Of a DNA stretch of 64,000 nucleotides, positions 1 to 64,000 are shown one piece after another (within the stretch, counting starts at the first letter, position 1; each line of letters begins with the position of its first letter). Origin of the DNA: Candidatus Bathyarchaeota archaeon (lineage in GTDB: Archaea > Thermoproteota > Bathyarchaeia > Bathyarchaeales > Bathycorpusculaceae); NCBI GenBank assembly GCA_963768425.1, contig CAVYHV010000008.1:32001-96000 (forward strand). The letters are read 5' to 3'. The position numbers were made by a program, and so were the translations under genes. Below the pieces are notes generated by a model. The model searched no databases. It worked only from the letters and a program-made list of their open reading frames with translations, and was not told the DNA's origin.

Positions 1-1
1 A

Positions 2-211
2 TCCAAAGTCGAAGCAATCATATATAACGCCCAAGGATTCAAAGCCATAAAAGAACACTTTGGATCCTTCCAAGCCTACATAGACAGCTTAGACAAATCT
101 AACAACTACGATGCCGCCGTCAAAGACCTAACAAGCAAATTCAAACATATAGGTGCACCCTCAGCTAGCCTTTTCTTGTATACCGTAGGAGAAAAAATCA
201 AAGCCTGGTAA
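2..211 (+). CDS. DNA-3-methyladenine glycosylase I family, C-terminal part (truncated by window edge)
   Basis: Manual translation SKVEAIIYNAQGFKAIKEHFGSFQAYIDSLD...LTSKFKHIGAPSASLFLYTVGE resembles the Tag-family C-terminus. Confidence 0.7.
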   Translation, partial: SKVEAIIYNAQGFKAIKEHFGSFQAYIDSLDKSNNYDAAVKDLTSKFKHIGAPSASLFLYTVGEKIKAW

Positions 212-273
212 AACAATGCTTCTTTTTCTTTTTTTCTTGATTAGATTATTAAATTTGGACGAAACATTGTAAT

Positions 274-561
274 TTGAAAATCATGGCTAACGTTAGGGCG
301 CACGTGTTTGTTAGCGGCTTGGTTCAAGGGGTTTTCTTTAGACAAAAAACTAGGCAGCAGGCAGAAAGCCATGGAGTTCGGGGCTGGGTTCACAACTTAG
401 ACGATGGCAGGGTGGAAGCGGTTTTTGAAGGCGAAGAAGTCGACGTAAACGCGCTTGTGGATTTCTGCAGGAAGGGCCCAAGGGGAGCTCAAATAACGAA
501 CGTCGAAGTCGAATTCGAAACGTTTTTAGGTGGATTTCAAAATTTTAAAGTTACATATTAA
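274..561 (+). CDS. acyP: acylphosphatase
   Basis: VSGLVQGVFFR and GWVHNLDDGRVEAV signatures. Confidence 0.95.
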   Translation: MKIMANVRAHVFVSGLVQGVFFRQKTRQQAESHGVRGWVHNLDDGRVEAVFEGEEVDVNALVDFCRKGPRGAQITNVEVEFETFLGGFQNFKVTY

Positions 562-603
562 CCATTCAAAAGTTAGAAAGATTTTTTTGTTCGCTGGGTC
601 AAT

Positions 604-1014
604 TTAGGCTTTTTTCTTGGGTACTCTGAAATGTGATTCTTTGCCTGCGCTGATATATTCTCCGCCCATGCCTCTGACGGCCGACGCGATTTTCGCAAAT
701 TTTTCGGAACCAAGGAAACCCATAAGCTTGATTATTATGAAGTCGCCTTTTTCCTCAAAACCTAACAGGCTTTCTAATTCCTCGGGAAAAGACATGCGGA
801 TATCATCAAGCGTTCGCAGTTTTTGCCCTGTCGTGGGCGCAGTTGGGGGCGGTGCCGTTTGTGTAAGTGACACTGGATGGCTGTTTTGGCCTGCTGCAAG
901 AGACTTTAGCGATGTAGAAACCGATTTTAACTCTTCAGAAACCTTAACTAATTTAATGGTAAGCTCCTCCACTTTGCCAACAAGTTCAATTAGCTTTTCC
1001 TTCTCAGTGCTCAA
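604..1014 (-). CDS. hypothetical protein (N-terminal coiled coil, P/T linker, compact C-terminal domain)
   Basis: 136-aa ORF with protein-like composition; no family recognised. Confidence 0.7.
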   Translation of the reverse strand: MSTEKEKLIELVGKVEELTIKLVKVSEELKSVSTSLKSLAAGQNSHPVSLTQTAPPPTAPTTGQKLRTLDDIRMSFPEELESLLGFEEKGDFIIIKLMGFLGSEKFAKIASAVRGMGGEYISAGKESHFRVPKKKA

Positions 1015-1110
1015 CTATAACGCTCCCCTTTAAACTCCTAAATAATCCCAAGACGCTTATTAATTGTTTGCAACCTCAAACTACAGCTTAGGTTCGACAG
1101 GAAAACAGGC

Positions 1111-2148
1111 ATGATTGAAATTGATGGAAGCCAAAAAAGCGGCAGCGGCACTATCCTTCGCCTCTCAGTAGCATTAGCAGCCATAGCAAAGCAGCCCCTT
1201 CACATTTTTAATATTAGGCAAAGCCGTCCGCAACCAGGCTTGAAGCCGCAGCATCTTGAAGCGGTGCTCACTGCTACCAAACTATGCAACGCCAAGGTGC
1301 AGGGGGCCGCTTTGGGTTCAAGAGAGCTCTGGTTTACACCTCAACAAATAAGGGGCGGCAACATAAAAGCAGTAATCGAGACAGCTGGAAGCATCCCGAT
1401 GCTGCTTTTGGCGGTTTTACCCATCTGCTTGTTCGCCGACATTCCCGTTCATCTGCATGTGGCTAAAGGGGGAACAGACACTACTCACGCTCCGACAATC
1501 AACTACATGCGACGTGTTCTTTTGCCGACACTGGCAAGAATGGGGGTTGACGCTGAAATAACCGTTCAGAAATACGGTTACTACCCGAAGGGAATGGGTG
1601 AAGCCACTTTGGCCGTCAAACCCAACAGAGCTTTAAAGCCCCTTGTCTTGGAGAATTTCGGTAAGTTGAAGTGTGTAGGCGGTGTTTCCGTGTGCACTTT
1701 TTTGGCTGACCGACGGGTTGCGGAGCGGCAGGCAAAGGCAGCGGAGGAACACCTCTCGCGAAACGGCTTCATTGCAGATATTCAAATCATCAATGATGAG
1801 TCGAACCCCTTCCAAAAGGGTAGCTCAATCGTTCTATGGGCTGAAACCGACAATGGTCTCCTTGTGGGCGCTGACGCGATTGGTCAACTGCGCAAAACGG
1901 CAGAGGCTGTCGGATTGGAAGCCGCAGAAAAACTCGTTAAAGAGCTGAATTCGACGCCAACCGTTGATGTTTTCTTAGCCGATATGCTGATTCCCTACAT
2001 GGCGTTGGCACAGGGCAAGTCAGCTTTCCTTGTCAGAGCAATAACTGAACACATTGACTCCAACATTTGGTTGATGGAAAAAATATTAAACGTTAAATTC
2101 AATGTTCAAAAAGTAAACCATCTGTACAGGATAGAAAGAAGCTGCTGA
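1111..2148 (+). CDS. rtcA: RNA 3'-terminal phosphate cyclase
   Basis: IEIDGS..SG.ILR.S, RPQPGLKPQHL, GYYPKGMGE, D.FLADML motifs. Confidence 0.92.
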   Translation: MIEIDGSQKSGSGTILRLSVALAAIAKQPLHIFNIRQSRPQPGLKPQHLEAVLTATKLCNAKVQGAALGSRELWFTPQQIRGGNIKAVIETAGSIPMLLLAVLPICLFADIPVHLHVAKGGTDTTHAPTINYMRRVLLPTLARMGVDAEITVQKYGYYPKGMGEATLAVKPNRALKPLVLENFGKLKCVGGVSVCTFLADRRVAERQAKAAEEHLSRNGFIADIQIINDESNPFQKGSSIVLWAETDNGLLVGADAIGQLRKTAEAVGLEAAEKLVKELNSTPTVDVFLADMLIPYMALAQGKSAFLVRAITEHIDSNIWLMEKILNVKFNVQKVNHLYRIERSC

Positions 2149-2152
2149 TGCC

Positions 2153-3223
2153 ATGCAGAAAACAGCCTTTTGCATAAAAGTTTCAAAGAAACAGGGTGAA
2201 ACAGCATTAGCATTTGCCAACAAACTTGGAGTTTTGGACAAGTCATTGAAGATTGAACGGGACGAGACGAACCTATACATTCCTCTGGTTCGCTCGCTCA
2301 AAGAAAAAGAGTTAGCGACTTTGAAGTGTCTAGTGGCGGAATCTCTTGTGGAGACGGGAGTTTTCATCCAAAAGCAGCCAGCTGCAGTCACTCTAACGCA
2401 AACTCTTGAAACAAAGTTGCCGCCTCATCTTCTGGCTATTCTTCCTCAAGCCTTAGACATCGTGGGTGATATTGCCGTTATCGAAATCCCACATGAACTC
2501 AAAACTTACGAGAAGACTATTGGCGAAGCTATCCTGAAAACCCACAAAAACATCAAGACTGTTCTTGCAAAGGCAGGTTCAATAAGTGGGACTTTTCGGG
2601 TGCGGATGTACGATTTCATAGCTGGAGAAGAAAAAACCACGACCGTACATCGGGAATTCGGATGCCGATACCACGTTGATTTGGCGAAAGCGTATTTTTC
2701 GCCCAGGCTTTCCAGTGAGCATATGCGAGTGGCTTCAATCGTGCATGAGGGAGAAACCGTGGTGGATTTGTTCGCTGGGGTCGGACCATTCTCGGTGCTG
2801 ATTGGAAAAAAGAACCTAGACGTTCGGGTTTTCGCTGTTGACATTAATCCAGAAGCCATTGAGCTGTTAAAAGTTAACATCAGGGTTAACAGGGTTGAAA
2901 ATCGGGTTTTCCCAGTCATAGGGGATGCAAGACAACTCGCAGCTAGCAGACTTAATGGTTCAGCTGATAGGGTTATAATGAATCTGCCTGAAACCGCCAT
3001 CGAGTTCGTGGATGCCGCTTGCCAAGCCGTTAAGCCCACGGGCGGGGTAATCCATTTCTACGGTTTTGTCCGTTCACCCGACTCGGCGGAAAACCTAAAA
3101 CTTCGCTTCTCCGACGTCGTTAAGAAATCAGGCAGAAAAGTGGAGGCTTTTCTCTGTGTCAGAAGCGTTCGTGAAACTGCGCCCTACGAATCTCAGATTG
3201 TTTTAGACGCTAAAATCAGTTAG
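2153..3223 (+). CDS. trm5: tRNA (guanine37-N1)-methyltransferase, Trm5/Met10 family
   Basis: YFSPRL, VVDLFAGVGPF, DINP, RVIMNLP motifs; N-terminal D1 domain. Confidence 0.9.
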   Translation: MQKTAFCIKVSKKQGETALAFANKLGVLDKSLKIERDETNLYIPLVRSLKEKELATLKCLVAESLVETGVFIQKQPAAVTLTQTLETKLPPHLLAILPQALDIVGDIAVIEIPHELKTYEKTIGEAILKTHKNIKTVLAKAGSISGTFRVRMYDFIAGEEKTTTVHREFGCRYHVDLAKAYFSPRLSSEHMRVASIVHEGETVVDLFAGVGPFSVLIGKKNLDVRVFAVDINPEAIELLKVNIRVNRVENRVFPVIGDARQLAASRLNGSADRVIMNLPETAIEFVDAACQAVKPTGGVIHFYGFVRSPDSAENLKLRFSDVVKKSGRKVEAFLCVRSVRETAPYESQIVLDAKIS

Positions 3224-3656
3224 GCTCTAACAATCAGGGTTATCTTAATTTTCTGTTGGGGGTTTTTGAGTTTTTCAACAAATTCTCTTGACAGTTCGTT
3301 GGATGATTTGTCAGCGTGGATTGCCAGGGTTCGGTCTGAAATGTAGTCGCTTTTTCTAATCACAATGTCGGTCGGGTTGGTTAAAGCCAGTTTTGGGGAG
3401 CCAGAGGCGTTGATTTGCTGGGTTAAGCCGTCAGCTTCGATTATTATTGTTAGTTTGGCGTTTGGTTTTTTCAGTTTTTCTTTGAATTCCAAGCTCAATT
3501 CTGTCGCGGCTTTGTCAGCTCGCTACGGCGACGATGCAGTCTCCCGTTTTAGAAAGATGCGTCTCTTTTGTAAACATCAAAGTTGACGGGTGAACGGCTT
3601 GAATGTTCCCGTGCCCAAAAGCCTTAATTGTTTCTTTTGATTGCTTTAAAACTCAA
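3220..3656 (-). CDS. DUF371 (MTH639-like) protein, split by indels
   Basis: Across frames: GHGNIQAVHPSTLMFTKETHLSKTGDCIVAV.ADK ... IVIRKSDYISDRTLAIHADK. Confidence 0.8.
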
Positions 3657-4619
3657 TTATTCGTTGACCTCGATAGAATCGACTTTGCCGTCTCCGTCCA
3701 AATCGAACCCCTGAATCACAACCGCGAACTTGTCCTGCCCCTTGTATTTCTGCAGGGTTTTCTTCCAGAAATTAGTCAAAGCCAAAACGCACGCTTTTGT
3801 TCCGACAGCTTTGTTGCCTGCTAAAATAACGATGCGTTTGGTGTTGTCCCATGGGTTAACGATTTTGGCAATTAATCCTGAAACGTCGGAGGTGTAAACC
3901 TGCAAGGTTTTTTCTGACGATAAGCCGCCAAGCAGGAATCCTTGTTCGGATGACTGCATTATGAATTTGATGGGAAGGTATTCGTTTATTTCCTGTGTGA
4001 GGAGGTTGGTTCCGGGTCCTCCGACGAGGATTAAGTTGTTTTTTTCTTCTTTCTCCACTTTTACGTCAACGTCCAGTTTAACCGCGAATTCACTCGGCAT
4101 TTTCGCAAATTGCCCCAGAAAAAGAGCTAGGTGAGCCGCGTAATGTCCGTCTCGCGCGCTGGTTTTGAATGGTCCATGCGGTTGGGGGCTGCCTACGACT
4201 ATTTTGCCGTCGAAGATGCCGTTGCTGATGAATTCTCTGAAGAAATCTTGAAGCTGCTTATCCAAGCTTAGGGTGCACATGTTCTGGATCGGTTTATATC
4301 CGTGTGGGAACTCGATTCCGAAAGCTGGTGAGACGGTTTTGTAGTATTTTGCTGTTGCGCCTTTCTTTTTTTCTTCCCGCTCGACAGTTATGGCGCCTGC
4401 TTTGGCGAGTTTTCTTATGTGGTAGTAGATTTTTTGTTCGTGCATGCCAAGCTGCTTCGCGATTTCTAAGGGGTACATCTCTTTTTTTGAAAGCATGGTT
4501 AGGATTTTCCAGCTTAGGCTGCCCAGCACCATTTTCAGTTTTTGTGAGTCGTTTATCATGCTGATTTCTTTTACTTCTTGGGAGTCGCCGTTGTCTTGGA
4601 GTAGAAGTTTCTTGTCCAT
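3657..4619 (-). CDS. ArsR-like wHTH regulator fused to an S-layer-C-terminal-like domain
   Basis: N-terminal YPLEIAKQLGMHEQKIYYHIRKL HTH; C-terminal NLILVGGPGTN and terminal DLDGDGKVD motif. Confidence 0.8.
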   Translation of the reverse strand: MDKKLLLQDNGDSQEVKEISMINDSQKLKMVLGSLSWKILTMLSKKEMYPLEIAKQLGMHEQKIYYHIRKLAKAGAITVEREEKKKGATAKYYKTVSPAFGIEFPHGYKPIQNMCTLSLDKQLQDFFREFISNGIFDGKIVVGSPQPHGPFKTSARDGHYAAHLALFLGQFAKMPSEFAVKLDVDVKVEKEEKNNLILVGGPGTNLLTQEINEYLPIKFIMQSSEQGFLLGGLSSEKTLQVYTSDVSGLIAKIVNPWDNTKRIVILAGNKAVGTKACVLALTNFWKKTLQKYKGQDKFAVVIQGFDLDGDGKVDSIEVNE

Positions 4620-4648
4620 AAGTTAATCCTGATGAGTAAGAAACATGT

Positions 4649-4671
4649 ACTATAAAAAATTTATTTATAGT
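4649..4671. promoter_or_regulatory. inverted repeat ACTATAAA-N7-TTTATAGT, candidate operator over the TATA region
   Basis: Perfect 8-bp arms about 30 bp upstream of the HTH gene, in the region shared with divergent glmS. Confidence 0.45.
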
Positions 4672-4836
4672 GGTGTAGAAAAATCGAGCTGCGTTGAGCC
4701 CAAAGTTGTCAATGTGCATGCGGAATGGTCAGAAACTGCTACAAAGTTTTTTTTAGCGGTCAAACCGAAATGTTAAAAATGCTTATTAGCAAACCTCTCG
4801 CCGTTAAGTCATACATCATCAAAATGAGGGTAGGAT

Positions 4837-6670
4837 ATGTGTGGAATATTTGGTTGTGTTTTAACAGAGGGAAACGCTGCTCCCCTTATACATTCGTCAC
4901 TTAAACGGCTTGAATATCGAGGCTATGACTCAGTCGGCATAGCGACAATTTCTGAAAGACAAAATTTACCTTAAGAAGGACCAGGGAAAAATCGATGATG
5001 TGCATAAAATTCTAAACCTTGACGATTTGCCAGGCAACATAGGTATCGGTCACACGCGATGGGCAACACATGGTGCACCCCTAAAAGTTAACTCTCATCC
5101 TCACTCCGACTGCACAGGCGAAATAATGGTTGTTCACAACGGAATCATCGAGAATTTCATGGAACTTAGAACTGAACTGCAAAATCTTGACCACACCTTT
5201 GTTTCCAAAACAGACACCGAAGTAATCCCGCACCTAATTGAGCAAACCCTCAAACAGAACCCGAAACTCTCCTTTGTGGATGCAGTTCAAGAAAGCCATC
5301 AAGCGCCTTGAAGGGTCATATGCCCTTGCAGTAATCTCCACAAAAGAACCAGACAAGATTGTCTGCGCCAGAAACGAAAGCCCCCTGGTTTTAGGCATCA
5401 ACGGGAAGGGCGTTTTCTGCGCTTCCGACATTCCAGCTTTTCTGCCAGTCACCAACAAGGCAGTCATGGTAAACAACGGCGAAATGGTTATTCTGTCTGC
5501 ACAAGGTTACGAGATCAAGAAAATCCAGGATTCCAGCCCTGTCAGTCGGGAACCAGAAACCATCGAGTGGTCAGCTGAAATGGCTATTAAACAAGGCTAC
5601 CCGCACTTTATGATCAAAGAGATTCATGAGCAGCCTGAAACTCTGCGCAACACGCTAAGACTGCAGGAGCATTATCTGGATTTACTTACAACTTTTCTTG
5701 ACCGAGCAAACGAGGTTTTTCTTGTCGCATGCGGAACAAGCTACCACGCATGTTTAGCGGCTTCATACATGTTCTCCAAACTTGCGTTCTTGCCGACTTA
5801 CCCAGTTTACGCTTCAGAATTCATAGAGCAACATGGCAAATCAGTAAGCATCGATAGCACCATTTTAGCGGTCAGCCAGTCAGGCGAAACAGCGGACACC
5901 ATAGCCGCCGTCACCTGTGCCCAGCAGCGGGCAGCCACAATACTAAGCCTAACAAACGTCATCGGCTCTTCTTTAACACGGATTTCCCGCGTTTACATCG
6001 GCACACAGGCGGGTCCAGAAATCGGTGTTGCAGCTACGAAAACTTTCACTTCTCAGCTTTCCGTTTTGGCGCAACTTGCGCTTAGGCTAGCGAAGAAGAG
6101 AGGCAAGGTTTCTCAGGATGAGATAGATAGCCTTGAAGAAAACTTGCGTAAGTTGCCTGAAATTGCTGAACACGATAGTGAAGACGCAGGAGGAAAAAGT
6201 TAAGCAAATCGCCAAGAAATACAAGGATTCTAAAGTGTTCTTTTTCTTAGGCAGAGGAATCAGCACCGCCACCGCTTACGAAGGCAGACTCAAACTGATG
6301 GAAATCGCCTACATTCCGTCAATAGCGTTCCCAGCAGGCGAAAGCAAGCATGGACCAATCAGCCTCATCGAAAACGGGTTCCCAGTGGTTTTCGTTTGCC
6401 CCAGAGATGACTGCCACAAAACGTTGATCGGCAACATCATGGAGATGAAAGCCAGAGGCGCCCACATAATCGCTGTTGCAGAGGAAGGAGACGAGGAAAT
6501 CAAAGTCGTTGGCTGACGACTACATTGAGGTTCCCAAAGGCATCCCAGGCGTTCTGTCGCCGATTCCTTTCGTCGTGCCCCTGCAGCTATTAGCGTACTA
6601 TATTGCGCTTGAAAAAGGCTACAACCCCGACATGCCAAGAAACCTGGCGAAATGCGTCACCGTAAAGTAG
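4837..6670 (+). CDS. glmS: glutamine--fructose-6-phosphate aminotransferase, split by several indels
   Basis: MCGIFG start, [47 protein letters not shown]; fragments in different frames. Confidence 0.95.
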
Positions 6671-6862
6671 CCTTCTCCTTTTCCCATCGACCTTATTAGC
6701 CCGCTTTCTTGAGCTTGCTTCTTTTGCAGGTTCGTATCACAAACAACGCGGCACTTTGCAGGATTTTCTTTTTCATCCCGCTACCCTACGTTTTTCTTAA
6801 GAATCCAATTAGGCACATCTAACAGCCAAAAACAAAAGCGTTTAAGAACTATGGCTGGCAGG

Positions 6863-7891
6863 TTAGCCGAACCATTTTTCCAGCGTCATTTTTGTCTTCT
6901 GCTTTTTGCTGCCTGCAAGCATCCTGTCGAGGGATTTTCTGACGCGGTCTTCCGAAAATTCTTTCTGCCTCACCATCAAGTCCACGACACCTTCAACATT
7001 TGGTTCGCACCATTTGAGCTTGTAGTTGTCTGTGACTTCTGGATGCAGAAAGACTTGGCGTATGCAGTTTGGCTCAACTGGGAAAGAAGCGTTTTTTATG
7101 TGGGGAAGAGCATTTTCCAGAGACCCATATTGCTTGATGAGTTTGAGGGCGGTTTTTGGTCCGAGCCCTTTTATGCCGTCTGGGTTGAAGTCTGTGCCGA
7201 TGAGTATGCCAACGTCAATGAGCTGCTCATACGTTAAGCCTGTCTCGCTTAGAGTTTTTGATAGCTCCATCACTTCAGGCACAACCTCGATGTAGGCGTT
7301 GCCGCGTTTACGTCTGCCGGAAATCGTGATGTTCCGCAGCATTCTTGGCGCTCCGAAAAGCAAGCTGTCATAGTCCTGGCTTGCACAGTAATCCGCCTCG
7401 CCTTTCTTTGTCATATGGGCAGCTTGGGCTTCTCCTTCGCTTGGCGCATTTATCCACGGCAAACCCATCATCTCCAAAAGCTTGCGGCTGTCCTCCTGCA
7501 TGTAGTCTTTCATGCTTGTCGCTGCCTGAGCAAACATCCGCATCTTCTCCGTGTCGCCTTTCGCTGCCGCCTTCTCGTAGCTTGCGATGGCTTGAACCTT
7601 AACCTGTTTGCGCCGTTCGATTTCAGCCGCTTTCAAAGTCGGAGGAATCCCATCGAAAACGTAGATCGGCTTCAGTCCCATTTCTACAAGGTTACTGGTG
7701 CGGTAGAAAAGGCCGCTTAGATGGCTGGTGATGTGTCCCGTGCTGTCTTTGAGCGGGGTTCCGTCGGGTTGGCGGATGATGCTGAGAAACTGGTAGATGG
7801 CGTTGTAAGCGTCTATGGCGATTATTTTGCCGCTTAAGTCTTCAAGTTTAATTGGGGTTTTCGGTACAAGGTCTTTGAAGTCTACGCCCAA
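6863..7891 (-). CDS. fen: flap endonuclease 1
   Basis: IDAYNAIYQFL, APSEGEAQAA, SQDYDSLLFG, GTDFN, C-terminal PIP-like TLEKWF. Confidence 0.97.
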   Translation of the reverse strand: MGVDFKDLVPKTPIKLEDLSGKIIAIDAYNAIYQFLSIIRQPDGTPLKDSTGHITSHLSGLFYRTSNLVEMGLKPIYVFDGIPPTLKAAEIERRKQVKVQAIASYEKAAAKGDTEKMRMFAQAATSMKDYMQEDSRKLLEMMGLPWINAPSEGEAQAAHMTKKGEADYCASQDYDSLLFGAPRMLRNITISGRRKRGNAYIEVVPEVMELSKTLSETGLTYEQLIDVGILIGTDFNPDGIKGLGPKTALKLIKQYGSLENALPHIKNASFPVEPNCIRQVFLHPEVTDNYKLKWCEPNVEGVVDLMVRQKEFSEDRVRKSLDRMLAGSKKQKTKMTLEKWFG

Positions 7892-8124
7892 AATTCATCA
7901 CGGAAAACAAATAGGAAAAAGCTTTCTTAATAAACTTGCGAATTGGTCCTTGAACACAAATTCAAGGGTTCAAAATGTTTATTCAAAAAATGAGTTTGTT
8001 TAGGGTACCTTGCCTATGTTCTTGACAACCAGCTTATTTGTCGCGAGGATTACCAATACAATCTGCCCGTCTATAAACGTCACGAGGAAGGTTGGTTAAA
8101 GTTATTTAGTAAGTTGTGTCGTTA

Positions 8125-8245
8125 AGAAAGGACCAGGCAAACTGGACGGTTGCGGGGGAGCCGTTGGTCTGTTATGAGTTTGCCGGGGCAACATGGGCGA
8201 TCACTATTGGAGATAGACTAAAGTTGTTGCTATACTCAAAGATTT
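8125..8245 (-). ncRNA. candidate two-hairpin small RNA
   Basis: Stems GGCAAACT/AGTTTGCC (8136-8184) and GCAACA/TGTTGC (8188-8230); minus-strand TTTATAAT near 8271-8278; pyrimidine tract after the hairpins. Confidence 0.3.
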
Positions 8246-8462
8246 CTTCTTAAGCGTTTTATGCGTCTGATTATAAATCGAAGGTTTTTCAGTTGCAACC
8301 TCGTGATTTCTGTTGCGAATAAATTGAATTGCGAAAGAACGGAAAATAAACTTGGTGTTTTCAAGTTTCAAATCCGTAAGTGAATAGGCTGGTTATGGGG
8401 ATCCGTTGAGCATAGCAGATATAAGGAACCCTTACAATTTAAAACCGCAAGAGATGTCGGTT

Positions 8463-8650
8463 ATGACAGAAAGACAAACAGCACTTCCTTAGTCACCTGC
8501 ACAAGCTGCGGCAAACCTATCCCACCTGGCAGTGAATCAACAAAGTTCCTCTGCCCAAACTGCGGAGAAATCCAAATTAAACGCGACGGAAAATGCCGCA
8601 AGTTCGGACGCCTCTACAAGTGCCCAAAATGCGGTTTCACCGGACCATAA
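8463..8650 (+). CDS. small Zn-ribbon protein, DUF1610/HVO_2753 family (1 indel near start)
   Basis: CTSCG..FLCPNCGE..RDGKCRK..YKCPKCGFTGP; usual position upstream of EF-1beta; absent from ORF track. Confidence 0.88.
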
Positions 8651-8664
8651 AAGGCGATTAGGCT

Positions 8665-8940
8665 ATGGGCAGCGTCATAGTAACATACAAGGTTTTCCCG
8701 GAAGACATAGTGCCAAGCTTTGACGCCTTGAAAAAGGCGATTGAAGGAATTACACCCCAGTTCGCGTCCATTGAAGGATGGGGCGAGGAACCAGTAGCTT
8801 TCGGGCTTGTGGCACTTCTCGTTCAACTAAAGTTTCCAGAGGACAAGACAGGAATCGTTGACGAATTCGAGGAAAAACTCGGGAAGTTGCCTGGAGTAAG
8901 CCAAGCGCAAACGATGTTTTTGCGTCGAAGTAGCAGATAA
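8665..8940 (+). CDS. ef1b: translation elongation factor 1-beta
   Basis: KVFPED, EEPVAFGLVAL motifs. Confidence 0.93.
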   Translation: MGSVIVTYKVFPEDIVPSFDALKKAIEGITPQFASIEGWGEEPVAFGLVALLVQLKFPEDKTGIVDEFEEKLGKLPGVSQAQTMFLRRSSR

Positions 8941-9095
8941 ATCCGCCAAGCGATCAATTCAGGCAAAAATCTAACAATTCTTCCTCTCAGTTTTCACCTG
9001 AAAGTCTCAAGCGTTACGCTTGAAAGTTTATATAGGTATGAATGTTCTTTTCCCCTCATACCCTTAAGAGCACCAGATTATTTGGAGGATTCTGT

Positions 9096-11300
9096 TTGAG
9101 TGAAATTCAACTGCGCGTTGGAGATGCACGACAAAGAGACGTGGGCAGAGGAATCGCCCGCATAGACCAGCGAACCATGCAGAAATTAGGCATAAGTGCT
9201 GGCGACGTAATAGAAATAATAAATAAACGTACAACCTCGGCTATCGCTTGGCCAGCTTACAGCGAAGACCAGAACCGCGACATCATCCGAATCGATGGTT
9301 TCACACGTAAGAACAGCGGCGTAGCCATAAACGAGTATGTTGTGGTACGTCCTGCAAAAGTTAAGACGGCTTTGAGCCTAACTCTTGCACCAGTGGACAT
9401 GCGTCTTAATGTTGATGAAGATTTTACTAACTTCGTAAAGAACCGTCTTATGGAACGTACCCTTGTTGAAGGCGACACAACCCTTGTTATGATGCTGGGG
9501 CACGCCATCCCGTTCACAGTTTCAAAAACGCGTCCACACGGCATAATAAAAGTTACAACCGAAACCCACTTAACTATTTTGAATGAGCCAGCACCCGAAG
9601 GCAAAGGGCTGCCCAGAACCACTTACGAGGACATAGGCGGGTTACATGAAGAAATCCAGCGAGTCCGTGAAATGGTCGAGTTGCCGCTCAGACATCCGGA
9701 ACTTTTCCAGCGACTAGGCATAGAGCCCCCAAAAGGAGTGTTGCTTCATGGTCCACCTGGCTGCGGCAAAACATTGCTTGCCCGAGCGGTCGCCAACGAG
9801 TCCGAAGCAAACTTCTACTCTATCAACGGTCCCGAAATCATGAGTAAATTCTACGGCGAATCTGAAGCGCGTCTGCGAGAGATTTTCCAGCAAGCCCAGC
9901 AGAATGCCCCAAGCATAATATTCGTCGATGAACTTGACGCGATTGCCCCTAAACGGGAAGAAGTCACAGGCGAAGTTGAAAGACGCGTCGTCGCGCAACT
10001 TCTTGCTTTGATGGATGGCTTAAGCGGAAGAGGAAACGTTATAGTGATCGGCGCAACTAACCGCCCAGGGGCACTTGACCCCGCCCTACGCAGACCCGGA
10101 AGGTTTGACAGGGAAATAGAAATCAGCGTGCCCGATAAGCGGGGAAGACACGAGGTCTTGCAGATTCATACCAGAGGCATGCCTCTTCACGGACTTGAAA
10201 AAACTGAGGGAGAAAAATCTGATCAAGACGTTGACCTCAAAAAACTCGCTGACATGACCCATGGCTACACGGGAGCTGACCTTTCGGCTTTGAGTAGAGA
10301 AACAGCCATGAAAGCGCTCCGCAGATACCTACCGCAAATTAATCTTGAAGAAGAACGCATTCCACCCGCTGTACTGGAAAAGATGGAGGTCACAATGGAC
10401 GACTTCTTAGGAGCATACAAGGAAGTTACGCCTACCGCAATGCGCGAGGTCTACATTGAAGTTGCGACGGTGCATTGGACCGACATAGGCGGGTTAGACA
10501 CCGTCAAAGAGCACCTCAAAGAATCCGTCGAATGGCCAATCAAAAACCCAGAAATCTTCACCCGACTGGGAATAAGAGCACCAAAAGGCATCCTGCTTTT
10601 CGGCCCGCCTGGCTGCGGTAAAACCCTGCTTGCACGTGCCGTCGCCACGGAGAGCGAAGCAAACTTCATATCCATAAAAGGACCCGAAGTTTTCAGCAAA
10701 TGGCTTGGCGAATCAGAAAAAGCAATCCGGGAGGTCTTCCGCAAAGCCCGCATGGCAGCACCTTCAGTAATATTCTTAGACGAAATCGATTCCCTTACTC
10801 CTAGACGTGACTCAGGCATGTCTGACAGCGGCGCTTTCGAACGGGTGATAAGCCAATTACTGACAGAGATGGATGGCATAACAACCCTGCAAGACATCGT
10901 AATCATCGCCGCAACAAACCGCCCGCACATGGTCGACCCCGCGGTGCTTCGCCCAGGTAGATTTGACCGTTTGATCTATGTGCCTGAACCCGACGAAAAG
11001 AGCCGCCTCCAAATATTTAAATTGTACACGAAGAGCATGCCGATTTGCAGCGACGTTGATTTGAACGTGTTGACGACAGCGACAAAATACTATTCTGGTG
11101 CTGACATCGAATCCTTGTGCAGAGAAGCCGCAATGCACGCGTTGCGCCGCGATATTAATTCACGCGAAGTCACGATGAACGATTTCCAGGACGCCCTCAA
11201 AGAGATGGGTCCGTCAATTACGCCTGACATGGAGAAATGGTACAAGAGCTTCAATCAGCAGTTCCGACAAGTACAAAAGCCAGGAACACCCGTTGCTTAG
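9096..11300 (+). CDS. cdc48: CDC48/VCP family AAA+ ATPase
   Basis: N-domain [10 protein letters not shown]; two GPPGCGKT Walker A motifs and two LRPGRFDR; TTG start after GGAGG. Confidence 0.97.
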
Positions 11301-11311
11301 AAGGAAAACGA

Positions 11312-11542
11312 ATGCCTCAAATGAAAACTTGGAAAACTCGGCCAGACTACTTTGTAGTTTTGGAAATTCTGAAAAAAAAGGGCGACATGACCGACGATGA
11401 CTTGTTCACTGCGCTTAGAGGAGAATTCGAAGATTTAGGCTTCAAAGACTTCAACGGAGTGCTACTTAACTTGGAAGTGAGCGGCAAAATTCGCACTTCA
11501 TCCTTAGCCCGTGGAAAACGTCGAGTAGAGCTAGTCCAATAA
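11312..11542 (+). CDS. small winged-helix protein
   Basis: 76-aa ORF directly after cdc48 with a wHTH-like pattern (VLLNLEVSGKI). Confidence 0.7.
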   Translation: MPQMKTWKTRPDYFVVLEILKKKGDMTDDDLFTALRGEFEDLGFKDFNGVLLNLEVSGKIRTSSLARGKRRVELVQ

Positions 11543-11546
11543 CAAA

Positions 11547-12797
11547 GTGACGATGACCCAGCACAAAACCCAGCAGACAGAGCTCAGAGCCATAATAATC
11601 GGAGGCGGACCTGTCGGCTCCTACGCAGCTTTAAACTTAGCCAGAGCTGGCATTAACACCTCAGTTTTTGAAGAACACCCCCAAATCGGATTCCCATCTC
11701 ACTGCGCCGGGCACCTGAGCATCCGAAACCTAAAGGGAATGGGGTTATACCCGCTTCCCAGTGGAATAGTGGAGAACACTTTTAGCACAGCTAACTTTTA
11801 TTCGCCAAAAGGAACCAAATTTTCAATTCATTTATCCAGCCCAGTGACAGTAGTCTTGAACAGGGCACGGTTCGACCAGTATCTAGCTAAGCGAGCCCAA
11901 GATGCAGGTGCACGCATTTTCCTGGACACCAGTGTCCAATCGCTTGTCATCAAAGATGGCTTCGTTCAGGGCGTCAACATACAAAAGAAAAATGGGGAGC
12001 AGTCTCAAGTTGCCTCTGAGGTGACTGTGGATGCGGAAGGGGTTTCCTCCAGGCTTTTGAGGCAAGCAGGGTTGAAAGCGTTGAAGCCTAAAGGTCTGGT
12101 TTACTCAGTTGAAGCTGAAGTAGAAAACGTGGCTGACGTTGAAAACGGCTCTGTTGAAGTTTTCTTGGGCAAAGCGTATTCGTCTGGATTTTATGGGTGG
12201 CTAATACCGAGAGCAGATGGTTCGGCAAAGGTTGGTTTGGCAACTAATTCAGGCAACCCCAGAGAATGCCTTGAAAAGCTCAGGACGAAGCATCCCGTGG
12301 CATCTAAACAGCTGAGTAACGCAAAAATAATCAAGGTTAGCTACCATGCTATTTCTTTGGGCGGTCCAATAGAGAAGACTTACACGGATGGGTTTCTCGC
12401 TGCTGGTGACTGCGCGTCACAGGTTAAGCCTTCCACCGGCGGTGGAGTAATCTTCGGGTTGACATGTGCGAAAATCGCTGCGGAAACCGCCAGCCAAGCC
12501 ATCTTCGGCGGAGACGTTTCAAGTGATGCGTTGCAGGTTTATCAGAAGCGTTGTTCTGACCTTTTGGGTTTCGACTTCAACGTTATGCTTAGGCTCAGAA
12601 GGTTCCTTAACTCTTTATCTGACGAGAAACTCGATGAAATGCTTCGAGTCTGCGGCAAACTAGGCGTAGATAAAGCTTTGCGGAATGAGGATGAAATTGA
12701 TTTTCAAGGAAAAATGTTGCTTAAAGCCCTTGCGAAGCCTTCCATGGTGGCAATTGTCGCTTATTTTGCGTTGCTTTACTTGTCTGCAAACCCTTAA
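11547..12797 (+). CDS. geranylgeranyl reductase family FAD oxidoreductase
   Basis: GGGPVG, YGWLIP, AGDCASQVKPSTGGGV. Confidence 0.88.
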   Translation: MTMTQHKTQQTELRAIIIGGGPVGSYAALNLARAGINTSVFEEHPQIGFPSHCAGHLSIRNLKGMGLYPLPSGIVENTFSTANFYSPKGTKFSIHLSSPVTVVLNRARFDQYLAKRAQDAGARIFLDTSVQSLVIKDGFVQGVNIQKKNGEQSQVASEVTVDAEGVSSRLLRQAGLKALKPKGLVYSVEAEVENVADVENGSVEVFLGKAYSSGFYGWLIPRADGSAKVGLATNSGNPRECLEKLRTKHPVASKQLSNAKIIKVSYHAISLGGPIEKTYTDGFLAAGDCASQVKPSTGGGVIFGLTCAKIAAETASQAIFGGDVSSDALQVYQKRCSDLLGFDFNVMLRLRRFLNSLSDEKLDEMLRVCGKLGVDKALRNEDEIDFQGKMLLKALAKPSMVAIVAYFALLYLSANP

Positions 12798-12833
12798 AAT
12801 CTCGGTTGCCAAAGATAGAAGCGGGAAAATGCA

Positions 12834-13196
12834 ATGGGTGAATTTGAGTACAAGCAGGTCCTCGTTTTCCGCACGGATTTGAAGATGAGCAAGGGCAAAA
12901 TCGCTGCACAAGCTGGGCACGCTGCGATTTGCGCGGCGCAAGCTGCTCATGAACAGCATAAAAAGTGGTGGGAAGCCTGGATGTATGAGGGAATGCGGAA
13001 AATCGCCGTTAAGGTTCAAGGAGAGAAAGAACTTAGCGAGTTGGAAGAGGCTGCGGATGAGATGGGTTTGCCCCATGCCTTAATCGTTGACAGAGGCTTA
13101 ACTGAGGTTCCCGCAGGCACAGTTACGTGCCTTGGGATTGGTCCTGCCCCGAATAATTTGATTGACAAGTTAACCCGTAATCTTCAACTGCTTTAG
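12834..13196 (+). CDS. pth2: peptidyl-tRNA hydrolase Pth2
   Basis: KQV..R.DLKMSKGKIAAQAGHA, DRGLTE, T.LGIGP. Confidence 0.96.
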   Translation: MGEFEYKQVLVFRTDLKMSKGKIAAQAGHAAICAAQAAHEQHKKWWEAWMYEGMRKIAVKVQGEKELSELEEAADEMGLPHALIVDRGLTEVPAGTVTCLGIGPAPNNLIDKLTRNLQLL

Positions 13197-13205
13197 GCGA
13201 GCAGT

Positions 13206-14576
13206 TTGTCTGTTTCTTCTATTGACAAAGAGCTCGGCATCGAAGTTTATTTGACCAAAGGCTCCGGCGTAGGCGGCGTCATCCGTGAAGGCATTGAGGA
13301 TTTTGTTGTTGAGGAATTTCTTGTTGACGGCTCAAAGGCGAACGTAAACGAGTTTGTTCCTCGCAAAGTTTTGGGTTCCAATCTTGAACGACAACGCTTT
13401 TTGCTTTGCGTTCTAGTCAAGCGCAATTGGGACACTTTTATAGCCGTCAAAAACGTTGCAAGGCAGCTTGGCATAGATCAGAGTCGCATCCAGATTGCAG
13501 GCATCAAAGACGCCAAAGCCGTCACGGCACAACACATAACAGTGGATGGAGGCTTGCTGGAGGAAGCTTCAAAAGTTAACTTAAAAGACATCCAAATCAA
13601 CCCAATCGGTTACGTGCGCGAGGCGCTTTCTACTTATTATCTGCTCGGCAACAGCTTCAAAATAAAAATCAAAGCCATCGACCACCAGAAATCAACCGTT
13701 GAAACGCAAATAGCTCAAGCAATCGGCGAAATCGAAGCGGTAAGCGGTATCCCAAACTTTTTTGGGCACCAACGATTTGGAACAACCCGACCAATAACGC
13801 ATCTCGTTGGAAAAGCCATTACCCGGGGCGATTTCAAGGAAGCCGCGATGCTTTTTTTAGCTAAACCCAGTGCTCATGAACATCCTTCTTCGAGGCAGGC
13901 ACGTCGGGAGCTTCAAGAAACAGGCGATTTTAAGCGGGCGCTTGGAAATTTTCCGCGTCAGCTTCGTTTTGAACGTTTGATGCTGAGCCACTTGGCAGAT
14001 AATGTGGAGGATTTTGTTGGTGCCTTCCAACGGTTGCCCATTAAGCTTCAGGAGCTGTTTGTTCAGGCGCATCAGTCTTACCTGTTTAACCGCTTCCTTA
14101 GCCAGCGGCTTGTGCAGGGTTACGCTTTGAATAGGGCTGAGGTTGGTGACTACGTAGTTGGGGTCGAACGTTCAGGGTTGCCTTTGACGAAGATTTCAAA
14201 AATTGTGACGGCAGAAACTGAGGTTGGGGTCAATGAGCAAATTAAAGCTGGCAAGATGCGGGTTGCTTTGCCTATTTTTGGAGTACGGCAGAAGTTATCC
14301 GAAGGAGTTATGGGAGAGATAGAGCAAGATATTCTTAAACAGGAAAAAAGCACTCTTGAAGAAGTGCGAGTTAACCCTCTGTCAATTGTAGGAGGAAAAG
14401 GCGGTTTAAGAACGGCAGCTACTCCAATCCGGGACTTCAAATTCCAAGTTTCAGAAGACCCTATGGGAAGGGGCTGCCAAGCTGAGTTAAGCTTCACCCT
14501 GCTTAGAGGCAGCTATGCAACGGTACTTCTCAGAGAGCTAATGAAGCCGCTCGACCCAATATCAGCGGGTTTCTAA
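13206..14576 (+). CDS. truD: tRNA pseudouridine(13) synthase
   Basis: AGIKDAKAVTAQ, PNFFGHQRFG, FTLLRGSYATVLLRE. Confidence 0.96.
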   Translation: MSVSSIDKELGIEVYLTKGSGVGGVIREGIEDFVVEEFLVDGSKANVNEFVPRKVLGSNLERQRFLLCVLVKRNWDTFIAVKNVARQLGIDQSRIQIAGIKDAKAVTAQHITVDGGLLEEASKVNLKDIQINPIGYVREALSTYYLLGNSFKIKIKAIDHQKSTVETQIAQAIGEIEAVSGIPNFFGHQRFGTTRPITHLVGKAITRGDFKEAAMLFLAKPSAHEHPSSRQARRELQETGDFKRALGNFPRQLRFERLMLSHLADNVEDFVGAFQRLPIKLQELFVQAHQSYLFNRFLSQRLVQGYALNRAEVGDYVVGVERSGLPLTKISKIVTAETEVGVNEQIKAGKMRVALPIFGVRQKLSEGVMGEIEQDILKQEKSTLEEVRVNPLSIVGGKGGLRTAATPIRDFKFQVSEDPMGRGCQAELSFTLLRGSYATVLLRELMKPLDPISAGF

Positions 14577-14586
14577 CGCAGCCTTT

Positions 14587-15069
14587 TTACTCGACGAACA
14601 TGACAGATGGTTCGTTCTTCAAAAGATGCTGAGCGAATATTTCTGCTTGTTTTAGGTCGTCTTCGTTTGGTCGACCTTTGTTTATGCCGCCTGCGATTTT
14701 AAGTAAACCATAAGTGTCGAATGCGGCGCAATTAAGCTCTCCGATGACCATGTAACCTTTGGATTCAAGTTTCTCCTTGAGGGTCTTGTGGAATTTAGCC
14801 GCGGCTTTACCTGCTCTTCCACTGGTGGAAAAAATGAATGCTTTCTTGTCTGTAACTTTTGGGATTTTGTCTGCAAGTTCAAGAATGGGTTTGCCAAGTT
14901 TCCCAAAGTAAACCCCTGAGCCGAAGCCCACAAGCTCAAAGCTTGTAAGGGTATTTGGGTCAGTTTGCTCGGGAGTTTTTATTTCTGCTCCAATAACCTT
15001 GGCGATTACTTGGGCGATTTTCTCAGTGTTTTTATGGTGATACGAAAATAAAACTATAACTGAGTTCAT
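14587..15069 (-). CDS. flavodoxin family protein
   Basis: SYHHKNTEKIA, GFGSGVYFG, INKGRPNEDD. Confidence 0.88.
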   Translation of the reverse strand: MNSVIVLFSYHHKNTEKIAQVIAKVIGAEIKTPEQTDPNTLTSFELVGFGSGVYFGKLGKPILELADKIPKVTDKKAFIFSTSGRAGKAAAKFHKTLKEKLESKGYMVIGELNCAAFDTYGLLKIAGGINKGRPNEDDLKQAEIFAQHLLKNEPSVMFVE

Positions 15070-15178
15070 TTGGATACACAACCTGATTGTAGTGGAGTTA
15101 CCCTTATTTTAGCGCTTTGGTAGCTGGAAAAAGTTGATAAGCAACCGCCAAGTTCTTTCCTTTAGGAAGCTCATTTTT

Positions 15179-15737
15179 ATGGGAAATGAACCGTCGCGAC
15201 AATGCGTTATTCCACTCCATAAGCCAAGCCGAAGAGAGTTATGTTCTTTTTCATTTCCGGCATACTTGTAAGCGTCCCTATGGCTTTGTTCTTCTCAAAT
15301 GTTTACCCTTACGTTCCAGTTCTCATTATCTGTCGCGTTTTCGCGCCTTTAGTTGAAGAATTGGCAAAAGTTTTCCCGCTGTTTTACAGGCACGGCGAAA
15401 CCGAGAGATCCATAGTGACTTTGGGCGTTTTGATCGGGCTTGGCTTTGGGATTTCCGAATTTTTCCTTTACGTAGTTCTTTTTGCACGTTCCTCCAATTG
15501 TGAGGGTTCCCGGTGTTATTTTCCATGCGTCAAGCGCAGGCATAACAGCTTACGGCATAGCTAAAAAGAACCCGCTGCCCTACTATCTCATATCTGTGTT
15601 GCTTCATGTGACAAACAATTTCTTTGCTTTAACAGCATGCGGTCAGGCATATTTGTGGAGTTGCTGGTTTTGTTGTTGCATATCTTCTTGCTTGGCGCTT
15701 TTACCATAGCGCTTCAACAGAAAAAATAGTTGTATAG
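15179..15737 (+). CDS. PrsW-like intramembrane metalloprotease, split by indels
   Basis: APLVEELAK, GLGFGISE, FHAS, LHVTNN motifs across frames. Confidence 0.75.
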
Positions 15738-15739
15738 CC

Positions 15740-16267
<528 letters not shown>

Positions 16268-16332
16268 GCGTCTCATCGCCATTTCAGGTTAAGCCCACAC
16301 GCTTTTATGATTTGCGCCTAAAAATCCTGAGC

Positions 16333-16916
16333 TTAAACCAGATTCTTCAGAACATATTCAACTGGAAAAACCGTAAGGGATCCACCGTCGACCTGAATTT
16401 GCTTCGAAGTTGAAAAACCTCTTTTCTCCCGACTCAAAAGTTCAACCTTAACTCTTAAGCCTCCGCCGTATCCGCCTAGCTGAGGTCCGTCTTGACGACT
16501 CTGTGACAGGGAACGATGGGTGCAAAGGGGTTTGAAGCCATGACATTTCCCACGACTCTCGGGCTGCCACCTACTACTTTAGCGATTGCGCCGTAAGATG
16601 CGACGTAGCCAAGGGGAATCTGCAGCGTTGCCTTTAAGACCTTTTGAGTATACGCTGGAAGAGCAGCATAATCTAAGGGCAAGGGTTCGTCAACGCCTAG
16701 TCCATCATAGATTTTTTTAATACAGACAGAGGCAGTTTGCGCGAAGTCTGAAGGTTTTACGAAGACTTGGAAAGGCTTTTGGTAGGGAATGCTTGCCAGC
16801 ACGTTGCTCAAGGTTTTTTGTTGCGTTGGGCTGAAGGATGATGCGACAATTTGCAGTTGATCACAGGCTACTCCGAACCAAATACCGTCAAGATTTAGGA
16901 CGTGAACTTCTATCAT
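16333..16916 (-). CDS. ogt: methylated-DNA--protein-cysteine methyltransferase (1 indel)
   Basis: IP.G.V.SYG, NP..PIVPCHRVV, continues as LGGYGGG in the next frame. Confidence 0.92.
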
Positions 16917-17039
16917 TAATTTCCACTTTGTTCCGTTCTTCATCGCTTCCTCGGATACTATACCGCGGATAACAAGATTAATGGATATAAGTAACCTTAA
17001 TAATTTGTCTTGTGTATAAACATCGAAAAGGCGAAAATT

Positions 17040-17732
17040 ATGGAAGGTTACGGACCACAACTACCTGAAATCCCGCAAATTCCGCAGTACCCGCAAATGC
17101 AACAGGACCAACAGCAGCAACAAGCTCAGCAAGGCGGACTTGCTTGGATGCCAGGCGCCACTACAGTAGGTGTTGTCTTCAAGGATGGCGTACTCTTAGC
17201 CGCTGAAAAAAGAGTAACTTATGGTTACTTCGTCATGAGCAAAGGCGGCAAGAAAGTTTTCAAAGTAACAGATCGAATCGGCGTTGCCTGCGCAGGGCTC
17301 GTCGGCGACATGCAGATTTTAGCAAAAGAAATGGAGGCGCAAGCCAACCTTTTCGGCATGGACACAGGCAGAAAAATCACTGTGCGTGCAGCAGCCAAAC
17401 TATTGGCGAACGTGCTTTTCAATCGTCGTTACGCTCCGCTTTTCACCCAAACGATCGTCGGCGGCTTAGACGAGGATGGCCCAGCGCTTTTTGTGCTTGA
17501 TGTTTTGGGTTCACTTATACCTGACAAATACGCAGTTGTAGGCACAGGAACAGAAATCGCTATAGGAGTTATCGAAGACGCCTACAAAGAAACCATGACC
17601 GCAGAAGAAACAAAAGAACTTGTAACGCGAGCAATAAAATCAGCAATCAGCAGAGACTCAATGAGCGGCGATGGCATAGACTTTCTCATCATAACCAAAG
17701 ATGGCATCAAAGAAGAATCCATAAAGTTCTAA
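17040..17732 (+). CDS. psmB: proteasome beta subunit, probably non-catalytic (Ala at the Thr1 position), Gln-rich N-terminus
   Basis: PGATTVGVVFKDGVLLAAEKR, AGLVGDMQ, RDSMSGDGID. Confidence 0.93.
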   Translation: MEGYGPQLPEIPQIPQYPQMQQDQQQQQAQQGGLAWMPGATTVGVVFKDGVLLAAEKRVTYGYFVMSKGGKKVFKVTDRIGVACAGLVGDMQILAKEMEAQANLFGMDTGRKITVRAAAKLLANVLFNRRYAPLFTQTIVGGLDEDGPALFVLDVLGSLIPDKYAVVGTGTEIAIGVIEDAYKETMTAEETKELVTRAIKSAISRDSMSGDGIDFLIITKDGIKEESIKF

Positions 17733-17812
17733 ACCAACTTTTTTCATCCTTAAACATATTTTTCGTTATTCAGCGGCACCTACAGGGTGCCCTGGCTTGG
17801 AAGTGATGAATT

Positions 17813-18436
17813 ATGTCGTTTGAACTTAGCATAGATGAAGGAAAATTCTTAATCAACCTAGCAAGAAACACAGTTAAGGAATATCTTGAAAACGGCAAAA
17901 CTTTGAAACCCCCAAAAGACACTCCGAAAAAGATGTTTGAACTCTGCGGGGTCTTCGTCACAATAAATAGCATCAAAAACGGCGAGAAGGAGCTTCGCGG
18001 CTGCATCGGCTATCCTTATCCGACCAGTCCCCTTGTGGAAGCAGTCATCGATTCCGCCATTAACGCCGCAACAGAGGACCCAAGGTTCTGCCCGATCAGC
18101 ATTGACGAGTTACTCACGGTTGTTTTCGAGGTAAGCGTGTTAACCCCGCCGGAACCCGTTGAAGTGGATAACCCTAAGGAGTACATAAAAAAGATTAAGG
18201 TTGGCGAAGACGGACTCATCGTTGGAAGAGGACCTTACAAAGGCTTGCTTCTCCCCCAGGTGCCAGTTGAGTGGGGATGGTGTGAAGAAGAATTTTTGTG
18301 TCAATGCTGCGTGAAAGCAGGGCTCCCGCCTGACAGCTGGCTAACAAAAGATGCTAAAATCTACAAGTTTCGAGCCATCATTTTCGCGGAAGAGATGCCG
18401 CTCGGAGAAGTTAAACGTTTAACCCTCAGAAAATAG
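17813..18436 (+). CDS. AMMECR1/TIGR00296 family protein
   Basis: GVFVT, LRGCIG, DPRF, LLLPQV motifs. Confidence 0.93.
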   Translation: MSFELSIDEGKFLINLARNTVKEYLENGKTLKPPKDTPKKMFELCGVFVTINSIKNGEKELRGCIGYPYPTSPLVEAVIDSAINAATEDPRFCPISIDELLTVVFEVSVLTPPEPVEVDNPKEYIKKIKVGEDGLIVGRGPYKGLLLPQVPVEWGWCEEEFLCQCCVKAGLPPDSWLTKDAKIYKFRAIIFAEEMPLGEVKRLTLRK

Positions 18437-18443
18437 CGGATGG

Positions 18444-19592
18444 TTAATCCTTCAGGGTCTCAACAATCGTTTGCGCCCTGTCTAAGCCTTTGTACTTGTT
18501 GGAGAACTGGTTTAGAGCCAAAACGTTTTTGTCAAAGGAATCTTGGTCATTCTCCAGTTTTGCAACTGCCTTCTCCAGTTGCTTTTTGTTCTTGACGGTT
18601 ATCGAGCAGTTCAAATTTTGCAGTTTAGCTGCGTTGCCCAACTGTTCCGGCTGCGTTGGGATGCAGATGCTGGGTTTCGCGTACTTAACGGTTTCAAAGC
18701 ACGTTGCGTGTCCACCGCTGAAGATTATGAATTTGGCGTTCCTCATGAATTCCGCCCTTTCTTCGGCTGACAGCCAGGTGTGAAGTTCGCAGTTCCCGAT
18801 TTTGGTTGAGGCTTTCTTGCCCGGCGTTCCCAGGCTGACGATGCATTTGCTTTTCATTTTTTTGAGGACTGGAAGCAGGATTTTGAGCATTTTTGCTCTC
18901 GTGCCTGGTGGTCCGCTTATGGGTACAAAAATGTGTTCCTTCGATCCTTCAACAGGCGACGTATCTACAAAGCTTCCTACATATTCGACTTTGTCGTCTA
19001 AACCCATGTTATCGATGTTCCCGATGCTGTACTCCGAAATCGTGTATGGGGGTGGGTTGTCGGGAATAATTATTTTTGAACACCGCTTAACGTACCGTTC
19101 AACGAGCCGTTCGCCTGGATTAAGGAAGGCGGAGAAACCGTAGCTTGGCCTAATCATGTTAGCTATGTAAATTGAGGGAAAACGCCACCGCTGAGAAAGC
19201 CTGAGCGCGTTTATGTCTCCATCTGCAATCAATAGGTCAGGCGCTAATGTTTGGATGTTTTCCCTGAGATCATAGTATCGATGGATGGTCTCCCAGGCGT
19301 TGGAGTTTTTTATTTCTAGCTTGTTCTTCTCGAAATTATATAATGGAAGTGGCAACAACGTGTTAACGAGCGATGCGGAAGTGATTATGCCATAAGCGTT
19401 CTCGTACCAAGAGATCGGCGTGCATTTGTAGACATGGCTGAACTCCTTCTGTAACAATTCGTATGCTTTGCCTCCTGAGAAAAAGAACATTTCGTGACCG
19501 CGGTTCTGCAGCCGTTTCCCTAAAGGAATTATACGTGAAACATGGCCTAAGCCAAGCTCTGAACAGCTAAACAGCAACCGCATAATGAACAA
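18444..19592 (-). CDS. GT-B glycosyltransferase (GT28/MJ1255-like)
   Basis: LGLGHVSR, SGGHAT..E, PTQPEQLGNA. Confidence 0.85.
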   Translation of the reverse strand: MFIMRLLFSCSELGLGHVSRIIPLGKRLQNRGHEMFFFSGGKAYELLQKEFSHVYKCTPISWYENAYGIITSASLVNTLLPLPLYNFEKNKLEIKNSNAWETIHRYYDLRENIQTLAPDLLIADGDINALRLSQRWRFPSIYIANMIRPSYGFSAFLNPGERLVERYVKRCSKIIIPDNPPPYTISEYSIGNIDNMGLDDKVEYVGSFVDTSPVEGSKEHIFVPISGPPGTRAKMLKILLPVLKKMKSKCIVSLGTPGKKASTKIGNCELHTWLSAEERAEFMRNAKFIIFSGGHATCFETVKYAKPSICIPTQPEQLGNAAKLQNLNCSITVKNKKQLEKAVAKLENDQDSFDKNVLALNQFSNKYKGLDRAQTIVETLKD

Positions 19593-19680
19593 AGTATATT
19601 GAGAAGATTTATTTTAACCATATCTATGGTTCCCAGGAAAAAGTAAGCAGTTTTAAGCTAGTTGCTAACACTAAATTGTT

Positions 19681-20553
19681 ATGTTTGTTCCCCGAAAAAT
19701 TCGTGAAGAAAAACTTAGACAAATACTAGCCGACGACGTTGGCCTCGGCGACGTCACAGCTCAAGCGCTGATACCTCCAAATTTGGTTGTAAACGCTGTG
19801 GTTATGGCGAAGGAGGATGGCGTAGCCGCGGGAATTGAAGAAGTAACTATTCTTGTTGAGTATTTGGGGCTAAAATGTAAGGCTAAAGTTGCAGATGGGG
19901 ATGCAATCAAAAACAAGCAGGTGCTTATGGAGATTTCGGGTAACGCGCAGACAATTCTCTCCGCGGAACGAACCGTGCTTAATTTACTTTCGCGGATGAG
20001 TGGAATCGCTACGGCAACCCGAAAACTAACCGAGAAAATCAAGAAAGCAGGATTCAAAACCAAGATTGCCGCAACTCGCAAATCAGCGCCAGGGCTGGTA
20101 TACTTTGATAAGAAAGCGGTAGTAATTGGAGGTGGTGACCCGCATAGGCTTCACTTGGACGACATGGTTCTGATTAAAGACAATCACGTCGTCATAGTTG
20201 GAAGCCCCGAAGCTGCCGTCAAAAAAGCGAAGGCAAACGTTTCTTTCGCCAAGAAAATTGAGGTTGAAGTAACAAAGGTATCTGATGTTTTGAAGGTTGC
20301 GCGGGCAGGGGCTGACGCGATTATGCTCGATAACTTCTCAGTTGAGCAGGTTAAAGAGGCGGCAGATTTGCTGAATAAGGCGGGTTTCTCGAGCAAAGTA
20401 GTTTTGGAGGCTAGCGGCGGAATCAAGGCCGAAGACGTCTTGGATTATGCAGCGGCTAAGGTTGACATCATCAGTATAGGTCGACTTACGAATAGCGTCA
20501 AAGCTTTAGATATCAGCTTAGAGATTGCCAAAGAAGCAAAAGAAGCCTTTTAG
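19681..20553 (+). CDS. nadC: quinolinate phosphoribosyltransferase
   Basis: TRKSAPG, HRLHLDD..LIKDNH, IEVEV, MLDNF, EASGGI. Confidence 0.96.
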   Translation: MFVPRKIREEKLRQILADDVGLGDVTAQALIPPNLVVNAVVMAKEDGVAAGIEEVTILVEYLGLKCKAKVADGDAIKNKQVLMEISGNAQTILSAERTVLNLLSRMSGIATATRKLTEKIKKAGFKTKIAATRKSAPGLVYFDKKAVVIGGGDPHRLHLDDMVLIKDNHVVIVGSPEAAVKKAKANVSFAKKIEVEVTKVSDVLKVARAGADAIMLDNFSVEQVKEAADLLNKAGFSSKVVLEASGGIKAEDVLDYAAAKVDIISIGRLTNSVKALDISLEIAKEAKEAF

Positions 20554-20562
20554 GCTTATAGC

Positions 20563-21107
20563 CTAAATCAGCGGAAGCATCGATTCCACTATGGCTCCGA
20601 CTACAAGCAGGGCGGCGCACACGCCTATGAGAATTGCGGTGGTCTTAAGTTCCCCATACCTCTTCTGCATTAGCCTGCGGAGCAACCAGATGCTTTCTCC
20701 GATGGCGATTGAATAGGCCGTGAATTCAATCCAAAATATTGGATTTAGAAGTTCAGCGAAAACGTATAGAAGGGGGGGAATCCTAATACTTGAGCTTCAG
20801 CGCCTATTCCGTAGCCAGTTGAAACGAAAGTTAAGACCCCAAACAATGGTCCAACGATTGGAATGAAGAAGATTAGGCAGATTCTGAAGTTATTCAAGAA
20901 AATAAACTGCGGTACTGTTCCGTTTGCTTTCTGCTGGCTAACTGTTTGGTTTAACTGATCATAAAATTGTGTTGCCGCGCTATGACTAATTGGAATCGAA
21001 GCCCCGATAGCAGTTAACACTATAGCCCCTACAAGAATTAATAGAAATGTGTAAATTCTCTTACGTCTGGTCGATGCGTTCGTCCAAAATGACAAATCAA
21101 GCTTCAT
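20563..21107 (-). CDS. SpoIIM-like membrane protein (1 indel)
   Basis: IFLNNFRI..IPIVG, continues P.FWIEFTAYSIA ... VGAIVE. Confidence 0.8.
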
Positions 21108-21258
21108 CCGTGTTAACCTTCATTTCGACTTCTGGGGTTAATTCTTTATGCACGAAATCCTCGCGCACAAGGATTTAATGTCTCTACCAATTTAACCTTT
21201 CTCAAAACATTCTTAACATCAACAGCATAACCGAGGAGGTTATCTCATTGTGCATTTC

Positions 21259-21865
21259 TTATTTTAAGCCTAAAGCCAAAATGTACATTTCTGAGCTTTT
21301 GGAGCGGCTTGCTTGAGGTTTAACAATTTTAACGATTTCGAAGCTGGCTTTTACAGTTTGAATGAAGTCGTCAAGTTGGTCTCCCTGAAAGATCTTTACA
21401 AAGAAGTTTCCTGAGGGGACGCAGCAAGCACTGTGCGATTCCCAACGCTCTTGTAGCTAAGTCAATTTGTCTTGCATGGTCAACTTCCCAAACGCCTGTA
21501 ATGTTTGGCGCCGCATCAGAAATAACTGCGTCTGCTTTGCGTGGTAAGAAAGAGAGAATCTCTTTAACGATATCTGGATCGGTCATATCTGCAATTATTG
21601 TCCTTATGTATTCTTGGGTGAATGGTTCAATTGGTTTAAGGTCTACGCCTAAAACAAAACCATGGGATCCAGTCATTTTTCTGGCGGCTTGAATCCAACC
21701 GCCTGGAGCAGCACCTAAATCGACGACTACATCATTTCTTTTTATGAACTGGTATTTCTCGTTAGCTTGAACCAGCTTGTAAGTGGCCCTTGAACGGTAG
21801 TTTTCAGCTTTTGCTTTTTTGTAATAATACTCATTTTTCCTATCTCGGATCCAAGCTTTCGGCAA
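21259..21865 (-). CDS. rlmE: 23S rRNA Um2552 methyltransferase RlmE/FtsJ (indel near 3' end)
   Basis: YRSRATYKL, VVDLGAAPGGW, SDAAPN, KPQASRSKSSEMY. Confidence 0.95.
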
Positions 21866-22283
21866 CGGAGTTATCAGCCTCTTCTTCTATGTTTTGCACG
21901 CTTGGATCAGGCATAGGTACTGCCGCAACGGGTTCTTTTCCCAGAGAAATTATCCAGTCTGTAAGCCTGGGGCAGCTTTTAGGTGAAATCGCCGTGGTCG
22001 GATCACACCTCGCGTTGTCTGGGCAAAGCAAGCAGGGGCAGTCAATGATTGTTTGTATCGATGCAGGAAGCCTTTTCGGGTAAAGCCGATAGGTCCATCT
22101 GCCTTCCTGAAGCTCTTTTTCGCGTCGGATTAACCCTTTTTCCTCAAGTTTAATTGAGACTCTTGAGCCCTCCCGACTGCTTGCGCCTAGTTCACGCCAA
22201 AGGTCTGATTGGAGCACGCCTTGATAGCCCGTGTTCACCACATAATGGAGTGCTTTCTGTTCGAGGTCATTACGTTTAGGCAT
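21840..22283 (-). CDS. transcription factor E beta subunit (Rpc34/C39 homologue; wHTH plus Fe-S domain)
   Basis: GVLQSDLWRELG..SREGSR wHTH and C-terminal PCLLCP....C.....ISPKSC..L..W, the Rpc34-type 4-Cys motif. Confidence 0.85.
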   Translation of the reverse strand: MPKRNDLEQKALHYVVNTGYQGVLQSDLWRELGASSREGSRVSIKLEEKGLIRREKELQEGRWTYRLYPKRLPASIQTIIDCPCLLCPDNARCDPTTAISPKSCPRLTDWIISLGKEPVAAVPMPDPSVQNIEEEADNSVAESLDPR

Positions 22284-22368
22284 CTACTATCAATTCCAAA
22301 TAATGCAATTAGAATATAAGCGTTGAATCCAGATAAAAATATGTATCCCTTAAGAAACATGGAACCCG

Positions 22369-23400
22369 ATGAAAAACATGCAAGGATCGCCGAAAAGAAG
22401 TAATGGTTACTGTTTAGGAATTGAATCTTCAGCAGACGACTTCGGCGTCGGCATAGCCACGTTTAACGGCGAAATACTCGCCAATAATTCTGATAGCTAT
22501 ATACCCGAGGAAGGTGGAATTCATCCGCGGGAGGCTGCAAGGCATCATTCTGATGTCGCGGACAAAGTTGTAAAGGAAGCTTTAATCGCAGCAGGTTTAA
22601 AGCCCAGTGAATTGTCAGTCATCTCGTTTTCTCAGGGTCCAGGTCTTGGACCAAGTCTGCGCACAGGAGCCACGGTTGCCCGGGCCTTAGCTTCTTACCT
22701 TCAGATCCCCCTCGTCGGTGTCAACCATTCCGTAGCTCACATCGAGATTGGAGAGCTCGAAACTGGCGCGGAAGACCCCGTGACCCTTTATGTTTCTGGC
22801 GGCAACACCATGGTGACCGCGTTTGAAGCTGGACGCTATCGGGTTTTCGGCGAAACATTGGATATTGCACTCGGAAACTGCTTAGATGTTTTCGCGCGGC
22901 AAGCTGGGCTCAAGAACCGAAAAGGTTTGCCGCTTGGAGCTGCCGTCGAGCGGTTGGCGGCTAAGGGCAAAAACTTGGTTTCCCTGCCTTATGTGGTGAA
23001 AGGCATGGATTTGTCTCTTAGCGGTCTGTTGACGTCGGCGACAGTGTGGCTGCAAAAAGATTGCGCGCTTGAGGATTTGTGCTATAGCTTGCAGGAACAC
23101 GCGTTTTCAATGGTTACCGAAGTCACCGAGCGGGCGTTGGCGCATACGGAGAAAAAGGAGGTTTTGTTGACGGGCGGAGTAGCTGCTAACAAGCGGTTAC
23201 AATCCATGCTTGAAATCATATCTAAGGAGCACGATGCGGCATTTAATGTGGTTCCGCTGGAGTTTGCCACGGACAACGGCGCGATGATCGCTTGGACAGG
23301 GGTTTTAGCCTACACGCATGGGTTATTTACGCCTTTAGATGAGAGCTTCGTGAAGCTTCGGTGGCGAGTGGACAAGGTGGATGTGCCATGGAAACAGTAA
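22369..23400 (+). CDS. kae1: KEOPS t6A synthase Kae1
   Basis: GGIHPREAARHH, GPGLGP, VNHSVAHIE, ETLDIA, DNGAMIA. Confidence 0.97.
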   Translation: MKNMQGSPKRSNGYCLGIESSADDFGVGIATFNGEILANNSDSYIPEEGGIHPREAARHHSDVADKVVKEALIAAGLKPSELSVISFSQGPGLGPSLRTGATVARALASYLQIPLVGVNHSVAHIEIGELETGAEDPVTLYVSGGNTMVTAFEAGRYRVFGETLDIALGNCLDVFARQAGLKNRKGLPLGAAVERLAAKGKNLVSLPYVVKGMDLSLSGLLTSATVWLQKDCALEDLCYSLQEHAFSMVTEVTERALAHTEKKEVLLTGGVAANKRLQSMLEIISKEHDAAFNVVPLEFATDNGAMIAWTGVLAYTHGLFTPLDESFVKLRWRVDKVDVPWKQ

Positions 23401-24046
23401 CTCAGAAATCTCTGTTTAAGAAAGGCGCGGAAGCCAGCCTATACTTAGCTCAGTGGCACGGATCAAAGTAATCGTTAAAGTGCGCATCCCAAAAATATAT
23501 CGTCCAGAAGCGTTGGACAAGCAGATTCGAACTTACCGCACGGTCCATGAGCCCCAGTTAATGCATGAAGCCAAAGCCGCTGGAGTGCCCACGCCATTGA
23601 TTTTTATGGTTAACGTTCCAGAAGCCTCGATCACAATGCTGTACATCGAAGGACAACAGATCAAGCAGCTTCTTAATGTTGCTTCCGCGGATCGGAGGCG
23701 AGAACTTTGCGTTACAATAGGCGAATTAATCGCGAAACTTCACAAACAAGGCCTGATCCACGGCGACCTAACAACGTCTAACATGATACTAAGTCCCCAA
23801 GGCAGAATTTACTTCGTTGACTTCGGCTTAGGCGAAAAAAACAGCGAAGTTGAAGCTCAAGGCGTTGATTTACATTTATTGAAGCGGGCTCTACAGAGTA
23901 CCCATTACAAGTTCTGGGAACAATGCTTCAAAAATGTCCTATCAGGTTACTCCAACACTTTAGGTGTTGAAGCTGCGGAAAAGGTTTATGAGAAAATCCG
24001 AGAAATAGAGAGGCGTGGGCGCTATGTCGAAGAAAGAAAACATTAA
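23388..24046 (+). CDS. bud32: KEOPS kinase Bud32 (1 indel)
   Basis: KGAEA, IHGDLTTSN, DFGL, VDLHLL, RGRY. Confidence 0.95.
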
Positions 24047-24652
24047 ACAAGCCTGCGTTTCTAAGGTCAAAGTCGTATTTTTCGCGACTGGAAACATCAA
24101 TAAGTTCAATGAAGCTCGAAGCATCCTAGCCCCTGCGGCTTCGCTGTTGCGATGATACGCATGAAGGGTAATGAGATACAAAGCGACAGCCTAAAAGAAA
24201 TAGCCACCTCAGCCGCGGTAAACGCATTCAAAAGCACCCAACTGCCCATTATTGTAGAAGACGCAGGCTTATTCATCAAGGCCCTTGGAGGTTTTCCCGG
24301 ACCATATGCAGCCTTCGTCTATAAAACAATCCATAACAGTGGGATTCTGCATTTAATGGAAAACGTCAAGGACAGACAAGCCAAATTTCAGTCAGTCATA
24401 GTTTACATCGACGATGCTCTTTGCGAACCACAATGCTTCAACGGTGAATCCAAAGGCGAAATAACCCTGACGGAACGCAAAACAGCTGGGAGGGCAGCAT
24501 TTGGCTTTGACCCGATTTTTCAGCCTGTTGGATCCAGCAAGTCTTTTGCGGAAATGAATACTGAGGAGAAAAACGGTTATTCGCATAGGGCTATGGCTTT
24601 TCGGAAATTTGCTGAATGGTGCGAATCTGGAAAAATGCAAAGTGACCCATGA
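24024..24652 (+). CDS. rdgB: XTP/dITP pyrophosphatase, HAM1/RdgB (1 indel)
   Basis: FATGNINK, EDAGL, GFPGPY, FGFDPIF, EKNGYSHR. Confidence 0.94.
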
Positions 24653-24734
24653 GTTAGATTTCGATGTTTCCATATGCAGGATTACTTTTAAATATTGGCG
24701 CAGTGTGGTTTAGGTGCAGTTTAAGGTGTAACAT

Positions 24735-25175
24735 TTGCCAAAGCAGGAAAAAGGAAAATCCCATTCAATCCGCCCAGTCAGCAGACGTCCTCCAAGCTGG
24801 TGCAAGTATCAGCCTGAAGAAGTAGAATCATTCATAATAAAATTGGCCAAGGAAGGCCACTCACTCAGCAGCATAGGCACCATCCTGAGGGATCAATACG
24901 CGATTCCCCTTGCAAAGCCAATCGTCGGCAAAAGCATAAGCGACGTTTTGGAAAGCGCAGGGTTAGCTCCAACGATGCCTGAAGACCTCACAAACCTCAT
25001 GAAGAAAGCGCAGAGCCTCGCGGTTCACCTAGACAAAAACAAGAAGGACCTGCATAACAAACGCAACATGCAGATCATCGAAGCAAGAATCCACAAGCTC
25101 TCACGATACTACAAGCGCGAAGGCGTCATAGCCAAGAACTGGAAGTACGAAGCAAAAATCGCCTCCGTAACCTAA
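24735..25175 (+). CDS. rps15: 30S ribosomal protein S15 (uS15/S13e)
   Basis: KGKSHS.RP, IGTILRDQY, PEDL, EARIHKLSRYYK. Confidence 0.97.
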   Translation: MPKQEKGKSHSIRPVSRRPPSWCKYQPEEVESFIIKLAKEGHSLSSIGTILRDQYAIPLAKPIVGKSISDVLESAGLAPTMPEDLTNLMKKAQSLAVHLDKNKKDLHNKRNMQIIEARIHKLSRYYKREGVIAKNWKYEAKIASVT

Positions 25176-25270
25176 ACGCTCTTCTCACTTTTTTCAAGCG
25201 TTTTCTGTTTTAGTGTTGATACGCTAGCTTTAAATCTAATCACCGCATTTTAGCCAAAGAGTGAACCTGG

Positions 25271-26740
25271 ATGGCTGCGCAGCAAGCATCAATCGACCGC
25301 TTCTTAGCACAGGCGGCGGAAGCATCCAAAGTAATTTTGGAAGCAGGCACAAAAAGACGGATTCATCCATGTTTTTTCGCATTTGGATGCCGACGGAATT
25401 GCAGCGGCAGGCGTCATGGGAAAAACCCTGTTCAGGCTCAACGCCAAGTTCAGAATCAGAATCACTCAGCAGCTTGACGAAAAAATCATCGGTGAAATAG
25501 TCGCTGACAAACCGCAACTTGTGATTTTGACAGATTTCGGCAGCGGCTACCTTGACATGCTAAACGAGAAGATTCCCAACTTCAAAGTCCTAATCCTTGA
25601 CCATCACCAAGTAAACGGCACATCAAGCAACCCAAATTTTGTTCAGGTTAACCCTCACATGTTCGGCATCGACGGCGCATCAGACGTCAGCGGCTCAGGC
25701 GTCGCCTACTTCGTTGCAAAAGCAGTGAACTCAGCAAACGTGGATTTGGCGCCTGTGGCTTTAGTCGGCGCGTTGGGCGACATGCAGGACAAATATGACC
25801 AGAGAAAACTCTGCAGCCTCAACGAGATAATCGTTGACGACGCCGTCGCTGCTGGCTTGTTGAAGGTTGAGAAGGACTTAACTTTTTTCGGCAGGGAAAC
25901 CCGACCAATCTACAAGATGCTGGCAACCACGACAAACCCGTTTATTCCAGGCTTAAGCGGAGAAGAAGACAAGGCCTTGGCTTTTCTGGCAAGCCTAAAC
26001 ATCCCGCTTAAGCAAGGAGACAGACCGCGGGCGCTATGCGACTTAAACGACGAGGAAAGAAAACGTCTGTGCTCAGCCCTGGCGGACCATTTGCTTGTCT
26101 AAGGGGTTGCATATGGAGGTTGAGAACCTCATCGGCTACATTTACATTTTAACCAAAGAAGAACCTAACACCGCATTGCGTGACGCAAGGGAATTCGCAG
26201 TCGTTCTCAACTCGACGGGACGCATGGACAGACCAAGCTTAGGCATAGCCATATGCATGGGCGACCGCAAAGCCGCCTTGGAGGAATCAAACAAGATACT
26301 TGAAGACTACCGCAGAAACATCAACAAGTATCTTGGCTGGGTAGCAGAAAAACCCGAGCGGATGCGTGAACTTGAAAACATCTACGTCATCTACGGCGAA
26401 AGCTTCATCAACGAAAAAATCATCGGAACCGTCTCATCCATCATCGTCTCAAGCCTCGACAAACAACGAAAAACCCCTAATAGCGTTCGCCAACGTTGAA
26501 AAAGAGACAGCAGCCAAGTTTTCAGGCAGAACAACCGAGGCAGCGATTCGAAAAGGCGTAAACCTCGGGGAAGTCATGCGGTTAGCTTCAGAAGCCCACG
26601 GCGGCAAAGGCGGAGGACACAACATCGCTGCAGGAGCCCAAGTCCCGCTTGACGAGATTAACGGGTTCATCAAAGATGTTAATGAATTAGTCGGCAAACA
26701 GTTGAAGGGAGAAAAGATTGGAAGCGACAATAAGCCTTGA
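25271..26740 (+). CDS. DHH family phosphoesterase (RecJ/Cdc45-like), split by 3 indels
   Basis: HLDADG, TDFGSG, LDHH, GALGDMQD, GGGHNIAAGA; usual position after rps15. Confidence 0.9.
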
Positions 26741-26963
26741 GTACGCTGACAAGAAGCTTGCGAAAGCAGTCGCCAACGCCGTTTCTCCAGACAATTTTAA
26801 AACGCCGCCTAAACTGACTGTGAAAACCACATTAAACCAGCGAAAAGTGATAACTGTGATTCAATGTGAAAGCAAACTTGCCACATTCACCGCAACGATT
26901 GACGATTTGCTTTTCTGCGCAACCACGGCTGAAAAAGCGGTTAAAGCGGTCACAAAGATTTAA
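26718..26963 (+). CDS. pcc1: KEOPS subunit Pcc1
   Basis: AVSPDN, ATIDDLL pattern; operon context. Confidence 0.85.
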   Translation: MEATISLEYADKKLAKAVANAVSPDNFKTPPKLTVKTTLNQRKVITVIQCESKLATFTATIDDLLFCATTAEKAVKAVTKI

Positions 26964-27096
26964 ACAGCGCCAACTGCCCCTCAAGGGCTGACTATCTCTG
27001 GTTTCTTAGGTCAAGTTCTAAATATAACTTGCCTTACTGTAAAGTAAATAAATAAGCGAACACAACATTAAACAAACTTCCAATTGGGTGAATTCA

Positions 27097-28920
27097 TTGA
27101 AACGAACAAATGTAGTATTGATGATTACTGTTTCCTTTTACTAGTTTTCCTGCCGGTTGCCATGTCTGGAACGGTTTTTGCCCAAACCTCAGGCTACACC
27201 ATCACGCAGGTTAACCATCAGGTTCAAGTCTTATATAGTGGGCAAGTGGTCATTTCAGGATACGTTTTATGTTTCTGGACAAGTAACCGACGGCTTCACA
27301 GTCGGGTTACCCGCCCAATACAGCGCCGACATCCTCAACGCCGTAGCATACGATTCCAATAACGTTTACCAAGTGAACTTGGGAGTTCAGTTAGGTGACC
27401 AAAGCGGATTTTACGGTGCCGAAGTAAACTTCAACGGGCAAACACCCAGCGTCTTCACCGTAGCTTTTGTTCTGTCAAGTGGCGTTCTTACTCAATATGA
27501 CTCGGGCGACTACACTCTTAATTTCCCCGCTTATCCTGGTCTTACCGAAAGCGTCGGCAGCTGCAACGTAACGCTCACTTTTCCAAGTGCTCCTACATTT
27601 ATCGACATAACCAAACCCGATGGAATCGTGAATACAGAAAACTATGTCACTTCGAACCTGCCTGCCTACACTTTTTCTCCGGGTTCTGCCGCCGTTCAAG
27701 TAGCCAACGAAACCATACAGAAGGCAGACATAACCAGTCTGGATCGCCAAATAACTATTGACCCAACAGGCAAAGTTTCTGCTTCAGATACATACACGAT
27801 CGTTAACAACTCAACGTTGTCGATGCAGTCTTTTCTCTTAGATGTTCCGCTTAACGCGCGAAACGTTGTAGTAAGAGACGAGTCCGGTGCAACGCTCACA
27901 ATTGCTGGCAGCTCAAAAATCTACGGCGCTTTGCAGGAGAATACCACCTTAATAACGCTCGCGGCGAACGGGCAATCCTCAACGTTAACTGCAAGCTACA
28001 ATTTGCCGAGCGCAACCCTCAAAGGTTCACAATACACGTTAAGCAACTTTGAGCTTTTCCCATACTTCAATTACTACGTTGCACAGGCAAGCTTCACTCT
28101 TAACCCGCCCCAGGGAGCAAAAATCACAACTCCTCAGATATCCTCAATTGACGTATCCAGCACCCTGACAAGAACTGCCTTCCAAGACACCCTTACCTTA
28201 GCTGGAAACGGAATAACCTACCTCAACTACATCATGCCGCAAAGCAACATAATCCAATTCTCCTTCACATACAACCCAATCTGGGTATCTTTCATGCCAA
28301 CCTTCTGGCTCGCTTTTGCCGCAGTTATCGGATGCATAGGCGCGGTTGTCTATCAGAAACGTAAACCAGGCGAAAAACAACCAACCGCATTCAAAAAAGT
28401 TAAGCCTTCGACTCCAACACCCATTGCTGAAACACCGACGGGGCAACAAGCGACAAGCGCCGAACCAAGAACTGTGGCTCCTGTCACCAGTCAACGTCTC
28501 ACAGGCGAAAACATCAGAGATTTCACCGAGTCTTATGAAGAGAAGAAACGGTTGCACGCTGAAATCAGGTCTTTGGATATGAAGGCCCATAAAGGGAAGA
28601 TTCCCCGGCGCCAATACAAAGTTCAACGAGGTGCAATAGAGACTCGTCTAGAAACAATTTCACGCAACACTGATCGCATAAAGGAAATCCTCAGAAACTC
28701 AGGTGGCGTCAACTCAGACCTGATTAAGCAACTTGACTCTGCCGAAGAAGACCTCTCTGAAGCTGAAGAAGACATCAAGAACCTAGAAGACCAGCAGAGC
28801 AGAGGCGAAATATCAATAGAAGCCTACAAGAAAAATATCGGGGATTACCAGAAACACCGAGACAAAGCTGAATCAACATTGAACGGAATTCTGCTCAGAT
28901 TACGTGAAAAAGCACGTTAA
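27097..28920 (+). CDS. single-pass membrane protein, ribophorin-I-like (2 indels near 5' end)
   Basis: Signal peptide, two beta-rich extracellular repeats, TM segment (FWLAFAAVIGCIGAVVY), cytoplasmic coiled coil; family assignment inferred. Confidence 0.6.
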
Positions 28921-28980
28921 AACACCTAAAACCTTTTATTTTACTCACGAGCTTTTCAAGAAAATCAGAGGTAGACAAAA

Positions 28981-29160
28981 ATGGTAAAAATAGTTGTTGA
29001 CCCCAAATGCACCGGATGCGAAACATGCGTAAACACTTGCCCTGTCGGCGTCTACGAAATCAAAGATGGCAAATCTACACCATCAAAATCCAGCGAATGC
29101 TTGGTTTGCAGAGCATGTGAAGCCCAGTGTCCTGAAGGCGCAATTCAAGTAATCGAATAA
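28981..29160 (+). CDS. 2x[4Fe-4S] ferredoxin (59 aa)
   Basis: MVKIVVDPKCTGCETCVNTCP...ECLVCRACEAQCP; below ORF-track cutoff. Confidence 0.95.
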   Translation: MVKIVVDPKCTGCETCVNTCPVGVYEIKDGKSTPSKSSECLVCRACEAQCPEGAIQVIE

Positions 29161-29301
29161 ATCTGACGCTTAAAATTCAATTACGCATGTATCTCTCAGC
29201 AGCAGAGCAAGAGAGATTATTCCCTTCTTTTAGTTAATTTATGGTTTATTTCTAAAAATTTGGTCAAAACTTTGATATTGGTTCTTTATTCACCACTTGT
29301 T

Positions 29302-29412
29302 TCAGTCTTCAATGTTCCATAAAAACCTGATGACTTTTGAAATCTGCTCCACTGTCACGCGGTCAATTTTCTGTTCTTCTTCCATGTTTTTAAGGGGAAT
29401 AGAGTTTGCCAT
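29302..29412 (-). CDS. putative 36-aa small protein
   Basis: MANSIPLKNMEEEQKIDRVTVEQISKVIRFLWNIED in an otherwise empty intergenic gap. Confidence 0.4.
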   Translation of the reverse strand: MANSIPLKNMEEEQKIDRVTVEQISKVIRFLWNIED

Positions 29413-29632
29413 GAACCTTGATATTGGGTGCTTGAGCTATAACAATTATGTTGACTTAGACTTCGAACTTCGAAGTAACCCAAAAAACAACGCGGAGCAT
29501 ATTGACATTTTCCTGCCTATTTTCCTTCTCGATTTTCGACCTTTGCGACCGTTAAATCTTGGGCTATCCTAAGGTTGAATAGATGATTTTGCGGGCAACA
29601 GTTATATTCTGAAACTGGAAAGTAGTAGAATC

Positions 29633-29908
29633 ATGGTAGACAAAATCCACTGCGCACACATTCTTGTCAAAACGGAGACAGAAGCCAAAAACATCAAGAT
29701 TCGACTTGATAAAGGTGAAAAATTCGGCGCCATAGCAAAAAACGTCTCCCAATGTCCATCTGCAAAGAACGGAGGAGACCTTGGAACTTTCACAAGGGGC
29801 AAGATGGTTAAGGAGTTCGAAAAAGCCGCTTTCGCCCTTGAGAAGGGTCAGACTTCTGAACCTGTTAAGACACAGTTTGGGTACCACATAATTAAACGGG
29901 TAGAATAG
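29633..29908 (+). CDS. parvulin-type peptidyl-prolyl isomerase
   Basis: [31 protein letters not shown]. Confidence 0.95.
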
Positions 29909-30010
29909 CCAAGCTACGCTATGGCATGTGCTGTTCAAACGATGCGAACGGAAAGGAGCATTTTTGATTTTAAGCAAGGTCCCTGTAGCTTGCTTTTCTG
30001 CCGTCGGTGG

Positions 30011-30036
30011 TTAATCGATTAAAAGATATATCTTTT
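30011..30036. promoter_or_regulatory. two abutting perfect palindromes upstream of copA (candidate operator)
   Basis: TTAATCGATTAA (30011-30022) and AAAAGATATATCTTTT (30021-30036). Confidence 0.4.
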
Positions 30037-30093
30037 TCAGACACATTTATATGGATATAAACTCCAATATTCTTAAACGTAAAGTGAGAAAAC

Positions 30094-32205
30094 ATGGTCA
30101 CTGCAAGAGACCCCGTATGCGGCATGGATGTTGACACAGAAACAGCCCTCAGCGCCAAAATCGGCGACAGAACTTACTATTTTTGCAGCCAACAATGCCT
30201 TGACGTCTACACGGCACCAGAACGCGAACTCGAAGCAATGCAGCGGCGCGTTGCATTCACGTTAACTGGCGCCATAGCAGCCCTAGCTTTGAAAGTGATT
30301 ACACTTTTTGGTCTCATTACCGCAATAATGTATTTTGACGTTGTTGGAAAACTACGAGTTTACGACATCGCGGTGTTCATTGTATCGACACCTATAGTCT
30401 GGATTGCTGGGTATAGAATCTACAAGGGCGCTTATCAATCGCTTCGAAACCGCAACATAAACATGGATGTTCTGGTCACTGTCGGAGTTCTCGCAGGCTG
30501 GATTTACGGTGTCATAAACGTGTTCATCCTTCCTTCTGCCACGCAGCCAGGCTCAGGTTACATGGAAGTAGCCATCGGCATCTTAGCTTTCGTGCTGCTG
30601 GGAAGATATATCGAAGAGTTAATTCGACGACGCAGCGCCGCATCAATACGAAAACTGCTCGAACTTCAACCAACCATGGCAAGAGTCATCAGGGATGGCA
30701 AAGAAACCGACATATCAATGGACCAAGTGCAGGTTGGAGACGCGATTATTGTTAAGCCCGGAGAAAAAATCCCAATCGATGGAATTGTGACTGCAGGGTA
30801 TTCGTCAGTTGATGAGAAACTTATCACGGGCGAAGGCATTCCTGTTGAGAAAACTGTCGGAAGCGAAGTTGTCGGCGCCACAATAAACAAAACCGGGGTC
30901 CTGATAATAAAGGCGACTCGTATCGGCGACGAAACTGCCCTTGGACAAATTGTTCATCTTGTTGAAGAAGCCCAAGCCTCAAGTGCTCCCGTTCAAAGGT
31001 TTGCTGACCGTATTGTCAGATGGTTTGTCCCAATCATCTTGTCTGCAGCAGCCGTTTCATTTGCCTATTGGTTTGTGACAACCGGCAACTTCGCAACCGC
31101 ATTCCTTGTGCTGCTGGCTGTGATATTGATATCTTGCCCATGCGCTTTGGGAATAGCGACGCCGACAGCTATTCTTGCAGGTGTCGGAAAAGGCGCAGAG
31201 TACGGTGTTCTTCTTCGCAGTGGAGAATATGTTGAGAAGGCAAGAAAGCTAACGACTGTGGTTTTCGACAAGACTGGCACGTTGACAAAGGGTGAGCCAA
31301 GCGTAACCGACATCAAAACTTACAACGGGTGGGATGAACAAATGGTGCTTGCGTATGCAGGTTCAGCTGAGAAAGGTTCTGAGCATCCTTTAGCGGAAGC
31401 AATTCTTCTGAAAGCTAAATCCGACAAAGTTCATATTGAGCATGCAGATAATTTCGAAGCGTTGCCCGGCAAGGGCGTCGTGTGCTACGTGGAAAAAAGA
31501 AAGGTCCTGCTTGGGAATCGCAAGTTACTTCAGGAACAAGGAGTGTCCATCAGCCGAGAAGAGGGTGATTTGACATTGTTGGAATCACAGGGAAAAACCG
31601 TCATGATTCTTGCTGTTGACGGAAAGATTGTCGGATTAATTGCAGCAATGGACATCCTGAAAGAAAATGCTGCCGAAGCAGTGGTGCAATTGAAAGCCTT
31701 GAATTTGGAAGTTGCAATCCTAACAGGCGACAACGAGCGAACCGCCCGAGCAATAGCCCAGCAACTGGGAATCACCCAAGTAATCGCTAACGTTCTGCCA
31801 TGGCAAAAAGCCGACGTCATCAAAAATCTGCAGGCTGAAGGAAAAGTGGTAGCCATGGTCGGTGACGGAATAAACGATGCACCAGCACTTGCAATAGCCG
31901 ACATTGGAATAGCCATAGGTAGCGGGACGGACATTGCCAAAGAAACAGGCGGTATAGTGCTCATAAGAGACGACCTCAGGGACGTTGCCTTAGGAATCGA
32001 ACTAAGCAAAAAAACAATGCGAAAAATTGACACTAACCTGTTCTGGGCTTTTGCCTACAACGCCGTCATGATTCCAGTTGCCGCTGCTGGTTTGCTTAAT
32101 CCGATGTATGCAGCTGGAGCAATGGCAATAAGCAGCTTAACCGTGGTCAGCAACTCGGCACTCATTAAGTTGGTTAAATTTAAATCAAAGAAACTTAATG
32201 ACTAA
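30094..32205 (+). CDS. copA: Cu(I)-type P1B-ATPase with N-terminal YHS/TRASH domain
   Basis: DPVCGM..YFCSQQC, TGE, CPC, DKTGT, HP, GDGIND, YN, MAISS. Confidence 0.93.
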
Positions 32206-32230
32206 CATAGACATTTTGGAGGTGATGTTT

Positions 32231-32377
32231 ATGGCTAAAGATCCAGTTTGCGGCATGACTGTTGACGAGAAAAAAGCCAAATTCAAATCCGACTACAAAG
32301 GCAAAACCTACTACTTCTGCGCACCCACATGCAAAACAACTTTCGACAAAAACCCGACAAAATTCGCCGGCGCATAA
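32231..32377 (+). CDS. YHS/TRASH metallochaperone (48 aa)
   Basis: MAKDPVCGMTVD...YYFCAPTC..F; GGAGGTGA RBS. Confidence 0.92.
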   Translation: MAKDPVCGMTVDEKKAKFKSDYKGKTYYFCAPTCKTTFDKNPTKFAGA

Positions 32378-32610
32378 GAAGGGTGAAACTTCGTAAACTG
32401 TCGGGTTAGGAATTTATTTTTCCGTTTTCTTCTTTGCTTCTCCCTCTCTCTTTTTCAACAGCTTCATCGAATTATCTGTTTTCTGACGCCGACGGGTACT
32501 TAAATAAGTCTTCTATAAAGCACTCGTTCCAGATGTCTTTTCCGCAAATAAACAATAAGATAAAGGGTTCTACACTTGTTTTTTGGCTTGCTCTCTTGTC
32601 TGCTCTCCCT

Positions 32611-33255
32611 TTAGAAAGCGCCTAAGAGAACGTGTTCGGCGAACAAGTCTTCGTTGAACGCTCCAGTGAACTCTATTTTCTCGTTAATGATGATTTTGGG
32701 CACGCCAATGACGTTGTATTTCATGGCTAAATCTGGGAACTCCCCACTGTCTATAACGTCAGCCTTTACAAGAGGGCTTTCAACAGCTAGTTTATGTGCG
32801 ACTGCCGCGGCTGCTGGGCAATGGGGGCAAGTTAAGCTTACGAAGACTTGGATGTGAACTGGAGATTTGACTTCTTTAAGAATCGACTTCGTGTTTTCAG
32901 ACAGGTCAGTTACCCCCTTTGACACGGTAATTACGGCTTCAATCAGAGTTTGAAGCTCATACCCATAAGGTATCCCGTAGATTCTCACACCGTAGTCTTT
33001 CTTGCCTATAATCGCCAACGCAGGTATCTTGTCGATTCCCAGTTCCTTGGCTCGAGCTGAGTCAGCCACAAAATCAAGAACCTCCAAGGAGATTTTCTCA
33101 CTAAGAGGTGGCAACTCCTGCACTAACGCTCTGGTTTGAGAGCAATATTGACATTCAATCTCCTGTGTAAACATGACTATTTTGACTGGGTCAACCAGTT
33201 TCTCCTTAAAGTCGACTTTAAGCAACTCTTTCTTGTCATCCGGGATCAAACTCAA
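32611..33255 (-). CDS. protein-disulfide oxidoreductase (PDO, two thioredoxin units)
   Basis: CQYC and CPHC motifs, GIPYGYE. Confidence 0.93.
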   Translation of the reverse strand: MSLIPDDKKELLKVDFKEKLVDPVKIVMFTQEIECQYCSQTRALVQELPPLSEKISLEVLDFVADSARAKELGIDKIPALAIIGKKDYGVRIYGIPYGYELQTLIEAVITVSKGVTDLSENTKSILKEVKSPVHIQVFVSLTCPHCPAAAAVAHKLAVESPLVKADVIDSGEFPDLAMKYNVIGVPKIIINEKIEFTGAFNEDLFAEHVLLGAF

Positions 33256-33484
33256 AAGCTAGACCTCCAAAATCTCTCGATAATTCCAATATTAAACAGA
33301 TTGCTCAGGCATATATTGATTTTTGAATTTCCCAAGACCTCTATAAGCTATCCTCTGCTCAGTTCCGTTTTGCCGACCCGAAGACCCACGTTTATCCGCT
33401 AAACATTTGGAAAACAATCGCAGACAAAAGCCATATAAACAAAGGCAGCTATCAAACCTTGATTTTTACACGTCTAATTTGGCG

Positions 33485-33913
33485 ATGCAAAACTTGACTA
33501 CGAAAATGTACGCTAACGCAAAATTGATTGAAGGCTTCCAAATAGTTCTTGACGACGGAGAAGCCCACAGCACGATTGTGGATCTTGCGCCTGAGCTTGG
33601 AACAGGGCTAGGGCATAGCTCGCTTGAGCTCTGCGTGATGAGCCATGCCGGTTGTTACGTTACAATTCTCGCCTTCGTGGCGAAGAAGATGCATTTGGCG
33701 ATCAAAGGGGCAAAAGTTAAGGTTGAAGCTGTAAAGTCGGATGAAACTGGAACTGTCAGCGAAGAAACCTTTGACATAAACATTAAGACGGATGCGCTTA
33801 TGGATAGGATTGAGAGGCTGCATAAGTTGACGCTTGAAACTTGCCCCGTAGGGATACTTTTCGAGAAGGCAGGAGTCAAAATAAGCTACAAACTAAACAT
33901 TACAAAGGAGTAA
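33485..33913 (+). CDS. OsmC family protein
   Basis: SHAGC and CPVG cysteines. Confidence 0.88.
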   Translation: MQNLTTKMYANAKLIEGFQIVLDDGEAHSTIVDLAPELGTGLGHSSLELCVMSHAGCYVTILAFVAKKMHLAIKGAKVKVEAVKSDETGTVSEETFDINIKTDALMDRIERLHKLTLETCPVGILFEKAGVKISYKLNITKE

Positions 33914-33920
33914 AAAAAAC

Positions 33921-35108
33921 ATGACAAATGTTGTTGTGAAAGAAGGAATAAATTGGGTCGGTGTCATCGACTGGAACATAAGAGATTTTCACGGGTACAT
34001 AACCAGTCGAGGTACAAGCTACAACGCATACTTGATCAGGGACGAAAAAAACGCGCTTATTGACACTGTGAAATGCAACTTCGCTGAAGAACTTGCACGA
34101 AATATCGAAGAGCTTGTTAGCCCTGAAAAAATCGATTATATCATCGTTAATCATGTTGAGATGGACCATTCAGGCAGCCTTCCCGAAATCGCCAAACTTT
34201 GTAAAAACGCTAAGATTATTGCTTGCCAAAGAGGGAAAGACGCGCTTATCGAGCATTACGGCCCAGAATTTGACCGGGTTGAAGTGGTCAAAACAGGCGA
34301 CGAACTTAAACTTGGGAAGCATACGTTGCGGTTTTTGGAGACGCCTATGCTGCATTGGCCTGACAGCATGTTCACTTATCTTGTTGAAGACAAGATCTTG
34401 ATGTCAAACGACGCTTTCGGGGAACATTATGCTACTTCGGCACGTTTCGACGACGAAGTTGACCAGCAGGAACTAATGGAGGAAGCTCGAACATACTACG
34501 CCAACATCCTCACGCCTTTCGCGCCGCTTATCACACGCAAGATACAGGAAGTCGTGCAAATGGGTATCCCAATAGAAATTATTGCGCCTGACCATGGAGT
34601 TATATGGCGTAAAGACCCATCAAAAATCATTAATGCATACCTGCAGTGGAGCGCATTTAAGTCTGTAGATAAGGTCGTGGTTGTTTTTGATACGATGTGG
34701 GGAAGTACGGACAAGATGGCGCGGGCAATCGAGGAAGGTGTGGCAAGCGAAGGCGTAGAAGTTAGAGTTCTTAAGCTTCGAGCAACCGACAACACTGACG
34801 TCGTAACTGAAATCCTGGAGGCAAAAGCTGTAATTGTTGGTTCTCCGACCCTTAACAGCCAAATGTTTCCAACACTGGCCTCTTTCTTGACCTACATAAC
34901 TGGATTGAAGCCTAAGGGTAAACTGTGGGCGTTTTTCGGGTCCTATGGGTGGGGCGGCGGCGCAGTAAGAGGCATGGTTGAAATGGCGAAGAAAGTAGGC
35001 TTCGAAGTTTACGAGCCAACTGTCGAGGTTAAATACATTCCAGACATGGACGACTTAAAAAAATGCTTTGACTTTGGACAGCAAATCGCCCAAAAAATCA
35101 AAGCCTGA
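33921..35108 (+). CDS. fprA: flavodiiron protein (class A)
   Basis: HVEMDHSG, LHWPD, DAFG, PDHG, flavodoxin domain TMWGST / FGSYGW. Confidence 0.96.
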   Translation: MTNVVVKEGINWVGVIDWNIRDFHGYITSRGTSYNAYLIRDEKNALIDTVKCNFAEELARNIEELVSPEKIDYIIVNHVEMDHSGSLPEIAKLCKNAKIIACQRGKDALIEHYGPEFDRVEVVKTGDELKLGKHTLRFLETPMLHWPDSMFTYLVEDKILMSNDAFGEHYATSARFDDEVDQQELMEEARTYYANILTPFAPLITRKIQEVVQMGIPIEIIAPDHGVIWRKDPSKIINAYLQWSAFKSVDKVVVVFDTMWGSTDKMARAIEEGVASEGVEVRVLKLRATDNTDVVTEILEAKAVIVGSPTLNSQMFPTLASFLTYITGLKPKGKLWAFFGSYGWGGGAVRGMVEMAKKVGFEVYEPTVEVKYIPDMDDLKKCFDFGQQIAQKIKA

Positions 35109-35337
35109 CCTTTTGCTTTTTCTCCCTACGTTCTATTTTGCGAAATACAATTCTAAGTAAGCGGTTAACCCAAAGTTGATATCCTGTAATCCAAATCCAA
35201 CGGGATCTTTAATTTCACCTTATCTATAAGAGAGGTATTTGCTGCGACAATCATCTCTGGCAATAGACGCAGCGGATTTATTGTTATTTTACTTTGGAAG
35301 AAATAAAAAAAGTGGAAACAAAATAGGGTTAATGCGC

Positions 35338-35841
35338 TTACTTTATCAACATGAATTTTTCTTTCGGCGTACCGCATATCGGACAGTTATCGGGTGCGTT
35401 GCCTTCGAAGGTGTTTCCGCAGACGGGGCAAACCCAGTAATCCGCTTTTGCTGGCTGAGTTTTACTTTTCAGGGCATCAAGCGCTCTTTGGTACATAGCT
35501 GCGTGGATTTGCTCAACTTTATTCGCATAGTCAAAGCTGATTTCAGCTTTTTTGTTTCCCTCTTTTTTAGCTTCAGCGATGAAGTCAGGGTACATTTTCT
35601 TAAACTCGTATGTTTCGCCACTAACTGCTGTACCGAGGTTGTCGCTTGTTGATTTTACTTGCCCCATAACTTTCAGGTGGTTATGAGCGTGCACAGTTTC
35701 TGCTTCAGCGGCTGCTCTGAATAGTTTAGCGACTTGTGGGAAGCCTTCTTCGTCTGCTTTCTTTGCGAAAGCTAGGTACATTCGATTTGCTTGGGATTCG
35801 CCTGCGAATGCGTCCTTGAGGTTTTGATCTGTTTTAGTCAT
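35338..35841 (-). CDS. rbr: rubrerythrin
   Basis: AFAGESQA, ETVHA, VEQIH, CPVCG..CPICG. Confidence 0.96.
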   Translation of the reverse strand: MTKTDQNLKDAFAGESQANRMYLAFAKKADEEGFPQVAKLFRAAAEAETVHAHNHLKVMGQVKSTSDNLGTAVSGETYEFKKMYPDFIAEAKKEGNKKAEISFDYANKVEQIHAAMYQRALDALKSKTQPAKADYWVCPVCGNTFEGNAPDNCPICGTPKEKFMLIK

Positions 35842-35968
35842 AAAAATCACTGCAAATAGTAAATTGAAATGGAGGTTATAAGCTAATCTGATTTTGCCTG
35901 AATTTCTTTTAAGGTAAAGTATATTAGTTGTTTTATCCTTTGGTTTGGTTTAGTTTTTGGTGAATTTT

Positions 35969-36577
35969 ATGGAGAAAGTAAAATCATTTAGTCTTCCAAA
36001 ATTGCCTTACGACTACAATGCACTGGAACCTTACATTTCAGAGACGCAGCTTAAGCTTCACCATGACAAACACCACCAAGCATACGTGAACGGCGCCAAC
36101 GCAGACTTCGAAAAACTCGACAAGGCACGCAAAGAAAACGCTGAAGTTGACATGAAAGCTCTACTCAAAGACTTATCCTTCAACATCGGCGGTCACCTTT
36201 TGCACTCAACGTTCTGGGAAAACATGGCGCCCGCAGGCAAAGGCGGCGGAGGACAACCCGGCGGAGCATTAGCCGACGCACTCAACAAGGAATTCGGAAG
36301 CTTCGAGCAGTTCAAGAAAGAATTTACGAAAGCTGCGGCGACAACGGAAGGTTCAGGATGGGCTGCCTTAGCCGTTCACCCGTGCGTAGAGAGACCGCTG
36401 ATTATGCAGATTGAGAAGCACAACGTTAACGTTTACCCGACATTCAAAATCCTCATGGTTCTGGATGTCTGGGAGCACGCATACTACGTTGACTATAAGA
36501 ATGAGCGACCCAAGTTTATCGAAGCTTTCTGGAACGTCGTAAACTGGGACAGAGTGAACAAAAACTTAAGCCTTTAA
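35969..36577 (+). CDS. sod: Fe/Mn superoxide dismutase
   Basis: [21 protein letters not shown]. Confidence 0.97.
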
Positions 36578-36647
36578 AAGTAGACACTCAAGTCACAAAT
36601 CTTTTTTTCTTTAGTTTTTAGCCGAGTTTTCTAATTTTTGCCATTAT

Positions 36648-37320
36648 TTAAGCCGAGGTGGAGTTTCCGCTTTCCATGCTTTTGAGCAGGTCCCTTTGTC
36701 TTTTGCTGTAGACTGTCGATAACCCTTTTTGAATGTAGATGGACACTGCGGCTATGCTTTTTGTCGGGTCGTCTCTCATTTTTATAGAGTACAGGTGCAC
36801 AAGTTTGGTGCCTACTTCGTCTTTGGAAATCTGACCCGTCGTCAGCCTCAGGGCAAGCGAAACAGCGTCGCTGATCGAGCCGCCGGCAGCAACTATCCTG
36901 ATTTTTTCAAATCTTGCTAGCCTCAAAAGACTTATGGTGAGAAGCCTTTCCAAACTGGCTGTCCTGCTTACGCTGACGGTTTGCTCTTCGACATCTTCAA
37001 ATCCCTTTTCCTCTTGTTCTGCTGCTGTGTGCATAATCCCCAATTTGCTTTTGTCCCAGATGCACAGCAATGGCTGATGCTTTATTGACCGCTGTCGTTT
37101 TGAGACTTCCAATGTAGATGTCTTCAACGTAGACTTTGGCGATTTCCGAAGCCATATTCACGGCTGAACAAGCTAAAAAAATTCCGTCTTCTACCCCAAC
37201 AACGTCGACTTCGCCTGCCTCCAGTATGCAGGAGATTATTTCTTCAACAACATCGGTGGTTTTTGCCGAAGCGTCAGATGGCAGAACCGCAATAACTTTG
37301 CCTTTTGGTCCGCTACTCAT
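36648..37320 (-). CDS. putative tandem Alba-like two-domain protein (indel near 37030)
   Basis: Two units: EVDVVGVEDGIFLACSAVN..IYIGS..AIAVHL and KIRIVAAGGSISDAVSLAL..AVSIYIQK, resembling the Alba fold. Confidence 0.55.
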
Positions 37321-37394
37321 ACAGGGTGCCCAATGCAATATTTGGAGCGTCTGCTAATATAATATTTGCCAAATAAAAACAGAAGAGGCTCCGT

Positions 37395-37709
37395 TTAGTG
37401 CGGAGTAATTTTTATCGCTTGAGCCGGGCACTGCATCTCGCATGCAAGGCATTGTATGCAGTCGTTTTCACGTGCAGGGTCAGATTTGCGTTCACTCAGC
37501 GGGTGCCCGGGCGATTCAGCCCAATCATAAAGCGAAACCGGGCAAACGTCGATGCATACGCCGTCTCCGACGCAGCTATCCCAATCCACAGCGCTTGTTG
37601 TTCCATGAATTCCCAGTTTCTCCGGGGCTACTACAGGTCCCCAGACTTTGTGTCCGTTATGTTCGCCAACCACTTGGCGTTTTGTTTGAAAATCAGGGTC
37701 AATAGGCAA
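37395..37709 (-). CDS. zfx: zinc-containing ferredoxin (Sulfolobus/Thermoplasma Zfx type)
   Basis: IDPDF...GEHNGHKVWGP...LGIHG, C..DG.C...CP, K.DP, C..C..C...CP. Confidence 0.9.
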   Translation of the reverse strand: MPIDPDFQTKRQVVGEHNGHKVWGPVVAPEKLGIHGTTSAVDWDSCVGDGVCIDVCPVSLYDWAESPGHPLSERKSDPARENDCIQCLACEMQCPAQAIKITPH

Positions 37710-37816
37710 AAGTTTCACCACTAAAAAGCACCGAAGCGCCAAATATTAGGGTTTCTCCGGTTCAGTTTTGCGTAAAACCTTTTTCGGTTAGTTCTCCATT
37801 TCCATTAGTGGTTATT

Positions 37817-38581
37817 ATGGTACAATATTATCTGCCCCTCGGCATGAGATACACCACTTTAGATGAAAGAAAACAGTTTTACACCGAAGAGTTTAATCTG
37901 CAATCTGTAGCTCAATGGTTCAGCAGTCAACAGGGCAGGGTCAGGTTTGCGGTTATCATTGGCAGGCACACCAAAATCTACCCTGAAAAATACAAGGAAG
38001 ATGCTTCAACAACAATTGTGGTTGACGAATACTCTGATTTGGAGGATTTGCGGCTGCAAATACTTGACTTTTTGCCAGAAGCAGTTTATTACGACCGAAC
38101 TGTCTACGATGCGAACGGCGGCAAAACGGGGCAGGAACTCGCTTTTGATCTTGATCCAGAAAACATCACCTGCCCAGTTCACGGTACTTTAGCGGACAAG
38201 ATGAAGAGACAACAGGGTTTGAGTTTCTGCGAGCTGGAGTTGGAAATGGTAAAGCAGGAAGCAGTTAGCATCTTTGAGTACCTTGGTAACCGTTTTTCAG
38301 AAATCAAATGTGTTTATTCAGGTAGAGGTTTTCACATTCACGTCTTTGACAAGGAAGCTTACCTTCTGAGTAGTCAGGAAAGGCTTGATTTGGCGCGAGA
38401 AGTAAAGGGCATTGGCTTCCACATTGACGAGTGGGTTACCTCGGGGGAAATGCGTTTGATTCGGCTGCCTTTTAGCCTGAATGGCTTAGTTTCGAGAATT
38501 GTGTTACCACTAACAAAGGGGGAACTTGAAAGATTCGACGCCGTCCATGACGAGCGTTGCCTGCCAAAATTTCTGAGATAA
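37817..38581 (+). CDS. PriS-like archaeo-eukaryotic primase catalytic domain protein
   Basis: ELAFDLD, YSGRGFHIHV, IDEWVT..RLIRLP.SL motifs. Confidence 0.85.
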   Translation: MVQYYLPLGMRYTTLDERKQFYTEEFNLQSVAQWFSSQQGRVRFAVIIGRHTKIYPEKYKEDASTTIVVDEYSDLEDLRLQILDFLPEAVYYDRTVYDANGGKTGQELAFDLDPENITCPVHGTLADKMKRQQGLSFCELELEMVKQEAVSIFEYLGNRFSEIKCVYSGRGFHIHVFDKEAYLLSSQERLDLAREVKGIGFHIDEWVTSGEMRLIRLPFSLNGLVSRIVLPLTKGELERFDAVHDERCLPKFLR

Positions 38582-38585
38582 CGCC

Positions 38586-38693
38586 TTATTTTTTGACTTC
38601 TTTGGCTTTTTTCTCGCTTTTGGCATAGTACGCTTTCTTTTTCTTTTCCTCTTCAGCTTTAGTGGGTTTGGCTGGTTTTGCTGTTTTTGCCAT
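38586..38693 (-). CDS. 35-aa Lys/Ala-rich basic peptide
   Basis: MAKTAKPAKPTKAEEEKKKKAYYAKSEKKAKEVKK with GAGG upstream. Confidence 0.55.
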   Translation of the reverse strand: MAKTAKPAKPTKAEEEKKKKAYYAKSEKKAKEVKK

Positions 38694-38810
38694 TAAAATC
38701 CTCAAATAACTTAACCATAACTCGCATAAAAGATTTTCCAACTGCATAAGTGTCAGTTGAAAAGTTTATTTGTTTTTGCTTTTTTCTTTCCATATGCAGA
38801 AGGTTTTGTT

Positions 38811-39020
38811 ATGGAGAAGTTTGATGTAATCGTTGTGGGGTCAGGCTCGGGAATGCTTGTGGCTTCAGCGGTTGTTGGCTAAGGGCGAGGGCGGCTTTGG
38901 TTGAGTATTGAAAATGGAGGGCATTTGCATAAAACGTCGGTTGCTTTTCTTCAAAGATGTTGACTTGCTCAACAGACGTTATTGCCACGATTCAAACGGC
39001 GGGAAAACCAGGGGTCAATC
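38811..39020 (+). pseudogene. 5' remnant of a class-I pyridine nucleotide-disulfide oxidoreductase (dihydrolipoyl dehydrogenase-like)
   Basis: MEKFDVIVVGSGSG, then in-frame stops and a decayed G.C.NVGC..SKML; remainder absent. Confidence 0.8.
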
Positions 39021-39102
39021 AGTTTGACCTAAAACCTAAATTTTTAAATCTAAAAAGTTATATGCCCCTGCAGGCAACTGTTTCTAGCAGAGTTGTTTTG
39101 AT

Positions 39103-39387
39103 ATGAATATTTCTAAAGTTGCTGGCAAGAACAACAAGCACAGAGTTTTCGTTTACGCGTTAAGCACATGCGTATGGTGTAAACTAACAAAACAGTACCT
39201 GAACGAAAACAATATCGCGTACGAATACGTTGATGTTGACTTGGCAGAAGAGGAAGACAAACAGAAAATTCGCGACACAATTCAGAACATGGGCGGCATG
39301 CTGAGCTACCCCACCACGATTGTCGATGACAAAGTTGTGATTACCGGTTTCCGCAAGGACAAACTCAAAGAGGTTCTTGAAATTTGA
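39103..39387 (+). CDS. glutaredoxin-like protein
   Basis: LSTCVWC, SYPT, GF motifs. Confidence 0.92.
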   Translation: MNISKVAGKNNKHRVFVYALSTCVWCKLTKQYLNENNIAYEYVDVDLAEEEDKQKIRDTIQNMGGMLSYPTTIVDDKVVITGFRKDKLKEVLEI

Positions 39388-39956
39388 TCACCCTTGAAGA
39401 AGTACGTAAAAGAGCCGAAGCAGACGCCAAAACCTATGGATACTTCCTTACTCCTCAACCGGATCTGCTTCAAGGTTTTCTTGAAGGATTAAAGACGAAT
39501 GAAGACCGCTACGGCTACCCGCTGTGTCCATGCAGACTCACCTCAAACAACTTCGAATTCGACCGCGATATCATCTGCCCCTGCGACTACCGTGACCCAG
39601 ACGTCGCACAATACGGCTCATGTTACTGCCGCCTCTACGTCAACAAACAAGTGTACGAAAGCAAAAACCTGCCAGAAGTCCCGGAGCGAAGACCACTAGA
39701 CAAGCAGGCAAGAGCATACGGATCTCAAACGGGCGCCTCGGCTAAACCGACAACAGCGGGAGTAGACCAAAAGAAACCCCCCACGGCATCGCCGGAAGTA
39801 GGGAAAGCTCAGCCTACAGTCAAAAAGAAGCTATGGTATTGCAAACAATGCGGTTACGTGGTTTTCAGAGAGGACCCGCCATACGTCTGCCCTATATGCA
39901 AGGCGAAAAAGGAATTATTCGCGGAAATAGAGAGTTCAGTGGAGTTCAAGGGCTAA
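39384..39956 (+). CDS. ferredoxin:thioredoxin reductase catalytic domain fused to a C-terminal rubredoxin-like domain
   Basis: CPC, CPC, CYC motifs; low-complexity linker; CKQCG..CPIC. Confidence 0.92.
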   Translation: MITLEEVRKRAEADAKTYGYFLTPQPDLLQGFLEGLKTNEDRYGYPLCPCRLTSNNFEFDRDIICPCDYRDPDVAQYGSCYCRLYVNKQVYESKNLPEVPERRPLDKQARAYGSQTGASAKPTTAGVDQKKPPTASPEVGKAQPTVKKKLWYCKQCGYVVFREDPPYVCPICKAKKELFAEIESSVEFKG

Positions 39957-39958
39957 AC

Positions 39959-40108
39959 TTATTTCTTGATTTCTATTTCGATTTTTTTCCAATCATCCTT
40001 TATTCCACGCAAAGAAGTTACCGCGCCAGTTATTGTTCCACTCATGATTTTTTCCACAAACTCGTTTAAGGGGATTTCTTTTTCGTCAACTTTTAGTTTT
40101 AAACTCAA
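39959..40108 (-). CDS. 49-aa protein resembling the MobB C-terminal extension domain
   Basis: MSLKLKVDEKEIPLNEFVEKIMSGTITGAVTSLRGIKDDWKKIEIEIKK; GGTGA RBS. Confidence 0.75.
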   Translation of the reverse strand: MSLKLKVDEKEIPLNEFVEKIMSGTITGAVTSLRGIKDDWKKIEIEIKK

Positions 40109-40172
40109 CTCAAATTCACCTGCAGTACTGCTTATCAAATTTGAGGTAAAAGGCTTTTGCCGAAGACAGTTA

Positions 40173-40739
40173 TCAGATTCTTGGCGTGGACGGTTTGATG
40201 GTTACTCTAAGTTTGGTGAGGTTTTCTTTTATCTCTGCTTTGACGCCCATGGCTGAGAAGTATTCTTCAAGGAACACTCTAATAAAATCCTTCGACATCT
40301 CGGATACCAAGACTAGAGTGTAGTCGTTCGGGGCGTTCTTCGTGAGGCGGTAAAAGTTGCAGACCTCAAGTCGCGTCAACATTTCTTCGGGTGAACGAAC
40401 CTTCGTTTTAAGCTGTTCCCAATGGGCGCGGGCTACTTCTTTGTGTTCGCTCCAGAACTTTTCTTTCTCAGGCGATGAAGCAATAAGGCTTAGGAACATG
40501 AGCCAGTGGTCAACGTCGAGGATTATGTGTTCGCCGCCAAGTAGCATGTCCATGTAGCCGTGGATTTTTTTCTTGACTGCAGGATCTTCGAGAGCCATGT
40601 TTTCGTTGTAGAATTTTAGGGCGCGACGCATGATTTCGCTCTGTGAGACTTCTGATTCTTTGCTTATTTTTTCGAGCAGGTCAGCTGTTGTTTTGTCGAA
40701 GGCGACTGTTACTCTTGTTGGGTTAACCATGGTTGCCAC
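40173..40739 (-). CDS. ribbon-helix-helix (CopG) regulator with C-terminal sensor-like domain
   Basis: RVTVAFD...SQSEIMRRAL RHH motif. Confidence 0.85.
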   Translation of the reverse strand: MATMVNPTRVTVAFDKTTADLLEKISKESEVSQSEIMRRALKFYNENMALEDPAVKKKIHGYMDMLLGGEHIILDVDHWLMFLSLIASSPEKEKFWSEHKEVARAHWEQLKTKVRSPEEMLTRLEVCNFYRLTKNAPNDYTLVLVSEMSKDFIRVFLEEYFSAMGVKAEIKENLTKLRVTIKPSTPRI

Positions 40740-40952
40740 TTCAGATGAATTACGTATTTTCAGATTATTAGAAATTATATAAACATTGCGCTAGATAATG
40801 ACAGATTGTACTCGTCAAATTTAAAGAATAAGCAACTATTACTAAACAAATGTTGAACCCATCAGAGTGCTTTGCAGGTCAAAAATCTTTTATTGCCGCC
40901 CCCCTTAATTTCATAATGCTCGACTCACACCTATTTCTGAGAGGAACAAAAA

Positions 40953-41613
40953 ATGAAAAAACCCGAAATTTACCTTGAACCCAAAGCCCGCGTCGCAAAA
41001 ATAATCGAGTTACTTGAAAAGCAGTATCCCGACGCAAAAACCGCTCTCAACTACTCCAACCCACTGGAAATGCTTGTCGCCACCATGCTTTCCGCCCAAA
41101 CAACCGACGCACAAGTCAACATAGTAACCCAAAGCCTATTCAAGAAATACCACACACCCGAGGATTACGCAAACGCCGACATAAAAGAGCTGGAGCAAGA
41201 CATACATTCAACAGGCTTCTACCATAACAAAGCCAGAAACCTGCAAAACTGCTGCCGAATGCTCGTGGAGAAATTCCATTCGCAGGTGCCGAAAACAATG
41301 GAGGAGCTGCTGGAGCTGCCTGGCGTCGCAAGAAAAACAGCCAACATCGTGCTAAACAACTCTTACGGCATAATCGCTGGCGTAGCAGTTGACACTCATG
41401 TCCACAGGCTTTCACAGCGGCTTGGCTTAACCGAAAACGATGACGCCGCACAAAATAGAGCAGGACCTAATGCAAATCACGCCGAAAGAGAAATGGATGA
41501 AACTCACTGACCTGCTGATTTTCCATGGACGGCAAGTCTGCATCGCAAAAAAACCCAAATGCGACATATGCGTTCTGAACAAGATTTGCCCATGCGCTTT
41601 TGAATTCGGCTAA
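40953..41613 (+). CDS. nth: endonuclease III (1 indel)
   Basis: LSAQTTD, LPGVARKTAN, VDTHV, HGRQVC...PKC..C.....CP. Confidence 0.95.
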
Positions 41614-41670
41614 AAAACATCACCCATTTATACGCCTTCATATTTCCATAGAATTTAGGACCTGAATTTT

Positions 41671-42150
41671 ATGGAAACAAAAGTTAAAGTTGGAGACAAG
41701 GCACCAGATTTTACTCTTCCTGACACTGACAAGAAGCCAAGAAGCCTCAAGGAGTTTTTGGGGCAAAAAGTCGTTTTGGCTTTTTTCGTCGGAGCCTTCA
41801 CTGTCGACATGCACAAAAGAGATGTGTGAGTTCCGCGATTCGATGGCTCGGCTTACCGACTTAAAAGCGCAAGTCATAGGAATAAGCGTCAACGACCCTT
41901 TCAGCAACAAAGCTTTCGCGGAGAAAAACAGGTTGCCCTTCCCAGTGCTGAGCGACTACAACCGTGAAACCGTCAAAAAATACGGGTTAGAGCTCGCAGA
42001 CTTCGCTGGGCTCAAAGGGTACACGGTTGCGAAACGCTCAATATTCATCTTAGACAGAAGGGCGTGGTCAGGTACGTTTGGGTTTCAGACGATCCATCAG
42101 TTGAGCCTAACTATCAGGAGATTCAGAAAGCTCTGGAAGAAATCATGTAG
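41671..42150 (+). CDS. peroxiredoxin, BCP/AhpE-like (2 indels)
   Basis: [32 protein letters not shown]. Confidence 0.9.
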
Positions 42151-42642
42151 ACGCAGGCTTCTTCTTCATAAGCACTGTGTAGAAGAAGCAACTTGCCATT
42201 TGTAGCTTTTACTTCAGAAGCTAAACGGTGGTGTTCAACCATCAAACACCTATCCATAACAACAATCAAACCCGCGCGCCTGCCCGCTTCAGCTGCTTCT
42301 TCGTTGACTATTCCAAGCTGCATCCAAACCACAAAGGGCTTTCCGTTCTTCTGCTTCAGCTTGATGGCTTGCTCCATTATCGGCGGCACATCTTCTGCTG
42401 GTCTGAAGACGTCGACGATTTCGATGGTTTTCTGGATTTCAGGCGGGATGTCAAGCAGGCTCGGGTAGCTTTTTTCGTCCAAGAACCTCGTCTGCGAACG
42501 GGTTGACTGGTATGATGCGGTAGCCATGCTGTTTTAGGTAGGCGCTGACTCTGTGGCTGTCTTTCTCAGGCTCTTTCGATAAGCCGACAACCGCGATAAC
42601 CCTGTATTTCTGCAGGATTTCTTTAATTACGTTTTGACTCAA
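42123..42642 (-). CDS. CoA-binding domain protein (indel; 3' end uncertain)
   Basis: IAVVGLS, IPVNP, VDVFRP, WMQLGI, VMDRC. Confidence 0.88.
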
Positions 42643-42669
42643 CTTTGCATCTCCATGTCTAACATTGCG

Positions 42670-43612
42670 CTAAGGCGCCTCGCTCAATGTTAACTCAAAA
42701 AAATGTTCCCTGCCGCTACGTACCGCAAGGATTCTGACGACTTCGCCAACCTTCTTCCCATGAATCTCATCGACCAAATCTTCAATTCTCCGTGTCTCAG
42801 CGTCGCTTATTTCCAAGATGATGTCGCCTTCAGCCATTCCAGCGGATTCCGCAGGACTACCCTCGGCGACCCTGGTCACTAAAACTCCATGGTCCACAGG
42901 CAACCCGTAGTAACGTGCGATTTGTCTTGTCAGAGTTAAGCCGACTATTCCCAGCCACGGCTTTTTGAGCGGTGCCGCCTACGACGATTTCGTCGGCGCA
43001 TGATTTTGCCGAGTTCACTGGGATTGCGAAACCGATGCCTTGGGCAAACGGGATAATCGCGGCGTTTATCGCTATCACTTTGCCTGTGACATCGACGAGT
43101 GGGACCGCCGCTGTTTCCAGGGTTAATGGATGCATCGGTTTGAACAAGGTTCTCTATCAAGCCGCTTTCGGACTCTATTGTTCTGTTGATTGCGCTGATT
43201 ACCCCTGAGGTTACGCTTGGACCGCCAGCCAACCCGAAGGGGTTGCCGATGGCGTAGACTCTTTGCCCAACCCTTATTTTATCTGAGTCGCCCAGTTCTG
43301 CCGCCTGAAGATTTCGTCCCTGCCCATCGACCTTAACTACGGCTATGTCGTGGATGGCGCAGGACCCCACGATTGTGCCTTCAACCACCTCGTTGGTGCC
43401 TAAGGTAACGTTGATTTTTTGGGCGCCGCCGACCACATGATTATTCGTTAAAATCAGCCCAGACGAATCAATTATGGTGCCTGAACCCTGTTCCGCGCAA
43501 CTGGCACTGCCTGATAGAAAATGTTGTGCACAAGCTTTACTGTGCTTATGTTAACTGCGGTTTTGCTTACCTTCGCGATTGTGTCTAAAATGGCGTTTTC
43601 GTCGTAGGACAT
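42670..43612 (-). CDS. HtrA/DegP-like S1C serine protease with PDZ domain, split by indels
   Basis: TNNHVV, DIAVVKV, AIGNPFG, QTDASINPGNSGGP, SPAESAG; no signal peptide seen. Confidence 0.92.
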
Positions 43613-43657
43613 CTGGTCCCCAAAAATCAAGGGTGCTTCGTTTTTAATAAATATTGG

Positions 43658-44059
43658 TTAGGGCTGCTTTAGCGGCAAAATAAACAGTTTTCCGCCCATT
43701 GCTTGGGCATTTCTTTTTGGCAGATGCGGGCACATTAAACCTTTTTTCCTGACGGCTTGGCATGTTTGGCAGAAGAGCTCGAGGACTTGTGACTTGTTGT
43801 TGGGCTCTTTTATCAGGATGGCGACCATTTGATTTATTAGCGCCAAAATTTCAGTTGAGTTTTCCAATGTAACCAGCATGTTTCCTCTTTCTTTGTTTAC
43901 GTATCTGCTGACTGCCGACTGGGACAGCCCCAGAAGTTCAGCCGTTTGCTGTTCGTTGAATCCGCGGTTTGTAACGATTTCTCTTGCCATGATGGCTTTT
44001 ACTGATGGCAAAACGGTTTTTACCCCTACCTCGCATGGAAGTATCAAGTTCGGCACCAA
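43658..44059 (-). CDS. HTH transcriptional regulator with Cys motifs (COG2522-like)
   Basis: LPCE, AELLGLSQSAVSRY, FCQTC, C-terminal Cys; tail probably frameshifted. Confidence 0.85.
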   Translation of the reverse strand: MVPNLILPCEVGVKTVLPSVKAIMAREIVTNRGFNEQQTAELLGLSQSAVSRYVNKERGNMLVTLENSTEILALINQMVAILIKEPNNKSQVLELFCQTCQAVRKKGLMCPHLPKRNAQAMGGKLFILPLKQP

Positions 44060-44092
44060 TTAGGGTTATTTTTGGGGAAAACTTATTTAAAC

Positions 44093-44125
44093 ATGACGCT
44101 TGTCATATACTATGACGCGTGTCAT
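44093..44125. promoter_or_regulatory. tandem palindromic operators ATGAC-N4-GTCAT
   Basis: ATGACGCTTGTCAT (44093-44106) and ATGACGCGTGTCAT (44112-44125) between divergent regulators. Confidence 0.65.
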
Positions 44126-44284
44126 GATGGGCTATCAAATCGCAAAAAACCAGTTTTCACCACTAATCTCTCAATCTACCCGTCATGCCACGCGGCGGCA
44201 TAGTCGCATTAGGAGAAAAAAACAAATGGGCAATGTCCTAACTCCAACCCGAAAAACAGAGAACAGCCACGCGACCTGTCTGGG

Positions 44285-45175
44285 ATGCTAAAGACTCTTG
44301 ACGCCGAATGCAGAAACTGCGCTCCAATAAGCGCCTTAGAATGCATAAACCGATGCCAAGTCTACAAACTCAAAAATGAGTTGAGAAAACTTCGCGAAAC
44401 AATGGATAACCCAAACTACATAAAAGAACTCTTCAATGTTCTAAAAAACGAGACAAGACTCCACATTCTTCAAGCAATCGTAAACGGCAGATACTCAGTC
44501 AGCCAACTGCAGCAGGAACTCAAAAAAACCGGACACACCCACAGCCAAGATACCATAAACGAAGAGTACCTCCAGCCGCTAATGGCGGTGGGGCTTGCCA
44601 CAGAAGCACGGGATGAATACTACGCAACCACCTTCGGCGGTCGACTAACCGAACTGCTTGAAGCTTTCCCAGAATTCGCTGAAATGCTGCCCGCCCACTC
44701 AGAATGCTACGAGGAAATACTCCTGCAATCATTATTGTCGGGGCCGAAAACGTTTGAAGACATTGAAGCCTTGATTTCGCCGAAAATTGCGTCACGAATC
44801 CTTAAGCGATTACGTTCCGTCGGCTTGATAGAAACCCCTGAGGAAAGGGACTACATCTTCTTCTTCAAATCAAAAAGGGACCCAGACAAGGAAACCTTCT
44901 CAGATACCGAACGGAAAGTTTACGATAGAATCCCGAATGAAGGAATTTCAGCTGGGAAACTTGCGAAGGAAACTGAGCTTTCCATGAGAAGAACCTACAA
45001 GTATCTGAGAGGGTTGAAAGGCAAAAAACTCATCTTCATAAGAAGAACCCCCAAAGCCTATGGGTTAACTTGCAAAGGTGAAATGTTGGCTTCGGTGCTT
45101 CAGGAGCTTCAGCTTATCGTCGAAGACACATGGAACTCTTCTGCGCAAGTAATGCAGGAAAACACCAACTCTTAG
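44285..45175 (+). CDS. multi-wHTH protein with N-terminal 4-Cys motif (true start possibly 44226 via indel)
   Basis: CRNC...ECINRC followed by three wHTH-like units. Confidence 0.8.
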   Translation: MLKTLDAECRNCAPISALECINRCQVYKLKNELRKLRETMDNPNYIKELFNVLKNETRLHILQAIVNGRYSVSQLQQELKKTGHTHSQDTINEEYLQPLMAVGLATEARDEYYATTFGGRLTELLEAFPEFAEMLPAHSECYEEILLQSLLSGPKTFEDIEALISPKIASRILKRLRSVGLIETPEERDYIFFFKSKRDPDKETFSDTERKVYDRIPNEGISAGKLAKETELSMRRTYKYLRGLKGKKLIFIRRTPKAYGLTCKGEMLASVLQELQLIVEDTWNSSAQVMQENTNS

Positions 45176-45200
45176 GAAGTCCAAAAAATTTTTTCTTTTT

Positions 45201-45686
45201 TTATCCTCCGCCAGGAGCTCCGTGGAACGGCGCGTTTTCCCAGAGCAGTTTCCACCAGTCATCTTCTGTTATGGTTTCTCCGTGAACAATGATTTCCAAG
45301 ACCATCTTCAGCATCTCATGGTGCCTGCGTTCGTCTGCCAAGATGGAGTTCAAGAGAAAAACTACTTTGTTGTTGTCAATGGTTGGGATCATTATTTCCA
45401 GCTTCTTGATGAGTTCCGACTCGATTTCAATGTGTTTTTCAACAAGTTTTCTCTGCTCATCCAAGTTATCCTGCGTTAACGCGGTGGATGCTCCAGTGAG
45501 AAGGGTAACTGCTGACATGTAGAGTTCAGCGTGCTTTATAGAATCAAGCGAGACCCCTTTTAGAACGCCTTTGACAGCCGGGTTCTTCATGCTCAGCAAC
45601 GGTTTCTCAAGGGAAGCCACTATGTCTTTTTCAACTTTGATCTGGTTTTTCAAGAATTCAAGGAGATTATCCTTAGGTTTTTCCAT
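45201..45686 (-). CDS. ferritin-like diiron four-helix protein
   Basis: E..DSIKH and E..DERRHH ligand pattern; C-terminal DDWW...PFHGAPGG. Confidence 0.85.
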   Translation of the reverse strand: MEKPKDNLLEFLKNQIKVEKDIVASLEKPLLSMKNPAVKGVLKGVSLDSIKHAELYMSAVTLLTGASTALTQDNLDEQRKLVEKHIEIESELIKKLEIMIPTIDNNKVVFLLNSILADERRHHEMLKMVLEIIVHGETITEDDWWKLLWENAPFHGAPGGG

Positions 45687-45709
45687 AAAAATTCTCCTAT
45701 CCGCTTATG

Positions 45710-46155
45710 TTAAGCCTTGCTCATCAAGTTTTCGGAAACTCTTTTTCCGAGGTCTCTGCAGTCGGTCAGCGTTTTTTGGTCTGGCAGGTACCTTGCGAGC
45801 AAAGGCGGTTCAGTTACTTGCATCTCAAACTTGAACTTCATGATTTCCACGACTAGCTTAGGTGCTTCGCCAGTCCACCCGTAGGAACCGAAAGCCGCTC
45901 CGACTTTGCCTTTCAAGTTTATGCCTTTTGCGGCTGCTTCCTCAAAGAGGTTCTTGAATTCAACTGCCATCTCATGATGATAAGTTGGTGTTCCCACAAG
46001 AATCGCCTCAAAGGCGTGCCAGATCTTCTGGTTCGACATGATAACTCAATTCAACATTAACGTCATCGTTGATTCTTTGCGCCTTCCGCTACGGCTTTGG
46101 CCATCCTCTCAGTGTTACCTGTTCTGCTATAATATAAAATGAGAATTTGCTTCAT
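45710..46155 (-). CDS. flavodoxin domain protein (1 indel)
   Basis: YYSRTGNTERMA, GTPTY, AFGSYGW. Confidence 0.9.
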
Positions 46156-46350
46156 AAAACAAAATGCGGCTGGAAACTATTTCAATATTTTGTCTAGCTT
46201 CTAAAGAAACACGAGGTTAAGTGGGAAAGAAACTATGTTATTCAAACGGGACGAAATTAACTCTTCCTCAGCTTCAGTTAATAGCCTGATATAGTTCCGA
46301 AGTAGGAAACTTTAAAAATTAAGCAAAGAAAACAGGTTTTTCAGGTTGCT

Positions 46351-46616
46351 TTACTCGATTTTTCCTATTTCTTTAGTTATGTCTATCGGCGACTTGTAGG
46401 TTTTACTCGGCAGCCTTTTCAGCATGTCCATCACGTTGTCCGGCGCTTTTTTGTCCGATGCCTTATCTATCAGGTTCTTTTTTTCAGCCGGGAAATGAAT
46501 GCCCGCGAGAAATTTTTCAACGATAGCTGGGCTTACGTGACCGGATTTTCCTGCTCTGCTTGTGTATTGGTGCCTCGTTCCTTTACCTTTACTTATTCCT
46601 CTGCGTTTTAAGACAT
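46351..46616 (-). CDS. DUF2795 domain protein (start uncertain, probable indel)
   Basis: SPAIVEKFLAGIHFPAEKKNLI..A....APDNV...LKRLPSKTYKSPIDI. Confidence 0.8.
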
Positions 46617-46667
46617 TTTGACTACTCGTATTTTCACCTCCTACCCTTAAACGTGTCCAACAAAACG

Positions 46668-46853
46668 CTAAACGTTAATTGTTATCTCGTCTTCGTGTTC
46701 TTTTCCTTCCTGAATAAGCCTGCGAACCCTTTGCCCGCCCTTACTGCCTATTTCACTGTAGAATTCGCGTCCATGGGTTTGAGAGGTTTTTTCTCCGCCT
46801 AAGCGTCCTGCTTCTTGAACCGTCATCTTCCCTTTTCTTTTATCTTTGGCCAA
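46668..46853 (-). CDS. GsiB/KGG (LEA group 1-like) stress protein 1
   Basis: KMTVQEAGRLGGEKTSQTHGREFYSEIGSKGG; GGAGGTGA RBS. Confidence 0.9.
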   Translation of the reverse strand: MAKDKRKGKMTVQEAGRLGGEKTSQTHGREFYSEIGSKGGQRVRRLIQEGKEHEDEITINV

Positions 46854-47019
46854 AGTATTCACCTCCAGCTACAGGAACAAAATTGAAAATCGAAAAACCA
46901 TTACCATGAATCCAAACAATTCGTTTGTCCGAAAACAGGGTTTAAGCACTGTTTTAATGAAAACCACCCCGAAATTCAAGGTAATTATAACAATCAAAAA
47001 GATCGAACAACTGCATTAT

Positions 47020-47208
47020 TTATTCTTGCTCATGCTCTTTTCCCGCCTGAATAAGATTACGGACTCTTTGTCCACCTTTTGGCCCACCTATCTTTCCGCC
47101 TTTCCGGCCTATTTCACTATAGAATTTTTCTCCATGGGTCTCAGATGTTCGCAGTCCACCTTTTCTTCCAGCCTCTTCAACCGTCATTTTGCCTTTTTCC
47201 TGGGACAA
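47020..47208 (-). CDS. GsiB/KGG stress protein 2
   Basis: KMTVEEAGRKGG..THGEKFYSEIGRKGG; GGAGGTGA RBS. Confidence 0.9.
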   Translation of the reverse strand: MSQEKGKMTVEEAGRKGGLRTSETHGEKFYSEIGRKGGKIGGPKGGQRVRNLIQAGKEHEQE

Positions 47209-47287
47209 CTATTTCACCTCCTAAAAAACAATAAAAACAAAATGTTCAGCTGGATCAGACAAAAAATAATTCGAAAAAATTGGACTT

Positions 47288-47602
47288 TTACTCTTCTTCA
47301 TGTTCCTTGCCTGCTTGGATCAACCTTCGGACTCTTTGCCCGCCTCTGTGTCCTGCTTCTTCAAGACTTGTTTTCCCCATTGCTTCATTTGTTCCTTCAT
47401 GCTGCTTGGCTCTTTCAGACCCGCCTTTGCTACCTATCTCACTGTAAAACTCTGGACCTCGTTCCGCAGAAACCTTCTCGCCGCCTTTTCGACCGATTTG
47501 TTCATAAAATTCGCGGCCATGAGTCGAAGCGGTTTTTTCTCCACCTTTCCTTCCTGCCTCAGCGACTGTCATTTTGCCCTTCTTTTCCTCACGCATACTC
47601 AA
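47288..47602 (-). CDS. GsiB/KGG stress protein 3 (more repeats)
   Basis: EAGRKGG, EFYEQIGRKGG, EFYSEIGSKGG, EEAGHRGG; GGAGGTGA RBS. Confidence 0.9.
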   Translation of the reverse strand: MSMREEKKGKMTVAEAGRKGGEKTASTHGREFYEQIGRKGGEKVSAERGPEFYSEIGSKGGSERAKQHEGTNEAMGKTSLEEAGHRGGQRVRRLIQAGKEHEEE

Positions 47603-47842
47603 AAACGTCACCTCCATTAGAACCGAGCAAAAGTTAATAATATAAAAAGCCAAACAACCGCTCATAAACTTATGTGGTTGTTGCATAACTGCAACATACA
47701 AACTAAGTCTTTGTATCTGTTTCTCGTCTATGAAGAAATAAACAGGAAATAGATAATTCCAAAAAGGTATTATAACAAATAAGTAAATGAGTTAATTTAA
47801 ATATTCCAAAGAAGTCAGCTCTATAATTATTGGTAACCATCA

Positions 47843-49324
47843 ATGAAAATAGTTCTCATAAATCCGCCGCAGACATTTTATCCAGGCTCGGAACCACCCG
47901 CTGGCAATCTGCCTCTCGGATTAATGTACATCGCCGCAATGCTTATCAAATCAGGTTACCAAACCGAGATTTTTGATGCTTTCATGGCTGACGGTTTATT
48001 CCAAAGAAACGGCGAAACCGTAAACGTAGGCATGTCATTCGAGCAGATAAAACGTGAAATTGATAGTCGAAAACCCGATATTTTAGGAATAGCGGGGCCG
48101 TTCACTTGCCAAATAGAAAACTCGGTTAAAATTAGCGATTTAGCTAAACAGCTTAATCCAGACATTTTAACGGTTGTAGGTGGTCCTCATGTCACTACTG
48201 TCCAGAAGGGGTTTCTGGAAGAGGCAAAAAGCGTTGACATCGCTGTAGCAGGCGAAGGCGAATACGTCATGCCTGAAATAGCAGCCTTTTTTGAAGGAAA
48301 AAAGGCTTTAAATGAAATTCTAGGCATTGCCTTTCGCCAAAATGGAGAAGTCAAAGTAAACCCTTCGAGAGATTTCATCAAAAATCTGGATGATCTTCCT
48401 TACCCAGCCTATGACTTAGTTGACATGGAGAAGTACCTGAATCCCAAAAAAATAGGCTACCGAAGCTTCAGAAAACGAGCCATATCAATGGTAACCAGTA
48501 GAGGCTGCCCGTTCAACTGCTGCTTCTGCTCAGTTCACCTTCACATGGGCAAGGGGTTCAGAGCACACTCTGCAAACTATGTCTTAAACCACATCCAATA
48601 TGTGGTTGAAAAATTTGATGTCAAGAACATTTTCTTTGAAGACGACAACTTAACCCTTGACTTGGCAAGGTTTGAAGCGATCTGTGATGGGTTGATTATG
48701 AAGAAAACTGCGATTGGTTGGGAAACCCCAAACGGCGTACGTGCTGACTGTTTAGACTTGAATTTGCTGAAGAAAATGAAGAAGTCAGGTTGCAAAAGCG
48801 TCTTTTTTGGAGTTGAGTCAGGCGACCAGCAGATACTAGATAACGTAATCTGCAAAAACTTAGACCTAAATCGCGTAGTTGAAGTTGCGAAAATCTGCAA
48901 AGACATTGACCTGAAAACGGGTGCCTTCTACATCATTGGTTTTCCAGGCGAAAAGAAAGAAAACATGCAGAAAACAGTTGATTTCGCCCTAAAACTCAAA
49001 CGGGATTATGACGTTGGTATGCACCTTTTCATGGCTACACCCTCGTACGGAACAAGACTGTACGAAGAATGCAAGTCTAAAGGATATATTCAGGAAAACT
49101 TGGGCTGGAACTCCTTTGCAGCGGCTCGTCAACCGAAAGGAATGCCTCTGATTTCCACGCCGGATTTTGCCCCTGAAGAAGTGAAAGAAATCGCTGCTAA
49201 GGCGCTTGAAGAATATAAAAAATTGTCTTTGAGGAATCATCTTAGGAATCCTCAGAGGGCTTTGAAAACGGCTTTTGAGCAGCCGCAGCTCATTTTGAAA
49301 TACATCAGGAATCTTTTCGCCTAA
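47843..49324 (+). CDS. cobalamin-binding radical SAM protein
   Basis: PLGL.YIAA and VGGPH B12 domain; TSRGCPFNCCFC; GVESG; IIGFPGE. Confidence 0.92.
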   Translation: MKIVLINPPQTFYPGSEPPAGNLPLGLMYIAAMLIKSGYQTEIFDAFMADGLFQRNGETVNVGMSFEQIKREIDSRKPDILGIAGPFTCQIENSVKISDLAKQLNPDILTVVGGPHVTTVQKGFLEEAKSVDIAVAGEGEYVMPEIAAFFEGKKALNEILGIAFRQNGEVKVNPSRDFIKNLDDLPYPAYDLVDMEKYLNPKKIGYRSFRKRAISMVTSRGCPFNCCFCSVHLHMGKGFRAHSANYVLNHIQYVVEKFDVKNIFFEDDNLTLDLARFEAICDGLIMKKTAIGWETPNGVRADCLDLNLLKKMKKSGCKSVFFGVESGDQQILDNVICKNLDLNRVVEVAKICKDIDLKTGAFYIIGFPGEKKENMQKTVDFALKLKRDYDVGMHLFMATPSYGTRLYEECKSKGYIQENLGWNSFAAARQPKGMPLISTPDFAPEEVKEIAAKALEEYKKLSLRNHLRNPQRALKTAFEQPQLILKYIRNLFA

Positions 49325-49593
49325 AACATGTAAATTTGCGATTTTTCTTATTTCTGTTCAGACCAAAAAAGTCTCTGAAATTGCTTAATAGGCGACTTCG
49401 AACTTTAAGCCGCATTTGTCGCAGGCTGTAAAGGGCTGGCGCATAAGAGATTACGTTTCAATATTTTCTTCAGTTATTGCTTAACTTGAAACAACAAACA
49501 ATCATAAACGTCAATATCAGAAAAATCCAGAACCCGCAGACTTTTCCGCTGAACTCCAATTACTTTAATATTGTCTTGTGGCGGTGTCTTGCT

Positions 49594-51983
49594 ATGATGG
49601 CAATGCAGAAACGCACCTTGCTTGCTAATTGCATTGATGTCTATAATCCTAATTCAAGCCTTTGATATGTCGGTGGCTTCAGGCAGCTCAGTTAGCACAG
49701 GTTCCAGTAGCGGCGGGTGGCCGATGTTTCGTCAAGACCCAAGCCACAGCGGCTACAACCCGGACACACCCTCAGCGAATTCTGCCCAATTGCTGTGGAA
49801 TTACTCAACTGGCAGGATGGTGCAGTCCTCCCCATCTTTTGCACAAGGCTTTGTCGTTGTGGGCTCACGAGACAGCCAAGTTTATTGTTTCAACGGTTCC
49901 ACCGGGGAAGTAATCTGGAAGTACCCAATCAGGTACGAAGTATGGTCCTCCCCAGCAATCTACGATCAATGCGTCTACGTCGGCGCCGACGACGGGTACC
50001 TTTACTGTCTTGACATTGAGACTGGGCATCCACTTTGGCGGACATTTGTCGGCGGCGAAGTACGGTCTTCCCCTGCAGTCGTCGGCGACATTGTCTACGT
50101 GAGTTCGCATAGTAACCTATGCGCCTTGAACGCTACAAACGGGAAAACGATTTGGAGTGTTCAAAACTTGAACCCAATTGATTCTTCGCCTGCAGTTTCA
50201 AACGGAGCAGTGTACATCGGCAGTGCCGACGATTGCGTTTACTCTTTTAATGCGTCCACAGGGCTCCAAATTTGGGTTCACCCACTTAGGACGTCTGACG
50301 CTTCTTCTCCCGCCGTCAACAACGGCATCGTTTACATTGGCTCTTACGATGGCTACATGTACGCCCTAAATGCTTCCACAGGCGCACAGGCTTGGAAGTA
50401 CCAGACAGCCGATGAAGTGGAATCTTCTCCAACAGTCGCTTACGGCTGCGTTTACTTTGGCTCCGACGACAACAACGTCTATTGCCTTAACTCGTCAACG
50501 GGGAGCAAAATCTGGCAGAGCGCAACCGGATATTGGGTAACATCTTCTCCGGCAGTCGCAGGCGGTAACGTTTACGTGGGCTCCCAAGACGACAACATCT
50601 ACTGTCTAAACGCCACAACAGGCGCCAAAGAATGGCTTTACCTGACAGGAAACATTATAGAATCATCACCTGCAATCGCAAACAACACTTTATACATCGG
50701 TTCAGACGACAGCAAAGTCTACGCCTTAGCCTTGACTAACGCGGCGGGTCAACTCACGGTTTCGCAACCTTCCAACCCCATATTTCTAACCACTATCGTG
50801 TTTGACGCCATCGCATGCACCATTGCCGCCTTTGCGGTTTTTGCAGTTGCTCGTTACGTTTACTTTTCTCGACGGCAGAACCGAAAAGATGAACCAAGAG
50901 ACGATTCAGAGAAAAATCTTTCCTGGCTTCAGAGGCACGCTGACGCCGTTTTCATTTTGGGGATTTTGGCTTTTTCAATGATCTTCTTCATTAACTTGGG
51001 GAGTGGCGTTCTTCAGACTTCTGATGAGCAAACGTATTCTCAATGGGCTTATCATATGTTAAAAACAGGGGATTATTTGACGCCTTGGGCTGACGGCGCC
51101 ATATCATTCGTGATTGGGAAGCCTCCATTGTTGATGTGGCTGATGTCTCTTAGCTACCAGGTTTTCGGCGTCACAAATTTTGCCTCTAGGATTTGGAGCG
51201 CAGGATTTGGTGCCTTGTCCTTGGTTATTATTTACTTTTTGGGAAAGAAACTCTATAATCGTCCAGTCGGATTCGTGTCGGCTCTCGTGTTGGGCACCTT
51301 CCTAACCTACTTCGTTTTCGCAAGGTACGCAATGACCGATGTCCCTTTAACGTGCTTCGCGGTGGCAAGCATATATTTCTTCGTTCTAAGCGAAGGGAAA
51401 GAAAATGTTGTTCGAAACGCGGTTTTTGGTGGCTTGTTTTTTGGGTTGGCGCTGATGACTAAGCAGCTCGCTGCCTTGTTGATTCCGCTAATCGTAGTTG
51501 CTTACTTGGTTGCAACGAGAAAGAGCCTGCGCTTTCTCTTCACGAAAGCTTTCAATCTCTTCTGGAGTGTTGGTATTTTGCTTTTTTCGCCTTGGCTGAT
51601 CTACATGGCCGTCCGTTTTGGGAATCAGTTTTGGCAGTGGTACTTCATCTACGCTGACGTAACAAGGTCAGCTGGCACTCTTGAGGGTCACTTTGCAGGC
51701 TACCTCTTCTACTTTAACTTCTTAGTCGCATAACGAAAACTGGCTTTGGTTAGCTCTTCTACCCATCGCCGTGGGGCTGTGTGCATACAACACTTTCTTT
51801 AGGCGCTTAAAACAGGATACACTGATTTTTCTGTGGATGGCAATCGTGCTGCTAGTGTTCTTGTTTGCACAAACAAAGATTTACTGGTATATAATGCCCG
51901 TTTTTCCAGCTTTCGCCATCGCCATTAGCAGCCTATTATACCAGCTTGCGAGCAAGATACGGCTTTTGCTTCGTCGCAAATAA
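49594..51983 (+). CDS. PQQ/BamB-like 8-bladed beta-propeller fused to an ArnT/PMT (GT-C) membrane glycosyltransferase (indels near both ends)
   Basis: Eight SSP-containing blades with TG..W motifs, then SDEQTY, KPPL, ASR, ALMTK and multiple TM segments in one frame. Confidence 0.85.
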
Positions 51984-52799
51984 TGGATTTTTAGCATATG
52001 CAAATTTTTGTTTTGATAGATAAATTGAAGTTAAGCGAATCCCGAGGATTTGTGTTAAGCATCGCTTTCCTTTTTCCCAGTAGTAAAGAAAAAGGTCTTT
52101 TACCCAGTTATGGAAGACAGAGTCAGTGCCGTAGAAGCCTGAATAGTCCATTTTTCCGTCAATTTGACGCAAGCATACACCTGCATATTTCTCGGTAAGG
52201 GCGACTATTCCGGGAAGGTCAGATAACCCCCGCAGTTCAACGTTTCTCTGCGCAACAGGCGGGCTTGCCGCTGCTACATTTTGCATTGGGATAAGCATTT
52301 TTATCTGAATTCCAGCCTCCACCTTCCTATTCATAATAGGAATCATGTACTCAGGAATCGTGCCTTCGCCTATTGCCCAAATGTATTGGGTCGCTTCAGT
52401 AAACCACTTTGAACCCTTATTCAAGCTTTCTATCGTGTCCATAAGCAACTCCGCCTTTGAAAGCTCGCTTACCCTGCTCACGAACTGGCTCGGAAACTGC
52501 GTTAAATCATGTGTCGAAAAATAGCTTTTATACTTAAAGATAAAATCCAGCGACTCTGAAATCTGAAGCACGATTTTGCCGAACTCTGCAAGAGCAAAAG
52601 CGCCGTCAGGTTGTCTATGAACCAGTGAAGCTGCACCTAGCCGTTCCAACTGCCGAAAAGCCTCTGTTGGGGTGACATCGAGTCTTCGGGCGATTTCCTG
52701 CATCTTTAGGTTTTCACCTCTTAATTCTCTTAAAATACTCAGGCGACTTCCGCTGGCAAGTTCAAAAAACAATTTTTCGAGTCCAGAATCTCTGCTCAT
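51936..52799 (-). CDS. ArsR-like wHTH regulator with C-terminal DUF1724-like domain (3' tail uncertain)
   Basis: LFFELAS.SRL.IL, EAFRQLERL, W..DLF.YYWEKGK. Confidence 0.85.
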   Translation of the reverse strand: MSRDSGLEKLFFELASGSRLSILRELRGENLKMQEIARRLDVTPTEAFRQLERLGAASLVHRQPDGAFALAEFGKIVLQISESLDFIFKYKSYFSTHDLTQFPSQFVSRVSELSKAELLMDTIESLNKGSKWFTEATQYIWAIGEGTIPEYMIPIMNRKVEAGIQIKMLIPMQNVAAASPPVAQRNVELRGLSDLPGIVALTEKYAGVCLRQIDGKMDYSGFYGTDSVFHNWVKDLFLYYWEKGKRCLTQILGIRLTSIYLSKQKFAYAKNPLFATKQKPYLARKLV

Positions 52800-52908
52800 T
52801 CTTCCACCGTGTACTGAGTTTTTTGCTCCAATGCTTACTTCTAAGCACCTGAATCAAATAAAACTAATCACAGTTAGGAAGGATTAAAGTTACCTGAGGA
52901 GAAATAAT

Positions 52909-53163
52909 ATGGGAAATATCAAGGAACGTGTGTTCTCAATTGAACTGAAGGCGAGAAGACACCTCAAAAACATCAGTTTAACCAACGGCTCGTTCGATTC
53001 AGTGCTAGTTGAAGGCACCTTAGGCGAGCTAGTGCAAGCCAGTTTCAAGGAAGGCGTAATTCTAGAAGTTATCGGCAAAAATGGCACTCTGAGAATAGAC
53101 CTCACGGAAGACGAAATCAGCAAAACAGCAGAACAAACAATAATCGAGGCAGAAGCACCATGA
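52909..53163 (+). CDS. small hypothetical protein
   Basis: 84-aa ORF with RBS, overlapping the next start. Confidence 0.75.
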   Translation: MGNIKERVFSIELKARRHLKNISLTNGSFDSVLVEGTLGELVQASFKEGVILEVIGKNGTLRIDLTEDEISKTAEQTIIEAEAP

Positions 53164-53930
53164 CTAAGACATCAGTCACCGTTGACGCGAGATGGAAAAG
53201 CCTCTATCGAATCGGCGCAATAGCTGCCTTGGTTGCCGCATTGGGTTTCCGAAGAAACATGGGTGCAGAAATGACAATGTTCTTTGGGGCAGCACCGAAA
53301 ACTGCGGCTGGCTGGTTCACGCTGCTTCAGAACAACAGTTTACTGGGGATAATTTCCCTCAACTTTTTTGACATCATTGACTACGCTCTGGTCGGCATCA
53401 TGTTTGTAGCTCTCTACGTTGCGCTCAGAAAAACCAGCCGAATTTTCGCGGCAATAGCCACCTCAATGTGTTTAACGGGAATAATTGTTTACGTTGTTTC
53501 AAGCACATCATTCAAAATGCTTTCCCTCAGCAACCAATACACCAGCGCCTCGACAGCCACGCAGAAAACAGCTTTGCTGGCAGCTGCGCAAACAGTGCTT
53601 GCAAAAGGTGTCCCTGGCGCTGGCTACCAAGGCGTAGGCGGCGTAGTCAGCATGTTTCTCATTGCTATTGCTGGCTTAGTAATATCGGTTGTAATGCTTC
53701 GGAGCAAAATCTTCTATAGAATAACGGGTTACGTGGGAATCATGGCAAGCGTCTTTGACTTGGCTTACCTCATGGGCGTCGGGTCTGTGCCATCGGCTAG
53801 TTTCAATCTGTGGTCCAGCATCTTCGTAGGCGGCGCAGGGTTACTGTTGATGATTTGGCACCTTCTTGTAGGGATAAAACTGTATAATATTGCTGGGCAA
53901 TCGAAGGTCAAAGGTGGTGATACCCAATGA
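53160..53930 (+). CDS. DUF4386-like multi-pass membrane protein
   Basis: About 6-7 TM segments; MLSLSNQY..A pattern. Confidence 0.75.
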   Translation: MTKTSVTVDARWKSLYRIGAIAALVAALGFRRNMGAEMTMFFGAAPKTAAGWFTLLQNNSLLGIISLNFFDIIDYALVGIMFVALYVALRKTSRIFAAIATSMCLTGIIVYVVSSTSFKMLSLSNQYTSASTATQKTALLAAAQTVLAKGVPGAGYQGVGGVVSMFLIAIAGLVISVVMLRSKIFYRITGYVGIMASVFDLAYLMGVGSVPSASFNLWSSIFVGGAGLLLMIWHLLVGIKLYNIAGQSKVKGGDTQ

Positions 53931-54481
53931 GTAAAGCACTTATTGTTTTCGGCACTCGCTACGGCGCAGCAGCCAGCACGTCAGAAGAGATCGCAAAAAT
54001 CATGCTCCAAAAAGGCTTCAAGGTCGATTTGAGAGACGCGAAAAAAGAAAAAGTCAAGAGCATAGCTGAATATGACCTCATCGTCGTCGGCAGCGGAATC
54101 CAAATTAACAGGTGGACAAGCGAACCTGAAGACTTCCTTAAGAAATTTCAGAAGCAACTTGCAACTAAGAAGGTGGCGCTCTTCGTCTGCTGCGGCTCAG
54201 CCTCTGATAAAAGTAAACCTGAACTGGCTGTAAATGCGAAACGGAAGTATCTTGAAGAAAAAGCTGCCAAATACAATCTGCAACCTGTCGCGTTGGGCTT
54301 GTTCGGAGGAATCTACAACTACAACAATATGCCTTGGTTTGCCAAAAAAGCAATGAACGCAGACAGACCCCGAGTAGAAGCCGCCTACAAAGAAACAGAA
54401 CCCGGAATCTATGACACAAGAGACCTCAACGCCATCCGAGCTTGGGCAGAAAAACTTGCCGATATTCCAAACTTCGCGTAG
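53927..54481 (+). CDS. flavodoxin domain protein (HemG/Flavodoxin_5-like)
   Basis: GTRYGAA, YDLIVVGSGI, DTRD..AIRAWA. Confidence 0.88.
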   Translation: MSKALIVFGTRYGAAASTSEEIAKIMLQKGFKVDLRDAKKEKVKSIAEYDLIVVGSGIQINRWTSEPEDFLKKFQKQLATKKVALFVCCGSASDKSKPELAVNAKRKYLEEKAAKYNLQPVALGLFGGIYNYNNMPWFAKKAMNADRPRVEAAYKETEPGIYDTRDLNAIRAWAEKLADIPNFA

Positions 54482-54547
54482 AGACTTTTAATGGTGAAAA
54501 TCGTGAAACTCAGCGCTGGTTAGACGAGAAATGAAGTTGAACGGCCG

Positions 54548-54892
54548 CTAAGGCAGGGTTTCGCCCCATTGCCGAATTGCCTCAAAGACAGGAAGAAACG
54601 TCAAACCCTGCTCGGTTAAAGTGTACTCAACTCTGGGCGGTACCTCAGGATATACTGTCCTCGTGACAATTTTACTTTTTTCAAGGTCTCTGAGATGCTT
54701 CGTGATGGTTTTGGAGTTCACGTCGCCCATTCTTTTTTGCAGTTCGCTAAAACGCAGTGTCCCGTCCTTAAGGCTCCAGATAATGAATAGGTTCCATTTG
54801 CTGCCGATTATTCCAAGCACACGAACAAACTTCAAATGTGCTTTATTTTCAGATTCCAAGACAATCCACCTATACTTACTTATTGGAAACAA
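54548..54892 (-). CDS. HxlR family wHTH regulator
   Basis: IGSKW, RFSEL, YPEVPPRVEYTLT. Confidence 0.93.
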   Translation of the reverse strand: MFPISKYRWIVLESENKAHLKFVRVLGIIGSKWNLFIIWSLKDGTLRFSELQKRMGDVNSKTITKHLRDLEKSKIVTRTVYPEVPPRVEYTLTEQGLTFLPVFEAIRQWGETLP

Positions 54893-54962
54893 TGTTACTA
54901 TTAGACTTCTGGCGTATTTTAATATTGCTGGTGAATAAAGTAATCATGTCTAAAGAGATAAA

Positions 54963-55655
54963 ATGGATAGTGGTGCAAAAATGAAAGTGCTAGCTATAAA
55001 CGGAAGCGGCAGAAAACATTGGAACACGGCAATTCTGCTGAATAAAGCCCTTGAAGGCGCAGCGTCGAAAGGAGCCCAGACAGAACTCATTCACCTATAC
55101 GACCTTAATTTCAAAGGATGCACAAGCTGCTATGAATGCAAGCTAAAGAATGGGGCATCATTTGGCAAATGCTCCGTTAAAGATGAATTATCAGTTGTGC
55201 TTGGCAAGATTGAAGCGGCTGACGCGCTAATCCTCGGGTCGCCTATTTATCTGGGAACGATACCTGGCGTAATGAAGTCGTTTCTGGAGCGTTTGGTGAC
55301 CCCTTACATGGGTTTAGACGCCGACGGTGACCTAGTTTCCCTCTTCCCGAGACAAATACCGACTGGGTTCATTCATACCACGGGAGGCGACGAAAACCAC
55401 CTGAAAGCTATGGGAGTTGAAAACCACATCAGAAGCAACGAAATGATGATGAAAATGGTTTTCGGATCGGTGGAATCACTCGTCGTTTCGGATACACTGC
55501 ACGTTGACGACTACTCAAAGTACGCTATGCCTTTTGACGCCGAAGAAAAAATGAAGAGGAATAAAGAAGTGTTTCCTTTGGACCGTGCGAAAGCGTTTGA
55601 AATGGGAGTTAGCCTTACCCAGGAAAAGTCGGTCCCAAAGGAGCAGGCGGTTTAG
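54963..55655 (+). CDS. NADPH-dependent FMN reductase / iron-sulfur flavoprotein family
   Basis: INGS.R..NT, CTSCYEC..C, GSPIY, FLERL. Confidence 0.88.
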   Translation: MDSGAKMKVLAINGSGRKHWNTAILLNKALEGAASKGAQTELIHLYDLNFKGCTSCYECKLKNGASFGKCSVKDELSVVLGKIEAADALILGSPIYLGTIPGVMKSFLERLVTPYMGLDADGDLVSLFPRQIPTGFIHTTGGDENHLKAMGVENHIRSNEMMMKMVFGSVESLVVSDTLHVDDYSKYAMPFDAEEKMKRNKEVFPLDRAKAFEMGVSLTQEKSVPKEQAV

Positions 55656-56513
55656 GTGAGCGTTGACATTTACTATTTCTCAGGCACAGGCAATTCACTG
55701 GTAGTCGCCAGAGATATTTCACAAAAAACTAATGGAAAACTGGTATCCATGCCTTCGGTCATGAGTAAAGACAGAATTGAAACCGATGCCCAGGTGATCG
55801 GAGTTGTTTTTCCAATTCAGGGAATGTTCCGCGTTCCGTCTATAGTCGAGAGATTTGTTGGGAAACTGGATGGCGTTAGTTCAAAGTACATTTTTGCGGT
55901 CACCACATTCGGAAGCATGCCGGTCTGGGTAATCAAAAGATTTCGCAAAGTGGTCGAATCTTGTGGCGGCAAGCTTTCAGCAGGTTTCGCAGTACACATG
56001 CCAATGAACAACATCACTCTTCCCTCATTCACGTACAGCGGAGAAGTTGGAAGTAAAGAACAGAAGTTATTTGCAGACTGCCGCGGCAAAGTCAATTTTA
56101 TTTGTGAATACGTAAACGCCCGAAAGGAAGGCAAATTTGAAGCATCCAACAGGCTGTTCCTTTCCCTGTTTTATCCTGTTGACAGAATATATGGGCGATG
56201 GCGAATCGAAAGCAAATACAATAAACTTAAAAACTCACATCTCACCCAAGACGAGCTTTTTCCTCTGATGGATGTCAGCTTCCACTCTGATGAGAAATGC
56301 GATGGCTGCGCAATTTGCTCAAGAATCTGCCCTGTTGGCAACATAAAAATGGTTGTTGGTCAGCCCGTTTGGCAGCATCACTGTGAACGGTGCATGGCAT
56401 GCTTGCAGTGGTGTCCGAAGGAAGCTATAGAATTTGACCATGATTCGATTGGCAGAAAAAGGTATCATCACCCAGATGTGAAGCTTTCAGACATGTTGAC
56501 GGTTAAGAACTAA
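55656..56513 (+). CDS. EFR1 family flavodoxin-ferredoxin fusion
   Basis: YFSGTGNS, MP.N, CDGCAIC..ICP, CERCMAC..WCP, RYHHP. Confidence 0.92.
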   Translation: MSVDIYYFSGTGNSLVVARDISQKTNGKLVSMPSVMSKDRIETDAQVIGVVFPIQGMFRVPSIVERFVGKLDGVSSKYIFAVTTFGSMPVWVIKRFRKVVESCGGKLSAGFAVHMPMNNITLPSFTYSGEVGSKEQKLFADCRGKVNFICEYVNARKEGKFEASNRLFLSLFYPVDRIYGRWRIESKYNKLKNSHLTQDELFPLMDVSFHSDEKCDGCAICSRICPVGNIKMVVGQPVWQHHCERCMACLQWCPKEAIEFDHDSIGRKRYHHPDVKLSDMLTVKN

Positions 56514-56675
56514 CAATACAAATCGAGAAAAGCACAATTAAAGAATAAGTGCTATGAGCGAGAGAATGGATAATATTTCTGGCGAAAGAGTTAATATTCA
56601 CATATTTCCTCGAATTTGACTTTAAAAGGCGCTAATTGTGTTAAACAAGTTTCATTTTTCGATTAAGTAAAAGGT

Positions 56676-56716
56676 TGGCGTCCCGCTGGGATGCGTTTAA
56701 ACTATTAAGCGGATCC
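56676..56716 (-). repeat. repeat unit 1: tRNA 3'-end fragment plus 28-bp palindrome (att-like)
   Basis: TGGCGTCCCGCTG GGATGCGTTTAA ACTA TTAAGCGGATCC. Confidence 0.85.
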
Positions 56717-56956
56717 TGAAGGAATAGCGGACTGAAACCTTTTCTGACATGAACAAAGTGAGCCGAACCGGGAACTTACTCCAAAGGGTTCAGAACCTTA
56801 ATAATATGTCAGAAACGCCAAAGGTTCCTTTAAGTGCTGACTGATACCTACATTTGGTTAGAAACTCAACTGGTTACTTTCGTTGTTAATTCGGAATGCA
56901 ACCACACCATTTTTATTTCACTTAGGAAAGTAGCCTATCGTTGAGGATGCTGATTT

Positions 56957-59792
56957 ATGACTACACAAAATAATCCTAATTATGCGGCGGAACCAAAAAC
57001 CATCAAAATACCTCCAGTTTACTTATATCTCTTCTCTGAAGGGGATGGAAAAAACAAGAAACTTTTAGGAGGTAAAGGCGCCGGTCTTTGCGAGATGACC
57101 CAGATTGGTTTACCGGTTCCCCCAGGGTTCGTGATAACAACCCAAGCTTGCCTCGAGTATTTTGATGGCGGCTTCAAGCTGCCGAAGGGACTTGCGGACC
57201 AAGTTAGGCAGGCGATGTCTCAGCTGGAGAAATCCATGAAACTGGGCTTTGGTGATTCTGAGAAGCCGCTTCTGGTTTCCGTCAGAAGTGGCGCGGCAAT
57301 TTCAATGCCCGGCATGATGGATACGGTCCTCAATTTGGGACTCAACGACGAGACCGTCCTCGGACTAATCAAGAGAAGCGGAGATGAACGCTTCGGCTGG
57401 GATTCGTACCGCCGATTTATCTCGCTTTTTGGCGAGATCGTGCTGAAAATTAACAGTGACCTTTTCCACAATGCGATGGAAGCCCTGAAGAAGGAAAGGA
57501 ATGCGGCATATGACATGACCCTTTCTTCGTTCGACCTTCAGGGGCATGTTGAAACTTTCAAGCGTATAATTGAGGATAACGTTGGCAAACCTATCCCGAA
57601 TGACCCATATGAGCAGCTATTTATGGCTATAGAAGCGGTGTTTGCCTCTTGGAATGGAAAGAGAGCTGTAGATTATAGGCGTGAATTCAAAATCACACCT
57701 GAGATTGCTAATGGCACTGCGGTGAACGTACAGGCGATGGTTTTTGGCAACGTTGGTGAGCATTCTGCGACTGGAGTAGTTTTCACGAGGAATCCTAGCA
57801 CCGGCGAAAACGTGCTTTTTGGAGATTACTTAGAGCGGGCGCAGGGTGAGGACATTGTGGCCGGTATTCGAACTCCAAAGCCCATCCTTGAGATGAAACA
57901 GGCCATGCCCGAAGTTCATCGGGAATTGTTGAAGGTTCGGGAGACGCTTGAGACGCATTTTCGGGAAATTCAGGATATGGAGTTCACGGTGGAGAATGGG
58001 AAGCTGTTCATGCTTCAGACCCGTTCTGCAAAAATGAACATTGCAGCTGGGATGAAGACCTCGGTTGACTTGGTTAATGAAGGCTTGATTACGAAGGAAC
58101 AAGCACTGACGAGGCTTGATGCAGCCCAGCTTACTCAACTGATGTATAGCCAAATAGACCCGGAAAACAAAACTCCGCCCGTTACGGTTGGGTTGGGGGT
58201 TTCGCCCGGCGCCGCTTCTGGCGAAGTAGTGTTTGACGCAGATGAGGCTGAGCGGCAGAGCAAGACGCACGGCAAAAAAATTATCCTGCTCAGAGAGCAA
58301 ACTAAGCCTGAGGATATTCACGGTTTTTTCGCGGCGCAGGGCATCCTGACCACTGTTGGTGGGAAGACGAGTCACGCCGCCGTCGTTGCTAGGGGTATGG
58401 GTAAGCCATGCGTAACCGGAGCAGGGGGCATCAAGATTAATGCCGTAGACGAAGAGCGCGACGATTGGCGACCACAAAATCATTCAGGGTGATGTTATCA
58501 CGATAGATGGCACTTCTGGCAAGGTTTGGCTGGGTGAGGTTTCGATGGTGGAGCCAGAATTCTCAAAGGATATGAACACCATCCTGAAGTGGGCAGATGA
58601 GTTCCGCAGATTGGGAGTGCGAACGAACGTGGATACTCCGTCTGACGCGGCGAAGGCGCTTAGGTTCGGGGCGGAAGGAATTGGTTTGTGCCGCACGGAA
58701 AGGATGTTCAACGCTGCCGACCGAATCGGGATATTCCAGGAGATGATTTTGGCTGATTCGCCCGAGGATAGGGCTGCTACCCTGCGGAGGCTTCAGCCTT
58801 TGCAGAAGGAAGATTTCAAGGCCATGTTGAGGGTGATGCAGGGTTTCCCGGTCACAATACGGCTTCTTGATCCGCCGCTCCACGAGTTTCTGCCGTCGGA
58901 AGAGGAGATCCAGCGGCAAATCGACGTGTTGCAGAAGAGCAAGGTTGCTCTGGATAATGTTTGTAGGTTGCCAGAGATTCTTCGAACTTTAGACCCGCAG
59001 CTTGAACCATTCCTCACCGGGGATCAGCAAATGCTGAACAGTCTGGCGCGGCTTCAGAAGTCCGAGCTTGACAAGAAGCTGGAAACTCTCCAGAAGATAC
59101 GCGTCTTGAAAGAAGTTAATCCGATGCTGGGTCACCGCGGCGTAAGATTAGGAATTACTTACCCTGAAATCTATGAGACCCAAGTGGAAGCCATTCTTGA
59201 AGCGGCTGCAGAGCTTATCAAGGAAAAGGTTGCGGTTAAAGTGGAAATCATGGTTCCGAACGTCTGCACTGCAGAGGAACTGAAGCGGGTGGAGGAACTC
59301 ATCAAACGCGTCGAGCAGCAAGTCACTGAAAAAACTGGCGTAATCGTTCCGTACAAGTTTGGCTCAATGATTGAAGTCGTTAGGGCTTGCATGCGTGCCG
59401 GGAAACTGGCTGAGATGGCGGAGTTTTTCAGTTTTGGGACTAACGACCTGACTCAGGCAACGTTCAGCTTTTCGAGGGAAGATGCAGAGAACAAGTTCCT
59501 TCCGCTTTACAATCAGTTGAAGATTTTGCAGGATAACCCCTTTGAAATTCTGGACGTTAAGGGTGTTGGGCGACTGATGTCTATAACTGTGGAGTGGGGG
59601 CGAAAGAGCCGGCCCAATTTGGAGATAGGGATATGTGGCGAGCAAGGCGGTGAACCTTCTTCTATAGAATTTTGCCATGCTATAGGCTTGGATTACGTCA
59701 GTTGCTCACCCTATAGAATTTCTATTGCAAGGTTAGCTGCGGCGCAAGCCGCCATTAAGGAGAAAAAGGGCGAGCTAAAACAGTTTAAATAA
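56957..59792 (+). CDS. ppdK: pyruvate,phosphate dikinase (1 indel near 58460)
   Basis: LLGGKGA, PLLVSVRSGA..SMPGMMDT, GGKTSHAAVVARG, GIGLCRTE, NPMLGHRG, SFGTNDLTQ, GICGE.GG. Confidence 0.96.
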
Positions 59793-59876
59793 CACTCCTG
59801 ACAAGAATTATTTCTCCATTTCTTGCTTCAATATTTTAGTTAGCGTAAGATTTCTTGGAAAAATGATTGAATCCAA

Positions 59877-59918
59877 TGGCGGGCCCGCTGGGATGCGCTT
59901 AAATAATTAAGCGAATCC
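59877..59918 (-). repeat. repeat unit 2: 18-nt tRNA 3' end with CCA plus 28-bp palindrome (att-like)
   Basis: TGGCGGGCCCGCTG GGATGCGCTTAA ATAA TTAAGCGAATCC; reverse complement contains ATCCCAGCGGGCCCGCCA. Confidence 0.9.
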
Positions 59919-60677
59919 TCAACGCACTTAATTTTGAGTTGCCTCAGGTGCACCTTGGTCACCAACCCAAATTGAAAATCTGCCACATATCGGTTTTTCT
60001 ATTCGGTTAGCTTGCGCCGTATTAGTGTGAATTGCCGTCATTTATGACAAGTCGGGTTCTTGTTGGCATCTGGACAAACCTCAGCGGTTTGCTGTGTGTC
60101 CTCTTTAGTAATCTCCAAAGCATCGTCTCAGGACATATTACATTTCTGTTACTTGGGAGGCGCCCTAGCCGTTCGGATTACTTAGAACTAAATCAGGCTC
60201 AACATCGGGATTGCTTCAGAAACTGGCTCCCCAAACTTTCGCTAAATGATGAGCCACATATTCAGCCGCGTCCAGACAAACAGACTCTCCCTAACCTTAT
60301 CAAGGAAAGCTTGTTCTCGACAAACCGATAAGAATCTTTCAACTGATCAATAGTTTCTTGAGTTTTAGGTTTTCTTCTGCAGTGTTTATGTGTCATACTA
60401 ACAAGCCGCACTCCCAACTTTTGGATGAAGAGGGCGAAGAATGAAACAAAGTGGAGCTATCGCTAGCCGCCTAATATCGAACGCAGTAAATATAGCCACT
60501 TTCTTAAAAAAATTATTTGTTACGTCTTTTATCCCATGCAGGCGCGATTCATCAGAAGCATGTAAGTATTTTAATTGATGTCTAAACAGATGTGTTTCGA
60601 CAACTTTTTGATCAATTTTCATTAACGATCTAGTTTAAAAGACCCTTCTAACTACTGCATTATTAAGCGATGTTTTT

Positions 60678-61085
60678 ATGAGTAAAAAATTTAAAACTGT
60701 AAAGCAAAAAGTGATTATTAATGCCTCTCCCCAAGAAGTTTATGACGCCTATATTGACCCGAAAAAACGCAGCGAATTCACAGGATACAAAGCTACGGGT
60801 AAACCAGTGGTCGACGGCAAATTCACGGGTATTGACGGGCACATTTATGGGAAACTCCTTGAGCTTGAGGATGGAAAACGCTTAGTTCTAGAATGGACTT
60901 CTACCGATTATGATTATGGTCCTTCAAAGTTAGAGTTATGTTTCAACAAAGTGCCTGCAGGAACAGAGCTTGATATAGTAATTTCGGATGTTCCAGAAGA
61001 CCAAGCAGATGAAGACGCCGATGCCTGGACACAGTATTGGTGGGACCCACTGAAAAAGTACTTCAGCGATAAATCCAAAGCCTAA
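60678..61085 (+). CDS. SRPBCC/Aha1-like domain protein
   Basis: INASPQEVYDAY.DP, C-terminal W..YWWDPLKKYF. Confidence 0.9.
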   Translation: MSKKFKTVKQKVIINASPQEVYDAYIDPKKRSEFTGYKATGKPVVDGKFTGIDGHIYGKLLELEDGKRLVLEWTSTDYDYGPSKLELCFNKVPAGTELDIVISDVPEDQADEDADAWTQYWWDPLKKYFSDKSKA

Positions 61086-61439
61086 TTGACCAGTCAGTTA
61101 AGCCGAATTAGGCAACCCGCATTTCTTGTTCTCTATGTATCTATCTTTGGCTATGATTAAGAAGATCGTGGCTGGAACAGCAAGCAACAATATCAGCGAT
61201 ATAAAAATGGCCCATTGCATTGTTGAATTGAGACAAAAAATGATACTGATTGTTACGGTCCAATAACTTCCCCAACATCAATTTTGATATTCTTTCCTTG
61301 CAAATTAAGAAGGAAGGATAACAGGAGTTTGAGTGTACCGCTGCTAAACGCTTATTTCCATTTTCACACGGCACATTCGATTCCCATCAAACAACCTCTT
61401 GATTGCAATTAGCGCATCACGACTCCAAGATCATTTGCA

Positions 61440-61850
61440 GGCTTCACCCCAAATTTCTATAGCAAAGGATGTGAGCGCCCAATGCCAACCACTCTGCTCT
61501 GCAACGTACTCCCAAATTCCTTATCTAAGCGTTTATTCCTTCTCAGGATGCGGCGACTAACTTGGTGACGAGTAACCTTGAACTTCACAAGCTTTAAAGC
61601 TAAATCTTTCGGTAACAAGCCAGGCGAACCTTACTCAAAGAGCAAGCATAATTTCTCGGTCAACCTTATCGTCACAGGATATGCGCTCAATAATTGATTG
61701 GTCAAAACTGAAAGAGACCTTCAAGCCAGCAAAGATAGTACGGAGCATAGCTTGACCTCTTCAACCTCGAGCTAAGGTTTGTTTAAGAAGCTGCTGATTA
61801 TACTTCAAACGCCCAATCTTATTGCTCTGATTACGCTTCTTTTGGAGTTT
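61440..61850 (-). pseudogene. decayed wHTH-like gene (several frameshifts and stops)
   Basis: Across frames: KIGRLKYNQQLLKQ..EVEEVKAMLRTIFAGLK..IERISCDDKVDREIM..GSPGLLPKDLA.KL..FKVTRHQVSRRI...EQSGWHWALTSFA. Confidence 0.6.
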
Positions 61851-61938
61851 TTAAACGTTATTTTGACACAAACTGCAACGGTTTCAGCCGCAGTCTGCCC
61901 AGCAATGGTTTTTCAGAGACAGCCATCCGTTTTCTAAA

Positions 61939-61980
61939 TTGCAGGTCTAGTGGGATTCGCTTAAACTATTAAGCAAATCC
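61939..61980 (-). repeat. repeat unit 3: degenerate tRNA 3'-end fragment plus 28-bp palindrome
   Basis: TTGCAGGTCTAGTG GGATTCGCTTAA ACTA TTAAGCAAATCC, about 46 bp downstream of tRNA-Arg. Confidence 0.8.
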
Positions 61981-62026
61981 TAAACCAAAAGTAAACAAAA
62001 GCCCAACTTTAACATTACAAAGATAA

Positions 62027-62103
62027 CGGGCTCGCTGGGATTTGAACCCAGGATTCTCGGCTCCGGAGGCCTGATGCCTTAATCCGTGCTAGACTACGAG
62101 CCC
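62027..62103 (-). tRNA. tRNA-Arg(CCG), CCA not encoded
   Basis: GGGCTCG/CGAGCCC acceptor stem, CT-CCG-GA anticodon loop, CTGGG-TTCAAAT-CCCAG T arm; one extra A in the anticodon stem (bulge or read error). Confidence 0.92.
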
Positions 62104-62147
62104 ACACTTCATCAAACCAAACAATCCAGTAAATTTAAAGTAGCCGT

Positions 62148-62669
62148 TTATTCCTGGATTAATTCTTCGTCTATCCACCATGCCTTCTTCTTGCCTGACC
62201 GTTCCCCACCGTAATACTCAATGACGGATTTGCCAGCCTGTTTCCTTGAGGTTTTTTGGATTCTCCTTAGCCTGTTCAGTACTAGCCACCTGTTGGTTTT
62301 AAGGTACTCCGCCAACTCCGGTGTGGTTGCGCTCTTGTAATGCGTCAAGTACTCCATGATCTTGTGGTCGACCTCGTCCAGGCAAAAGCTGTGCGGGTTG
62401 GTTTTTCCATGCTGAAAAGTAAGAAGCTCTAAATCGGCAAGGTACTTTCTTATTTCGCCCAGCTCCCCTTCGATTTTGCCCATCCGCTCTTCCAAAGCCA
62501 AAACCTTGTCGGCCTTAGGCGTTTTCTCGAGTTTTTCGCTTATAGCTTCTCTGATAAAGTTGCTCCTGTCTCCTTCTGGAATACGCAGAGCCATCTCTTG
62601 GTAGACCGCTTCTGGTAATTTCACTGAAATTGTCTTTACTTGACTCAATTTAGCGCTCCCCTTTGGCAT
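62148..62669 (-). CDS. RHH + coiled-coil + wHTH DNA-binding protein
   Basis: TISVKLP...RSNFIREAI RHH; ATTPELAEYLKTNRWLVLNRL HTH. Confidence 0.8.
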   Translation of the reverse strand: MPKGSAKLSQVKTISVKLPEAVYQEMALRIPEGDRSNFIREAISEKLEKTPKADKVLALEERMGKIEGELGEIRKYLADLELLTFQHGKTNPHSFCLDEVDHKIMEYLTHYKSATTPELAEYLKTNRWLVLNRLRRIQKTSRKQAGKSVIEYYGGERSGKKKAWWIDEELIQE

Positions 62670-62919
62670 GTCATATCGACACTTACGTATTTCATTTTTT
62701 CCATAGTCAGCCCACTCGTTTACGAAAAATTAGATCCGTTGTATACCCCGCTCTCAATCGCAAGGCATGAAGCGGTTCGTAACGGCATTATGTTGAGGAG
62801 GATGGGTGAGTTTTAACCTGCAAGCTTAGCCGCTGAAGACATAGAGTACACTTCAATTCAGCAGATACTGTAGAAACTGGAGAAACGCTTAACGCCGGTA
62901 GAGAAAACCTAAGTTAAAG

Positions 62920-63483
62920 TTACTCTAGACAGATGGGTTGACCTACCAACTTAGCTAGCTCTATGTATCGTTGCTCAACCGTTTCGTGGATTTGGCTCCG
63001 AAGGTCTTCTGCTCCCAAGTTTTTCTCTTTCAACGCTGCCACTTTTTTGGCTAGGTCCGCATCGCCCATCCCAATGAACCAGGCTTCGAAGTCGCCGCGG
63101 TTCATGTGAAACAGTACGGACTCGGAATCCGCTTTTTCAACTTTGATTGCGAAATCCCGGATGCCGTGCGCATGTAAATTGAGAGGTCTCCCCACGCCGG
63201 CGAAGAAGTGGAACGCTTTGTCATGCGGCGCATAAGATAAAATCGCCTCAGCTTTTTCCTTGCTTAAATCGGGCATCTGGAGCGCTTCTTTTCCTTTGTT
63301 AGTTATGGCGTACAGCCCTTTTTCAGGAGTGCTCACGTACCCCATTCGTACGAGCCCCAAAATATGCATCATTGTAGGCTTGAAGTCTTTGCCGCTTTCC
63401 TTCGCCACATCCGTAGCCTTCACTGGTTTGTCGATCCGCAACAGGGTTTCCAGTATTTCTTTCTTGATAGGGGATAAACTCAT
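62920..63483 (-). CDS. wHTH + DUF5752 domain protein
   Basis: N-terminal wHTH; KAFHF...SVLFHMNRGDFEAWF..LA. Confidence 0.8.
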   Translation of the reverse strand: MSLSPIKKEILETLLRIDKPVKATDVAKESGKDFKPTMMHILGLVRMGYVSTPEKGLYAITNKGKEALQMPDLSKEKAEAILSYAPHDKAFHFFAGVGRPLNLHAHGIRDFAIKVEKADSESVLFHMNRGDFEAWFIGMGDADLAKKVAALKEKNLGAEDLRSQIHETVEQRYIELAKLVGQPICLE

Positions 63484-63651
63484 TTAAAGGCACCTTGCCA
63501 ATTAGGCTATGTGCAGCTTCCTAATCAAACTTTTCCCCTACAGCTGCTTCGAAGCTTTCTTTTTCGATGTTCCGCTCTTTGCCAACAGCGAGTTAAGCAA
63601 AGCTTTAGTATCAAGATTCCCATCCTAATGGTGAACTGGTGAAAGTTTAGG

Positions 63652-64000
63652 ATGAAACTTGCAGTCTTTGTTTATGAGTATCCACCAAAAATTGTTGGTG
63701 GATTAGGCACTTACGCGGCTGAAATAACTAAGAAAGTTTGTTTTGGACGATCATGATGTAACTGTTTTCACGATGAACGATGACGCCGGCTCTTTGCCTA
63801 CCCGGGAGATTTGGCGGGGAATCGAGATTCACCGTCCCCTCCACATAGACATTTCTGATTCGCTGCCTGATGTGATTGCGGAGGACATAAAGAAGTGGGG
63901 TAGAGGGCTTCATTTCTTCGGCAAACTCATGGTTTACAATTACTTGTCAGCGGCCAAACTCATCAACGAATTGATCAAGAAAGAAAACATGAAATACGAT
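63652..64000 (+). CDS. GT4 family glycosyltransferase, N-terminal part (indels; truncated by window edge)
   Basis: MKLAVFVYEYPPKIVGGLGTYA, HDVTVFT, GIEIHR. Confidence 0.85.

Follow-up and report, generated by a model that had tools for sequence, protein, structure and literature searches.

What are the palindromic units that stand behind the tRNA-Arg(CCG) gene in this window (the whole stretch of DNA that was analysed, 64 kb in length), and what process placed them there? The tRNA gene (62026..62104, minus strand; ARAGORN; Rfam RF00005, 45.4 bits) is intact and is the integration target, on the attL side of an island. The palindrome GGATKCGYTTAA-N4-TTAAGCRRATCC was found downstream of it at 56689-56716, 59891-59918, and 61953-61980, with no further copy in the 64 kb; 0.01 occurrences are expected by chance against the three observed, and a count as high was reached in 0/100 shuffles. 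The corresponding units (U1, U2, and U3, respectively) are all co-oriented with the tRNA gene and lie 5.3 kb, 2.1 kb, and 45 nt downstream, in agreement with the first-pass annotation. On the tRNA strand, a unit consists of the 28-bp palindrome followed by the terminal 18 nt of a tRNA-Arg, which begin at T-loop nt 59.

The units differ in how well they are preserved. U3 (61939..61980, minus strand) joins its palindrome to a degenerate tRNA-3'-end core (61939-61952), and is kept together with about 250 bp of flank in a relative, G023. U2 (59877..59918, minus strand) has edges at which metagenome contigs diverge (59869/59885 on one side, 59919 on the other). The tRNA fragments do not copy the resident tRNA end: the 14/15 match of the U2 fragment to tRNA-Arg(CCG), as first described, is correct, but this fragment is identical over 18/18 nt, encoded CCA included, to the 3' end of a tRNA-Arg(GCG) on another contig of the same genome (C25:29981-30058). 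U1 (56676..56716, minus strand) carries a core with a one-base deletion. The array is not limited to these three full units, since a truncated fourth, U0 (52031..52042, minus strand), retains only the left palindrome arm GGATTCGCTTAA at the distal island edge. The window holds 3 exact copies of this 12-mer versus 0.01 expected, the U0 flank is homologous to the P-arm of a unit elsewhere (L134), and a contig from public run X1 carries a complete palindrome at the U0 place. The conserved flank beyond U0 starts again near 51964.

The genome of the window (G000) holds four full and at least three degenerate unit copies. Across the four full copies, the fetched loci of relatives, and 60 further matches, conservation ends exactly at the outer edge of the palindrome and at the tRNA CCA, and the acceptor positions CGG and CCC after ATCCCA each carry the tRNA-Arg letter in 47-52 of the 60 matches. 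Many copies have a second palindrome on the P' arm, 4-45 nt past the core.

The units delimit a 10 kb, integrase-less island (52031-62026) and split it into four segments. Nearest the tRNA gene, a spacer of 45 nt (61981..62025, minus strand) separates the tRNA 3' end from U3 and is kept in G023 and in a second relative, G020, both of which also share U3. The spacer is absent from a contig of run X2, in which 62027 is joined to 56678, and compared with this empty-site relative it is inserted DNA, a P' arm. Module M2 (59919..61938) contains an SRPBCC/AHSA1-like ORF (60678-61085, plus strand; Pfam PF08327) and short ORFs without family matches; its stretch beside U3 aligns with G023, with indels that break the frames. 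Module M1 (56717..59876) contains ppdK (56957-59792, plus strand), which is read as two ORFs owing to one extra base near 58450-58452 that is missing in near-identical contigs from public runs X1, X2, and X3. Module M0 (52043..56675) encodes, per Pfam, a Fer4 protein (55656-56513), an FMN reductase (54963-55655), a flavodoxin (53927-54481), a DUF4386 protein (53160-53930), and an HTH regulator (51936-52799, minus strand), and by synteny it is missing at the tRNA-Arg(CCG) locus of three relatives (G035, G003, and G023). M0, M1, and M2 are flanked by att sites and carry no recombination genes. No match to the recombinase families PF00589 or PF16795 was found within the window, and tblastn searches of 50000-64000 with six integrases produced nothing significant, leaving no recognizable recombinase remnant in the island. 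The earlier statements that the window lacks an integrase, and that any recombinase able to act on the units is encoded elsewhere, therefore hold.

The unit pattern was then considered across genomes. Of 36 other genomes in the same genus, 16 carry it, at 1-7 copies per genome, as against 0/24 genomes from the order's other families; the reversed pattern, used as a control, gave 0 matches. Among 185,579 species genomes, all 60 exact matches fall in Bathyarchaeia/Bathyarchaeota MAGs, and the unit family is confined to one peat/soil genus of Bathyarchaeia. At 11 loci in 9 genomes, one or more units lie downstream of, and co-oriented with, a tRNA-Arg gene (CCG, GCG, or TCT), in line with the location behind tRNAs that the first-pass annotation had proposed as a check, and the core variant tracks the tRNA-Arg isoacceptor. 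The units also bound DNA that differs between relatives, another of its expectations: at the tRNA-Arg(CCG) locus the outer flanks are syntenic, and the cargo consists of ppdK and the SRPBCC gene in the window, NosD/PQQ proteins in G023, an ABC transporter in G035, and unknown proteins in G003.

Two comparisons place the recombination junctions in the tRNA-identical core and not in the palindrome. A 14.5-kb element is common to the genomes G001 and G012 at 99.99% identity, and this identity starts exactly at tRNA nt 59, upstream of which lies the tRNA in G001 and the palindrome in G012. The second comparison is an empty site: in run X2, a pair of overlapping contigs connects 56678 with 62027 and so places the tRNA 3' end against the outer flank of U1. 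This direct contact between outer flank and tRNA identifies U1 as an attR-type junction. We would like to note that this joint comes from Logan contigs of one run, that the relative represented is 90-96% similar, and that the short sides measure 27-29 nt; nevertheless, with just about 10 nt in common, the two cores do not have enough shared sequence to produce a k=31 assembly artefact. The exact pattern of the empty-site junction is absent from 120 assembled genomes of the genus. Presence/absence polymorphism with its junction in the attB/attP identity block is seen in the X2 contigs and in G001 and G012. The first-pass annotation had also anticipated joints left by the loss of single modules; the Logan contigs examined yielded the joint of the whole array, but no circle and no U1-U2 or U2-U3 joint.

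At the orthologous tRNA-Arg(CCG) locus of a relative, G030, an intact 21-kb element is present, which encodes two tyrosine recombinases and has a unit at its far end. A convergent gene for a divergent 427-aa tyrosine recombinase lies 130 nt past the tRNA gene, followed by a second, PF00589 recombinase, ParA, a type I R-M system, a TBP paralogue, the unit, and then the distal flank known from the window. Identical cores (18/18) stand at the two ends, and the recombinase genes are intact and located outside the core. An attP-like junction in another genome (G026:C107) reads type I R-M, TBP, and palindrome-core, and then a convergent homologous recombinase. The 427-aa G030 recombinase retrieved no match in Pfam, PHROG, or PDB; two homologues of its type (G003:C1:230099-231358 and 896119-897372) are weak PF00589 matches (E 3e-7 and 2e-4). 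R...LR...GH...Y in the G030 and G026:C107 proteins (427-432 aa) aligns with Pfam-positive integrases in the GLR, xVLR, GHK, and RY columns, and these proteins thus carry the tyrosine recombinase catalytic motifs R...(H/Y)xxR...H...Y. Most members of the G030-type family are co-directional, stand just past other tRNAs (Gly, Pro, Ala, Val, Arg), and have another P' motif and no palindrome; the attR of G001 lacks the palindrome too. At a decayed locus in G003, tRNA-Arg(TCT) is followed by the remnant of a convergent integrase, after which come an IS (rve) and a unit. Neighborhood to tyrosine recombinases, which the first-pass annotation had proposed as a check, is thus seen in G030, at G026:C107, and at the G003 remnant.

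We consider it probable that the units are scars of attachment-site junctions (attR-type), left by serial integration behind tRNA-Arg in an island that has since decayed and lost its integrase; the array is an ordinary genomic island whose site signature is unusually tidy. The proposed mechanism would begin with a family of integrative elements that targets the tRNA-Arg 3' end in one peat/soil genus of Bathyarchaeia. Its attP would carry a 28-bp imperfect palindrome on the P arm, abutting (with a 4-nt overlap) a 14-18-bp core with full identity to the tRNA-Arg stretch between T-loop nt 59 and the 3' end. A tyrosine recombinase would cross over within this core, so that integration would restore the tRNA (attL being the tRNA plus P') and would leave the palindrome and the displaced tRNA end, followed by the old flank, as attR at the far end. 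Repeated integration at one tRNA, or into the core of an existing unit, would build a tandem stack with one unit per junction, and every recombinase and maintenance gene would later have been lost from the window island. Since a full-size, integrase-bearing element occupies the locus in G030, decay of ordinary elements would account for the integrase-less modules. The first-pass annotation was borne out in regarding the units as tyrosine-recombinase element junctions with displaced tRNA 3' ends (G030, G001/G012, and the X2 joint) and in proposing serial accumulation behind the tRNA-Arg gene. The window modules may be tied to an integrase by analogy with other genomes, given that the island lacks a recombinase or remnant and that G000 has no homologues of either G030 recombinase. 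The palindrome is a putative binding site of the recombinase or of an accessory protein. Which recombinase is cognate, and in what order the elements entered the window array, we infer; the many G030-type members without a palindrome and the palindrome-free attR of G001 count against a settled choice of enzyme, and U3, the most degenerate unit and one shared with G023 and G020, is the one closest to the tRNA and misfits a simple "newest next to tRNA" order.

The first-pass annotation went further, proposing cassette-like capture of small non-autonomous modules. In its CIME-like form, this explanation holds that the array is not a scar field but an active gene-capture platform, whose inter-unit segments are non-autonomous, are excised as one-site circles by a recombinase encoded elsewhere, and re-insert at the tRNA-Arg gene or at another unit. 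The geometry is suitable, as co-oriented cores flank every module and excision would yield an attP-like circle, and contigs with and without the entire U1-U3 block differ precisely at the core. Junctions reading palindrome, core, and then the P' arm of another element exist (in G012 and at L099, L067, L129, and L147), and units can therefore occupy a junction with incoming elements. In addition, the HTH and flavodoxin part of M0 adjoins a complete unit in another genome (G065:C57), and elsewhere in G000 there are five recombinase matches above the PF00589 cut-off, one of them beside a degenerate unit on contig C28. However, the ppdK orthologues of 5/5 relatives examined have no unit behind them, the modules carry several genes (0-5 between units, in both orientations) plus decayed DNA, only the whole-array joint was recovered, and the sampled integrase family is absent from G000. 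Decay of a full element like that in G030 gives the same picture with no new mechanism, and we find the platform unlikely. The related notion that the unit is a portable, self-sufficient recombination site, from which ppdK or the flavodoxin/FMN-reductase block could be excised and re-inserted by the recombinase of a visiting element, is equally doubtful.

Two further explanations assign the palindrome itself a different role. Were it a structured RNA or a transcription terminator/insulator, with an incidental link to the tRNA fragment, the possible 12-bp hairpin and the frequent position at gene ends (85 nt past ppdK, and past the TBP genes in G030 and G026) would be accounted for. An ordinary terminator, which the first-pass annotation had named as the alternative to its own reading, is nevertheless very improbable: only the tRNA reaches the Rfam gathering score in the window, and among 62 distinct palindromes mismatches are conserved (pair 5-24 in 40, pair 8-21 in 20), with only 2 cells showing compensatory change. 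Moreover, palindrome and tRNA core are joined without a gap in every unit of the fetched loci and the 60 further matches, whatever genes adjoin. Least probable of all is that the palindrome, read as 11-6-11, is a crossover site of the host XerA into which modules were inserted, as an analogue of IMEX or pdif modules. Its length and inverted arms are compatible with that reading, and a strong PF00589 match on contig C30 of G000 may be the host Xer, but the junctions lie in the tRNA core beside the palindrome and not at the palindrome center, several copies per genome are each fused to a tRNA-Arg end, and intact elements encode their own recombinases. Strand exchange between sites needs an identical overlap, and the central 4 bp of the palindrome take 16 variants among 60 copies; the units therefore lack the identical overlap needed for exchange between palindromes. 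The Xer/dif analogy drawn by the first-pass annotation is thus not upheld. A single chromosomal dimer-resolution site was rejected, given the four full and at least three degenerate copies in G000 and up to 7 in relatives, as was an integron with attC cassettes, given that no recombinase stands beside the array and that module gene number and orientation vary.

Serial integration behind tRNA-Arg has several known counterparts. Archaeal elements of the SSV1 and pNOB8 types use a tyrosine recombinase, target tRNA genes (tRNA-Arg for SSV1), and leave scars downstream of tRNAs, all of which is similar to the Bathyarchaeia loci. SSV-type attP sits within the integrase gene, so that integration splits this gene; in contrast, the G030 recombinase genes are outside the core, and the Bathyarchaeia core spans just 14-18 bp from T-loop nt 59. 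In lambda-like attP sites, repeated conserved arm-type protein-binding motifs flank the crossover core; conserved repeated motifs likewise appear beside the core here, on the P arm and frequently the P' arm as well, but the Bathyarchaeia motif is a 12-4-12 inverted repeat directly abutting the core, and a putative binding site. CIMEs are integrase-less, att-flanked segments that share a single tRNA or att locus with other elements in a tandem arrangement, and those of streptococci resemble the window modules in this respect, although they belong to another domain of life and another recombinase family, and trans-mobilization of the window modules is putative. Xer/dif, IMEX, and pdif modules share the 28-bp imperfect palindrome and the site-bracketed modules, whereas the Bathyarchaeia crossover falls outside the palindrome and the sites are co-oriented, fused to tRNA ends, and variable at their centers. 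For accretion-mobilization of integrative elements in streptococci, compare PMC13651849. The Islander definition of tDNA islands (PMC4383910) comprises a regenerated target, a displaced 3' fragment, and tandem arrays; the integrases compared are tyrosine integrases of the T-stem/3'-end class. By that definition, the likeness extends to an intact tRNA on one border and, on the opposite border, a displaced 3' fragment in the same orientation, and further to variable cargo (between syntenic flanks at the window locus), an integrase in intact copies, and tandem accretion. An integrase inside the island is found in G030, and as a remnant in G003, but not in the window, so Islander's own filter would reject the window island; also unlike tDNA islands as so defined, every displaced fragment in the Bathyarchaeia is joined to a conserved 28-bp palindrome. 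In PMC10848311 and in the literature listings searched, we found no description of Bathyarchaeia att sites.

No new recombination principle is revealed by this locus. Were the unit portable after all, it would be an archaeal tRNA-anchored analogue of accretion-mobilization or cassette exchange, and would spread metabolic genes among co-occurring peat Bathyarchaeia. What the units do provide is a precise, searchable att-site signature (the 28-bp palindrome together with tRNA-Arg from nt 59 to its 3' end) for an uncultivated, abundant archaeal class, with which island borders can be fixed at single-nucleotide resolution in MAGs, whose assemblies usually break at such borders. The tRNA-Arg genes of these archaea are hot spots of gene flux, for restriction-modification systems, secreted proteins, ppdK, and redox proteins.

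The repeat is real and statistically solid: the window holds three copies of the palindrome GGATKCGYTTAA-N4-TTAAGCRRATCC, where chance would give 0.01. All three copies lie on the minus strand, that of tRNA-Arg(CCG) (62026-62104, the sole tRNA of the window), at 56689-56716 (unit U1), 59891-59918 (U2) and 61953-61980 (U3), and the coordinates, orientation and spacing reported for the units in the first-pass annotation proved correct on re-examination. Read on the tRNA strand, each unit opens with the 28-bp palindrome and runs without a gap into a tRNA 3'-end fragment, within which we call the stretch identical to tRNA-Arg from nt 59 the core. Such fragments had been described in all three units and are present in all three, but that of U2, which had been matched to the resident tRNA, is a better match for the tRNA-Arg(GCG) end on contig C25 (18/18, encoded CCA included) than for the resident tRNA-Arg(CCG), whose end is one base off and lacks CCA. 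The tRNA-end part carries a one-base deletion in U1 and is degenerate in U3. Conservation of the unit ends at the palindrome's outer edge on one side and at CCA on the other, and independent evidence for these edges comes from contigs assembled from public metagenome runs (Logan), which part ways at 59869/59885 and 59919 and at 61950 and 61982. A reading of the units as split tRNAs or tRNA introns was dropped because complete tRNA-Arg genes are present and the surroundings of the units hold no 5' partner.

A truncated fourth unit (U0), retaining the exact left arm GGATTCGCTTAA, lies at 52031-52042 on the same strand as the others; this 12-mer occurs three times in the window versus 0.01 expected. 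The DNA on the inner side of U0, HTH-regulator and flavodoxin genes included, is homologous to the flank of a complete unit in another genome (G065, contig C57), and outer synteny picks up again at about 51964 for G035 and at about 49.3 kb for G003 and G023. The island therefore spans 52031-62026 and falls into four parts: the 45-nt spacer that separates U3 from the tRNA, a segment with an SRPBCC ORF and decayed DNA (M2), ppdK (M1), and a segment encoding a Fer4 protein, an FMN reductase, a flavodoxin, a DUF4386 protein and an HTH regulator (M0). A contig of metagenome run X1 has a complete palindrome in the place of U0. Searches for integrase remnants, by tblastn of 50000-64000 and more finely in 61000-62060, returned nothing significant.

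In two cases the recombination junction can be placed, and both times it falls in the core, outside the palindrome. Genomes G001 and G012 have 14.5 kb in common at 99.99% identity, and tRNA nt 59 (A|ATCCCAG) marks the precise start of this stretch; further upstream lie the rest of tRNA-Arg(CCG) in G001 and a degenerate palindrome in G012. Two contigs of run X2 that overlap run through 54145-54607, 4 extra letters, 56650-56678 and then 62027-62700, with the tRNA 3' end directly joined to the outer flank of U1. This joint lacks the entire 5.35-kb block from U1 to U3 and so represents an empty site; it is not a k-mer assembly artefact because the two cores have too few letters in common. It follows that the 45-nt spacer and U3 were part of the inserted DNA. 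The empty-site sequence also lacks 54608-56649 (2 kb, with the FMN reductase and Fer4 genes), in place of which stand the 4 other letters. A search of 120 genomes of the genus for the exact pattern of the empty-site junction gave 0 matches, which for an exact pattern is no proof of absence. Two parts, at about 54.9-56.4 kb and 60.5-61.6 kb, have no cover by metagenome contigs; cover by run X1 is of similar depth on the two sides of U2, with none of the contigs listed shown to span it.

Together with four other observations, the empty site suggests an attP of the form palindrome-core-spacer-palindrome. Stretches of exactly this form are found at L067, L129, L146 and L147 and in one contig of run X5, arrangements of tRNA, short spacer and palindrome are seen in many species, and the attL of an element in genome G030 has a half-palindrome 6 nt past CCA.

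At 11 loci in 9 genomes, a tRNA-Arg gene is followed downstream by one or more units in its own orientation; among 15 loci taken as the unit -5/+15 kb, a co-oriented tRNA-Arg was in range in 5, and a sixth lay at 21 kb. Both outer sides of the window's own tRNA-Arg(CCG) locus are syntenic in G023, G003, G035 and G030, and the intervening DNA, from the tRNA to the distal unit, is different in each. In G030 it is a 21.3-kb element (within L057+L084, G030:C3:290400-330399) bounded by identical 18-bp cores. A convergent 427-aa protein is encoded 130 nt after the tRNA; a 419-aa PF00589 recombinase, a ParA-like ATPase, HsdR/M/S, an AAA_21 ATPase, a TBP (TATA-binding protein) paralogue and the unit come next, and the conserved radical-SAM flank ends the series. 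The proposal in the first-pass annotation of a recombinase and att sites was right. The 427-aa protein had no match in Pfam, PHROGs or PDB sequence searches; in an alignment with Pfam-positive integrases it shares the R, xLR, GH and Y columns, and weak PF00589 matches fall on two of its homologues. The G030 element carries a complete type I restriction-modification system and a TBP paralogue beside its att site, and the layout of TBP beside the unit recurs in G026 (contigs C107 and C143). On C107 the order is permuted and attP-like (R-M, TBP, palindrome-core, convergent homologous recombinase), and in G003 a decayed case reads tRNA-Arg(TCT), integrase remnant, IS and unit. Within G001-G036, units are present in 8/9 genomes with the G030-type recombinase family versus 8/27 without it, which is only a hint because the genomes are related.

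Other integrase genes were also encountered. The sole integrase-unit pair in the window's own genome (G000:C28:17561-19163) combines a 453-aa PF00589 integrase with a degenerate unit whose core resembles tRNA-Arg(TCT); the integrase gene is convergent, and its 3' end is 200 nt away from the unit. A search for a second att repeat beyond this integrase found none. A 382-aa ORF adjoining tRNA-Arg(TCT) on contig C14 is not integrase-like. Stretches L152-L163 hold a divergent tyrosine-recombinase family of about 430 aa, with Tyr replacing the usual His in the HxxR box, encoded ~90 nt downstream of and co-directionally with tRNA-Gly, -Pro, -Ala, -Val and -Arg genes, each tRNA being directly followed by a small CTCCC-TTTT-GGGAG inverted repeat. 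In G016, the same 4.6-kb integrase-bearing element opens contigs C6 and C5 (L058 and L062, 98% identity) and stops exactly at a tRNA-like 3' end (...CCAGCGGCCCCACCA), beyond which the contigs differ.

Beyond the window, G000 has a fourth full unit (C19:1253-1280) and degenerate copies on contigs C18, C14, C11, C10 and C28. At up to 3 mismatches, the unit pattern was found in 16/36 other genomes of the genus (1-7 copies each, often close to contig ends) and in 0/24 genomes from the order's other families, and a reversed control pattern had no match in any genome of the same scan. An exact scan of one genome per species (185,579 species) retrieved 60 stretches, every one under a title that names a Bathyarchaeia or Bathyarchaeota MAG. 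Past ATCCCA, any one position of CGG and CCC agrees with the tRNA-Arg acceptor letter in 47-52 of these 60 matches, and core variants (first position G, C or T; fifth position G or A) track the Arg isoacceptors. The unit had 0 matches in IMG/VR, so the elements are not among the catalogued viral contigs. No constant partner gene was found; the only recurrent neighbours are the TBP paralogue, at 3 loci, and repeat proteins that are large and secreted. Many genes beside units encode large secreted PQQ/NosD/PKD proteins. The DNA beside the G012 palindrome (L168:1-4000, G012:C6:14500-18500) is part of a family of genes that are 64-68% identical and number dozens per genome in the genus. A DNA search with the region upstream of that palindrome matched a multi-copy gene family.

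The palindrome had been likened to Xer/dif sites, an analogy left unsupported by junctions that fall in the core. Its central 4 nt have 16 variants among the 60 exact-scan matches, and by a general rule for tyrosine recombinases this excludes strand exchange between unlike centres. Across 62 distinct palindromes the arms are conserved as sequence, pair 5-24 being mismatched in 40 and pair 8-21 in 20, and compensatory change is confined to two cells. Such a pattern is more in keeping with a dimeric DNA-binding site than with an RNA hairpin, and we infer that the palindrome is a putative binding site for a recombinase or an accessory factor.

The first-pass annotation had further proposed a cassette-like capture system served by a recombinase in trans, which is not supported. 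None of the ppdK evidence points to unit-bounded cassettes: a ppdK like that of the window has a patchy distribution within the genus (15/41 genomes), and all five orthologues examined are without a unit behind them. The frameshift in the window's copy is one extra base at 58450-58452, missing from every one of the near-identical contigs covering it in the public peat runs X1, X2 and X3, so that it is either an assembly error or strain-specific; the split gene may be an assembly error rather than a pseudogene. A second, intact ppdK paralogue (59% identity) lies on the same contig outside the window (G000:C8:212916-214148). We give a low but not negligible probability to continued mobilisation in trans of the segments that lack an integrase.

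Known systems with which the units were compared are SSV1, lambda arm sites, CIMEs and pdif modules. A full-text literature search found no description of a palindrome-core unit, a weak negative. The Islander paper defines tDNA islands by a regenerated tRNA and a displaced fragment, counts tandem arrays, and gives a T-stem class among its classes of attP (PMC4383910); the part seen of a study of Bathyarchaeia viruses mentions viral integrases and not att sites (PMC10848311). G001 (contig C3; L159/L160) and G012 (contig C6; L164-L168) are genomes of two different species; the integrative element that they have in common is 99.99% identical over at least 14.5 kb, which indicates very recent transfer between them. 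As for the window, its units are best explained, with fairly high confidence, as att junctions left by integrative elements specific for tRNA-Arg, which stacked up behind tRNA-Arg(CCG) and decayed there.
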